From Neodothiora populina (lineage: Eukaryota), in contig NW_027191417.1 in NCBI RefSeq assembly GCF_041146345.1, positions 682,001 to 746,000 of the forward strand: DNA of 64,000 bases, given 5' to 3'. Under the pieces are notes generated by a model, which was not told the origin of the DNA, did not search any database, and saw only the letters and a list, made by a program, of their open reading frames with translations. How positions within the stretch are numbered: the first letter of the stretch is position 1; each line of letters starts with the position of its first letter. This document shows positions 1-64,000 of this stretch, piece by piece. A program made the translations under genes and the position numbers.

Positions 1-101
1 GACTTGCCGCTGCCCTACGGCGTTCGCAGAGAATCGAGCACAAGCCATCTGCAATGCGGAGCAGCAAGCGAGAGCCGGACGCGTCGAAATGGTCATATCA
101 G

Positions 102-3100
102 ATGGGAAATGAAGACACCGAGATCAAAGATGAACCCACAAAAAACGTCACGGATGCGCCAAAAAGGAAACGAAAGCAGACCGACACATCAGACAACAGA
201 TTCCTCTGTACCGAAGATGGGTGTGGCAAGAGCTATTCTAGAGCCGAACACCTTCACCGGCATCAACTGAATCGTGAGCATACCATGAACATAGTGAGTT
301 GCTTGCGAGCTTTGAAGCTGACAAGGTACAAGATGCGCCGAAGCAGATATTCTACTGCGACTTTGGTGGCTGCGATCGCCACTTCGTTCGTCAGGACTTG
401 TGTGCTAGACATCGGGAGAGGCACTTTAATACCAATTCACAGCTGTCTCGTAGATTCGCGACCAAGTCTGCGAGGCGCTCCGTTGAAGATGCAGACTCAT
501 CTGGTCCGACTGGGGAGTCTGCAAGAGTCAAACGATCAAGGTCGCATCACAGCACTGCAACAGCTCGATCGACTGAGCAATCTAGCCCTGCTTCCTCTGA
601 TACCTACGCAGGATCAAAAGCAAAGCTTGAGCTGCCCGAAGATGTCAAGGTAGCAAACCATGCTGTCACGAGTATACTTAATCCTCGAAGGCTAGACGAT
701 ACTTCGACCTCGTACCCGATATCAACATCGGAAGCGTTTTCACTGTCTGCATGCAGCGATCAAAGATCGCGATCAGATGTTGAAGATAGACTGGCTGATG
801 TATCCTACTTTCTCAAAACAAATACAAGCTCAAGCATTGCACATGGGCGCGAGAGCTCGGCAAACAACGGACGTCGCTTGTCGCCTTCTCGATATAACAA
901 CCAGAGGTCAAAGGACCATTCGTCTCATCTGCCCCAGCCACAACCTGTACAGGAGGAAACTCACGCGCCGAATCTCTTGACATCATATAGTGTCCATCGT
1001 ACGGAGCCGCAATGTCAAATGCAAGGAAGGTCCTCCAATTCATTCTCCTTTCCCGACTTCTCAATAAGACACACTGCACTGCCGTCATTAAGATTCTCAT
1101 CCCTCATGTCCCAGGACTCTAATTTCATGCGATCTGACTCAGCTACATCCTTCATCATGAAGAGCACAGATCCTTACAGTCAAACAATGACGATAAGCCA
1201 CGATGGCCATTTCGACGACTCTACGTTATTGCAAGCATTTCCCAATGTTACTACCGCGCCGGTCTTCAATCAGGAGACATTCAACCATTTTCAGTTCGGC
1301 ATGGGCGATGATTTCATGGATTGGCTTTTTGGTGATGAACAGAGGCGCTTGATGTCTTCCCCAATACCATACAACCCCAACAGTCTTCAAGATTCCTATC
1401 CGGGCACAGGAAAACAACACCAAACCGGGTTCGGTGTCGAATTGGATCCAGTGCCTTCCGTTACTCCAATCCCTAGCGTGCTTGATAGTGGGCAGCCTGA
1501 GTCAATGCTTAGTGTATGTCTTCATAACCAATCGAGATGATGTGAGGTCTTGCCATACTGACAACGTGTAGGCCTCACGTAGACTAAGTCTACTCAAATT
1601 TATACGAAAAGAATTCATAGACATCAAACACACCGAGGTTACTAAACGAGGACAAAAATTACTACAGGGTGACCTCGACCAGGATGGGCATGTGTTGAGC
1701 CTGCGAATGCTTCAAGTATATATCAGTTCTTTCTGGCTTCACACCCACACCCAGTTGCCCATAATGCACCGGCCTACCTTTTCGGCTGAGACCTGTCCGG
1801 ATCTCTTGCTGATCGCTGTTATGACCCTTGGGGCGTCTTGTCTGGAGAAGAGTCATGGAGTCGAGACTACACAAGCTTGCGCCGAGCTCTCTTTCTTCCT
1901 TGCATGGCATGCGCGGCATCTCATCCTTCGTGATCCAGAGTTCTCGGCACCTGCCAAACTCTGGGTCTTTCAGGCTTTGCTGCTCCTTGAGATCTTTGAG
2001 AAGCTCTACAGTACCAGATCTTTACACGAAAGAGCGCATGTGCACCACGCCACAACACTCACCTTGATGAGGCGAGGTAGTTCGCTCATTGGACGATCTG
2101 CAGTATATCCCGCATTGGTTGATGAGGATCCTACCAGAAGTCCACCTGGTCCAAATGGGTCCATCAACACTTCTGGTCAGAACACTTCTGATGCATGGTG
2201 GAACATCTGGATCAGTAACGAAGCCACTCGACGTGCTGCCTTTGCCGCTTTCATCCTTGATGTTACACATGCAACCATGTTCTGTCATTCCGCCGTGATG
2301 GCTCCTCATGAGATGAGGATTGCCCTGCCCTGCGATGAGGCGCTCTGGTCAGCAACAAGCGGCGAGGAAGCCCGGCGGTTGGAACAAAGCCTTGAGTCCC
2401 GGGCGTTAAAGCCTCTAAGCTTCCTCGAGGGGTTGAGAAAGACTCTGAATTGTCAGCCAATTCAGACAAACACGTTCGGACGAGTCACCATCATGGCGGG
2501 ATTGCTGAGCGTCAGCTGGCATATGAAGATGCAAGAGGTACGCGTCCATTCCGTGGGCGTGGGTAAGCAAAGTAGCTGGGTGGCTCAGTTGAAGAATGCC
2601 TTCGACCATTGGAAGCGGGACTTCGATACGAGTTTGGAGCATACGAATCGTAACTACAATCACCAATGGATCAATTCGTATGGCGTCGATGTCGAAAATG
2701 TTTTCGAGTCTCGAACAGTACTGCATCATCTCGCACATATGGCCATCAATGTCGACTTCATCGATTGCCAGATCTTCGCAGGTGCGAAACGCCTTCTAGG
2801 CCGCGATGTCACTTCAAACGAACATGCCGCAGTAGCGAAAAGGATGAAGGAAAGCTGGGCTCGGAGCAAGAGAGGCCGGGAAGCTACCTTCTATGCCTTG
2901 CGGTTTCTGTCAGAGGTTCTCTTACCAAAGGACGACAGTGTCGGAACCACACACCATACTACTCCAGGTTTCTTATACTCTGCTCGAGACGATCATCTAT
3001 TGAATAGGCCGGTAAGTGTTGTTGAAGAGGAGACGTCAACCAATTGAATTCTTCTGACAGTGTAGTAGTGGGTGCTATATCTCGCCACGCTCACTGTCTG

Positions 3101-3371
3101 GGCTTATGGCTACGCGTTAGACGGACCAATTGCTCCACCTACCTACACTTTCTCTTCTCTCGACAACACCATCTACGACATGTCGTGTTTTTTGAAGCGT
3201 GTGGGTGGCATTCGGACCCCAGATGACCTACAGTTCGTTGAACAACGCAATAATTGCTTGGGACTTCTCATGCTACTCCGAGACGACTTCTGCATGGCGA
3301 GATGGGAGCTTCTCCACGAAGCCTCGGCTATGCTAGGGAACTGTATACGACTATTGATGCCGGGAATATAG
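102..3371 (+). CDS. C2H2 zinc-finger transcription factor with fungal-specific TF domain; exons 102-273, 333-1513, 1572-3011, 3069-3371
   Basis: Two C2H2 fingers (CTEDGCGKSYSRAEHLHRHQLNH; CDFGGCDRHFVRQDLCARHRERH) joined across a GTGAGC..CTGAC..AG intron; later YISSFWLHTHTQLPIMHRPTF and EATRRAAFAAFILD...LPCDEALW motifs typical of the Fungal_trans domain; three introns keep the frame. Confidence 0.9.
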
Positions 3372-5729
3372 AGGGTTTACATCGGCATATAGTACAAAAC
3401 ACTCTTATAATATCGGAGAACCGTGTCGGAAGGATACTTCGGCAATCTACTGCATCCCATTATCTGAACTGTGCTGTGTACACGGCAAGTTGTACGATCG
3501 AGGCGAAGGAGCTTGTCACGTTACTTGGACTTTTCTGACATGATAGTATTGAGCATCCGGGTTTCTTGCGAATTAGCATCGTGACTGACGGTTGAAGACG
3601 TTGTTGCACATGCATCTCATGGAAGATGGGCCTCTCCTGTCTTGAGCCTACCACTTGGGAGACGCATACAGGGGTAATCGGTAGGAGAACGTCCAGCCAC
3701 AGGTGCGAAATCACATGATTTCGTGTCAAGCGCGTGCATGATGGTTTGCATAAAAGCTACAGACCGCACAGCCCATGCACAAAGATAGTCGAGCTAGACG
3801 AGCCGCCAGTGGCTTTATGCTTGCTCGTAGCATGTGGCAGATGGTAACTTTGACCTAAGGTACCTTATTTTTACAGAATAAGGAATGCTTCGACGTGTCG
3901 CGGGGGATTCCCTCTCTCGCATGAAGAACCCTGCACTGACCATATTCATGCACACTAAGACGAAAGGGCTGCATGACAGGAGTCTTTAGTACGGACTTTC
4001 CTCGGCCACGACAAGCAAGCCAATACAGTAGCACCCCATTGCAAGCATTATACCGATGGTCTAGAAGAAGTCATTTTCTCACTACAAATCAAGTAACATC
4101 AATGCGATAATCCTTGGGAGTCTGGCTCTGCGGACATCACGACACTCATGACGTAGACCATACACTATGATTGGATTCCCAGTGGTGTGAGTGTCGGTTG
4201 TCAAGAGCAACAAACGTAGACAAACGGTACCATTGAGTGGCTACAGTGTATCTACAATCTACATTCTATCTCGTATCGATGGAGGGAGTTATCTTACTTC
4301 GAGATTGCGACTCGCTACCAATTGTGAGGACGCCAATCTTTAAGAATGGCGATAGCATTTGAGAAACCCTATGCGCCGCCTTGGTCTAGCGTCGGTCCGC
4401 CCGTCCCCGGTCGAGCTTCCGAGCTTCATACGATGGAACTTCCGGCTGTGTGGGCAGTCAAGAGCTTCTGTATCTTTCAAAAGTATCACGAGTGCAAGTA
4501 CGTACATGGACCTTATGCAACTTTGGCGCAGTGTACATACGCGTGCAAAGAACGTACCGCGATTTTTGCCTCTGATGCAATAGGGCGAACGCCGATCCAG
4601 TACTACCTATTTGTACATGAGAATTGTCCGATAGGACCGGTCGAAGTTGCCAGGCTCACGGCGAAACGCATATCCAATCGGTTTCTTATTGAGTGTGTAC
4701 AGTACTTGTAGAGATTCAGGCGGGCCGGAGTATTCGCCTGGATCGCGCAAAGGACAGCAAGGCACAAAAGCAGAGTAGCAGAGTATCTACGTATTCTACC
4801 TTAGTTTTGTTATACTGGTGGGATGAAGCCAAATGTGCGGAGGGAGTATTGTAAATTGCCGAGCATTCTACCATCCGTCGGCTCGCATTGCGCTTGCATA
4901 TGCCATAGCATTCGGAAGGGCAGTAGCCAAACCCGATCGACATGCTAGCTGTCAATCATGGTCCATATCGATATCCTGGGATACCGGAGCAAGTGACCTG
5001 CTCGTCTGACGTCTTCGATCAACTTGATTTCTATTTCAAAAGTTGAAGCCCATTTTGCAATTTCGATCAGGTCATCGAAGATGCAAAGATAGCATCATAC
5101 AGCGATCTTACACAACAAAAGCCTCGGGGATTAAAATTTGCAATTCGAGAGAAACGTTTGATGGCTACTTGATTGGTCGAATGGCTAAGGGCGTAGACGT
5201 GAGGATGCGAGCAAGGAGACAACGGCTTTTGCCCCCCCTTGGTCAAGGATTCGAGGGGCCACAGTCCAGGGAGACGGGTCTTTTTGCCCTCGAAGTCGTG
5301 CAGGATTTGGACCGTGTAAATTGTAGCGTAGCCTGCGGTCCGCACCGGTGCCAGGCTTCCGAGCAACAACAACAGAAGATATAGCGCCACTTGCTACCCC
5401 CAACGGGCTAGGGGCTTTGTGGGGACTCGATCGCCAATCCAATCCCTTGGAAATCCACCTGCAGAGCATCCTGCATGCCAGTCCGTCCTAGCGGCAAACG
5501 GCAGCGTTGCTGCTGTTGCAGGACCATCGTCGTTCCAGGGCGAAACCGAATTGGCATACATAGGTAGTTATCCTTCCGTCCAGTTGCCAGATGTTGCTTC
5601 AGTTCCACTTTCATACCCGTCATTCATTTCCCCATTACTCTGTTTGGAAAGGCATGAGTCCAGAGCGAATCTTACAAGCACTCGTATGATTATATAGGAG
5701 CAAATTCGCAATCTACAGGCCGACCTGAA

Positions 5730-6626
5730 ATGGCGTCTCCAGCACACTATCCTCGATCGACTCCGGTCACTTCGACATACTTTGATTATCAGCCTGCTTC
5801 GTGCAACGTATCACCCATGAGGCCGCGGAAAACAGACGTTTCCCGTCTGGATGCATTCCATCAGAGACCAGAATCACCTTTCGAGTACCCTCCCAATGCG
5901 AGCCTCTATGCAAAGCGCGCATTGCCTCCTCTGCCGCCTATGGCTGCAAGGAGACCACTAAGCAGCCGTCCATCCACAGACTCTATGCGTTCTGGTAGAC
6001 CGAGCATCAGCACAGTGGATAGACAGTCATACGACAAATGTCTTCCTCCGCTACCACCTTCTCTCCATGAGTGCCCATCGCTCGAGTCAATGACCTCGAA
6101 TGGAAGACAGTCACGCCAACGCAATGGTCGCGGCATGAGCTTCCGCAACCTCATAAACCGTCACTCTGCCACTTCAATGGATGATATCCCTTCCTTGACT
6201 TCATCCATGAGCAGCCGCAACTCTCGCACCGATTCCGTTGTCGGTGACAGTACCATCGGCTCAGACACTGCTAGCACATGCCACATGCCCAGCAACAGAC
6301 GACCTTCATTGTCTCTCACGCATCTGCGCACAGCATCAAGAAAAGTCAATGCTGCTCCGCCACCACTCCCCACTCGACCAGTAACTGGTCGCAAGCACAG
6401 TGCCAGCGTCTCCAGTGCGCACAGGTGGAACCCCTTCCGCAACTCAGATGCAGATAAGGAAGACATTCCTCCCATGCCAGCAACTCCTCCATACATCCAG
6501 GAGCTGAGCTTCGGCAAGTGCTACTACTTCTTTGCTCGCAACTGCAATGGATATGTCCTCTCCAACGGTGCTAGTGGTGATGCTTGCGAGAACTGCGCGA
6601 ATGCTGGTTACCTCGGCTCGCCATGA
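5730..6626 (+). CDS. Hypothetical Pro/Ser/Arg-rich protein (298 aa) with C-terminal Cys4 motif
   Basis: Intronless ATG-TGA ORF; low-complexity body with LPPLP motifs; ends in CYYFFARNCNGYVLSNGASGDACENC. Confidence 0.75.
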   Translation: MASPAHYPRSTPVTSTYFDYQPASCNVSPMRPRKTDVSRLDAFHQRPESPFEYPPNASLYAKRALPPLPPMAARRPLSSRPSTDSMRSGRPSISTVDRQSYDKCLPPLPPSLHECPSLESMTSNGRQSRQRNGRGMSFRNLINRHSATSMDDIPSLTSSMSSRNSRTDSVVGDSTIGSDTASTCHMPSNRRPSLSLTHLRTASRKVNAAPPPLPTRPVTGRKHSASVSSAHRWNPFRNSDADKEDIPPMPATPPYIQELSFGKCYYFFARNCNGYVLSNGASGDACENCANAGYLGSP

Positions 6627-7236
6627 ACAATGACAGAAACTTCGCTACTATGAGAGCGAAGTCTGTGAATGAACCATCAACTTAGGAAAACCAACTGGTC
6701 TTCTGCAAAAGGTCCATAGGGACCAACCAAACGCCAATCATACTATTCAATAGTATGATGCCGGCCGAGCATAGTCTCGAGGGCAGGCCGCGATCGATGA
6801 CCCTTGACCAGTCGGCAAGGCGAAGAAGAAGCAACACGTACTGGCCTATCCAGACGGTGCTTTAGATTGCGTGCAAAGCGTACAAGCCATTGGGATATGG
6901 AACGCGACACGATACTCCATCGAAGACACGAATTTCCTACATTTCTCATGCAATATCCTGTATGGGATAAATATTTATGACTGGGATATTGTTCATTATT
7001 TACAATCGTGAACCTTGGAACTTGCTATGAACTTACGAACCACATTTTTACTCTACGTATCAAGACAAATACAATACTGTCTACCACAATCCATTGTCTC
7101 TGTAACCATCTTGACGCTTGCTTGACTTGACCTCTGACCTCGTGTGTGCATTCCTCTATGGATTTGTTTACATCAAACAACAACATTATCAAACGGTTTA
7201 CAAAACAATCACAATGAAATGAACATCAACAACAAA

Positions 7237-7516
7237 CGAGAAACGAGCCAGACCCCTCGCTCATCTCGAAACGCGCAACAGTTCTCCCTTGAGAACAACG
7301 TCTTTCTCTTTGCTTCGCAACGGTATAGTTGCGAGAACGTTGTTGCAATAACTGCCTAAACGTCGTCGTGAAAAAGTCCCCACACAGCACGAAAGCAACA
7401 ACACACCTGAAAGCCCCATAGCCCAACTTTGGGTGAGCTTCCTAATTCGGAGAAGGACGGGCTGTTGGCCTCTTGCACAAGACGAAAGGAGAGTTTCACC
7501 CCTCTTGTGCTTCTCC
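7237..7516 (-). ncRNA. Candidate structured non-coding RNA or structured UTR of unknown family
   Basis: Five back-to-back helices found by eye, several extended by G-U pairs on the minus strand only; U-rich tail downstream; no convincing CDS (see findings). Confidence 0.4.
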
Positions 7517-7600
7517 TTTTTAAGGTTTCGAGTCGCCTGTTTATGCATGGAACCCTGTCTTCTCCGGGTCTGTCGAACAACTTCGGTCGTCCTCGAAGCT

Positions 7601-7621
7601 CTGCTGCTGCTGCTGCTGCTG
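7601..7621. repeat. (CTG)7 microsatellite
   Basis: Direct reading. Confidence 0.9.
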
Positions 7622-9778
7622 CAGGGTACGGGGACTGCGCCTACTTGCCTACCTACTTGCAGTGCCGTATCTTGGGGAGCGGAGTACATTGACATGTGCA
7701 TTCGAAATGTATAGTACAGTAGTAATGCACACAGTACTTGCAGAGTGTGCACCGTGACATCCCCCCCCCCTTTCGCACATGGCTACCCTGCTGGATCTTT
7801 TCTTCTGCGATCTTGTATCTGACAGTGGCCGGGTTATATCCTTGTGAATCCAAAACGCCACTGTCGACATCCATCTATCTCGGCGAATTGACTGCTACTT
7901 TTGTATCTTTGACATGTGGGGGTTGAGTGGGTATGCTGTGACGACGGTCATAAGGTGGAATCAGATATTCATAATTTCATGGCAGAGTGCATCTTGCTGT
8001 GCATGCAGTTCACGCGCGCTCCTTCCCAGGAGGAAACAGTAGGTTCAACCAGTTGATCGCGAAACAGCGATAAAATGCCCGAGGCACAACATCCCAAAGC
8101 TAAGGTAGATTATACGAAGACGTTGAAAGAAGAGGCCGTTCAGAGAGAGGGGTCAGGAAGGGAGAAGCAGGGTGACCACTCAACATAGCCAACCAAAAGC
8201 AGGGCAAACATCAAGGGTACAAGAAGCATGAGCGACAGCAGCATTCTGGCGAGCTCGACCGTGACAAGAAAGTTAGGCATGGAATAAGGTGCTCATCCGT
8301 CCCCATCTCACTCCATCCCACAATGAAGTTGAGATCGGTGATCGACGAATACCCTACCTAGGCCCACCCCACCTCGCTCTGGACTGCCCGTCTGGCTCGG
8401 GTAATTAGCGCTTCCGGCTCGCGTGTGCACCTACTTTTCTTTGCGCCTTTACACCCCCTGGCCCTCCCAGAGTAACCTTAAGATACAGCTCCATGAGCCA
8501 CGGGCCGCCGAGGTTGGTTAGCGATGAAGTCTTTCTCCGGCTCGGTTCATGGACCTTTTCCGTCTCTGGTGTTCTGATCCGGGAGATCGCACCTCTACGC
8601 GAGTGAAGTGACTTTGGTCTATGCGGCTCCACTTCCGCCTCGAAGGTTTCAAAAGGGGAACAGGAAAGGCTTGTACTTTCTGCAGACTGGGTGTCGATCA
8701 TTGCGTGTTTAGCGTGTTAATACTACACCTCACTCGCTTACTTGGGAAAGGAAAGAAGGATGGTTGGATGAATGCGGTTCGACATCACGACCGAGATGGC
8801 GGACAAGGTTGTCGGTCATGTACAGTGGTAGTAGTCTTGTATCCTCATTTGTCTCTTCGTTGCTCTTGTCCGTATGCAAACCCGATATGCTGGGAGGAAA
8901 TCCCCCCAGTACAGATACTGTACTCTTCGTGGCTTATGGCCGACAGCCAAGCCGTGTAAAGCCGTCACTCTGATTCTTGTTCGGTCTACTGCACATTGCG
9001 GCAAAAGTACTTGTGCTATTACATGTAGTGTGTACTCCTGACGAGATTCTCCGACACGCCCATTCACCACCTTATGCTAAGATACTGGAATACACTTTGC
9101 CGGCCCTGTCGACTGCGGACAAGCGCCAAGATAAAGGTCCACACGTGTTTCTTCAGTATTTGACCATGCTTGGGTTCATGTTACCAAACTCAAGCGAGGA
9201 CCATGAGGAGTAAACCGCGAAGAGGTATTCTGCTTTCCCCGCAAGCTCGAGCGTCGGCCGCTCTTACTCCATCATACGCCTTGACTTGCCTGTGCGCATC
9301 TTATAGCCAGAGCGCCTTCAAGAACGGTCTTCAAAATGGATAATGAAGAGACCCGCCACACTCAAAGTCATTGAGACCGGGCGATCTCTCATCGGTAGAG
9401 GCTCCGATAGCCATAGCAGAAAAGATGATTTCCTGCAAGAACTTTATCGAGGCAGGTGGTAATTCAGCCACTGCCGTACTAGCGGGTGTCGCTCAACGAA
9501 GCGTTGTTCAGCCATGGTTGCACTCAACACTCGCACGACCGCAAGAACGCGACACAGGCAAGCGCCACTGTTGAGGTGCAATGAATCGACCGATTGAACA
9601 CACAATGGCTTCACATACTCTTCTTGAAAGTTAAGGAGTTGATTTTTGACCGTGTAAGAGCATTCGCGAATGCGCGTTTGGTCGCACGACTCCGCAGCAA
9701 GCCGGCCATAGCGCAGGGTGGTACGACTGCATTGATGTATGTCGTCGCAGACGGACCTCGATGGCCAGAGCAGATCGA

Positions 9779-10543
9779 TTACCACCATCGCACGCCAAAC
9801 ATCTTTCCTTGATTCCTCTTGTCAAGCTTGCCCTTTTCGGCATTCTCAAGCCATATGCGCTCGTGACCGGGAACATCGAGAGCGAGAAGATGGTACTGGA
9901 AGTCGCTCTCATCCTTCCGACGAGTCATATGGACATTGACAACACCAGAAGCGAGGGGTCCAGAGACGTAAAAATGCATATGCATGTGGGTAGTTCCAAT
10001 GCGATCGGTTTCGGTGCGAGAGCTGTGGAAGAGAGATCAATACACATGCGCTTTCATCGTTGTGGCAGCAATCACTTACGCAATAGTTCTGTTCCTCGCC
10101 CAACGACTCCAGCTGGGTTCCCCATGTGCCTCGATTTCAGAAGAGTGTGCTTTGCCAGCTAGGATCTCGATACAGCGCGGATCATCACGGATCCTGTTGG
10201 CGCATCTGTTGAAGACAGCGGTTTTGCTCTCGGTGCTGAAGACTTCGGTATAGAGGACATATGAGACACCGGCGGTCATGGCAATAGCGACAAGCAACAC
10301 GCCAAAGTTGACTGATTGCTGCGTCGTTCGTGCTGCCTTTTCTTTGATCGACAAGTCTCGCCACGGCACTCTTCCAGTATCCGACATGACCGTCACTGCC
10401 CGTCGCGGCGGGGCAGCTTTTGAGGAAGAGGAGCCATGTGGGAGTGAAGATGATGTCGCCCTGCGGCATTGGTCTCTGATTCTGCCACTCAAACGGACTG
10501 CGTGCCTGACCTGGAGGCGTGGAGCTACGTAGACAAGCGACAT
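9779..10543 (-). CDS. TIM21: Mitochondrial import inner membrane translocase subunit Tim21; exons 10543-10080, 10022-9779
   Basis: Arg-rich presequence, WRDLSIKEKAARTTQQSVNFG, single TM helix, AHGEPSWSRWARNR, HMHMHFYVSGP, C-terminal KMFGVRWW; GTAAGT..CAG intron 10079-10023. Confidence 0.92.
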
Positions 10544-11021
10544 GATGACCCGGCGTCGGAGGGGTAATAATTTTACAGTGATGGCGTTTCTGATATACGC
10601 TGGTTGGTAGATAGTACAGGTGACTAAATTCCCTGCAGTCTGGTGCTCTTGTTTCGTGTGATATGGAGCAGGATATGATCTTATAGCATCGAGCTGGTGG
10701 TATTTCTTACCTTGATCTATCCTAGAGACACACGAGCAGAATGAACGTCTACCGGAAGGCTTATTCAGACATGCATCTGAGCTTTTGCGGCGAGGGCGAG
10801 AGCTGTTTTCCCGCTATGCGTCCCTCGGCAGTGCAGTTAGCGCCAAGCTCTACGACGTGCTACTGTTCGGAGGTGGAATATCTAATATCCGCAATCAACA
10901 ACTACAGTACTTTATCTTATTGTACTCACATCATGATTTGATGTTATTCTTGTTGCTTCGTAGTTGAATCCTAGCAGAAAAGTAACTGGGGAACTACTTG
11001 GGGCGGTCTTAGTGCCTGAGA

Positions 11022-12646
11022 ATGGATTCTAACCGGGCATTGAAACGACTCCTCCATGTCCTGTCTGAACGAGACATCGGGCTTGGTGAGGATGATCTCG
11101 GCTGGCTGTTTGAATCTCCTGACACGAGGGATGACATGATTGCATGGGTGAACGAATATCTGAATGTTGATACACTACTTAGTCCGGAGGAGCTAGAACT
11201 GTATGTTGATTGTGCTTTGGTTCGAAAATAGAGGTGGAATGCATAAATCTGACTTGAATTGTCTATAGCTACTCTGAAGTGGTTGGCACTCAACTCGGTA
11301 TCAAATCAGGTGTGACATCTGACCCTGCTGCCCGCCCGCTCTCAGATACAGATCTCGAGGCATCTATCAAGACTCTCGAGAATAGTACTGCAGCAATTGA
11401 TCAACAATGCGCAATTCTGCAGACTCAGCTGGATGCTATCAAACAAATTCGACTTCAGAATGATATCTCTTGTGCTTCCGATGCTACCACCGGACCGACT
11501 AAGCAGTTGAGCAGTTTTGAGACGCCTCGTGAGTCCCAGCAGGATGGCTGTTCTGTCAGTGATCTTTCTTCTCGCGTGACTTCTCTCAATCGCCAAGCGA
11601 ACACTGCGATTGCTTCGATGGAAACCGCTGCGCGCAAGCAGCTTGAGAAGGACGATCGCCTACTAAACTCGTTACAAGCATTCATAAGCAAGCTAGATCA
11701 GCCAGAATTACGAGACTCGCAGATCAACGAGATCGAAAGCCTGTGTCAAGCGCTGACATCTTTGCAAGGCACAATCGCTAAGAAGCGTGCCAACGAAGCC
11801 TACAATGCTGCGTTCAAGCAAGCAAGCGAGAAGACAATATATCTGGGTTCACCCCCGAATGATGATCTAGAGAGCGCAGCCATTGCAGACGAGCTCGATA
11901 GCCTGGTTGAAGAGATTGACACTGTGCTGGAAATGGTGGTCGATAACGAGTACCGGCGACCACTTCTTCATGTCCTTCAAAACAATGCAGCAGAGGAACG
12001 CGAACGACAGCGGGTATGCTTATCGTACATACAGCAAACGCTACGGCAAATGACGGCTAGATTGCAAAATCTATCTGCACATGTCCAGGAGACGCATTCT
12101 TACAGTGCTGCGCTTGAGGAAGTAGCGAGCTTGCTCGAGAAGATCCCATCCACAGAACCAACGACAAGCACCATGCAGCTAGCGATGTCCAGACCCGTTC
12201 ACAAGGCAATCAGAGACCTGGTTCTTCCTGCCTCAGCACCCTCCAATGCCGTATCCGACTTCTTTCGCCACTATGGCATTCCTGTTACTTCACCTCAGGT
12301 GGCGGACGGGACTACAGGCACATCCGCCGTGGACACCGTTCTGAGCGAGCGCAAGGCACAACTTTTACGCGTTTCTCAGTCTACAGAGCAAAGCATTTCC
12401 CAACACATCTCGGATTCAATTGGCCAGGCGGACTCGCAGCTGCAAAGCCTGCTCCAAGCTGTGTATGCCTACTCACCTTATGCGACGGTCAATCTTGCGG
12501 ACCCAGCCATGTCGACTCGCTTGGCGCAACTTGACAAAAGTATAGAGAATGTGGGCGTACAGCTCAGGGGCTTCAACTTGTCTCAGATGATGGAGAATGA
12601 GTCAAAGCGAGTCGAAAAGGTACTGAACGATACAAATCATGATTAA
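11022..12646 (+). CDS. Coiled-coil protein, probable augmin subunit HAUS3/Dgt3-like; exons 11022-11200, 11269-12646
   Basis: N-terminal GEDDLGWLFES..MIAWVNEYLNVDTLLSPEELELY resembles the HAUS3 N-terminal pattern (GEDFDWLFE..W..N.LS..ELE, from memory); the rest is helical/coiled-coil; GTATGT..CTGAC..TAG intron. Confidence 0.7.
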
Positions 12647-13357
12647 CAAAGCTCACAAGCGGTTCACGGATACAGTAGATGTCAGCGGACTACCGCAAGG
12701 ACGTCTTAGGGTTTCTGATTGACAATTTTTACCTTCAACGACAATATGACGGAAGATCAACCGTCGTTTCTTCTCTTAATCTGCTACATGCTGCCAGCGC
12801 ATGGACAAGCAAAGCGTTGCATTGATGATGAATACGCTATCGTCAATTTGTGGAACTCGCAGAGGGGGGCTCTTATTGGACCGGTCAGACCAAGCTTCGA
12901 CGCAGTCGAACGCGCGCAAACTCTCATATCGCAATTTGCACACGTTACCTCGAATCGTTGGTTGAAAAGCTAGATGCGGTCGAAACTCTGCCGAGCAGCC
13001 GGATCTAGTCATGCATACTGAGCAGTTGATGTTGCAACATTGGCGCCAACTGTCTCGTCACAAGTGCCTGTTGAACCCCCAAGACGATTGACGGTTGCAT
13101 GCGCCAGCCATGCGTCGCCGCAGGGTGAGCTGTCTTCCTCGACCGGAAGAAGCTGGATTTCTCTCCTGAGATGTATCTTGGGCAATGGAAATGAGAGCCA
13201 ACACCAGCAGAGTGCATTGTTGCGTGTGGATGGCACTCAGACCAGAAGCAGCGAGGCCATCAAGTGCAGGCGGATCCAATAAACGTGCCGAGCGGCCTTG
13301 GGTCAACATTTGCAGTGACGCACTGCTATACGATGGTGTTTGAAGCAGTATCCTTGA

Positions 13358-14264
13358 TCAAGAAATAGTAAACTTGTCCAAAGTGTCCTCGACGGTGCGC
13401 AGCAAAGGAGCAACGCGATTAGGATCTCTCAAGGCTTCAGGAACATTATCCCTCCGCGCTTGCAGCTGCGAGTGAACGACGCTATAAGCTTCTTCCTTGG
13501 CGGTGTACTGCCGTATGACTGTCTTCGTGTCAAGCTCAACATAAACACGTGTGTCTCTGATGCGAACTATAACACCGTCTAGTCGAAGGAAGAAGCGACT
13601 CAGCAAGAGGAGACGATCGGCCATGACACGGATCTTGACAGAGAACATGGCGATACCGTTATCGGCCAGCTCATCCTCGTATATCACTACATCATCATAG
13701 AAGAGAATGGGATCCGGTCTCGACAGAAGGTCGAGTCTGATGGGATCTTTGGAGCTATCGGTGGCTTGCCAGTCGCCTTGGTCAGCAGGATGAGTAGTGC
13801 CTTTGTAGTCAGTACTATATGACCAATCGAACGGCTTGACAACCTCTTTGATGCCTTCGTGGTGATGTTGACTTTTCAATTGTCTTAGTACATGTTCACC
13901 AATATAATAAATACAATTTCAATTGTACAGAGCAGAGCGTTCAGACATACCGATTCCTCTGCCACTCCTCAGAGTAGGCGACCTGCAGCATACCATCGGC
14001 GGTCTTAGACACGCGATCGAGCGCATCAAAGGCATTGAACTCGACCCGCCACCCGGACGGAACATGTTCGACGGCGACGACGTTGTCTCCGAATATCATC
14101 TCGGGGACGGGGATGCGCAGTCTCTCGTTCATGCGATCGATGGGCTCCGCTTTCAGAATGGGCGCCTTGCGCGTGGCGATGCGCCATTGCTTGTTGCGTG
14201 AAACATGGGTTTCTTCCCGCGTGCCGTGGGCTTCGGTGGGGTGCACGCCTCCGTTGCTTGACAT
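13358..14264 (-). CDS. TIP41: PP2A/TOR pathway regulator Tip41 (TIPRL); exons 14264-13951, 13871-13358
   Basis: IPVPEMIFGDN, FNAFDALDRV, KPFDWSYSTDYKGT, YEDELADNG, RFFLRLDGVIVRIRDTRVY. Confidence 0.95.
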
Positions 14265-14974
14265 TTTCTTCTTTTCTTCTCAAAAAAGCAGTCAATCCGG
14301 ACGTCATGTACTTTGTGCTTTTCGTATTTGAAATTCGAATTCTTGAGGTGCAGGACGAGGAGCCAATGTGTTTTGGACTATTATGTTCGAGTCGTTCGAG
14401 TAGCCCTTCTGTGGAGCAATCTCGCTCAGGAAGCTTGGGTGTGTCCTGTGCGATGTGTGCCTCTTTCTCTGTATGCGGTGTTTATTCACTAAACGCCGCC
14501 TGACTATAAAACCACAGAGCAACAGCACAAAGGCAACAGAGAGCAAGGGCCACGGAAGGACGGAGGTTTGCGAAAGCGAAAGCCTGCTTCTTGTGCCTTG
14601 TTCACTTGTTCGTCTATTAATTAATTACAAAAGTTCCCTCGATCGCCCGATGCAGAGGGGAGGTTTGCCAAGACCCGACTAGCGTCGTTGTCGTGCAGTG
14701 ATGTTTGTATTTGGCAACAAATGGACGTGAATCCTCACTCGACCTTCTGGACAACTGGAAAAACCTCCATTCTCTGAATTATTTGCTTTACGACACAGTC
14801 GACACAATCCACACATTGCAACATCTCGTCTGCATACGACCATCCACCCGGAGAAAACAACGACGTTAGATACCACCTTGGCGAGTCATTGTCGACAAGC
14901 CCGAGCTTGAATCGACGAACCTGCCGTTCTTTACTTATTGATCACACATAAAGACTTTGTCGAAGCAAGCGACA

Positions 14975-16267
14975 ATGGATGTCCAAGCACTAGAGAGAGG
15001 CCTCGAGGGGATTTCGGTCAACGATGAGAACCACGATCAGCACAAGACTCTGCACAAGCCAAAGGTAAGCAGCCACCGCTCTACTGGACTGCAGCACTCG
15101 ACTTGAGAGGTCTAACAAGGCAACCAGGGATCAATATCGCACGCCATTTCAATGTCCAACATAGGCACCACCAACGCAGCGTCCAGTCGTCTCAAGCTCC
15201 CTCTCCAGAAACTCGCCTCTGCCAATGCAGCCAAAGGACCGGCGGCCACCGTCGCCAAGATCACGCTCCCTTCACAAGCCGCCCAGAGATCGTCGGATGC
15301 AGAGCCTCGACGTTCAGATCCCATTGTCTCCGCAGCACTGCCTACAACGCCAGCGCCGAGACAGTTTCACCTGGGCATGTTCGAGATTGGCAAGCCCTTG
15401 GGCAAGGGTAAATTTGGACGGGTCTATCTCGCGCGTGAGCGATCTACAGGGTTCATCTGCGCACTGAAAGTACTGCACAAGACGGAATTACAAGCAGGCA
15501 AAGTGGAGAAGCAAGTGCGACGAGAGATTGAGATTCAGTCCAACCTGGCGCATCCAAATGTCCTCCGTCTCTACGGCCATTTCCACGACAGCAAGCGTAT
15601 CTTCTTGATCCTCGAATTTGCGGGCAAGGGAGAGCTCTACAAGCACCTGCGCAAGGAACAGCGGTTTCCCGAGTGGAAGGCCGCGCAGTACATTGCACAG
15701 ATGACGGCAGCACTCAAGTACCTGCATAAGAAGCATGTCATCCATCGCGACATCAAGCCGGAGAACATTCTTGTCGGCATCCACGGCGAAATCAAGATCA
15801 GTGATTTCGGCTGGTCTGTGCATGCGCCGAACAACAGACGCAACACCATGTGCGGGACCCTGGACTACCTGCCTCCGGAGATGCTCAGGGGCAAGGACGA
15901 GGGCTGGTACAACGAGAAGGTGGATTTGTGGAGTCTTGGTGTCCTGACGTACGAGTTTTTGGTGGGCGAAGCACCGTTCGAGGACACGCCGGTGATGACG
16001 CAAAAGAGGATTGCAAGAGGCGAGATGACGATACCGCCGTTCGTCAGCGCCGAGGCCAAGGACCTGATCAAGAAGGTGAGTTTTTTTTTGTTTGGTATCA
16101 GCCGCAGAAGAGAATCTGACGCGATAATGCAGCTCCTTGTACTCGATCCGGAGAAGAGAATTGCGCTCTCCGAAGTGGAGCGCCATCCCTGGATTGTGAA
16201 GCATTGCGTCAAGGGCGAAAGAGCGTATAATCGGGACTCGGCAGGCAGCAAGAGATGCAGCGAGTAG
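14975..16267 (+). CDS. IPL1: Aurora kinase; exons 14975-15064, 15128-16075, 16133-16267
   Basis: [60 protein letters not shown] (Aurora signature); first exon [19 protein letters not shown] joined by a GTAAGC..CTAAC..CAG intron. Confidence 0.95.
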
Positions 16268-16704
16268 GACCAGGTCTCCAGAGCAGATGACGCTCGGCTC
16301 AAAGGTTGGTTGATTTTAATGTTTCTGTCTTTTCGACGTGTGATGGGTAATAAATGGGGAGATGCAATTGCATCCCCCGATGGCGTTTCATGGGCAGGAG
16401 GCGCAGGGTTGCATGATGCATACATACATCGGGAAGTGTTCCACTAGATGCATGAGAGCGGAGTGTGTTTGCGTTTTTTGGGTTTTGGTTGCTTTCTTTT
16501 CTTCAGTCTCGCCCCGACGAGCCAGATCTACGGATATTGTCCCCCTCGAGATGGGCCATTTTGATCGTACAAGTTTTTATCTTTTCGACTAGATGTCTGT
16601 ACCCGCATATATCAGCCGTAGGTCTTTATTGTCTGTACCGCAAGAATGACACATACACAGTTGTTCATATTGATAAAGTGGAGATTGGTAGTGTTTCTGG
16701 GCTT

Positions 16705-17466
16705 TCAACGATAGATGTCGTCAAAGGGCCTCGTGTCGGCGAAACAGCTGCCCCAGACCTCGTCGACTATGCGGGTGGCGTGGGCGTGGTCCTTGCAGGC
16801 CGGTCTCTGGGCCACGGAGAGGGTGGCTCTGCGCCTGACGCATTCTTGGAGTTGCTGTGTGATGTTCCACTGGCCGCGGGTGATGAACTCTCGGCCGAAT
16901 CGACACTCGCCCGAGAGTGTAGACGCGCGGATCTTTCGTTATCGCCAAAGTCAGCGATAATACAGACAGACAGAAAGAGGGGGAGTCAAACAAACCTCCA
17001 TACAAGCGGCATGCCTCAGATCGAGCGGGTCAAGTTTGAACCTCAGATGATCATACGCATGCACCATCTCATGCGCCATGGTATCCTCCATATGTCCGCG
17101 ATTGCGAAACTTGTTCGCACACAACAGAATCCCAAACTCGGGGTCAAACCCGCCGCTCTGGTTGGTTGTGCACCGCCTGCACCGCATGTTCGACGCGTTG
17201 AGATCGTGGCCCAGAAGATTGATGTTGTGGCGCATGAAGCGCACGACGGGCGAGTAGGACAGCAGCCAGGAGAGGTCTTTTTCGCAGCGCGCGCAGTCCG
17301 AGGCTTCGTGCATGTCGTCCTTGTGCCGGAAGTAGGCGTCGCGTTGCGTGTCGGTGGCTGAGCCGCTTAGGATGCTGAAGAACGTCGACCACGTGTAGAA
17401 GTCTTTGTCTAGGCTCGGCGGTGAGGGAGGGGTTGTTGTTGCAGGATTGGTCGTTGGTTCGGCCAT
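16705..17466 (-). CDS. ATP23: Mitochondrial inner membrane metalloprotease Atp23; exons 17466-16996, 16932-16705
   Basis: [24 protein letters not shown] (HExxH), [16 protein letters not shown] after splicing, C-terminal [14 protein letters not shown]. Confidence 0.95.
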
Positions 17467-17832
17467 GGCTGTGGTCGCGGTCGCGGTTGTGGTTATGGTA
17501 GCCGGCGTTGTGGTGATGATGATGATGATGATGTCGTCGGTGATGATATTGATGATCCCAGAGAAGTGGTGGTAGCAGAGACAAGGTATGCAGTTGTCTA
17601 TAATTCCAGTCGATGGCTCTGTTTGGTGTGATTGAGGAAGGTATGATAAAGGCATATAAATGTATCAATGTCCACATTCCACTGCCGGAGTCGCCGCAAT
17701 TGTCTCTCGGGGGATCTGTGCTTTTCCTCTGCCATTAGAGATACAATTAAATGCTTGGCGCCATTCAGTGACTCTTAGACCGTACCTTTGCCTACCCTCT
17801 ACCACAACATGATGAATAACACTCTTGTCAAT

Positions 17833-17836
<4 letters not shown>

Positions 17837-17866
<30 letters not shown>
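17837..17866. repeat. (TC)15 microsatellite in the ATP23/PRO1 divergent promoter, just upstream of the PRO1 ATG
   Basis: Direct reading. Confidence 0.9.
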
Positions 17867-17870
<4 letters not shown>

Positions 17871-17898
17871 GGGGTGGGATGATTGAGAATCCGTCACC

Positions 17899-19426
17899 AT
17901 GAAGAAGCACCTGACAATCGTCATCAAACTTGGTAATTGCCAATGGCTCTCATTTGCAGCATTGCGCTGACCATGTCCCGGCAGGCACTTCGTCCATTGT
18001 CGACGAAAATTCTCACGAACCTCTTCTGTCCATTCTCAGCACCATTGTCGAAACAGCGTGTAGACTACAAAAAGATGGACACCGTGTCGTCATTGTCTCT
18101 TCCGGCGCCATCGGAGTCGCTCTCGGCCACATGCAACTCGAGCGCCGACCGAAACACCTCCCTCAAGTCCAAGCACTGGCTGCCATCGGTCAATGCAAAC
18201 TCATGAGCCTGTGGGATCAGCTATTCATGCACCGACGACAGCCAATCGCCCAGATTCTTCTCACCAGAAACGACATTGCCGACCGCACACAATACCTCAA
18301 TGCCCAGAACACATTTATCGAGCTCATACACATGGGTGTCATTCCCATCGTCAACGAGAACGACACGCTTTCCGTCGCCGAGATCAAGTTCGGTGACAAC
18401 GACACCCTGTCCGCCATCACTGCTGCCATGGTGCAGGCCGACTATCTGTTCCTCATGACCGACGTGGACTGCCTGTACGACAAGAACCCCCGTTCCAACC
18501 CGGACGCCCAAGCGATCGAGGTCGTCGACGACATTATGGATCTCGTCGCCGATGTGTCGAGCGCCGGCTCTGCCGTGGGAACGGGTGGCATGGCGACCAA
18601 GATTGTCGCTGCTCGTCTGGCGACCTCGGCGGGCGTCACTACTGTCATCACGAGATCGTCCAAACCCGGAAACATCACAAGCATTGTCGCCTATGCCGAA
18701 TCACAAAAGGCGACGAGACACAGCCCGGACGCACAGGGTGTGTTGAAGGGAGCATCCACATCCACATCCACATCCACATCCACATGCACGGGCGGCGAAA
18801 ACACAGCAATCGCGACAATGCATACGAGTGACGAGTCCAATCTACTAAAGCGAGCGGTGGTGCAAGGAGCAGGAGCTGCGGCCACAGAGAATGCAGCCGC
18901 CGACACGGACGACTCTGCACCTTCGTCCCCGAGGCTCGACGCAGTGTCCAGACCTCCACTACACACGCGCTTCCTGCCGAATCTGCACCCGATCCGAGAT
19001 CGCTACTTTTGGCTTCTGTACGGGCTGGCCCCGCACGGTACGATCTATATCGACCCCGGAGCACATCGTGCACTGTCAGACAAGGCTGGACTTTTGCCCG
19101 TGGGCGTCATCGACGTGGAAGGTCACTTTGGACAACAGGAAGCGGTACGGCTGGTGGTCGCGCACAGGGTGCAACGGGGATCGAGCGACTTCGAGAAGGA
19201 GGGAGCCAAGGCGCCGGTGGAGATCGGAAGGGCCCTGGTGAACTACTCTGCCGCCGAGATCAGGTTGATCAAGGGACTCAAGAGCAAAGAGATCAGTGGG
19301 GTTTTGGGGTATGCAGACTCGGAGTATGTGGCACTGAGAGAGAACATTGCTTTCCCCGTGCAGGAGAGCCGACCTGGCACGCCGTCGCGGAACATGAGCG
19401 CCAGCCAGGAGTTGCCGGTCAGGTAG
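17899..19426 (+). CDS. PRO1: Glutamate 5-kinase with C-terminal PUA domain; exons 17899-17932, 17985-19426
   Basis: IVIKLGTSSI after splicing, IVSSGAIG, PIVNENDT, KFGDNDTLSA, GTGGMATK, PUA-like GLLPVGVIDVEG..GRALVNY; (TCCACA)5 at 18755-18784 encodes (ST)5 in a linker. Confidence 0.95.
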
Positions 19427-19962
19427 ATGTGAAAACCAAGACATCATGAAATGCACGACAAGGGATGTTCAGCATTCTACACACACACGAGTTCTAGTCC
19501 ATCTCATTGTATCACTATGCTGTAGGATGATATACCCTGATATGTGGTATGCGTGCCTTGTAGAGGCTCGAGAGAGGGTACGAATAAAGGGTGGAAAGGC
19601 GCCAAGAGACCTCAGCCAAGCTTTCTGGCTTGAACCTCCGCAATGTGTACTTGTACCTCTGAATGTTGTTACGTGGGCTTCAGCTTCCGGGAGGTCAGTG
19701 TCTACTGTATACCTTGGTAATTATACCTTATACTACTGTCGCTCTATTCAATTCAGCTGCAAAAGGCGCCAACCTGCCATCAAACCACGGACCTCGACTA
19801 CACAATCACTCCGAGTCTAGTCGCCCTTTTTTGTCTCGGCAATTGCACCTGACAGGTCCCTCCATCTCGAGTCGACGGGCAGGCAGCAGTAGACGACAAC
19901 AAGTCGCAGTTTCCCCCCCGGGGCTTATCAGCACCCCCCTTGCTCCCCTCTGCCAGAACCCA

Positions 19963-19970
<8 letters not shown>

Positions 19971-20002
<32 letters not shown>
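19971..20002. repeat. (AC)16 microsatellite in SEC27 5' region
   Basis: Direct reading; preceded by (TC)4. Confidence 0.9.
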
Positions 20003-20004
<2 letters not shown>

Positions 20005-20030
20005 AGCGCAAGCTGGCACTCGTCTAAAAC

Positions 20031-22981
20031 ATGCGTCTAGACGTCAAGGTATGCTGCACCATCTTTCCCAATCACCGGATGCGCAAGCACTGCTGTGCGA
20101 ACAACTCTCTATAATTCTATACAGCTGGCGAGATGGATGACAATGACAATGACAATGACCCCGATACTGACCCACGCATAAAGAGACAACTATTCGCGCG
20201 CTCGGAGCGAGTCAAGGGCATCGACTTCCACCCCACCGAGCCGTGGATCCTGACCACCCTCTACAGCGGCCATGTGTACATCTGGTCCTACGAGACGCAA
20301 GCCATTGTCAAGACCTTTGAGCTCACCGATGTCCCTGTGCGCGCAGGTCGCTTCATTGCGCGCAAGAACTGGATCGTCTGCGGCTCCGACGACTTCCAAT
20401 TGCGCGTCTACAACTACAACACTTCGGAGAAAATCACCTCCTTCGAGGCACACCCGGACTACATTCGCGCCATTGTCGTCCATCCCACACAGCCCTTTGT
20501 CCTGACCGCCTCGGACGACATGACCATCAAGCTGTGGGACTGGGAGCGCGGCTGGAAGTGCGTCCAGGTCTTCGAGGGCCACAGCCACTACGTTATGGGC
20601 TTGGCCATCAACCCCAAAGACACAAACACCTTCGCCTCGGCCTGTCTGGACAGGACGGTCAAGATCTGGAGTCTGGGCTCCAGCTCCGCCAGCTACACCA
20701 TCGAGGCTCACGAGACAAAGGGTGTCAACCACGTCGACTACTACCCTCAGTCCGACAAGCCCTACCTGCTCACCACTTCCGACGATCGCACCGTCAAGAT
20801 CTGGGACTACACCACAAAGGCTCAGATCGCCACTCTCGAGGGCCACACTAGCAATGTCTCCTTCGCCTGCTACCATCCCGAGCTGCCCGTCATCATCTCC
20901 GGGTCCGAGGACGGCACCGTCAAGATCTGGCACGCAAACACATACAGGTTGGAACAGTCGCTGAACTACGGCCTGGAGCGAGCTTGGTGTGTCAGCTACC
21001 AGCGAGGCAAGCAGGGCATTGCCATGGGTTTCGACGACGGAGCCGTTGTCGTCAAGATGGGAAGAGAGGAGCCTGCCGTGTCCATGGACGCCTCCGGAAA
21101 GGTCATCTGGGCCCGACACAGCGAGATTCTGACCACGGTCATCAAGGGTGGAGGTGACGTTCATTGCTCGCCTTCTTTTCTCTTACGAAAACTGACAGAT
21201 GTCTAGATGCATCCCTCAAGGACGCCGCACCCCTGACCCTTCCTACCAAGGACCTCGGTTCCACCGAAATCTACCCTCAGACGCTCATCCACTCGCCCAA
21301 CGGTCGCTTCGTCGCCGTCTGTGGCGACGGCGAATACATCATCTACACCGCCCTCGCTCTACGAAACCAAGCATTCGGACAAGCTCTTGACTTTGCCTGG
21401 GGTGCCAAGGAGAACGACAAGGACTACGCCATCCGCGAATCCGCCACCAGCGTCAAGGTCTTCCGCAACTTCAAGGAGAAGGCTGTGCTCAACGTCGGAT
21501 TCCAGGCCGAGGGGCTCAGTGGCGGTGTCTTGCTCGGTGTCAAGGGCCAGGGAGGCATCGGTCTGTTCGATTGGGAGACCGGTCAACTCGTCCGCAGAAT
21601 CGAGGTCGAGCCTAAGAGCGTGAGTGGTGCTTTTCTTCGTTCGCGTTCCCCGACGACCCGCTTATCCTTTTCTTACAGGTCTACTGGTCCGAGAGCGGAG
21701 AGCTTGTCACGCTGGCGTGTGAGGACACGTTCTACGTCCTCCGTTTCTCTCGTGAGGCCTACGTTGCCGCCCTTCAGGCTGGAGAGGTTGACGAGGACGG
21801 TGTCGAGGCTGCTTTTGAGGTCATTACCGACATCAACGAGAGGTGAGTGATTGCTGATAAGAATTCATATTGCTTGCGCTAATGACTTTGCCAGCGTGCG
21901 CACTGGACAATGGGTCGGCGACTGCTTCGTGTACACCAACAGCACGAATCGTCTGAACTATCTTGTTGGCGACCAGACATACACCATTTCTCACTTTGAT
22001 TCGCCACACTATGTCCTCGGCTACATTCCTCGCGATGGTCGCGTCTACGTTGCCGACAAGGACGTCCAGATCGTTTCTTTCGCCCTTTCGTTATCTGTCA
22101 TCGAATACCAGACCCTCGTCCTGCGCGGTGAGGTCGATGCCGCCAACGAAATGCTTCCCGATATCCCAGATGATCAAAAGTCAAAGATCGCTCGCTTCCT
22201 CGAAGGTCAAGGCTACAAGGAGCTAGCGCTCGAGGTCGCCACAGACCCCGAGCACAGATTCGACCTCGCCCTCGGCTTGAACCAGCTGCAAATCGCCCTC
22301 GAACTCGCACGCGAGGCGGATGTCGAACACAAGTGGAAGACCGTTGGCGACGCCGCCCTTCTGGCATGGGATATGCGCCTCGCCGAGGAGTGCTTCACAC
22401 AAGCAAAGGACCTCGGCAGTTTGCTTCTGTTGCACACTTCCAGCTACAACGAAGCCGGCCTACGATCACTCGCCAAGCAGGCCGACGACGCCGGCGCCAG
22501 GAACGTCGCTTTCAGCTGTCTGTGGCAGCTCGGCGACCTGAGCGCCTGCATCGACCTTTTGCTGCGCACACAACGCACCGCCGAGGCCGTCTTGTTCGCA
22601 CAGACCTACATGCCCAGCCGAGCGGCAGAGGTCGTCAAGACGTGGAAAAAGGAGCTCGACAGCAATGGCAAGACCAAGGTCTCACGGCTGATCGGTGTGC
22701 CGCCTTCGAACGGTGAGGAGGGCGACGCCGATCTGTTCCCCGAATGGGAGGAATACCTCCGACTCGAGAGTGAAGGCGGGCCCAAGACGACGAATCTCAT
22801 CGATGTCGACGGCGAGGACGAGGTCGAAGAGACCGCCGCCGAAGCCACCAACGGAGACGCTGCCGAAGCCGAAGACGATGCCGCAGCAGCGCCTGTAGAG
22901 GCAGAAGAAGAAGAGGCAGATGAGGAAGAGGAGGCAGATGAGGAAGAGGGCGAGTCACCGCAAACGGAACCAGAGGCTTAG
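20031..22981 (+). CDS. SEC27: Coatomer beta-prime subunit; exons 20031-20048, 20184-21153, 21207-21619, 21679-21842, 21895-22981
   Basis: [29 protein letters not shown]40 repeats, [30 protein letters not shown], acidic tail; four frame-preserving introns (second has an atypical GTGACG donor). Confidence 0.96.
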
Positions 22982-23287
22982 ATGAAATTTCGTTTTTGTT
23001 TTCTTGTTTCTTGCAGTTCGAAAAAGGAAACTCCACGTGGGCATAAGAATGAAATGAAAGTTATTCCTTTTTGGTATCTTGTTTTCTTGTGCAAGACTTT
23101 CCTCGTGTCTTTTGCGCCTCACTGGTTTTTTTTCCAAAAAAAAAAGGGCCAAGTAAAGGGCAGAGCGCAGATCTATGTCCCCTTCCCTCTTCGCCTGTAA
23201 GCAAAGGAGACCAACAGCGTAAATGAAAACACGGGACACCATCCCCATCCTCTGACTCTCATTCCTTCATTCCATCCCCTATTTTCT

Positions 23288-24172
23288 TTACGTTTCTACT
23301 TCTTTGTCTATCGCCTCCTTTGCTTTCGCAGCCATGGCGAGTTTGAGCTTCGGGAAAAACTCCTTGGCCACGACCGCGTCTACGAACTCGGTCTGTTTGA
23401 TTATTTTCGGCAGGGATGACGATACCTTGCTTGCGTCTGTTGTGTCTGTTTCTGATTCGTCATCGGAGCCACTGTTCCCACCTTCGCCGCAGTCGTCACT
23501 TAAACCTTTACCCTTTCCTTGTTCATCGTCGAGCGCCTCCGAAGGTTGTGATGACGACGACGATGCTACTGGGGCTGCTGCTGCTGCTGCTGCTGCTGGA
23601 GGTGGCCTTTCGAAATCGAGAATCCAGATGTATTCGTTCACGTACTCGCCAGCCAGCGTATCGGCTCTGGCGCTCAGATGGCAGACTACTGTCTGTCCTT
23701 TTTGATTAGTTATTCTCTCCGCTTTGGCGTTATTGTCGTCGGCGTTATTGTCGTCATCACTAATCTCAACCCCTCCTCCGCCATCTTCGTCTTCAACAAC
23801 CATGACCGCCCTCCTCAACCTCAGTTCAAAAGCACCAAACACGCTTCTCAGCGCGTATAGAGAAGAAATATACCCCTCGTTGTCCTGGGGTGGAATCCCG
23901 AGTGATACAGGGTGGATATACCGCATACACTTCTCGTGGCGCAGGGAGAGGATCAGCGGGATGTTTTGTGTGTTGAAGGCGTGTAGTAGGTGGTGTGTTG
24001 CTTTTAGGTAGGGGTGGCTTTTTGTTTTGCTTTGCTGCTGGTTGTGGTGGTGGTGGTGGTGCTGCTGCTGCTGCTGGGATGGGGATTGCTGGGCTTGAGT
24101 TTCTTCATGGGTGGCGGGGGATGTTCGTCGCTGATGCTGTTTGGTTTTGGGGGACGCGAGACATTCTGCTCG
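23288..24172 (-). CDS. SnoaL/NTF2-like fold protein (AusH/AusJ-like) with low-complexity insertions; start codon unresolved
   Basis: Frame is open from 24172: ATHHLLHAFNTQNIPLILSLRHEKCMRYIHPVSLG..ARADTLAGEYVNEYIWILDF..KIIKQTEFVDA fits fungal SnoaL-like proteins; no in-frame ATG before the first helix. Confidence 0.65.
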   Translation of the reverse strand, partial: RAECLASPKTKQHQRRTSPATHEETQAQQSPSQQQQQHHHHHHNQQQSKTKSHPYLKATHHLLHAFNTQNIPLILSLRHEKCMRYIHPVSLGIPPQDNEGYISSLYALRSVFGAFELRLRRAVMVVEDEDGGGGVEISDDDNNADDNNAKAERITNQKGQTVVCHLSARADTLAGEYVNEYIWILDFERPPPAAAAAAAAPVASSSSSQPSEALDDEQGKGKGLSDDCGEGGNSGSDDESETDTTDASKVSSSLPKIIKQTEFVDAVVAKEFFPKLKLAMAAKAKEAIDKEVET

Positions 24173-25998
24173 TCATTTGGGGACTCTGGTTGGGGGAGTG
24201 GGAGTGGGAGTGGGAGTGGGAGGGGGAGATGGGATTGGGGATTCTTCGTTGACGTCGTCTTGGTCTTGGTCTCCTTAGTCTTCGTCGTCTTCGTTGTCGT
24301 CTTCGTCGTCCCCTTCGTCTCCTTCACCCTCGCGTCGTTGTCTCAATCTTCTTCGTCGTTCTCGTTCACGTCTACGTCGTCGTCGTCTCACGAGATACCA
24401 ATAACATAATATCAATGTCAAATCGTGGTTGGAATTTGTAGATTGTAGGTGTTCTCAGTGCCTCTAGGATTTGTTCCTCCATCATTTTCTTGTTTCTGTT
24501 TAAAAGAGATACTGCGTAGCTAATGTAGAGCTACTATAGCTGCCGTACAGTGCGGGGTAGAGATAAGAGAGTGTAGTAGAGGGAGATACAGTACAGTAAG
24601 TTACCTTATACATCGCAAAGTTACTGCGGGGGTGAGAGGTGAGGTGGAGTGAAGTGACTATCAGGAACTCAAGACATATAGAGACACACACAAGACGCAC
24701 AGAGAAAGAAGAAAAAGCAAAGACCAACATATCTCTTCCATCGCCAGATATCTTACGCTACTGCTTCCGTCATGTGACCCCGAGAACGTAATTCACGTAC
24801 CTTGCGCGACTTGGCAATTCAATTCAAGGCGTAGACTCGAACGTTGGAAGTGTTGCGCAAGCTAGATGAATGCATGCATGCATGCATGGGATATACCTCT
24901 AGTTTATTGTCCGAGTACCTAAGGTAGGAAGCACTACATGCTCTGTCAGAATGATGACTTGCACTGTACCTTTTATACTCCTCTTCGTCCATCCGTACAT
25001 ACCTGCCTCATTTACCAGCCTTAGCCTGATGCCTACGCGAGATACTATCGTTCTGCACAGCCTACCACCTCTCGTCCTTTCCTAGTCACACAACAGCAAT
25101 TTACAGAGAACCCCTCCCACTCACGAAAGAACAAAGACCCCCTTGCTTCAGATACCAAAGACCAAGTGAAACCTCGGCACCTAGATCAAACAGACGCAGA
25201 GAAATGACACCTGAACGTCTCCACGGGATATGTCTCTTACCTTGTGAGCCCCCTACATTGATCTAGCATCATTCAATCTCGAGACGATTGAGTCAATCAA
25301 GACGGCGCAGGTATGACTATGTGACCATGTCACATGATCGCACAAACGCACGACCACGCGAAGATTGCGAAAAGATTGCGAAAAGAACTAGAGGCCGCGC
25401 ATGCGCCTGGCAATGTCGCTTTTCTGAACTATCCTCTCAAAGTACCAGCTTTGAGAGTGGAGAATTGGAAGGTCAGGAAGGATACAGGGGCAACAATGGC
25501 ATAGTTTAACTAGCACAACAGCCGAAGAACCAAACAAATGACAACTTGAGATTCGAGAAACTCGAAGAATGTTGATCGAGTGAAAGGGGCAATCCGTGTA
25601 GGGCAGACAGATCACTATTGTCTATTCGAAGGAAGAAGCCAGGAGATTGGACGTTCATATAGACGAGAAGAAAGAAAGGCTCCACGCAGTGGCGCCGTCC
25701 GCGCAGGACACACCGTCGTACACACCAGCAGTCTCTTGAGTCATGCACACACAAGAAGTTTTCTATGGTCTTGATTCGAGTTGTGTTGGATGAAATGTTG
25801 TTAATGTACATGAAGATGCATGCTTTCTCTTGGACAATAGAGAAGAAAAAGGTTACAGAGGATATGCTCGCCTGCAGAGAAGTAAAAAGTGGTAAAAGCA
25901 AAAAGGGTAACAAGTGACAATAAGGTTTTTGAAACAAAAAAGGAAAATGCGTGCCGATGGTTGGGTCTTTCGCTCGTATCAGGTCTTCATCCGACCCG

Positions 25999-28900
25999 TC
26001 AGTTCCATCCGAGAGAGTTCTCGGCCATGACGGGTGCGCTGATGCCCTGTTCCCTCACACTGCGTCCGTTGCTGCTGCCTCCACTATTCCGGCTGCCTCT
26101 AGCGCTGGGTGAGACACGGCCTGGAGCACGTCCACCGCTCATGAAGAATCCGCCCATGCCACCACCACTGTGACGCTGGCTCATCTCGGGTCCCATGCCA
26201 GGAACGCTACTAGTGCGTGCGTGTCCAGCACGCTTCTTCTTGTAACGTCTGGCTACCAGAACCATGGCAGCTGCGTAGGCGGCTGCACCTGCGACGGCAC
26301 CGACACCGATTCCGACTGAAGTGCCGTTGACGGGCGAGGAACTGCCCGAATCCCCGCCAATTGGCGCACCATCGCCAGCAGACGACGTGGTCGTCGAGGA
26401 CTGAGCGTTAGTGTTGGCAGAACCTTCCCTGCCGAGGGTGGAACCGTACAGGATTGGAATCGATGGGTTGACCATGGACAGCAGGAACTTGGTGGATGGA
26501 TCAGGGTTGTTGTAAATAGCCGAGACAGGAGTGTGAATGTCAAGCTGTAGCTGATTCACCATGTCAGTGGGAATGTAAGCGAGTGCCAGAGTGGTGATGT
26601 AGTGGAGATCGCCGGTGGTGTCGTATGGTTGGAGCGAGTACATGGCCACCTGGCTAGTGTCGATGCCTAGACCATGGGCGAGACCCTCGGGGAGATAGTC
26701 GAAGATCTGCTTGGCCGACTTCCACTGGCTCACGACGAAGGGATAGTTGAGCCCATGGTTGAAACCGATCTGGACCAGAGTTGAGTTGGCGGGCGCTTCC
26801 GGCATGCCACCTGGGGCCTGGATGACACGGGGCAAGTTGGTTGGAATACCAGTGGACGTCGCGGTCACCGTCGTCTGAGTTTCGGTGTCGGATGGCTGAT
26901 AGAGGATACTCGTGAGCGCGGGCTCAGAAGTGTACGAATCAGTTCCTGTTGGCACAATGGTGATTGGCGCTTGAGATGTGGTAGGCGAAGAAGCTTCAGT
27001 TACAGCTGGACTGGGTGAAGTGACAATCTCGGTTGCAGGGGCCGAAGTGCTGACGGGAATCTCAGTGGTAGGGGCTAGCGTGGTCATAGGTTCAGAAGGA
27101 ACTGCAGATGTCAAGATTGAACTCTCTAGGCTGGCGGACGTCAAGGCAGATGCTCCACCGATCACTGCAACGTCGGTCGAGGATGAAGTGTTTGAAGACG
27201 CGGAAAGAGTCGCGGCAGTGCTAGTGGCTGACAGGCTTGCAGCGCTGACGTTCGAATCGGATGAGCTCAGAGGGAATGACGTTGACTCTGAAAGCGGCAC
27301 CGAGGTGGAAAACGCGATGGCCGCAGTGGGTGTGCTGTTCGAGGTAGAGCTACCCGACGCAAGTGATGCGGTTGTCGAGACCACGGAAGTGTTCAATTCT
27401 GATCCGGTAAGCGCCGATGTGGCAGATGCCAGCGACCCAGAAGCCGTTCCAGACGAGACTACACCGTCAGTGCCGGTAGGGAATATGCCGGCGCCGATGG
27501 GAGCCGAAGAGTTGGATGCACCAGTAACCGAAGGGAATGCAGAACTTCCATCACTACCACTTGGCTGGCTTGAGTTTGACTCGGGGGACAGCGATGCTGC
27601 GGCAGCGGACGATGCCAATGCGGAAGAGATGGAGGATAGCAAGGACGATGGTGGCGAGGTGACAGCTACGGGAATGATCACAGACCCAGACGTCGAAGCA
27701 CTGAATGAAGTGATGGATGGACTGTTGGCCGACGCTGGAGATGTGGCAGTCACTGCGAGTGGCGAAGTGCCGTCAGTAGACAATGCGGTCGACTCGTTCG
27801 AAGAACCTTCGCCTGAAGACACGATGCTTGAAGACCCAGACGATGTCGCGGCTGCAGCGGTAATGTCTGTACCAGTAGCTGACGAGTTGACTGATGTATT
27901 TGCAGTGGCGGAAGTTCCGACAATAGTCGAGTCAGTGGCGGTCGAAGACGCATTGGCGACAGCGGAATCTGCCGCGGTAGTTGATGCGCCGCCAATACCA
28001 ACAGAAAGGCTATCGCTGGTAGTGGCAGTCGTGTTTGGTAGAGTAGAGTCCGACAAAGCTGGAATCAAGCCAGTCGACGATGCCGAGCCGGAAGTCAAGG
28101 ACAGATTGGCTGTGGTCGTAGCTGGTGTAGTGTTGACCGAAGCAGCGACAACCAAAGATGATGAGACGCTGGACAACACACTTGAAGCTTCAGCAGCGGC
28201 AGACTCAGAAACGGAAACGTCGGTAGCAGTTGCGGCCACGCTAGAGACAGATGCAGACAGGGATGAGGCGAGGCTAGAGATAGCATTGCTCACTTCAGTT
28301 GCGGTCGTTGCTGCATCAGAGCTTGCCTGAGTTGGGAGAATCTCCGAGACACCAGACGACAAGTCGGAGGCCACGTTGGACAGCAGACCGGTAAGACCAC
28401 CTGTCGCAGAACCACTGATGATACCGATACCAAGGGGAGCAGAGGTAATGGTAGCCGCACTGTCGCTGCTTGTGATAAGGGGAATGAGGGGGATCAGGGT
28501 TGTGCCGGAAGAGCTAGCGGTAGTGCTGAGAAGAGTATCGTTGTCGGAAAGCGGGGCAGAGGTATTGTCAGCAAGTGCACCGGTCGAGGAAGGAAGCAAG
28601 GCAGAGTCGGTGACTCCAGCCGAGGATGCGACAGAGAAAGCATTTGCAACTGATCCAGCGGATCCCGTGGATGACGCAACGCCACCTGTAAGAGTAGCAG
28701 AAACAGCAGAGATACCACTGGCAGTGGGACTGTAAGATCTAGCCTCGGAGCTCAAAGACAATGTGGGTTGAAGAAGACCAGAAGCAGAGAGGTCGACAAG
28801 AGATGTGACTCCACTGATAATCGAAGACAGACCTACAAGAATTCCGGAACCTGAGCTAGAAGCAGCTGTGGCGGCGGACAGGTCGTCTCCAGAGGTCGTT

Positions 28901-30756
28901 GCCGAAGGCTGAACAATGATGGCAGGAATGATACCGGTACCACTGCTTCCAGACGCACTGGATACAGATGATGGCTCAATCTGTTCGCTTGCAGCGGTCA
29001 CTATCGATGACGAAGAGGCGCCAGTGGGCTGGACCTCGCTGGACGATGCAACCGGTGCGCCGGTAGAAGCAACACGGCCACTGTCACTGGAAGTAGCGGC
29101 TGACGACGAAAGCAATCCGGTAGGAATTACAGATTCAGACACAGATGCAAGACCTCCAGTTGATCCCACGATGTCGGTGCTACTGGCAAGCGATGAGGGC
29201 GACGAAGACGCTGTTGGAAGAACAGACTCAGAGGTCGGGCCACCAGTAGAGGCGACAGCGCTTTGCGCAACAGTCGATCCCGTGCTGGTGCTAGAGGCTG
29301 TGGGTGAAACAGATTCGCCGACAACTCCACCAGTAGACGCGACAAATACGGAGGTGGATGAGCTGTCTCCAGATGCTGTACGAGTTACAGACTCGGAGGT
29401 TACGACTCCGGACGATGCAGCGGCAACGGGAGCTGAAGTGCTGTCACTAGCCGCCGTAGGGGAGACGGATTCAGAGGTTACCACTCCTGTCGATCCCACG
29501 CGCGGGGAAGCAGAGACAATCGATGTAGCATCAGCTGAAGCAGTTGGAGAGACCGACTCAGATGCGACAGATCCAGTCGAGCCAACAGACGAAGACGTGG
29601 CAGCGATGGAAGTGCTGTCAACAGAAGCGGTGGGTGAAACCGACTCAACCACTGGTCCTCCGGTCGATCCAATCACGACTGCAGCTGGGGTGGAAGAGCT
29701 GCTTTCAGCAGCGGCGGTGGGAGTGACCGATTCACTGACAGGTCCTCCAGTTGATCCAACGACGACAGCGGCAGCCACATTGCTAGAACTGGATGCTGTT
29801 GGCGAGACTGACTCGGAGACAACACTGGCACCAGTCGACGCGAAGGTTGATGCAGGTGTCGATGAAGTTTCTGTAGGAGCCGGGCTCGATGTTGCAGGGG
29901 TCGGCTGGACTTCGTCCGAGGAAGCAATGTTTGCGCCGGTCGATGCCACGAAAGTCGAAGATGCAACATCAGCGCTCGAAGGGGCACTAGATGTTACTGG
30001 CTCTGGAGTGGCAGGAGTAGGCTGGACTTCTTCGGCGGAAGCGACTCCAGCACCTGTGGATGCAACGCTGGAACTGCTGGAGGGAGCAGTAGGCGTCACA
30101 CTCTCGCTCACTGCAGATCCGGTGGGCGCTGCTTCGGTGCCGACGGCCTCGCTGGTCGAAGCCAGCGACGATGACGACGAAGGCTCGACTGATGATGAGC
30201 TTGACATGATCGAACTGGGAGTTGACAAAGGCGCGGTCGGCGCAACTATGGTCGGTGGGATACCTCCCGTAGAGCCAAGATCCGACGAAGACGACGGTCC
30301 GAATGAATCAAAGCTATCCGAGAAGAAGCTGTTGAAAAAGCTGGGTTGGGAAAAGGTACTGCTGGTAGGAGTGGCGACTGATGATGAAAAATCGGTCAAA
30401 GATGACGAGGTAACTGTCGAGGTTGCTGTGTCCGGCACAGGAGACGACGGGGCGGGGGACGAAGAAGGGGTGGAGGTGACCGCGGAGGAAAGCATGCCAC
30501 CGGCGAAAAGTGACTCCATCCATGAATTGCTCGAAGATGCAGGTTGAGAATCAGAACGCGATTCCAACGAAGTCGATGACGAAAATGTGCCATTGTCTTG
30601 TCTTTTCGCAGGTCTTGGAAAGTAATACTTCGGTTGTTCTCCATCCGCATGCGCTCGAGGGGCAGGAGCAGCCTCGGCAGTCGTGAGCATTGGGCCTTGA
30701 GTGGACATCAGGGCCAGGGCAGCGACCCACACGGCCATGGAAGTTGTGTGGGGCAT
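25999..30756 (-). CDS. MSB2: Signalling mucin Msb2/Hkr1 family (1585 aa)
   Basis: Signal peptide, long Ser/Thr-rich ectodomain, HMH-like domain (LVQIGFNHGLNYPFVV..QIFDYLP..LQPYDT..YITTLALAYIP), one TM helix, RRYKKKR, C-terminal ISAPVMAENSLGWN. Confidence 0.95.
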   Translation of the reverse strand: MPHTTSMAVWVAALALMSTQGPMLTTAEAAPAPRAHADGEQPKYYFPRPAKRQDNGTFSSSTSLESRSDSQPASSSNSWMESLFAGGMLSSAVTSTPSSSPAPSSPVPDTATSTVTSSSLTDFSSSVATPTSSTFSQPSFFNSFFSDSFDSFGPSSSSDLGSTGGIPPTIVAPTAPLSTPSSIMSSSSSVEPSSSSSLASTSEAVGTEAAPTGSAVSESVTPTAPSSSSSVASTGAGVASAEEVQPTPATPEPVTSSAPSSADVASSTFVASTGANIASSDEVQPTPATSSPAPTETSSTPASTFASTGASVVSESVSPTASSSSNVAAAVVVGSTGGPVSESVTPTAAAESSSSTPAAVVIGSTGGPVVESVSPTASVDSTSIAATSSSVGSTGSVASESVSPTASADATSIVSASPRVGSTGVVTSESVSPTAASDSTSAPVAAASSGVVTSESVTRTASGDSSSTSVFVASTGGVVGESVSPTASSTSTGSTVAQSAVASTGGPTSESVLPTASSSPSSLASSTDIVGSTGGLASVSESVIPTGLLSSSAATSSDSGRVASTGAPVASSSEVQPTGASSSSIVTAASEQIEPSSVSSASGSSGTGIIPAIIVQPSATTSGDDLSAATAASSSGSGILVGLSSIISGVTSLVDLSASGLLQPTLSLSSEARSYSPTASGISAVSATLTGGVASSTGSAGSVANAFSVASSAGVTDSALLPSSTGALADNTSAPLSDNDTLLSTTASSSGTTLIPLIPLITSSDSAATITSAPLGIGIISGSATGGLTGLLSNVASDLSSGVSEILPTQASSDAATTATEVSNAISSLASSLSASVSSVAATATDVSVSESAAAEASSVLSSVSSSLVVAASVNTTPATTTANLSLTSGSASSTGLIPALSDSTLPNTTATTSDSLSVGIGGASTTAADSAVANASSTATDSTIVGTSATANTSVNSSATGTDITAAAATSSGSSSIVSSGEGSSNESTALSTDGTSPLAVTATSPASANSPSITSFSASTSGSVIIPVAVTSPPSSLLSSISSALASSAAAASLSPESNSSQPSGSDGSSAFPSVTGASNSSAPIGAGIFPTGTDGVVSSGTASGSLASATSALTGSELNTSVVSTTASLASGSSTSNSTPTAAIAFSTSVPLSESTSFPLSSSDSNVSAASLSATSTAATLSASSNTSSSTDVAVIGGASALTSASLESSILTSAVPSEPMTTLAPTTEIPVSTSAPATEIVTSPSPAVTEASSPTTSQAPITIVPTGTDSYTSEPALTSILYQPSDTETQTTVTATSTGIPTNLPRVIQAPGGMPEAPANSTLVQIGFNHGLNYPFVVSQWKSAKQIFDYLPEGLAHGLGIDTSQVAMYSLQPYDTTGDLHYITTLALAYIPTDMVNQLQLDIHTPVSAIYNNPDPSTKFLLSMVNPSIPILYGSTLGREGSANTNAQSSTTTSSAGDGAPIGGDSGSSSPVNGTSVGIGVGAVAGAAAYAAAMVLVARRYKKKRAGHARTSSVPGMGPEMSQRHSGGGMGGFFMSGGRAPGRVSPSARGSRNSGGSSNGRSVREQGISAPVMAENSLGWN
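29020..30130 (-). repeat. About 13 degenerate coding tandem repeats (consensus VxSTGxxxSESVxPTA plus spacer) in MSB2
   Basis: Counted in the translation; boundaries approximate. Confidence 0.8.
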
Positions 30757-33700
30757 GTTGGTATCAATATTGTTGTATTAGTAGTTGTTAAGGCGATGTC
30801 AAGGCTTGTGTAGTTGAAGATGAAGTGACGTCTATTCCGATGCTTGAGCTGGTCGAGTGATGGTCAGGCGACTGACAGTGACGCTGAGTTGGACAGCGGC
30901 TTCTCACTGCCAGGAAAGTCGGTATAAACGAGTGTACTTGACAAAGCAAGGAAAATGTTCTAATCCGGATACCTGTTGTTGTCAGTCCTTGCCGGGGTTG
31001 ATGATGTGTGTCGGAAACGGGCTTCCAGATGTCGACGGGTCAAGAGGCCAGGCGGCCAGTGTATCTTGGAAGTGTGGCGCAATGCGGGTGGTTATAGAAG
31101 GAGATAGGAACCGCAATATACGTACCGAGAGTACCAGATTATTTGGCGATATGAACGGTCAAGTGAGCGCCAAAGGAAAAAAGAGCAAAGTGTAATGTTG
31201 TGTAGTGATGAAACACTAGAGCATTGCTTTACAAGCCAATCGCGGGCTGGGCAGTTGCAATCAAATGAGTGTAAGGGGGTCGGTCCTCCAAAAGGCGCGG
31301 TGAAGGTGTGGAGCAGACGGTGCTGGCGATGCCGTGGCGGGAAACGGCAAGATGGCTTGACCGTTGGCAGGACGTGTACGTCTAAATGTGTGAAATCGCT
31401 GTTGCTATTGTTCTTATGCTTGTCGTCAAGGAAAGACTGTGTTCGAGAGAGAGCAAATGCGCGTCGTCGTGTACAGGCACATCAAAAGATAGATAGAGCT
31501 GCAGCAAGGCGAGAAGGATAAATTCCGTCCGATGGCAACAAAGAAGATCGACTATGCTATTTCCCCGAAGTCAAGTCAAATTGTGTGAGTCGTCGAACAA
31601 AGGCCCGCCCTACACGAGCAAAGGGGAGGCGAGGCGAAGGACAAAGAGCGCGCAAGAAGCGTTTCGTTCTTGTTTCGTTCTTGTGCGCTGTCGCAACGTT
31701 GACGGGTGGAGATTGCGTTGGCTTTGTCGGCGCCTCTTGTGTAAACAGCGAACGAAGTCTTGATTCCAGCAAGACCAGACGCAACACGAATGATAAGATA
31801 ATTAAAAGAAAAAAGCGGAAGAAAAAATCGGAATCTGGACCTTGACTTGTCGACAGAGATCGTCCTGGGGTGATGTCGTCGTGGTCGTCGTGGTCGTCGC
31901 TCGAGAATAGGTGGAAAGCGAGTGTGGGTCGGTGCACCAGGAGTGCAAGTTTTGGGACGGAAGTGGTAAGAGTGGGAGAATGAACAGTGCCAAGGCAGAA
32001 GGCACGGCGGTCGGAGAGCAATCTAAGGACAAGGTCTAAGGGCCAAGGGTGAGAAAGGGGGGCCTGCGCGTTGTTTAACTAACGGCAGAGGAGGAAACGT
32101 CCCAACGTTCGACGTTGCGTTGCGACACAGCGCGATCGCCTATGGGATGAAGGGCAAAAGGCAGGTCGTCGCGCGATGACCGTTGGCTTCTGATGCACTC
32201 GTCTGTCGGTGGCTTTGCAACACGAGTCTTGCGAACTACGTCAAGAGAATCAGGACGAGAAGGAAAAAAAGAGAAATCTGACGCCAGAACTCGAGCATAC
32301 AGAGAGAGATGCAGTGATGCGGCGTGCAGAATGATATTACGGTACGGGGGATCGGGTAGTCTGACAATGGTACAGTACAGTACTTGTACAGCATCTTCAA
32401 GTACCTTACCGTACTGTGCCTTAGCTTGGTACACTTGGTGGTGCACAGAGAAGCGCACGCGTGAGCATCCGAGCACGAGCACCAGAAGCACAAGCACAGC
32501 CTTCGCCGCCAGACAGACTAAGGTCGCACTTTGTTGCTGCTCAATCTACTCACCCACTGTCGCAGCCAGACCATGGCCGTATCGAGCTTAGCTTCGTGTC
32601 GTACCTGGCGGCATCCCACATTTCTCGCGCATCTCGCCAATTGCCCTGATTCACCAAAAATAGTACAGTAGAATGCAGTCGAACAATGTTTGTTTGTGGA
32701 CTGCGGTCCTCTACCTGATGCGTCGCGATCAAGCAAATATCCTATGCCGTGCTTGCTCGACCAATTGTGAATTATAACCTCACCCAGACAATTTTCTATC
32801 CATCAATCCACATCTCCGTGCCCTCTGGATCACAATGAGCGCGCTTCAGAGCATTGCACGGTATCGCTGTACTTGCACCGTGCATCGCGTGAGGCCACGC
32901 TGGCTATCGATCACCGGAAGGCCCATTGTGCGAGTGCTCTCAAGCTTCAATAGTGGTTTCTCCATTCGTCAAGGTCCGCCACTTGGTGGTAAGACGAAAC
33001 CATTTCGACCAAGGGTGGATGAATCGCGCTACAGTCCAGCCTCTGCTCTGTCGATCGCAAACAACGCATTTGGCGGGCTACCTGCTGTGGTATCGCACAT
33101 GAACGTGCTGTGTTATGTCGCTGCTGGCTGAAGCTGCTAACGAGGGTTGTGGAGATTGGAGGCCTGCCTACATCATTCATGGGCTCCACTCTCCCGCACC
33201 TTTAAAACTCTGAAATAAGCGGGGCGGACCCCGAGATACCCAGACATTTGCTGAGCTCGCCATGCAATAATAGCCCAAGAGTGAGCGCCATGTGTAGGAG
33301 AATACATAATTACTCACCACCAAGGTACCCGTCGCCATCAATGTATTTTACCTCTCGGACATTGAGACTATTGAAGCCCTAAAGGTCTACCGTCGAGTAA
33401 GGTACGTACAAAAGTACTTCTCCATGCAGTTCAGAGGCTTGACACATGTGGAAATCATTGTACTGTTACGGTACGCTGTACAGCAGCCCGAGGAACAATG
33501 GAAATGGTCTCTATTGGTATCTCTAGAGAGGCTTCGGCCCTAACAAAGTCGACTATCCACACGTCGAAAGAGTAGGTTGCGCGTTTCTCCAGGACCATCA
33601 CACACATGCATACACAGAAAGGCAGCCGAAACGCTACACACGTCTTAGTTCAAACCAGTCGTCCCTCCACATCTGTTTCTCCGAGTCAGTAAACATGGTG

Positions 33701-34447
33701 CTAGCTGTTTATTCTGAGATGGTCAGTCCCATCATGGTATCTGCGCAGGAATCTGTCAAGCACGAGCCATGCGAGCTGCTGTAAATGAGGCAGGAGCATA
33801 GGCGACTGCACCGAGCGCCTTGTAGGACTATACTTGTAGTATATATCTAAAGTCAAACAAATCATGGTATTTTCAGCTGCAATGCAGTGGCAGAAGGATG
33901 TGCAGCTCGACGATGAAGCGGGAGATATATCACACCCGGTGTGTGACCATGCCTTGTCATGAGTTGTCGCTGAGCGTACTGGGTGGCAAGTCAAGTTCCC
34001 TACCTTGGTATGAATCGAAGATGGTCGCGGGTGGGATGCTGCTGGATTTGTCCCAATTCTTGGCATTGGAAGAACTAGTCCTCCCAAGCGGTATGAATGC
34101 TGCTTGCCTGTTGAACAATCTGCTGTGCGAACAGGAATCATTTTCGCGGAATGTTGCAAATCGAGCAGAGCGATCTATCTATTTCTCCATCGAATCGCAG
34201 ATACTCCTGCTGAATTTTAGGCGTGCGCCTTGATTATGAATGGACAACAGTCTTCGGCGCTATATCACATTACCATAGTGGAGGAGTGACGTCGCCTTAC
34301 GCGACGCGACGCGGAAGGGTCAAAGTAATCAGACACAAATTGTAGAACACCCTTTTGCACTGCACTACTGCACACTGTATCAACGTACAGCTCGATGTGT
34401 GGTGGATCAATCCGACGGGGGCAGATAAGTCGTTTCCTTTGTTCATC

Positions 34448-37400
34448 ATGACTGCTCGTCTCGGACGCCTAGGCTTCCTGGGTATAGCGGTGGCCTTTCA
34501 CCTCATCTATATATACTCCATCTTCGACATCTATTTCATCAGCCCCATCGTGAGTGGCATGAAAGAGTACAGTCTCGCCACTGACGAAGCACCCGCAAAG
34601 CGATTGGTTCTGTTCGTCGGTAAATGCCCTCTTCCATATTCCGCAAAGTGCCTCCACAGTCTCAATATGAATATGTTCATCCCTTAATATCTGCATGTTT
34701 TGCCGCTGGTTCTGACTAGCCTCCTTGACATGATGACTATATCAGATGACGTTAAAACGACATAGCCGCTAACAACTCCCGCCAGGCGACGGTCTACGCG
34801 CCGACAAGGCCTTTCAATTCTTTCCAGATCCTTCTCCTGGAGCCAACACAAGCGCTGACTCGGACACTCCACGTCCTCTGGCACCATTCCTGCGATCCCG
34901 AGTGTTGGAACACGGCACCTTTGGCGTATCGCACACGAGAGTGCCCACCGAGTCAAGACCCGGACATGTCGCTCTCATCGCTGGTCTCTATGAGGATGTC
35001 TCTGCTGTCACCACGGGTTGGAAATTGAACCCCGTGGACTTCGATAGTGTGTTCAACCGGAGTCGCCATACCTGGAGCTGGGGAAGTCCGGATATCTTGC
35101 CCATGTTCAAGGAGGGGGCAGTGCCAGGTCGGGTCGATGCATACACTTATGGCGCCGAGTTCGAGGATTTCAGCAAGGATGCTACCGAACTCGACACTTG
35201 GGTCTTTGAAAGAGTGAAATGGCTGTTTGGCAATGCCACCAACGATCCTACTCTAGAGACTCAGCTACGTCAAGACAAGAACGTCTTCTTCCTACACCTT
35301 CTCGGTCTCGACACCACTGGCCACGCTTATAGGCCTTATTCGAAAGAGTATCTTCACAACATCAAGGTCGTAGATCAAGGGGTCCAGGAGATCACGCAGC
35401 TCATCGAGGAGTTCTATGGCGATGACCAGACCGCTTTCATTTTCACCGCGGACCATGGCATGAGCGATTGGGGTAGTCATGGCGACGGGCACGATGATAA
35501 CACACGAACCCCTCTCATAGCTTGGGGCTCAGGAGTTGCAAAACCCGTGACAGTCTCTCGCAGCGAGAGCCCTGGTGGAGCGAAAGCCAGGGGACACGAC
35601 GATGGTTTCTCACATGATTGGCATCTAGATCATGTCCAGCGCAATGACGTCGCTCAGGCCGACGTAGCGGCCCTCATGGCCTACCTTGCGGGACTTCCAT
35701 TCCCAGTGAATTCGGTGGGAGAACTACCTCTAGACTACCTGTCGGCCGATAATTCCGTCAAAGCCAAGGCTATGCTAGTCAATGCTCGAGAGATCCTCGA
35801 AATGTACCGCATCAAGGAATCCGAGAAAAAGGCTATCGAATTGCGCTACAAACCATACTCGCACTTTGCTGACGAGGAGCATTCTGTTGAACACCGTCTC
35901 GATCTTATCGACCAGGCCATCAGAGATGGGAAATTCGCAGAAGCTATCGATGATGCGGACAATCTCATCAAGTTGGCCTTGCAAGGGCTTCGCTATCTGC
36001 AAACCTACGACTGGCTCTTCTTGCGAGCGCTTGTCACCGTAGGATACTTAGGATGGGCTGCTTTTGCCTTCACGATGGCCATCGACCAGCACGTTTTAGA
36101 CGGCAAGGTCGATGCATCCCGGTCGACCGCAAGCACGATCTTGTTTTCCTCTACTCTTTTGGGTTTATACTCGTACCTCTATGTGCGCTCTTCGCCCTGG
36201 ACGTACTACGCTTACGCCTCCTTTCCGCTCATGTTCTGGGAGGAAGTTTCTGCTAGAAGGCATGCGATAGCTCGTGCCAAAGCATTGCTCTCCGACCATC
36301 TCACTAGCAAGGATGCCGCAAGTCTTGCTTTCAACTTGTTATGCTTCATCGGCATCCTTGAGATCATGGTAAATACTCCTCCATTTCCGTTTTGTGTGGC
36401 TCAGCTGACCGCTTTTGCAGGTCCAAAGTTACTACCATCGCGAAATGTATACGCTGTGCTACCTGCTAGCAATTCTATGGCCAGCATCGTACGGCATGAA
36501 ATTCGTGTCGAATAATCTGGTCACCTGTATCACTTGGGCTCTGGCGTGTGGGGCTATGAGCGTCTTCACCCTTCTCCCGGCTATAAAGGTGGAGGATCTC
36601 AATCTCATGTATGTCACCCAGAAATCCTCTCGTCCTGCTTGTATAGCGTCATAACTGACCATATGAACAGCTTACTCGGTGGTTGCCTGATGCTGCTTCT
36701 TGGTGTCATGTACATCATCTATGCGGAAAATGTCACGTCTCAGCAGAACTCCCGGAAGCCAACGAAAGCAACTCAACGGCCCGGTCAACTTTCAAAGGTT
36801 CTACTTGGGACGCAGCTCGGCCTTGTGGCTCTCGCTATGGTTGTCACCCGGTCAAGCGTGTCGTCTTTACAAGCCAAGAAGGGCTTGCCCCTGGGCACAC
36901 AGGTCGTTGGGTGGGCAGTCTTCGGTAAGCTCCATCAGCTCCTTCAGTCCTGACTGTACTGATAATATTAGTCTCTTCCCTAGCAGTCCCATTCGTGTAC
37001 GGCTTGACGTCTAACAACAACTACCTTCATCGACTCGTGGTCATATTCTTATCCTTCGCACCCATGTTCGTCATTCTCACCATCTCCTATGAGGGTCTGT
37101 TCTACTTCGCGTTGAGCTGTACCCTGATCACTTGGGTTCGCCTGGAACACAAGGTATACCGCACCTTTACACCTCCTGAGCCGTCTCACCTACCTGCACA
37201 GAGCAGCACTGCATCCGACCTCAAGCCTCTTGTACATGCAAAGGTCACCTCGACAATTCGACAGCAGGCTGTGGCTAATGGCGATTACCGGGCGCTGACA
37301 CTTGCCGATGCGAGGATTGCTCTATTCTTCCTTTATCTTCTCCAGTCAGCCTTCTTCAGTACCGGAAACATTGCGTCGATATCTTCCTTCTCGCTTGACG

Positions 37401-37837
37401 CGGTCTACCGATTGATCCCCGTCTTCGATCCCTTCAGTCAGGGTGCTCTTTTAATTCTCAAGATCCTAGCGCCCTTTGCGCTCGTCTCGGCGAACCTCGG
37501 ACTGTTGACGCGACGCCTGAAGCTCAAGTCGGGTGCGCTGTTCGCTCTAGTCATTGGTATCAGTGACTGGTTGACGCTGAGATTCTTCTGGTCTGTCAGA
37601 GACGAGGGCAGCTGGTTGGAGATCGGAGAGAGCATCAGCGTCTTCTGCATCGCCAGTGCTCTTTGCGTCTTCGTTGCCGGGTTGGAAATGATCAGCCAGA
37701 TCTTCGTCAAGGGGATCGAGTTCACGGACGATGATGACAAGGCTGCGGCTGCTGCGGCCGCCGTCGCTATTCCTGTTACCACTACTTCCATCAGCGGCGT
37801 CAATGGAGCCCCTCGGACAGAGCGAAGTGAAAAGTAG
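34448..37837 (+). CDS. MCD4: GPI ethanolamine phosphate transferase 1 (PIG-N); exons 34448-34619, 34786-36368, 36421-36608, 36671-36924, 36972-37837
   Basis: SIFDIYFISPIVSGM, LVLFVGDGLRADK after splicing, SHTRVPTESRPGHVALIAGLYED, TADHGMSDWGSHGDG, GLRYLQTYDW, FSTGNIASISSF, DEGSWLEIG. Confidence 0.96.
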
Positions 37838-38373
37838 AATTGCTGTATTGTGGACCATGTAGATTTCCACACTTGTGCAACATTATAGTGGTGAACATCT
37901 ACCTATATACAAGGCTACTGCGTCAAAGCACACGCACGCAGAAACACCAATAATAAAATTTGAGAATAATTTCATTACAAAAATTCGACTGTGTACAAAC
38001 GTAAGGTGATGTGAACCTCTCACCTCGCGCCTCAGCGAAGAGAGCCCACAGCTCACGTCAATCCCATTCCGTAAAGCCATTGATGGTTCGGAATTAGAAT
38101 TTGACACTCCTCCCAGGGAGAAGAAGAAAAAGAAAAAAGATAAGAAAAAGAACGCCATCATGTCTGCTTGTTTGCTTATTCCTTCTTTCCACCCATCCGG
38201 GTCGACAAATGTTCCTCGTCGTTCGTTAAAGTGGTTCATCTACCGTTAATGCCTGTCGTCAAGTATTGGACTCGATTCATACCCCACTAAACCCACAAAG
38301 TTGATTAATATAATATGTTCGGGTTTCCATTGAGGGCCTGAGTCATAGCGTGGTCTCGTCCATTTTCTTTCAT

Positions 38374-39572
38374 TCACTGGTACGCAGGCGGCGTGCCACC
38401 ACCGTGCATAATGCCGCCAGCGCCAGCCTGTGTGCCGTCACGCATGACCTCAAGAGTCTTGGGGAAGTAAGGCTCGACGCCCCAGTTCCTCAGATACGCG
38501 CCCGTCTTCTCGATGCGCTTGATCTCGCGCGTGATGCCCCAGCCTTCGCCTTCCTCACTGAAGCGGCCGCGCACGATATCGACCATTGCGTCGTCGAGGC
38601 GCGAGTAGAAGGAGCGACGCTCGCGCAGGTCGTCTTCGTCGCCGTTCTCGAGCCCGCCGTGCGAGTTCAGGTTGCCGCCGAGCTTCAGCAGCAGATCGAA
38701 GGCGTATTTGGGTCCTGAGGGCAGGGCTGCGAGACGGGCGATGTCTGGGAGGAATTTGAGCATGCAGGCGCTGAAGGATGGGGTTGGCAGCGAGTCGTTC
38801 AGGTCGTCCTGCAGACGGTGAAGGTCGAAATTGACGATTGTGATCTTGCGGTCGAGTTGCGCGTTTAGTGTGGCTGCTGCGTGGGTTGGGTTGTGTGGTG
38901 AAGCCGCGTCCATTTGTGCGGCGATGCTTGGAGGCACGTCTGGGGATCATGTCAGTCAAGATGTACAGATACAATGGTTGTTGCAATAGCTTGATCTGCG
39001 AGCCCCTTCTGCCAAATCATGAAAAGAGTGACATGCACGTCGCAATGGTGGGCGTGTGAAAAGAAAGGAAATAACGAAGGAGGGAGCTTACCAGGACGTA
39101 GTCCTCGCTTGTCAATCCATGCGTGCACCTCCCGTCGCTGGGCCTCGAGCTGCTCAACATGCATCCGCATATCGGCAAGCTCGTTTTCCATCTCCTCTAG
39201 CCTGTTCGTGTAGGGACGAACAGCCTCATTGAAAGCGCGAGTGAGCAGATCAGGCATGGGTTCAGCAGGCACTGGAGCCTTCGAGATTGCCGGGCTCGAT
39301 CCAGACATGCTGCCGTATCCATTCATCATCGGTCTGTTAGCCGAGCTCGATATGGGCGGCGTCTGGTAGTGGTCCTGGTTCTGAGAAGCAAACATGGCTT
39401 CGTCCTTCTGGGGCGCTGCACGGGGTGCCGGTTCGTTAGGCTGATCGTACACGTCGTCTCTGAATTTGTCGTCGTAAGAAGCAGATGGAGCTTTGCTGTC
39501 GTGGGGAGAATAATTATTGTCAATGTAACTTTGTGAATTGCTCCTGGATCGAGATAGGCGCTTGAAGAACAT
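38374..39572 (-). CDS. Conserved-looking hypothetical fungal protein; exons 39572-39092, 38939-38374
   Basis: GTAAGC..CTGAC..CAG intron joins WIDKRGLRP to DVPPSIA; coiled coil (DLLTRAFNEAVRPY..LEEMENEL) then a helical domain (LDRKITIVNFDLHRLQDDLND..LKLGGNLNSH); strong GC3 bias. Confidence 0.85.
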
Positions 39573-40716
39573 GTTGAAAAAGGAAAAGAAGAGAGAATGA
39601 GCGTCAGTAGAAGTGCAAGCGAGCTTATGTGTCGATTAGTCTATAGCCGGCAGATGGGCGGCTAGAAAAAAGAGCGGTGGGGTCCGCGTTGACTGGAACC
39701 TGAGAGGTAGGTATTGTTATTGGAGGTTTCGCACACGAAGAGGCTGGAAAGGGTGGTGGGATATATGTGTTATCAGATACTCTAGCTCTAAGCCTACCGC
39801 GTGGCGTGGCTGGGCTTCGTGCAACTATAATTTGTTTGGGAAGACGAGCTAGATTTTGTAGAGTATGAGTTGCCTCATGTCGCATCTCCCCCTGCACACG
39901 CTACACAGCAGAGACAAGGTCACAATTCGACTTTGTTCGTGCACAGCATTCAGCCGCAGGGCGTGCAAATACGAACCTCCAGGCAAATGCGCCAGAACGT
40001 TGGGTATCCACGTTCGCTTTGTCGTTGTTGGCGGTGCAACGGCCCATGTCCTTAGCCCCGGGAATCAACATGGCACCGTTCCCATACCATCCATCGTTCA
40101 CATCAATTGCGCGGCACTAGCACCTTAGTCTTTCTGCTGAAACTGGGGGAGCTTCCGATCCCTGTGCATCACAGAATGGAGCTCACGCTCTCGTGCTTCT
40201 TGATTTGCTCGGGCCGCTGTCGTGGAGCCTAGTGTCCCGTGCCAGCCACTGCATTAGGAAGAGGCGAGATACACTCAGGCACCTCTGTCGTCTCTTTTGG
40301 GGTATTTTCGGACTTGTTCGATGACGATCTGAAGTTGATAACGCGGGCTTTCCGTATCGTGATAGTACAATATCTTGGAATGAGATAGATACGGTACCTT
40401 AGGTAGACTCTGGTTTTGATGCCAAAGACGCTGCGATGCTAGTTCTATTTATAGAGCCACGAACCTGTAGTGATTGACGTGCGACGCTTAGATGATAGTA
40501 GTATCTCAATACCTTACTGAACAACTTGAGTCGTCTGCTGATTCAACTCCGTAACGATGCCATATGTAAGGTATGTAGAACATCGAAATCTGACAAGAAA
40601 GTTATATACATACTACATGATGAGGTCTTGTGGCTATCTGGCTGAGGCTCTTGCATGTAGTGCGACAACGGTATCGACCAACTCTCAAGCTCGGTAGAGC
40701 GTATCTCCGGATGCTT

Positions 40717-42396
40717 TTAGACTCTCCAGATGGCATCACTCATGCTTGCAACATTCATCATGACTTCTGCGTCATGTACCCGTACCATATCGGCACCACC
40801 CTGTATGGAAGCCGACACAGTAGCTGCTGTTCCCCATGCCCGCTCTTTGGCTTCTCTAACTCCTGTTATCTTGCCTATGAAACCCTTCCTACTAGTTCCT
40901 AGTAGCCAAGGCATCCCTCTAAGACCTTCATAATCTCGCAACTCTGACAACCGCCGCAAGATCTCTACATTCTGTTCTACTGTCTTGGCGAAGCCGACAC
41001 CAGGGTCGAGCATGATTCGCCAGCGCCTGATTCCTGCTTCCTCGGCAGCTTCGACACGTTCTAATAGTTCCCTCCCCACAGTCTCAATGAGTCCATCGTT
41101 GTACGTGCAATTCTCCTTACTCGACATCGTGCCAGGAGTGCCTCGCATATGCATGAGACAGATTGAGCAGCCTAAACGTCCAACAACTGGTAGCATCTCC
41201 GGATCCAGCAAACCTGCCGATATGTCATTGATCATATGGGCTCCAGCTCGGATTGCTGCTTCTGCTACAGCTGCGCGATATGTGTCAATACTGATTGCAA
41301 TGTGTGCTGCCTCGGGAAGCGATTTGATGACTTCAATTGCAGGTAGTATTCGGTCAATTTCTTCTTGTGCTGAAATGTCAGGCGCTCCTGGGCGTGACGA
41401 TTGCCCACCTATGTCGATACACGTCACGCCGGCGCGGACATGGGCCAGAATTGTCGAGCGGAGCTCTGCTACATCGGTGGGCTCATGCTTGCCGCCATCT
41501 GAAAATGAATCTGGCGTTACATTCAAGATAGACATGACATGTGTCGGCCTTCTGGGATCCTGTGCGTGGATGAATAGCTTCGGCGCTATCTCTGCAATCG
41601 TCGATATAGGTGTTGAGGCTGACAGTTTTGCGAGACTCTGAGATAATGACACTTGCGATCGCGGTGGTGTGAGATGCGGAGCAATATCACATAGCGGCCG
41701 AAGGACAAATTCTCGCTCGTGCATGAGCGCATGAGGGATCTTCAAGCGATCATTATCAACGACTTCCGCATTATACAGAAGGATGTCGAGATCGATGTTT
41801 CGAGGACCTTTATCAATAAGCTTCACCCGGCCAAGTGTGTTTTCTATCCCTTGAAGTCTGTCAAGGAGATCCATGGGCTGGAGTGAAGTCTCGATCTACC
41901 GACCTTAGCTACTATCGTGCGGTGAGTTTCTTCATGAGCATACCTCGCACGCGCCATTGAGGAATTGCGCCTGATCTTCCACATACATGGGCTCTGTCTC
42001 ATATAGACAACTCGTGCGTTTGACCGCCATATCTGGATCTTGGTCCAAAGCCAAACATGCTTTCTCGATCATCTCTACTCTGTTTCCGACATTGCTTCCC
42101 AGCGCGATGTAAGCACGTGAGATTTTGTCTATGGACGAGGACTTCGAAGTTGCTGAGACCGCATATTCACGGCGCTGACTCGTCTGTGAGGGCTTGTAAC
42201 CATCCATTGGACGATTCAGTGTAGGACCCAGGCCATGTCGTGGCAAGTAATGTGTCGGATCTGTTGAGTGCATGGTACGTATGGCGCGCCGAGAACCCAA
42301 TGTTCTTCTACAAGCAAGATCCAGGTCACGCGAAATGCATGACAACCGTCTATGATAAGCCGAAGAAAGTCTTGAAGAGGACAATGCAACGTTCAT
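40717..42396 (-). CDS. FOL1: Folate synthesis protein, HPPK-DHPS bifunctional, with putative mitochondrial presequence; exons 42396-41944, 41895-40717
   Basis: HPPK: AYIALGSNVG, YETEPMY, KGPRNIDLDIL, IPHALMHEREFVLRPL; DHPS: ILNVTPDSFSDGG, DIGGQSSRPG, SIDTY, MHMRG, LDPGVGFAK, GTSRKGF, RVHD. Confidence 0.93.
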
Positions 42397-43322
42397 CCCG
42401 AAGTAGGGGCGTGTGGCTGCTGTGCTAGAATATAAGACCTGTGAAAAACTCTATTAATTTTACGAGTAGCTATAAGCTATGACAGAACTAAGGGACTGGT
42501 TGGGTTTTGGTGCAGCGAACAAAAATTTCTGTCCAGGCAAGCCACCAAGCTTCCGCAAGCCGCTTTGCCCTGTTGTTCTGGACGCCATCTCGAGCCTACC
42601 AAAGATCAATTCGTCACAACGGGCGACGCCGACTCGCGAATCTAAGCCAGCTTCAGTGCATCCACCAAGTCTAGCTAGGCTTACGTTGCAGGTGCGTAAT
42701 GTTTGCTGCTGTTCGCGATGCGAATATTTCAACCATGACTCAAGAGGGTTGATGGACAGGTGTGAGGCTGATTCACCATGCAACGGCCTAGTAAGGCGTC
42801 GGCAAATGGACACCTGATATTAAATTATTGTCATGTGAAAGCCGAAGAATCCTCTCCTGTAACACGGAGGAGAAAGTAACAAATTGAGCGACGGTGTGAA
42901 TTGTAGGCTCTTAGGGGCGGAATATGTCCTGGCGTGATTCACCATCATTTCGTCTCATGTTCAACATGACCTTGATACGATAAATGGTCTCGGTATTGTT
43001 GTTGGACGGAGCAAGGTATTCGTTGTCAGTACTCCGTACAAAGTAAGGTTGTATGGCGAGGCGGGGCCCCGCACTATTGATGAGGGTCTTCAACTGAAGC
43101 TTCGTGTACTTACCGAGTCACCGAGCCTCGGCTCATACAGAGAGGGTGATCATCCTACTTTCATGTGCCTCCACTTGACGTTATATTAGGTGGTGTTGCC
43201 TCTTTCTCGTTGAAACTCCTGTTACGACGCCTGTTGATCATACCATTCATTTCACAAGAACACAAGCACCTCTACTCAGAATTTCCAAGTTTTGACTACA
43301 ATAATCAAGAATTCACGCAACC

Positions 43323-44613
43323 ATGGCATCCCCACGTAGGTCAACAGTCCATAACATCTGGCGCAGGCGCTGACTTTCTGTAGAGCAACTCCGTACTACG
43401 ATGACAGATCTCTTGAAGATCAATCATCCCGTCATGCTTGCCGGCATGAATGTAGCCGCTGGACCCAAACTTGCCGCCGCTGTCACGAACGCCGGAGGGC
43501 TTGGTGTAATCGGCGGTGTTGGCTACACACCTGACATGCTCCGCGAGCAAATCGCCGAGCTCAAAAGTTTTCTACAAGACAAGAATGCGCCCTTTGGAGT
43601 AGACCTTTTACTTCCTCAGGTCGGAGGAAGCGCTAGAAAGACGAAGTATGTGCCCCATTTTTTGCATTGGTCAAATGAACACTTCAAGACTTACATGTGG
43701 CACAGTTATGATTACACAAAGGGAAAGCTTGGAGAGTTGGTCGATATCATCATTGATTCTGGAGCCAAGCTTTTCGTCTCTGCTGTTGGTGAGTGAACAG
43801 TAATCTTCAGAAGGGTATTGAAAATGTCCTAATTGTCTCAAGGTGTTCCCCCTAAGGCAATCATCGATAAATTGCATTCCGCTGGCGTACTTTACATGAA
43901 CATGATCGGCCACCCAAAGCATGTCAAGAAGTGTCTTGACGTCGGAGTTGATATCATCTGTGCTCAGGGTGGAGAGGGGGGTGGACACACGGGGTGAGTT
44001 TTCATGGTGAACACTGTAGTATGCAGAGCTGATATTTAACTTTAGTGATGTCCCAACCTCGGTTCTCATCCCAACTGTTGCAAAGTTGGTCCAGGGTCAC
44101 AAGAGCCCGATGACTGGCGCGCCTGTGCAGGTTGTTGCCGCTGGTGGTCTTTATAACGGCCAATCCGTTGCAGCTGCACTGATGCTTGGAGCTTCAGCAG
44201 TCTGGGTAGGTACTCGCTTCATTCTCTCTGAGGAAGCCGGCGCACCGAAAGCACATCAGGAGGCTGTTCGCACTGCTGGGTTCGATGACAACGTCCGAAC
44301 CATCATCTTCACGGGTCGTCCTTTGCGTGTCCGCCAAAACCCATACATCCAAGACTGGGAGGAGAATCGACAAGCTGAAATCAAGGACCTCACGAGTCGA
44401 GGTGTCTTACCGGTGGAGCACGATATGGAGAAGCTGGGTGATGATGTTGATGACGAAACATTGGACTATGCGCGTCCGTTCCTTATGGGTAAAGTTGCTG
44501 CCGTTGTGGACGAGAAGAAGAGCGCAAAAGCAATCGTGGACGAGATGGTCTCTGAAGCTGTGGAATGGCTTCAGAAGGGTAACAGCTGTATTATGTCCAA
44601 GAGCAAGCTTTAG
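43323..44613 (+). CDS. Nitronate monooxygenase (2-nitropropane dioxygenase) family FMN enzyme; exons 43323-43335, 43384-43645, 43706-43788, 43843-43993, 44046-44613
   Basis: HPVMLAGM, AAVTNAGGLGVIG, PFGVDLLLP, CAQGGEGGGHTG, VVAAGG..AAALMLGASAVWVGTRF; four canonical introns. Confidence 0.93.
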
Positions 44614-46449
44614 CCTGTGATGTTTCATGCTTATATACCATCTTGGAATGGAAATGTTTCACACATAATTACGAGTTTTGAGATTGTTCTGCTGTGATAT
44701 ACGGTGCCCACAGTCCGGAAAATCGAACTGACTGCCATTATTGTGGCGGTGGCGACTTTTTATGGCGTTTCGACGAGTCGCTCCAGTGATCATGCTGGTA
44801 AGCATCAACGTACTCCGTCCATGTCTAATTATCCATCACCCCACGTACGCACGCGATCCGTCGTCTTCGGCAATCAGTCTCTACCCCGACTGGGGCTCGA
44901 AGAACGACAAGATCCGGGGTCAATGTCAGGCGTCTATGAGTATACTGTAAATTGCTTTGTTGGCGCAGCAAGAGAGATGTCATGTGCAAGACAATCCGGA
45001 GGTAAGTTTACGATGAGGTATATGGACAGGGTTCCCCTCTGGAATGCTGATCGGACACACCTGCCCGAACCAAGCTGCGTGACATCTTCGGACCAACGTG
45101 AAGCGAGGAACAGGACAGATCTCGGAGATGATGATAATCATCGAGTGACAGTGCATGCGAATATGTGTCCCGCAATTCGGCATGACCTCTGCATGGAAGG
45201 CGTTGACCCGAGAACATATTGTAGATAGATATGTGGACGGTGTGTTACGGTCTTGGTTAGTACAAGTAAGTGGAAGAACCGTGGCGAGTGGCGCCTCGCC
45301 ACGATACGCCACATCACATACGAACAGATATTGATTTCCAGTGGTTCGATGCTTGGCCTCCATCACACTTGTTCTGGAATAGGCTATTACAAAAGGACTG
45401 TTGTTTGATTGGGTGTCGTCAGACTCTAGTGAGCTTAGCTACGATATCCATATCAGCGTCCATTGACACAAATCGATCGTTGATGTCGTCTCGTTGAACC
45501 CACCTTTCCGCAGGAAGTAGGTGACTTGTTTTTGGCTATACGGACGCCGACAGGCTTATTCCTCGAGCGAAATTATAGCAAGACACGATACGACACGACA
45601 CAAGAATGGTAATATAATGCGGCAGTTATACCTTCAGATGTAGAGGGATCAACAGACGCTCGATGCTGAGCACGAGTTCGCGCTCGGCCATGATACCGGT
45701 TCCCCGGCGAGCCGTACGCGGCCGGCAAGTGTCTATGGCACGAAAATGCTTCCAACAGTCGTTCGTTGGTGCAGAGGGGTGAGAAACGCACGACACGTTC
45801 GCTGGAGGATCTCTGACCCGAGACGGTTCACTACGACAAAGCCGATTTACTGTACTTCGAATGCAGTGTTGTAGATGCTGTTGGTTCGAAAGTAGGTTGT
45901 TGTTGTCCACCGAAGAGGCATGCAGCCAATCACACGGCACGGAGTCACCCCCGAAAGGTGGATCCCAAGTCGTAGCACTTGGTCGACTCTTGTAGCGACC
46001 GCTGAAGGCCAGCCCACTCAATTCGGAGGAATTCCCGAGAGATTGACTATTCACAGTTCGTCTTACTGCAAAGATGGGGCAACAATTGGCTAGGCCTGGC
46101 TCCCAAGAAATCGTGTAAGAAGACGCTGCTGCACTTGCATCGAGACCGCTACCTGGTTGACAGTGTCGTGAAAACGATGCTGATAGACAAGGAAACACAT
46201 ACACATCCTGATCCTACTTTCGTTCCAAAAAAGTTGGCGCACCTGTTCATTTCCATATTTGGTGCCCACATTTCTTGGCAGGCCCTTCAAGCATCTCGTT
46301 GCGTTGTGTCAACAGACCGAATACCATCGTAGGTCAATTGCTCGTGCTTGTGTCATCACCACCTTGTGTTGACGAGACGCTCAGGTACGCTGATCCGCCT
46401 GCTCTGTCGTCTATCTGTTGTCAGTCCTCCTGAGCAGTACGATGGATAT

Positions 46450-47724
46450 ATGGACTTCAGAACCCCACGCCATATACTAGCTGCCCCAGCTCCCGAGCTG
46501 GGCTCGGGGGCTGGTGCCGAAGCAGATCTTTCTTTCTCAGATGTCTCTATGCCGCTCACAAACCAATCGAGACGGAAAAGGCAGGCTGTGAAAGCAGCTT
46601 GCAATGCCTGCCAACGACGAAAAGTCAAGGTAAGCTATGCGCCACCTGTTTACTTTGTGTATTCATGGGGAGAACCTAGCATCTCTGCTACAGTGAGTGG
46701 TCAGGGCTGATTTTGAGGTTGCAGTGTAGCGGTGAGCGACCTGTCTGCGCGCTCTGCCAGACAAGAGGTCAAGCGTGCACTTACGATGCAGAGGCTGGCG
46801 TGACGAGGGTGGAAGCTTTACGCCGAAGAAATGCTGAACTGGTGTCTCAGAACGCTGACTTCGACATCGTCCTTAGTGCTTTACGCACGAGTTCAGACGC
46901 AGACGCCGTGAATCATCTACATCAGTTGAGAGCTGCACCTGATGCGGAGACTTACGCCCAAGTTCTCAAAAAACAAGCCGGGACATCGCGCCGACGAAAG
47001 CCAGCAGACGGTGCTTCTAACATGGAAGGAGTTCCCATCCCTCCGCATGTGACCCGTTCCGAGACCGAAATTACGGACAGATCTGGTTCACTTGTTGAGG
47101 AGACTCCTGACTCCTTGGATGCGGCAACAATCCACGTCCAAACTGTCGAGCAGTCATTACCAATGCTACCACCTACGTCAAAACGAGCTTACACTCAGCC
47201 AATGGCTCGAAATCTGTGAGTGATTGATGAATTGTCCCAAGCTTCTCCGTGATTCCGAAAGTTGCAGCAGCCAACGTCTGCCAACCTCAGAGGTGGCTTT
47301 TTGCAATATCTGTGGGTCGCGCTGCAAGAAAGTAATCCGTGGACGATGGCAATGCTGAAGCGATCGAAGTAAAATACTGACCGATCGGCAGTGCCGAGGT
47401 CTGGCCATACACGGAAACCGCAGATTCGACCATGTCAATGATGATGAACGATCGCAGTGCTTCGACCCTACAGCCACAACCTCCGCCTGCGCTTGAGGGT
47501 TGGGGCGTTACCCCCGAAGCATACCATCGTATGTTCGACGTGCCCTTGACCGAAAGCCAGGCCGCCATGGCAGCAGCCACGAGACTCCGACAAGAAGACC
47601 TGAGCATGGACGATTGTACGTCAGACGGCCTGACATATGCCAGAGATGATTGACGTTAACCTGTCTTGCAGTACAACTCCAGCAATGGAGCAATTGGCAA
47701 TCATGGAACCATCCAAACGCTTGA
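46450..47724 (+). CDS. Short Zn(II)2Cys6 transcription factor; exons 46450-46629, 46725-47215, then tentatively 47392-47615 and 47673-47724
   Basis: ACNACQRRKVK/CSGERPVCALCQTRGQACTY split by a GTAAGC..CAG intron, then a coiled coil; the 3' exons are inferred from GTGAGT..CTGAC..CAG and GTACGT..TTAAC..CAG and are less certain. Confidence 0.8.
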
Positions 47725-49538
47725 TGCGTGTTTTATCATTAGCTGTGTCCGCCCGGGATGCGTGCAGTACTTGCGCTCTTTATTGCTACCTTGCTTTATC
47801 GCCAGGTAAAAGTGATATTCCGTTTACGGATGATTCTCAGCCAGGTCCTGGATGTCATATGCACGCAGCCGCAACAAACACCGCCTCCACGATAGTCGCT
47901 GTGATCGAAGCCACGCTGTGCAAAGTACACAGCGTCAGATGTACCGGTTGTGGAATATGCTGCACTGCAGAAAGTACCGCGGGAAGACTATACGATGGTA
48001 CAAACCCCAGTACGGCAAGAAACGTCGACGGCCGAGGACGAAACGTGGGGCGGCGTATACACAGTCGGATCAAGAGGCGCAATTCAGATCCCAATTAAGA
48101 TGACGAGGAGAAGTTTATTGATACTGCGAAAAAAAGACAAGAAAGAGAAATGGGGAGACCGCCACATCCGAAGAAGCTGTCACGATAACGAGAAGTCAGG
48201 GCAATGGTATTCTACCAAAGGACATGCATTCTGTGTGTATGTGTGTCTTCTGTCAAAATCGAGACTTTGGCACGCGCAGCCCTTCAGCACAACGACGAGC
48301 TGGCCACGAAGGAAAGAGGAGGATGGCAGATACCTGATTTGCTCATGGTACCCACAGCATTCCTGAATGTGCGATGTGCAGTTCTACAGAGTCATCTTTG
48401 GACCACACATGAGGGGTCCGCATCAAGAGAATGGAGAGCCTTTGCTTATATGGCAATTCAGGATGGTCAGAAACGATGAAATGGGGTTTTTCGTTGCGAT
48501 GCCTTGCTATCGAAGCGAGAAATTGCCAATTGTTGACTCACGACAAGCTTCGGGCATCTTTGCCTTGGGAAAACACTTTCGTCCGTCTCTGCAGAGCTCA
48601 ACATGGCTAGATTCCGTCATCTGCGTTGCTGATGTTGTGTCTCTGGACCGGGCTTAATATCCAGGCTCAGTCACAAAGGTTCAATCGGCCTCGAGTCTAC
48701 ACCTATCGCTGCAGATGAGACCCGCTCGGTTGTCGTGAACAGATCGGAGACGTCGTGCAGCAGGAAACGGACGCACTAAGACGTATGTTCCGACAGCGCT
48801 TCAGACAGCGCTGCAGCGTGGTTGGAGGAAAGACAGCTGCGCAGGGGATGTAGCAGGTGTTGCACCTCGGCTTCTTTCTTTCGTGGCAGAAAGCGTTCTG
48901 GAAGGCGCAGAGATATTCGAGGCCTAGTAACCACGCAATGAAAAACAAAAAGGCGATTTGTCTTGAGAAACCATGTCGTAATTCACCCGGGATCCCAGAC
49001 TTGGACGCAGTGTGCATACCTATACAAGTCCGGATACGTGAGACATGTATATGTAACGTAACGCACAAGACGTTGCGGGAAGGCAACATGAGCTCGGCGC
49101 TGGCATCCAGCTTGTATTTGATCGAAGGCAGCACCGTCGATGGGGTTCCAAGGTACGAAGTTCTTTGGAAAAGGGCGCCGGATCCGATACTTTTCATGAT
49201 GAGAGGTGGATATGCAGCATTACATTTCTCCCTTCAAGAACGTTGGCGATATCGGTGGGTGGTGGTGGTGGGGTGGGGGGTGTACTTCAACCCAGCAATC
49301 GGAAGGCGATGCGTTGTTCTTAGATTCACATTGTTCAGGGCCGTGATTTGGTTCTGCGTTCCAGAACCCAGGGACCACCAGGAGCCAGAAGCACAGCACA
49401 GCACAGCACAGCACATGGCCGCCTCCCCTGCATCCAGCACCTCTCCCAAGCAAAAGAATCTCTTCCATCCCATGGCGCGCCGCCCCCCCCCGCCCCTCCT
49501 CGATCCACAGGGCGCCAATACCAAAAAGCCAACAACAT

Positions 49539-49881
49539 CTAAGGATCGACAACCCGGATCTTCGGCATCTTCCTCTCGAGCTCCTCGCGGTCCTTTTCCG
49601 TCGGCGTGAACCCCAGAGTCTGCTCCGCTTGGTCCGAGAGGTATTGTCCTGCCAGCGCCCATGCTATCAGGCCTGCGCCGGCGTAGATCCGCGTGCGCGG
49701 GGTGAGGGTGCGGTAGTATCTGTTTTGGGGAAGCGTTAGGGTTCCGTCGCTGGGGCGTAAGGGGCGTTGGGGGGGGGGGGGAGCATGTAGAGAGAGAGGG
49801 GAATGTAGTCGATGTGCTTGCTAGCCGGTGTGATATTGCAGTGTTGGCTGAAAAGGAGAAGACTCACTGCCAGAGACCCAT
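49539..49881 (-). CDS. 64-aa single-pass membrane microprotein; exons 49881-49868, 49719-49539 (not in ORF track)
   Basis: ATGGGTCTCTGGCA/GTGAGT..CCTAAC..AACAG/A gives MGLWQYYRTLTPRTRIYAGAGLIAWALAGQYLSDQAEQTLGFTPTEKDREELERKMPKIRVVDP*; strong GC3 bias. Confidence 0.85.
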
Positions 49882-51238
49882 GGCTGAAATGCAAAATCAC
49901 CAGTTAGACAGAATGAAATACACCTTGTTTCTCCCTCAGATAACCACCAAACAATATACAAGAGCTCAAACCACAACCGGGTGTGCTCAAGACCTTAGAA
50001 TAGGAAACAAAAGACAATAAAGCGCAAGTTTCCGCTCAAGAATATCAAACACAACGAGAGAACTGTAGCGTCGTCAATTCAATCCTTAACGACCAGAGCA
50101 AACACAAGGTGTGCAACAGCAGCTGGCTATCCAAGACGCGGAGAGATGGAGAGAGAGAGAGAGCAGCAGTACTTTAGTACAGCAGTAGTAACAATTGCCC
50201 TCTGCACGGCTTTACCGTTACTTTTTGAACTTCCGGCAGAGACGGCGGAGGTTGATGCGATTGGCGGTTATGTGTGGGGCGGTCGGGCAGAACAAATGCG
50301 GCTCTGCTTATTAGCTACTTCTTTCACTCAGACGCTGCCCCTGCTTTAGGTAGTCGGACTGGACCCCGAGGATTAAGAGTGGATAACGATTTACCTTGTC
50401 ATCTTGTGGAGATCACGCACCTAGGTGAATATACAGAATAGACAAAAACAGCTGTGAGCCGCATTGGGAAGATCTACATATTAGCTATAAACGCCGTGAA
50501 CGCAAAAGAGCACGGTAGATCGTACGCTTAGTTGCTCGAGTACAGTAGTATATGGTGAGTGGTAAGGTGAGTAACGCAAGGTGATAAGACTCTCCGAGCT
50601 CGGGGATAAGATAAGATAAGATAAAACAAACGCCGCACCTCGATCCGACCGACGCCTTCATTGTGGACATTTGTATTTTTTTTTGTCGTCGAGGAGCCCC
50701 GCGATTTCATGAGGTTTGTACTTGTACAGTGAGGTAAGGTAGGTACAGTACAGTAACTCTGACGAACCTTGTGCGGCATCCGGACCGTGAGCGCAGCTGG
50801 GCCTTAGCTTTGGCCTGAGGTAGTTCTGAGTGTTTGATTATTATCCAGGGTACTGGTAGTGGGGGGTTTTGGCTATTGGTTGTAGACGAGGATATATGCG
50901 CGTATAACATCGTGTAGTATATCAGAACAACAAATTGGTGTAGGCGAATGCCTGTAAGCATGAAAAAAGGAGGATACTAGGTAGTCCAAATCTTCAATGT
51001 ACAGTACCGGACTTCCCCCCACTTGAAGAACGAATACATGGGGGCAGGCAGGTTCGGGTGTATCACCGAAGAACCATAGATTTTGATGGTTATGTAGAAA
51101 AGAAAAAGGAAGAAAAAAGACCTGTGCGTTAATTGTCGAACACGTTAACGGCTTACTATGCCTCTGTACCTTACATGCCTTCAAGAGAGATGCTCCTTTC
51201 CACAACCATCGTCGTTGCTCAATCTCATCGAAGTAATC

Positions 51239-52480
51239 CTACCGCGGCAGACCACCAGTGGAATAACCACGTGGTTTACTATGCGTTGTCGGACTCTCAG
51301 CGTGCTCATGACCATCATGCATATCCTCGGCCAGCTCGGTGGCTTCGGAATCCAGACTGTCGTGGTCCAGCTGCTGCTGCTGTTGTTGCTGCTGCTGCGA
51401 GACTCTATCAACGAACGGTGTTTCGCGCGTCGCTGCGTGACGAGGTAGCGAGGACGGTGGGATATGGACTATGGGCGGACTGCTGGACGGGCCGCGTTGC
51501 ATGGGCATGAAGCGACCCGAGAAGATGTTGGGCGTCATGTCGGGTGCTGATAGGAGGCCTAGTCCGTAAGGCATGCCGCTGCCTTGGGCGACTGTCCTGA
51601 CCCGCGGATGAGAAGGGGGTGAGGTCGGAGGGGTAGTGTTATTGGCGTCACTGCTGCGCTGGAAGTCGAACTGCACCTCGCGACGAGCTGGATAGGGCGT
51701 GGCTTGCTTCGGGGAATCGGGCAGTCGCAGGCGAGAAAAGGGCACGTTGACTTGATTCGTGCGCACCTTGTAGATGGCGACTTTGAGGCGCATGTTCAGC
51801 ATTTCGGCGCGGGATCGAAGACTGTCAGAGGCGGAGAGAGCGTGTTGTCGGGCTGTTGCTGGCGTGTGAGTGGTGTGGGCGGCGACTGAGGGGGCCACGA
51901 AATTGAGAGCTTGCGATGCCAGGGCTTGTTGAGATGAAGGATCATAATTGATCAGTGAATCGAAAGATCCTCTCGTGCGATTCGAGTCCTGTGACCCGCG
52001 CCCGCTGTCTTCGTCAGACTCCTTCTCAGGACTGCGTCTCGCGTCATTGTTGGATGTTGGAGGTGGCAAGTGCCTCGAGGACGACGAGAAGGAGGAAGCA
52101 TCGTCAGGTCTCCGTCTCGCAAATGCAGAGACATTGCTCGTGACCGATTGCCCTTGTGATAGACGCCTTCTCTTGAGATATGTGAAGCCCTTTCCACTGT
52201 CCAGGATATCCTTGAAGCCTCTCTTCAGCGGGCTCAGCGACGACGACGACGACGACACACTCTTCATGCCGAGGTCGAGCTCACTATCGCTGGTCTTTCC
52301 TTTCGCGATGGGTTTATTTGGCGTGAGATCTCGCAACGCGGGTCTCCCGAGTGATTTGTTCACGTTCATATTGGCGAATGGCCCGGGTTTCGTTGCAGTC
52401 ATCTTCCGAGGCGTGTTGTTCGCGTTTTCCATGTTCTCGTCGACAATGTGTTGAGCTCGGCCTTGTGTGGTCGACGCCAT
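51239..52480 (-). CDS. Whi5/Nrm1-family G1/S transcriptional repressor
   Basis: GTB-like motif AEMLNMRLKVAIYKVRTNQ; N-terminal D-box-like RPALRDLTPN; many S/T-P sites; poly-Q near C-terminus. Confidence 0.85.
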   Translation of the reverse strand: MASTTQGRAQHIVDENMENANNTPRKMTATKPGPFANMNVNKSLGRPALRDLTPNKPIAKGKTSDSELDLGMKSVSSSSSSLSPLKRGFKDILDSGKGFTYLKRRRLSQGQSVTSNVSAFARRRPDDASSFSSSSRHLPPPTSNNDARRSPEKESDEDSGRGSQDSNRTRGSFDSLINYDPSSQQALASQALNFVAPSVAAHTTHTPATARQHALSASDSLRSRAEMLNMRLKVAIYKVRTNQVNVPFSRLRLPDSPKQATPYPARREVQFDFQRSSDANNTTPPTSPPSHPRVRTVAQGSGMPYGLGLLSAPDMTPNIFSGRFMPMQRGPSSSPPIVHIPPSSLPRHAATRETPFVDRVSQQQQQQQQQLDHDSLDSEATELAEDMHDGHEHAESPTTHSKPRGYSTGGLPR

Positions 52481-53056
52481 GCTTGAAGTGCTGTGCTTTG
52501 GTGCGATACTACAAGCCTTTTCTGCTGTATCACTCGTGATAGCCAGAGATCAGATCACTTCTCCGATCTCCAAGCAAGTAGCACGTTGACGGTCAAACCC
52601 TCTGGTAGCAACTATGATAGAAGACGACTGTTTGCGACAATTGGTGTATTATTTGGATCGAGTCAATGACCGGGAAATAGGGAGGAGGCACAAGACTCGC
52701 TGGAGCAGCGGGATTGAACCAAACCAGGAGCTTGTGGGGGGCTTTTGGCGTTCCCTTAGTGCATCATCATGCATGAACCTTGACGGCACTTTTAGACGAC
52801 CAACGTTTCTCTATCTTACCTTACTGTCCCTTGCCTACAGTACACTAGACCTAATCAGACTCTGCTTCTTTCTCTTGTTGCAATTAGACCCGTTTGCACT
52901 ATGGTGTTATTTGTATGAGAGCGACAGACGACCGTTATAATGCCTTTTACCATGCCATGGGAATCATCAAAAACCACGCGCTGGTGCAGAAACGCTCATA
53001 AAAATGATGGAAAAGAACAGGAAGCAAGCGCGCGCCTCTCTCTCTCTCTCTCCTTT

Positions 53057-55389
53057 TCATCGAGTCTCGTCCGAGTCCATCATGTTGACTGCCCCCATCA
53101 TCCCCGTAACGTGTTGTGCCTCTCTGGCTGCGGGATAAGAAGCCCCGCTGGCGTCGACATTGCCTATTCCGTTTCGCTGCACTGACCCTGCCCCCGAGGG
53201 ACCTTGTTGTGGAGGTGTGGCTGTCCGACTCATCGGGTGTGATCCGGCGTAGTTCGATGCATGTGCCCACATGACTCCACCCATCCCAGTCCACGATTGT
53301 GTTCGCGTCGGCGCTCTTTGTTGAGGCAGCATGTTAGGTAGCAGACCAAGACCATGTGGCGTCGTCATGGCAAGCGCATTGTCGTTCCCCGGTGTTGAGT
53401 GTACTCGAACGTCCAGGAAAGCCTCTGGTGACCCTTGACCTACTAATCCCATGCGCTCATCGCCTTGCGCATCCACCGGCATCTCCTCGTCCTCCATCTC
53501 CTCGTCGTCCACACCATCGTGATCGACGTGCGGCCAGTGTGTCAGATTCGTGCCAGCCATCTGTCGATGCGTCGGTGGCACAGGCACCTCACCATCCTCG
53601 TCGTCAGAGTCAACAATGCCGGTTTCTAGAGCGGCATCCGTGCCTCCTCCGTTGAGATATTCCCGAAGACGAGCGACCCCGGTGCCAGAAAATACACAGA
53701 AGACTTCGCGCTGGTGATCATTAAACTCCGAAGGCGCCTCGCGACAGAAGACGGTGAGGTCGTCTCGCAAGAAAGCCTGCACGCCGGTCAGGGATAGATG
53801 CGTGAGACGCGGACAATTGTTGAGCAGAGTATGGATGCCCTGTCAATGTGCGTCAGTATCCAAGAGTAATCACAAGGAACCAACGTCAAACTTACGTCAA
53901 GCGTCAACTGGGTGCAGTAGCTCAGATGAACCCTCTCCAACGCGCTGACGCCATGCGAACGCTCCTTTGGTCGACTCATGATCCGGCCGCCGTATGTGGC
54001 GAGCGCTTGAATGCTTCGATCCGTTATGCCTGCACACTTGACAAGCCCGACGCGCTTGAGCTTGGGAAGGTTGGCCAACTGCGTTATGCTGACATCAGTA
54101 AGATTGCTGCAGCAAGCCAGGTCGATGTAGCGGATTCTGTTGCAAGCTTTCGCCAGCGCGACAATGGAAGCGTCGGTTATGCGCGCGCAGTGGCCAAGGT
54201 GAATGTAGTGCAAGTTCTTACCCAGCCTCGTGATTGCCCAAACGGCACGATCGGTGAGCTGGCGGCACTTTGCGAGAATCAAGTTTCTCAATCTCGGACA
54301 CAGGGAGACGATCTTCTCGATGGCTTTATCACCGAGCTCTGAGCAATCAGTAAGATCGAGTATGCGGAGAGCATCGAACAGCGGTGTCTTCGCCGGGATA
54401 GAGAGGAAAGCAAAATCGGTGATGCCAGGACATCTGGCAAGGCGCAATTCGCGAAGAGCGGGACAGGAGGTCATGAGCGCAGTGATGGAAGTGGATTCGA
54501 GTAGCGGTAGATCGTAGAGATCGATCTCTAATAAATGTGTGCTGTTGTCGGCAACAGTCGTTATGGCATTGTCGGTGATTTGCGCACAGCTATTGCATTT
54601 GAGCTGGAGAGGGGTTAGCAACATTGATCCTGAGTATTGAATATTGCAACAAACCCTTTTGAGATGCCTGCAGTTCTTAGCAACGGCAATAAGCGAAGCA
54701 TCTGTCAAGTTCCGACACCCAGTGATGTTCAATCCTTGTAGGCGCAAGCAATTATCAGCAACGACCATGAGGGTCTCGTCCGTGAGCTCGCTCAATCCGG
54801 TGACGTCCAGGGCTATGAGACTCTTGTTGCCCTTTATTAGGGGCATGAGGCTCTCATCGTGGAGTTTTGTGCAGTTGGTCAGGGTCAGGCGTTCGATGCG
54901 CTTGCAGCTAAGGAAGCCGTGTAGGGTGCCATCGCTGACCTGACTGGCCAGAGTCGATAGATTCAGTCTTTTGACGAGGTCCTGGTAGGCGAAGAATTTG
55001 TCTGCCTTGACGATGGAACGAGCGACGCTCTGGACTGCTCTCCAGTTGTTGGTCTGCGGTCGATGCCATAGCAATCCCACGCTATTCCTCGCCCATTCTT
55101 TTGACACTAGTGTGCATGAGCGCAGGTCCGTCGTTGACGAGAGACGAGAGAAGATGGCTATGAGGAGCTCTGCAGGTAGACGATAGACGGGCGAAACGCG
55201 ACATCGTTCTTCGTATTCTGCGTTGCTCATCTCCTCAGGGGGAACCGAAGGAGCCAGGGAGGAAGCCGAGTCGTTTGCTTGCATCATAAATGAGTCATTG
55301 TCATCGTCCACTCCGCGCTCTGGCGAGGTTGAAGACGAGGACGAGTTGGAGGCATCCGACATGCGATGCTGCCGTCGAGCTCGTGACAT
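53057..55389 (-). CDS. GRR1: SCF F-box/LRR protein Grr1 (GrrA); exons 55389-54655, 54603-53896, 53839-53057
   Basis: F-box LPAELLIAIFSRL, VGLLWHRP, CKRIERLTLTNC, LRRs, LERVHLSYC, LTHLSLTGVQAFLR, FNDHQREVFCVFSG. Confidence 0.96.
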
Positions 55390-56764
55390 GATGGCTTTGT
55401 GTTACTCCCTGTCTCTTGATATTGACTTCCTCGAACGCTTGTCCAGCGTTCTTCACGCCTCTCACACACTCTTTATGGTCTTTGCGGAAGCAGAGCGCAC
55501 TTATTCGAAAGAGTGACCGAACGCAGAGAGTGGTGTTATAATTACTACTGATGCCGCCAACAAGGGGGTGGGAGTAGAAGCGATAGTACGATACACAGGC
55601 CGGGAGTCCGGAGCTGAGGAGCAATCACGGCGTTAAGCTATGCACCCGTCAACGCCTCTGCAGAAAGAAGTATAATATATATCCTCTCGGTATGCACGAA
55701 ACAGAAAAACAATTAAGTTGCGATTATGTCTCTGTACCTGGACTGTCCGATGGTGGGGAGGGGCAGGTTCGGCTTTGGGCTCAGGCACGAGCGCGTGTTA
55801 TGGCTGTAATGTTGCTGGTGCTGCCTTATTTAGGTTGCCGATGATGGATGATGCGGACGGATGGTCCTTGTGCTTCTCACGTGTGTTTATGCAATGTAAG
55901 GTATAGGACAAACTTTGGGAAAATGCTGTACCGATCGAAAAGGTCCGTTGATAGAATCCCGGCACTATTGTTGGCTGGAGTTGGGCCTGCACGCCAGACT
56001 GGAAAGGGGAGGGGTATAACAATAGGATGGGCTGGGCGGCAAAGGCGAAAAGGCGCGTAATGCTACTTGTATAACAGTTTGTTGGTGCCTAAGGCGGATT
56101 GAGCTTGTCCGAGTCAGGCGTAAAGACACTTCTGCACTCTCAACCACAATATATGGATTGTCTGTTTCTCTTCCGAATACTGAACACTCTAATCGTCGTG
56201 TCTTCACTATGTTCTCGCTGACTATTCTGGCTGCTCTGCGTGGCAATATCAGAGGAAGGTTGGGAATAAAACACATGTGTAAACCACAAAAGGCTCTAGG
56301 TGAGGCAAAGTAGGTAGTCAATCAGGAACACGAACCGCCCCCACCATCTGATCCCCAGCGCCTATCCCGTTCCGCTCGGCGCTTCGGGGCGCAGAGTCGC
56401 CGTTCGTCATCATCGCATGACGTGACATCGGCGTTTATGATCCACAAGGTTAAGGTATTGTTATGGTACCACAAACAACTCAACAATGGTTCAGCACATG
56501 CTTTCTCAAGCCACCACAGGCATTCTCGTACAACACTTCATGTGTGGCAATCCTGTTTCTCATAGACACTTATGCACAAGTAGCCTGCTGCTGCCTGCTG
56601 CTGGGCAAGACATTCAAATGCAACAGGGCATGATTGAAATAAGTAGATGATGCGGGGAAAAAGCCCATGTGCAGAGCTCTTCCTGTACATGCTACATGCT
56701 ACATGTTACATGCACTCCATGTTATATTACAGCGCCATTCATCCAAAGCGCTCGAGCCTCGATG

Positions 56765-59700
56765 CTACACTTCTCTGACTCTCATCGTTCTTCTTTGAGC
56801 CATGTCGCCTGAACTAGGTGCAGCTATCTCAGTCTCCACTAGCTCAATCCCACTGAGACTCGGATATCTCTTGCTGAAGTCTGCTTCCCAGTCATCCACG
56901 GCGCCGCCATAGCTACGCTGGTCCATGCTCGCTGGCTCGTCTACCTGTCGTTCTTCGACTCCTCCCGGCGGCGATGCTGCGCCTTCGTTGTCTCGTGCAA
57001 GTAGAGCTGCCAGGCTCGGCCCTCTGCCGGTGCCTTGATATATCTGCGGTTGGGCCTGACCAAATCCTTGATCTTGCGATGAAGCCGACGATGACGATGT
57101 GGTCGGCCGTCCCGACTGCTGCTTACCACTCGAACCTGTCTGAAGAGTCTTAGGCTTCGGAGGTGCGCTGGGTCTCGACATTGAATGTGATGTCAGCGAA
57201 CTGGATCCCGTAGGCACAGCCGCAACTGTGGGCTGACTAGGCGGTGCTTGTGCAGACCGAGCCTTTCTATAAGGAAGTGTGGCCGGCGGCTCTGGCTTGG
57301 GAGCCGATTGAGGCATGAAGGGCTTGCGTGCCACTGTCGGGGGTGGCATCCTGCGGGCCTGAGGTGCCGCTGGTTCTTCCCGCTCTTCAACCTCTCCTGT
57401 GTAACGACCATAGCCCTCTGCTGTTCTCTTAGGCTTAGAGGACTGTCGTCCCTCGTCAAGGAACGCTTGAACCCTCTGCTGGATTGCGCTTGCCTTGTTA
57501 GATGGCGGTGGCGGTCCACCGGTCTTACGGCTTCGATATTCTTCCGCAGCTTGAGCAACCCGTCTCTCTTCGATGCTAGCCTTATGTCTCTCGAGCTCTC
57601 TTCGCATCTCTGGTGGTAGATCTTCCGTTTCGAACCCAAGCTCGGGATCATCGCCCCTTCGTGGAGGTGTCGCTGTCGCTTCAGATCCAGAGATCGGACT
57701 CAGTGGGAACTCATTGCGATTGCCTTGGGGGCGAGGGCTAGGCGTTCGAACAGGCGGCTGCTCGTCTCTCTCGTCATGTGGGTTTCGCTCGGTACTTTTG
57801 GTGCGCTCAAAGCGCTTGAACGCATCCCCAAACTTGTTCATTAAAGTCGGGAGGCTAGCCCGCTTCTTGTGTACGACCGAGCTGTCGCGACTCCTTGACT
57901 TCTCGCCCTCCAGGCTTCGCAGAAAATCTCTGTCGTTCTCGATACTCGTCTCCTCAACGAACTCATCGTTGGTCGGAATAGATCTGGAGGACCGGCGTAT
58001 ATCAAGCGAAGGTCGTTTCCGCTCGGCAGATTCCCGTTCTTGACTACGTAGGTAATCCAGGTTGGATTCGACGAATGCCGCACTGACTGGCCTAGGTCTG
58101 ATCGAGTTGGCAGATCTAGCACGACTTACGCTCTCTCCAGTGTATAGCTGCGACACCCGTCGGCCCTCTAACGACGGCCGAGAGGATGATGGAGATGCGA
58201 GAGTGACTGTGGCCGTCTGAGATTTAGACCTATGAATGTCTAACATGGCAGGCCGGTTGGTATGGTGGCTGCTCGGCTGAAGAGAGTCCGCTGCGGCCTG
58301 CGCAGCGAGGCGACGCGCGTAGCTGATCAGACCCGCGACTGACCTCGGGGACACGCCAAATCGGCCGTTTGCTGATATCCGGTAACGATATGTTGGCAGG
58401 GGGGGAAGCAATTGAGGTGGCCGGTGGTGACGGAGAAGTCATGGTGCCAGTCGATGAATAGCCTGGTCTGACCGGGCTAGGCTGGTACAACGTAGACTGT
58501 GGCCTTGAGGACTTCGTCTCCATACCGGTGGTCTTTGGGTTCCTTACCGACGTGGATCGCTGTGGGACCGCTGACCTCGACTCCGGTTTCGGGGGAGCAG
58601 CGCCGACCGGCTTTGTAGTTGCGAAGACTTGATCCGCCAGGGCGTTGGTGAGATTGTTGTTGGCATTCGGATCGGGCTTCGCTGATGCGAAATTGAAGGA
58701 GGATCCCTTGTCTAGAGCGATAGAGAAGTCGTCGATGGAAGGGAAGCGGGAGGCCAGCTCATCCACAGCGCCAGCGCGGACATTGTGGTCTCTCGAGTCT
58801 AGAGCAGCGAATGGATCTCCTTGAGCAGGAGCAGCAGCGGGAGCAGCGGGGGGAGCGGCTTTTGCTGCTACGGGCAGAGTTTGGGCAGCAGTAGGTCGAC
58901 CTCTCCTCATAGGCGCAATGTCAGGAACAACTTGCCTCTTCTCGGGGGGCGGGGCATGACTGATGCCTGCTGGGGGAGGCGATGCGATCGGGGTGGTCGA
59001 AGGCAATTGTTGGGTATGGCGTGCTTCTGAATGGGTGCGGTTCGAGTAGATGTCCTTGATGGGCGGCTCAGTGCCACGCATGGCACAGACTTCTTTCACG
59101 ACCTGATAAATACTCGGCCTCTGTTTGGGGTCCTCCTTGAGCATCCAAGCGATGAAACGCTTCAAGCGATCGGAGAAAGGAGGATAAGGGGGGTATTTGT
59201 AGCTGGCATTCAAGATTGCCATCTGGCCGACGTCTTCAAACGGGGTAGTGTAATAGCACAGCTTGTATAGTAGGACGCCCAATGCCCAGATGTCACTCTT
59301 TTCATCAATGGGTTGTCTCCTCCACACGTCGACCATTTCAGGGCTCCGGTATTGCATGGTCGTGTGCTTTTGAATGTCCTCTTCTATCAACCTGCCCTCT
59401 GTAGCATTGGTTGCGGCGGGCCGCGGGGGAGCGGTACTTCCAAAGTCACACAACTTGTAGGTGACATGACCAGAGGAAGATTTGGAGATGAGGACGTTCT
59501 CCACCTTGAGATCACGATGCAGCAGGGGAGGCTTGAGGTAGTGCATGGTAGCGACGCCCTCGGCGACATGGGCGAAGATCTTGAGGATCTCGGGCTCGGT
59601 CAGGCGGTGTTGCAGGCGAGTGTTCATGAAATCTATCAGTCCTCCAGCGGAACAGTACTCCATGAGCAGGAAGACCTCATATCCGCCTCCTTTCAATTGA

Positions 59701-59993
59701 CTCGCGTGGCTGTCGAAGTAGCGCACGATCTGCTTGTGACCCTGCAACTTCTTCATCGTCTCGACTTCGGTGCGCATGTTGGCGAGAGCATCCTTGTCCG
59801 GGCAGGCGACGCGCTTGAGGACAGCGACAGTATGTCCACCCTCGGGTGTGGGGACTCGGACAACGTAGACATGAGCGAACCCTCCCTCGGACAGATACTT
59901 CTCAATGACGACGCGGTGTGAGCCCACCTGGACCTTGGTACCCGGCACAAAGGTGCCCGGGGGGATGTTCGAGCCAGGCATAGCCATCGCCAT
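56765..59993 (-). CDS. Ark1/Prk1/Akl1-like (NAK family) Ser/Thr kinase, split over two frames near 58300-58345
   Basis: LSEGGFAHVYVV, AVLKRV, LLMEYCSAGGLIDFMNTRL, HRDLKVEN, KLCDFGS, TTMQYRSPEM, DPF motif; second ORF carries RPSAPPKP and FSKRYPSLSGIELVETEI; can be joined by a 46-nt GTCAGT..CAG intron (58343-58298). Confidence 0.9.
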
Positions 59994-61322
59994 GGCGGCA
60001 GATGGATCAATGGGCTATGAGATGGCAGATGTTTCCTTCACCAGGAGGCCAGAAGGTGGGTGGTAGTAGACACGACTGCGTGTCAAGACTGTGGGATTTC
60101 CCAGCGTACAGGATGTGTTGAGCACGGCCAAGCTGTCAGATCAGGCAGATGTGTAAAGTAGGTGACCAAAAGGAGTCAGCTGGGACGGTGATAGTACCAC
60201 GTCGAGGGCAGGTGATTATATGAGTGAGGCACCGGCGTCACAATGGCGATGTCGAGGTTGCCCTAATGCTCTGGAATTGATGCACTGAATGGAAATTGTG
60301 CAGAGTGTTAATAACACGATCTTGCAGAGCTGCTGGATTTGGCGCAGGTGCTGAAGGGGTGAAGGAGGGAGGTGGGCCTGGGAAGTGGATACTCGGTCAG
60401 GGCGCATGCATGGGGTTTATGGCGATGTGATACCGTGGCTATAACGGAGAACGACAAGTGGATTTGAGGATGATGATGTTCCTGACCGCCACGGCACAAG
60501 AGAGGACACAGAGAAAAGTTGCAAGAGGTGCCAATATACAGCAGTAGCAGCAGCACACTAGAGTAAAGCCGTCACCGCCAGATAGGAGGGACAGAGGCAG
60601 TGAACATACAATAATAATATGTCAAAGCAATAGACCACCCAAGCACCGCCGCAAACCCCAAAGCTGCACTGTGTGGACGCTGTCCCGCGCCCGAGTATTG
60701 AGCACACTTACTCCGCTATCCGTCTTGCCCGTATAAAACAGTACAGCGCATTCCTAGCACATCAGTTTTAGCCTTATCCTTAGACACCTTACTGTATCTC
60801 TACTTGTATAAGTACAGTACTGTGCCTGTTGCCAAGATCTTGTATCGTTAGTAACGACCCCACAGATGCATCAGGGTTCGGGATCAGGTTCAGGCTCTGG
60901 TTTGGGGCTTGGGTTGATACAATACGGTACCTTAGATTGTTCCTGTGTTGGGTGAAACCAAGAGGGTCCACAGGCAGTTTGAAGTCAGCCTTACAGCTGT
61001 ACATTTGGCCTATGATGTCGAATTCGCGCCTGCCCCAGAAAGCCATCTAAGAAATATTTTTGCATGTGATTGTAGTGGCTATTTTGGTACCTTGTTCACA
61101 ATACGACATCTACTGTACTGTATACTAATCTCAGCCTGTCATACAACTGCATGTAGGACATTTTGATAATAGTTCTCTGTAAAGTAAGTTGCCTTGTCTC
61201 CGTTACGCAGATGATGTCTTTCCATGTCGTATTCCTCAGTATCAATACTCATCCCAAGTAGACTTCCAGTACAAGAGAGCGACCTAGGTGAATCGTCTGT
61301 GATCAGAATAGAAGAACAAGAA

Positions 61323-62117
61323 ATGCGCTCCCACCTAGACCCTAGCGAGCTCGGGACCAAGGCATAGTACGGCTCAATTCTGTCAACAATGTCTCTGAAC
61401 CCCGTAGCTGATGAAGAGAACTTGTCGCTCAGCTGGGACGAGGCCTACAAACGCGAAATCACGAACCACGCCGAGGATGCCGCTGACCAGGGAACAATCT
61501 GGTTCGATGATAGTGGCGCCGAGGAGAAAGTCATAGATCGCCTGGAGTCACTCGAAGAGCAGGGTCTCTTGCGAAAAGAGGGCGACGATTCCACGCCTGC
61601 CTCCAGGATACTCGACCTCGGCACCGGAAACGGTCACATGATTTTCTCCCTGCGAGAGGAAGGATGGATGGGTGAATTGGTCGGGGTCGATTACAGCGAA
61701 GCCAGTGTCCAATTGGCGAAGCAGATTGCAAAGCAGATCCACGAGGACGCAGTCGATGACCTTCCACTACGTTTCGAGCCCTGGGATATACTGGGCGAGC
61801 AGCCAGGGAGCTGGCTTGACTCGGGATTCGATGCCGTTCTCGACAAAGGTACTTTCGATGCCATCTCCCTCTCCTCTGAGACCGATGCTCAAGGCCGTAG
61901 AATATGTGAGAACTACCGTGACAAGATCACTCCTTTGATCCGTTCTGGCGCTTTGTTCATCATCACAAGCTGCAACTGGACAAAGGAAGAGCTCCTCAAC
62001 TGGTTCATCGTCCCGGATGGAGAGTTACAGTACTTTGATGAAGCCATGTATCCCACTTTCACCTTTGGTGGTCAGAAGGGGCAAAGTGTGTGTACCCTCA
62101 TATTCCGAAAGCGATAG
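61323..62117 (+). CDS. EFM4: Protein-lysine N-methyltransferase Efm4/See1 (eEF1A); exons 61323-61366, 61433-62117
   Basis: HLDPSELGTKAYWD after splicing, GTIWF, ILDLGTGNGH, GVDYS, LDKGTFDAISL, ITSCNWT, YPTFTFGGQKG; an alternative in-frame ATG lies at 61224. Confidence 0.92.
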
Positions 62118-62481
62118 TCCGACTTGCGCTTGCAACAAAGAAAAAGAATTCAGTTTGAGATACCCTATTTTGCCTCGCTTAGATACAGTTTGCAACTATC
62201 ATCATTCAAGTGTCTGAGATAGCACGTCCGACGCGCGAAAGCACTCTGGACTGCCCGCTTTTCCTTGACACCTCACTGCTTAGCTCCCTAGATTTTTCCG
62301 CCTGTAATCATTGTTTCCATTGAACAACAGTGCCACACTTGGAAGGGGTCTATAATCACACCTTGGTATATCTTTATTATCGCCAGCCTGGTAGAGACTT
62401 CTGCTCGGGCGAGATACCCTAGACTCCGTCTCCCTCTCCTCCTGCCTCGGCCATCTCAACATCGCTTTTACATGCTCCTCT

Positions 62482-63213
62482 TCATCCTCGAGTACCCTCT
62501 TCCTTCGTGATCTCAACAGTGACAGGGTTGTCCTTGACCGTCTGATCCTTGCCTTTGGTCTCGAGAGTCTGGCCGTCGGAGGCATCCTCGACAGGAGAAG
62601 CAATAGCATTCTTCGCATCTTCCTCGACGGCGATTTCGGCCTTTGGTGTGGCAGCAGCGGTTGACCTACGTACCCTTTTAGTGGCACGAGGCGCGGTGAT
62701 GATAGCATAGTCATCGGCATCGCTATCTTCATCGGCAGCAACAGGGACTGCGCGCTTGCCGCCCTTCTTGTTGGGTTTCTTGACGGTCTTCTTGTCTCCT
62801 TTCTTGTCTCCTTTTTCATCTCCTTTCTTGCCACCTTTAGCCTTGGCAGTGACGGCAGGCTCATCGTTATCGTTGGCGGGCTTCTTCGATCTATACAGAG
62901 CATTTAGCAACGGACATTTGCAATAAAGGAGCAGTGATCCTGCATACTCAGCCGCCTCAAAGTCCTTTCTAGCAAGAACTCTCAACTTCTTGATTCTGGA
63001 CTCGACTGCATTGGGAGTGCAGGTGACTTCTGGGGTCGACATGGCTGCAGCGGCAGCTTCGTAGTCGAGCTTCACGGCGCTATCCTTGAGAAAGAACAGG
63101 AACAGCTTGCGGTCAGTCTCGGCTGGTCGAGCGTCAGCAAGATTCGTCATGATGTATTTTGTTACTCGCAAGGGTTAAGGGGGAGATTTACCGCTCCAAG
63201 TGACTCCAGGCAT
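62482..63213 (-). CDS. Hypothetical protein with short N-terminal helical (Myb-like) domain and Lys/acidic low-complexity tail; exons 63213-63192, 63122-62948, 62890-62482
   Basis: MPGVTWSAETDRKLFLFFL..LDYEAAAAAM..CTPNAVESRIKKLR after removing a GTAAAT..CTGAC..CAG intron; pattern common in small fungal nuclear proteins; C-terminus uncertain. Confidence 0.75.
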
Positions 63214-63725
63214 CTTGAAGTTTGTATATAGGTGTGGGCCTTTGAGATAGAATACACCGAGAGAATGTGTGTAAGAGGGGCAGGTTGACGTTGCAAGGAT
63301 GGTACAAGATGAAAGAGGAAGAAGAGAAGGTGGAAGGGTAGATGTCGAGTTGTAAGGCACCAGCAAGCAGTCCACGGGAAGTACAATATGCTTCACTGTA
63401 GAAAGCAATGCATGTGAGGACTAGAGCACGGGGAAATGTAAGTGACGATGTAGTCCCAGACCTCTGAGGCTTTCAGTGAGTGTTTTTGATGATTCAGAAG
63501 GATTAGTCCGAGACAGAGCCCGCTTTGCACCGTGTGGAAAGTGTGTTGTTATGCTTCACTTGACGCATGTCGAACATCAGTGGAGGGGAAACGGGGTGTT
63601 GCTTCTCTTCATATCTGTTCAGCCGTGATTCGATTCCGTCACTCGCATCTATGTGATCAGTTCTCATTCAGTCATCGACAAGCCTATCGTTGGCATACTC
63701 TATGTACACGGGTCCGCGTCCGGCG

Positions 63726-64000
63726 TCACGAACTGTTCCTCTTCAGTCTCGCTATAGTGAGCCACCTCTTCCTCTCGGTGACATTCTCTCGACCTCCATC
63801 TTTCTCCTTGGCCCACTCTCTCCTGACGCCATTTGCATCCTCTTCATAGATTTCCACCACGCCGAGCCCTTCCTCCTCTGCGACATGGAAGAAAGCAGCC
63901 AGCTTCGCACGACCCGTGTGGAAGCCACCGATTACCAGAGCGGTAGCGTCGTCGCCCTTGGACGCAGAGAGGAAGTGGAGCATGGAGCGAGCGAGGTTCC
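63726..64000 (-). CDS. 3' end of an NNT1/EFM7-like (family 16) SAM methyltransferase, truncated by the window edge
   Basis: NLARSMLHFL..ALVIGGFHTGRAKLAAFF..EIYEED..RREW..ERKRWLTIARLKR; SAM-binding motif lies outside the window. Confidence 0.7.
   Translation of the reverse strand, partial: NLARSMLHFLSASKGDDATALVIGGFHTGRAKLAAFFHVAEEEGLGVVEIYEEDANGVRREWAKEKDGGRENVTERKRWLTIARLKRNSS

Follow-up and report, generated by a model that had tools for sequence, protein, structure and literature searches.

The 280 nt at positions 7237-7516 of the window, the 64,000-nt stretch of Neodothiora populina DNA that was analysed, on balance probably belong to the distal 3' UTR or transcription-termination zone of the protein gene P1, in the gap that separates P1 from the convergent gene TIM21, and the hairpins that can be drawn there would be mostly incidental. 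A sequence-only reading had proposed five adjacent helices of a single minus-strand RNA in this place; as proposed, the five-helix RNA is not a supported feature. The assignment to P1 is suggested by two short motifs at one edge of the stretch, whose distances from the P1 stop codon are kept among related loci, and by the plus strand, which folds better than the minus strand both here and directly after the stop codon.

The content of the window is fungal and of Dothideales type. The stretch lies inside a gap of 3.15 kb, 610-890 nt beyond the P1 stop codon (position 6626), which serves as the anchor for all measurements of conserved distance. The gap is bounded by two genes:

P1 gene, 5730-6626, plus strand: its 298-aa product has no Pfam family, is conserved among Dothideales-type fungi, and carries a four-cysteine motif at its C terminus.
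TIM21 gene, 9779-10813, minus strand: convergent with P1 and closing the gap; its stop is approximate and was placed where the similarity to the syntenic loci ends.

Besides itself, P1 has 19 relatives with identities of 49-66%; those that carry a name come from Dothideomycetes sp. NU459 and Aureobasidium, and one cluster includes Delphinella. In the P1 search, 37 cluster representatives had E ≤ 0.001; for many of them the alignment covers the C-terminal part only. The protein is largely disordered, and its strongly conserved C-terminal four-cysteine motif is possibly an unnamed metal-binding domain; an atlas search assigned no family (best value 0.85, a lead only).

The syntenic loci number 11, all from metagenome contigs, and the prokaryote and viral collections contained no related locus. 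Because L002, L003, and L004 are near-identical, as are L005, L006, and L011, the sample represents about four lineages: the P1 of L002-L004 is 100% identical to that of A. pullulans, L005, L006, and L011 belong to a different Aureobasidium, and L001/L008 and L009 represent further lineages. The gene order transcription factor, P1, gap, and TIM21 is retained in L003, and the order P1, gap, and TIM21 in L005 and L011; in L003 and L011 the gap itself is shorter, about 2.4 kb compared with 3.15 kb in the window. Three loci (L001, L007, and L010) stop short of the region and were excluded from the motif counts, which leaves eight. Only three distant lineages reach 7237-7516, and they provide no alignable set for H1-H5.

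The proposed helices do exist as complementary sequences. All eight pairs of arms (H1, H1b, H2, H3, H4, H4b, H4c, and H5) are complementary at the positions assigned to them if G-U pairs are allowed, H5 requiring a 2-nt bulge. Their predicted behaviour differs from helix to helix:

H1/H1b, 7449-7516, minus strand: in the fold of the 280 nt, H1b has a pair probability of 0.87 (0.31 with flanks) and H1 of 0.01; with local folding, both form.
H2, 7411-7440, minus strand: local hairpin with a pair probability of 0.85, which holds a look-alike of the telomerase P6.1 element (loop 7426-7422, three of four stem pairs).
H3, 7360-7404, minus strand: rich in G-U pairs, with a pair probability of about 0 (0.00) in the proposed register.
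H4/H4b, 7277-7356, minus strand: complementary, with pair probabilities of about 0 (0.00 each); the competitor is a small unlisted hairpin near 7279-7294.
H4c, 7315-7334, both strands: strand-symmetric 7-bp hairpin with a pair probability of 0.98 on either strand.
H5, 7237-7268, both strands: local hairpin with a pair probability of 0.59 on the minus strand and 0.75 for its mirror on the plus strand.

When the base-pair span is limited to at most 150 nt, the centroid includes H1, H1b, H2, H4c, and H5, and the helices H3, H4, and H4b are replaced by other pairings, in which the 5' arms of H3 and H4b pair with each other. By their pair probabilities, H1b, H2, H4c, and H5 are plausible as thermodynamically real, local hairpins. 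Constraining the stretch to the proposed helices yields -82.3 kcal/mol compared with a minimum of -98.5 kcal/mol, a penalty of 16 kcal/mol. One minus-strand RNA formed by five adjacent helices is thus not supported, given the unpopulated H3, H4, and H4b, the energetic cost of the combined fold, and the lack of conservation of H1-H3. Of the surrounding sequence elements pointed out in the sequence-only reading, four are present: CATAAA (7545), (CAG)7 (7621-7601), a G run (about 7769-7759), and a U-rich tract (about 7235-7165). The TACAGTA motif also exists (7716-7722) but reads on the plus strand.

Comparison with shuffled sequences gives a mixed result. The minus strand of 7237-7516 is only marginally more stable than expected (z -1.91, with 10 of 200 shuffles as good), and the plus strand performs better (z -2.52, 2 of 200). 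Five of the 91 minus-strand windows of 280 nt across the 64 kb reach z ≤ -1.9, and 7237-7516, which is one of them, ranks second. The minus strand can form 29 stems of at least 7 bp, and only three of the 91 control windows hold as many. In composition-matched shuffles the mean is 25.6 such stems, and 20 of 60 attain 29. Both the abundance of helices and the argument that G-U pairs favour the minus strand are unremarkable, because the strand skew (G+U on the minus and A+C on the plus strand) yields them, and it is the opposite strand that folds better relative to shuffles. A skew of this kind would allow many helices with G-U pairs to be drawn, and as described the helices are of little significance, since they are to be expected in a G+U-skewed intergenic strand.

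The most structured part of the region is 7230-7360 on the plus strand, with a z of -3.31 (1 of 200) and of -3.35 against local shuffles, compared with -2.11 on the minus strand. The part that comprises H2 and H3 (7360-7445) folds like shuffles (z +0.36 on the minus and -0.14 on the plus strand). The observation of helices is partly confirmed, and they go beyond chance only in part. In a scan with 20 shuffles per window, whose grid was set to begin at 7230, the plus strand of 7230-7360 ranks first among 491 windows; together with a structured counterpart in L008, this leaves room for selected structure and counts against the reading as a 3' end of P1 with mostly incidental hairpins.

The description of the stretch as gene-free and without a known RNA family is supported. 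The covariance models of Rfam 15 gave no hits in the 64 kb, and the matches in two narrowed searches (best E values 0.13 in 5500-9500 and 3.8 in 7180-7560) were at chance level, far below the gathering threshold, and from unrelated taxa; Rfam searches over the syntenic loci also returned nothing, and ARAGORN found no tRNA. A motif search for the ordered hallmarks of snRNA, RNase P/MRP, SRP, snR30, C/D-box, and hammerhead RNAs matched none, which agrees with the reported absence of U1/U2/U5, SRP, RNase P/MRP, and hammerhead signatures. Within 6900-7900, the same kind of motif search revealed no box C, no match to snR30 m1/m2, and no Sm site or snRNA hallmark. Minus-strand matches to ANANNA within 7237-7516 (7508, 7309, and 7266) do not lie at a hinge between two helices and hence form no H/ACA arrangement.

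An ATG-started minus-strand frame of 146 aa (7701-7261) spans nearly the whole of 7237-7516, and the helices might be noise from the coding sequence of an orphan protein gene. This origin is highly improbable: the frame has no homologue (none of 110 candidates at E ≤ 1) and no entry in the protein collection that contains the product of the neighbouring P1, the syntenic gaps hold neither a counterpart of it nor any conserved reading frame, and no Pfam family was found in either of the two minus-strand frames that lie over the element, out of 21 frames scanned. The stretch is accordingly regarded as non-coding.

Conservation in the region is confined to the edge at 7187-7361; in or next to it, three features recur among the syntenic loci:

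M1 motif, 7270-7281, minus-strand reading CTGTTRYRCRWT: present in seven of the eight loci that are long enough, with a single occurrence in the 64-kb window.
M2 motif, 7190-7199, minus-strand reading AARCCGTTTG: present in six of the eight loci that are long enough.
U/UG-rich tract, 7165-7236, minus strand (A/C-rich on the plus strand): about equally far from the P1 stop codon in L008, L003, and L011, absent in L009.

Across three lineages, M1 lies 599-681 nt and M2 544-573 nt beyond the P1 stop codon. It is thus the motifs, defined only after the alignments had been seen, and not the helices that keep their place next to P1. The distance to TIM21 shifts by about 700 nt while that to the P1 stop codon is kept, which indicates that M1 and M2 track P1 and not TIM21. 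The U-rich tract accompanies the motifs in four of the five sequences profiled.

Collinear 7-mers shared with 7187-7361 exceed local shuffles in L008 (0 of 400 shuffles as good), L003 (2 of 400), and L005 (16 of 400), and do not in L011 (193 of 400) and L009 (151 of 400). For the part that carries H1-H3 (7362-7516), the corresponding counts are 102 of 400 in L008, 400 of 400 in L003, 84 of 400 in L005, 281 of 400 in L011, and 10 of 400 in L009, so that H1-H3 appear to be without conservation in four of the five syntenic loci tested; the fifth, L009, lacks M1 and M2. A scan in 300-nt steps, which covered 55 window-locus pairs and compared each with 802 control pieces, has its maximum at 7077-7377 for L008 (2 of 802) and for L003 (0 of 802), and shows no such peak for L011 (505 of 802) and L009 (394 of 802). 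The word test is a blunt tool, because the visibly conserved proximal UTR of P1 went undetected. The missing word signal in L011 and L009 counts against the assignment to P1, as does the outcome of the homology searches: BLASTN of 7237-7516 against the related loci, a comparison called for in the sequence-only reading, gave no significant match (E at least 0.68), nor did nhmmer (E at least 0.18). The BLASTN matches of H1b and H4c to L002 and L004 (E = 0.68) were taken as chance; their offset differs from that of M1 and M2. No covariation was shown for H1-H5.

From the observed synteny, motif positions, and folding statistics, we infer transcription of the stretch, its strand, and the binding of proteins. 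Selection appears to keep M1 and M2 around a low-complexity tract at the 7187-7290 edge, and the two motifs may be single-stranded protein-binding sites or signals for 3'-end formation on the P1 message; the hairpins nearby would at most keep them exposed. Fungal Pol II transcripts have U- or GU-rich zones of 3'-end formation and termination, and the region resembles such zones in its U/UG-rich tract, its fixed position between convergent genes, and the adjoining short motifs. A 3' UTR of at least 700 nt would be long for a compact fungal genome, which counts against the assignment to P1. The sequence coverage consists of contigs of DNA-type runs, four of the seven listed, none of which extends over 7193-7546.

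The same tract and motifs would also fit an unannotated minus-strand ncRNA of Dothideales that fills the gap and terminates at the U-rich tract, with the stretch as its 3' domain, composed of a long H4-like stem and conserved single-stranded motifs. The U-rich tract follows the motifs on the minus strand in the window, L008, L003, and L011, and several islands over about 2 kb of the gap are conserved between the two Aureobasidium lineages. The counterpart in L008 is structured (z -2.54, 0 of 200; boundaries set by eye) and forms a nested stem with arms resembling H4 and H4b, including one pair that by eye appears compensatory. A covariance model of H4, searched against 71.7 kb, has its top match at this syntenic place in L008, on the minus strand, and finds no second copy in the 64-kb window (best other match E = 0.82). 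However, the L008 match is not significant (E = 0.14) and skips the inner helices. The Aureobasidium segments are no more stable than shuffles (z 0.17 and 0.19), the consensus fold obtained from aligning them is weak on both strands, and a sequence model of the Aureobasidium block produced no hits in the window. The absence of a box C, Sm site, or snRNA hallmark from 6900-7900 also speaks against an ncRNA of this kind, which is rather unlikely.

Several short conserved sequences occur in the Aureobasidium gaps. On the minus strand, a block conserved at L003:11370-11525 and L011:760-935 measures about 150 nt, contains four invariant words, and is predicted to have little structure; one of its words, M0, is also present in L008 and missing from the window. 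More short islands conserved between the two Aureobasidium lineages lie at L003:11700-13000 and L011:1050-2400, over about 2 kb of the gap, and a degenerate telomere-like stretch among them is restricted to A. pullulans.

The conserved words may also be DNA sites for transcription factors, in which case all hairpins would be incidental. This would agree with AAC[A/G]G words that occur repeatedly, a near-palindrome at M2, and a putatively forkhead-like GTAAACA near 7170, and likewise with the strand symmetry of H4c and M2, the recurrence of similar words several times per lineage, and the restriction of conservation to words of 10-12 nt without covariation. A gap between the 3' ends of two genes is, however, not where a promoter is expected, the gaps hold no conserved reading frame, and binding sites of this type are decidedly unlikely.

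The sequence-only reading had also noted a loop reminiscent of telomerase P6.1. The telomerase RNA of Pezizomycotina has a template longer than one telomeric repeat and a P6.1 element with a 4-bp stem and a NUNGN loop, located beside P6 and closed by P5 (Qi et al., PMC3592445; Kuprys et al., PMC3603654), and its 3' end is marked by an Sm-like site, an AUA(A/C)GU 5' splice site, and a GCU(A/G)AC branch point (PMC3603654, PMC4299874). TTAGGG-type patterns were used to locate telomeres in A. pullulans (PMC8329847), in two micro-colonial isolates of Dothideomycetes, and in Elsinoe (PMC11195213, PMC13535502); among the matches listed, no relevant paper dealt with variant telomere words.

With these features in mind, the stretch could be the three-way junction (P5/P6/P6.1) of a minus-strand telomerase RNA of about 2 kb whose variant template would be 8718-8703. 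The region resembles such junctions (PMC3592445, PMC3603654) in its ORF-poor gap of 2-3 kb, which is compatible with the size of the RNA, in a NUNGN-type loop (7426-7422), and in a downstream AUACGU (7060). A G-poor repeat with a 9-nt period lies about 1290 nt upstream, a loop-to-repeat spacing similar to that given for N. crassa in PMC3592445, and the candidate template lies between the arms of a 15-bp inverted repeat. Unlike the RNAs described there, the candidate has a P6.1 stem with only three of four pairs, in a sequence that folds as H2 instead, and neither its gap nor the syntenic gaps contain a TTAGGG template. As the sequence-only reading had stated, no such template is visible nearby: a run of at least 8 nt of permuted CCCTAA is absent from the gap and from all 11 loci, including the complete gap of A. 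pullulans. The look-alikes are moreover at chance frequency, since the minus strand of the window holds 350 look-alikes of P6.1 and 103 template-like repeats, of which 8718-8703 is one. In 6900-7900, no branch point follows AUACGU and no canonical Sm site is present, the candidate template is partly paired, and no Rfam model matches. A telomerase RNA, the least probable of all the origins considered, was dropped because it fails on the template, P6.1, and the branch point. Inspection by eye for a triple-helix pseudoknot yielded nothing convincing.

At 8596-8740, a 15-bp inverted repeat (87% complementary) surrounds the G-poor repeat with the 9-nt period (8703-8718), which is template-like but of chance frequency.

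A better candidate for a structured UTR than 7237-7516 is located closer to the stop codon of P1:

Proximal P1 3' region, 6627-6870, plus strand: a run of hairpins and a conserved 15-nt motif at 6776-6790, outside 7237-7516.

The plus strand of 6627-6760 folds far better than shuffles (z -5.15, 0 of 200; -3.44 on the minus strand), and the plus strand of 6730-6870 has a z of -3.59. The 15-nt motif is present in 10 of 11 loci and occurs once in the window; the element was noted directly after the P1 stop codon in L001-L008, L010, and L011. The first hairpin after the P1 stop codon is predicted in the window and in seven of the eight loci that were folded, with 87.5% of cells paired and three of six pairs changed on both sides, measures that are not significant in a shuffle control (37-65 of 500). 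The proximal region has no Rfam match. For 7237-7516 itself, a structured UTR, the alternative named in the sequence-only reading, is possible.

A fungal screen (Gao, Jones and Rivas, PMC8216456) describes conserved structures in the 3' UTRs of thioredoxin, RING-finger, and thioesterase genes of Pezizomycotina, and requires at least three significantly covarying pairs, two of them in one stem. Among the matches listed, this was the only paper on structured RNAs in the literature on Dothideomycetes or Aureobasidium. The stretch resembles these structures in being a non-coding element on the 3' side of the same protein gene across genomes; going by their descriptions, it differs from them in that no covariation was shown for it and in that P1 is not among the genes listed there. 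The query genomes of the screen came from other groups only, so that an element of Dothideales could have been missed.

P1 may thus have a long structured 3' UTR with two modules (6627-6870 and 7187-7361) that is conserved in Dothideales and absent from Rfam, or its distal module may be the 3' domain of an undescribed 2-kb ncRNA in antisense orientation that fills the gap between P1 and TIM21; this pair of possibilities is unlikely. Either one, if true, would give black yeasts a new regulatory RNA specific to their lineage, and if 7187-7361 and the proximal element belong to one regulated UTR or ncRNA, a lineage-specific RNA element would be added for Dothideales (Aureobasidium and relatives).

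Further observations concern the remainder of the gap. The segment 7633-7832 is covered in the runs X4, X6, and X7 and lies between PstI-type and MspI-type sites, as read from the sequence; because these sites bound the piece, the coverage looks like a restriction-library fragment and not like an RNA signal. Three of the four runs compared have a G/C homopolymer at 7759-7769 that is shorter by 1-2 bases. A perfect inverted repeat of 9-10 bp at 7814-7867 lies upstream of the G run, and 7760-7879 folds with a z of about -2 to -2.5 on both strands. On the TIM21 side of the gap, the 120-nt window 9080-9199 on the plus strand reaches a z of -4.1 (25 shuffles).
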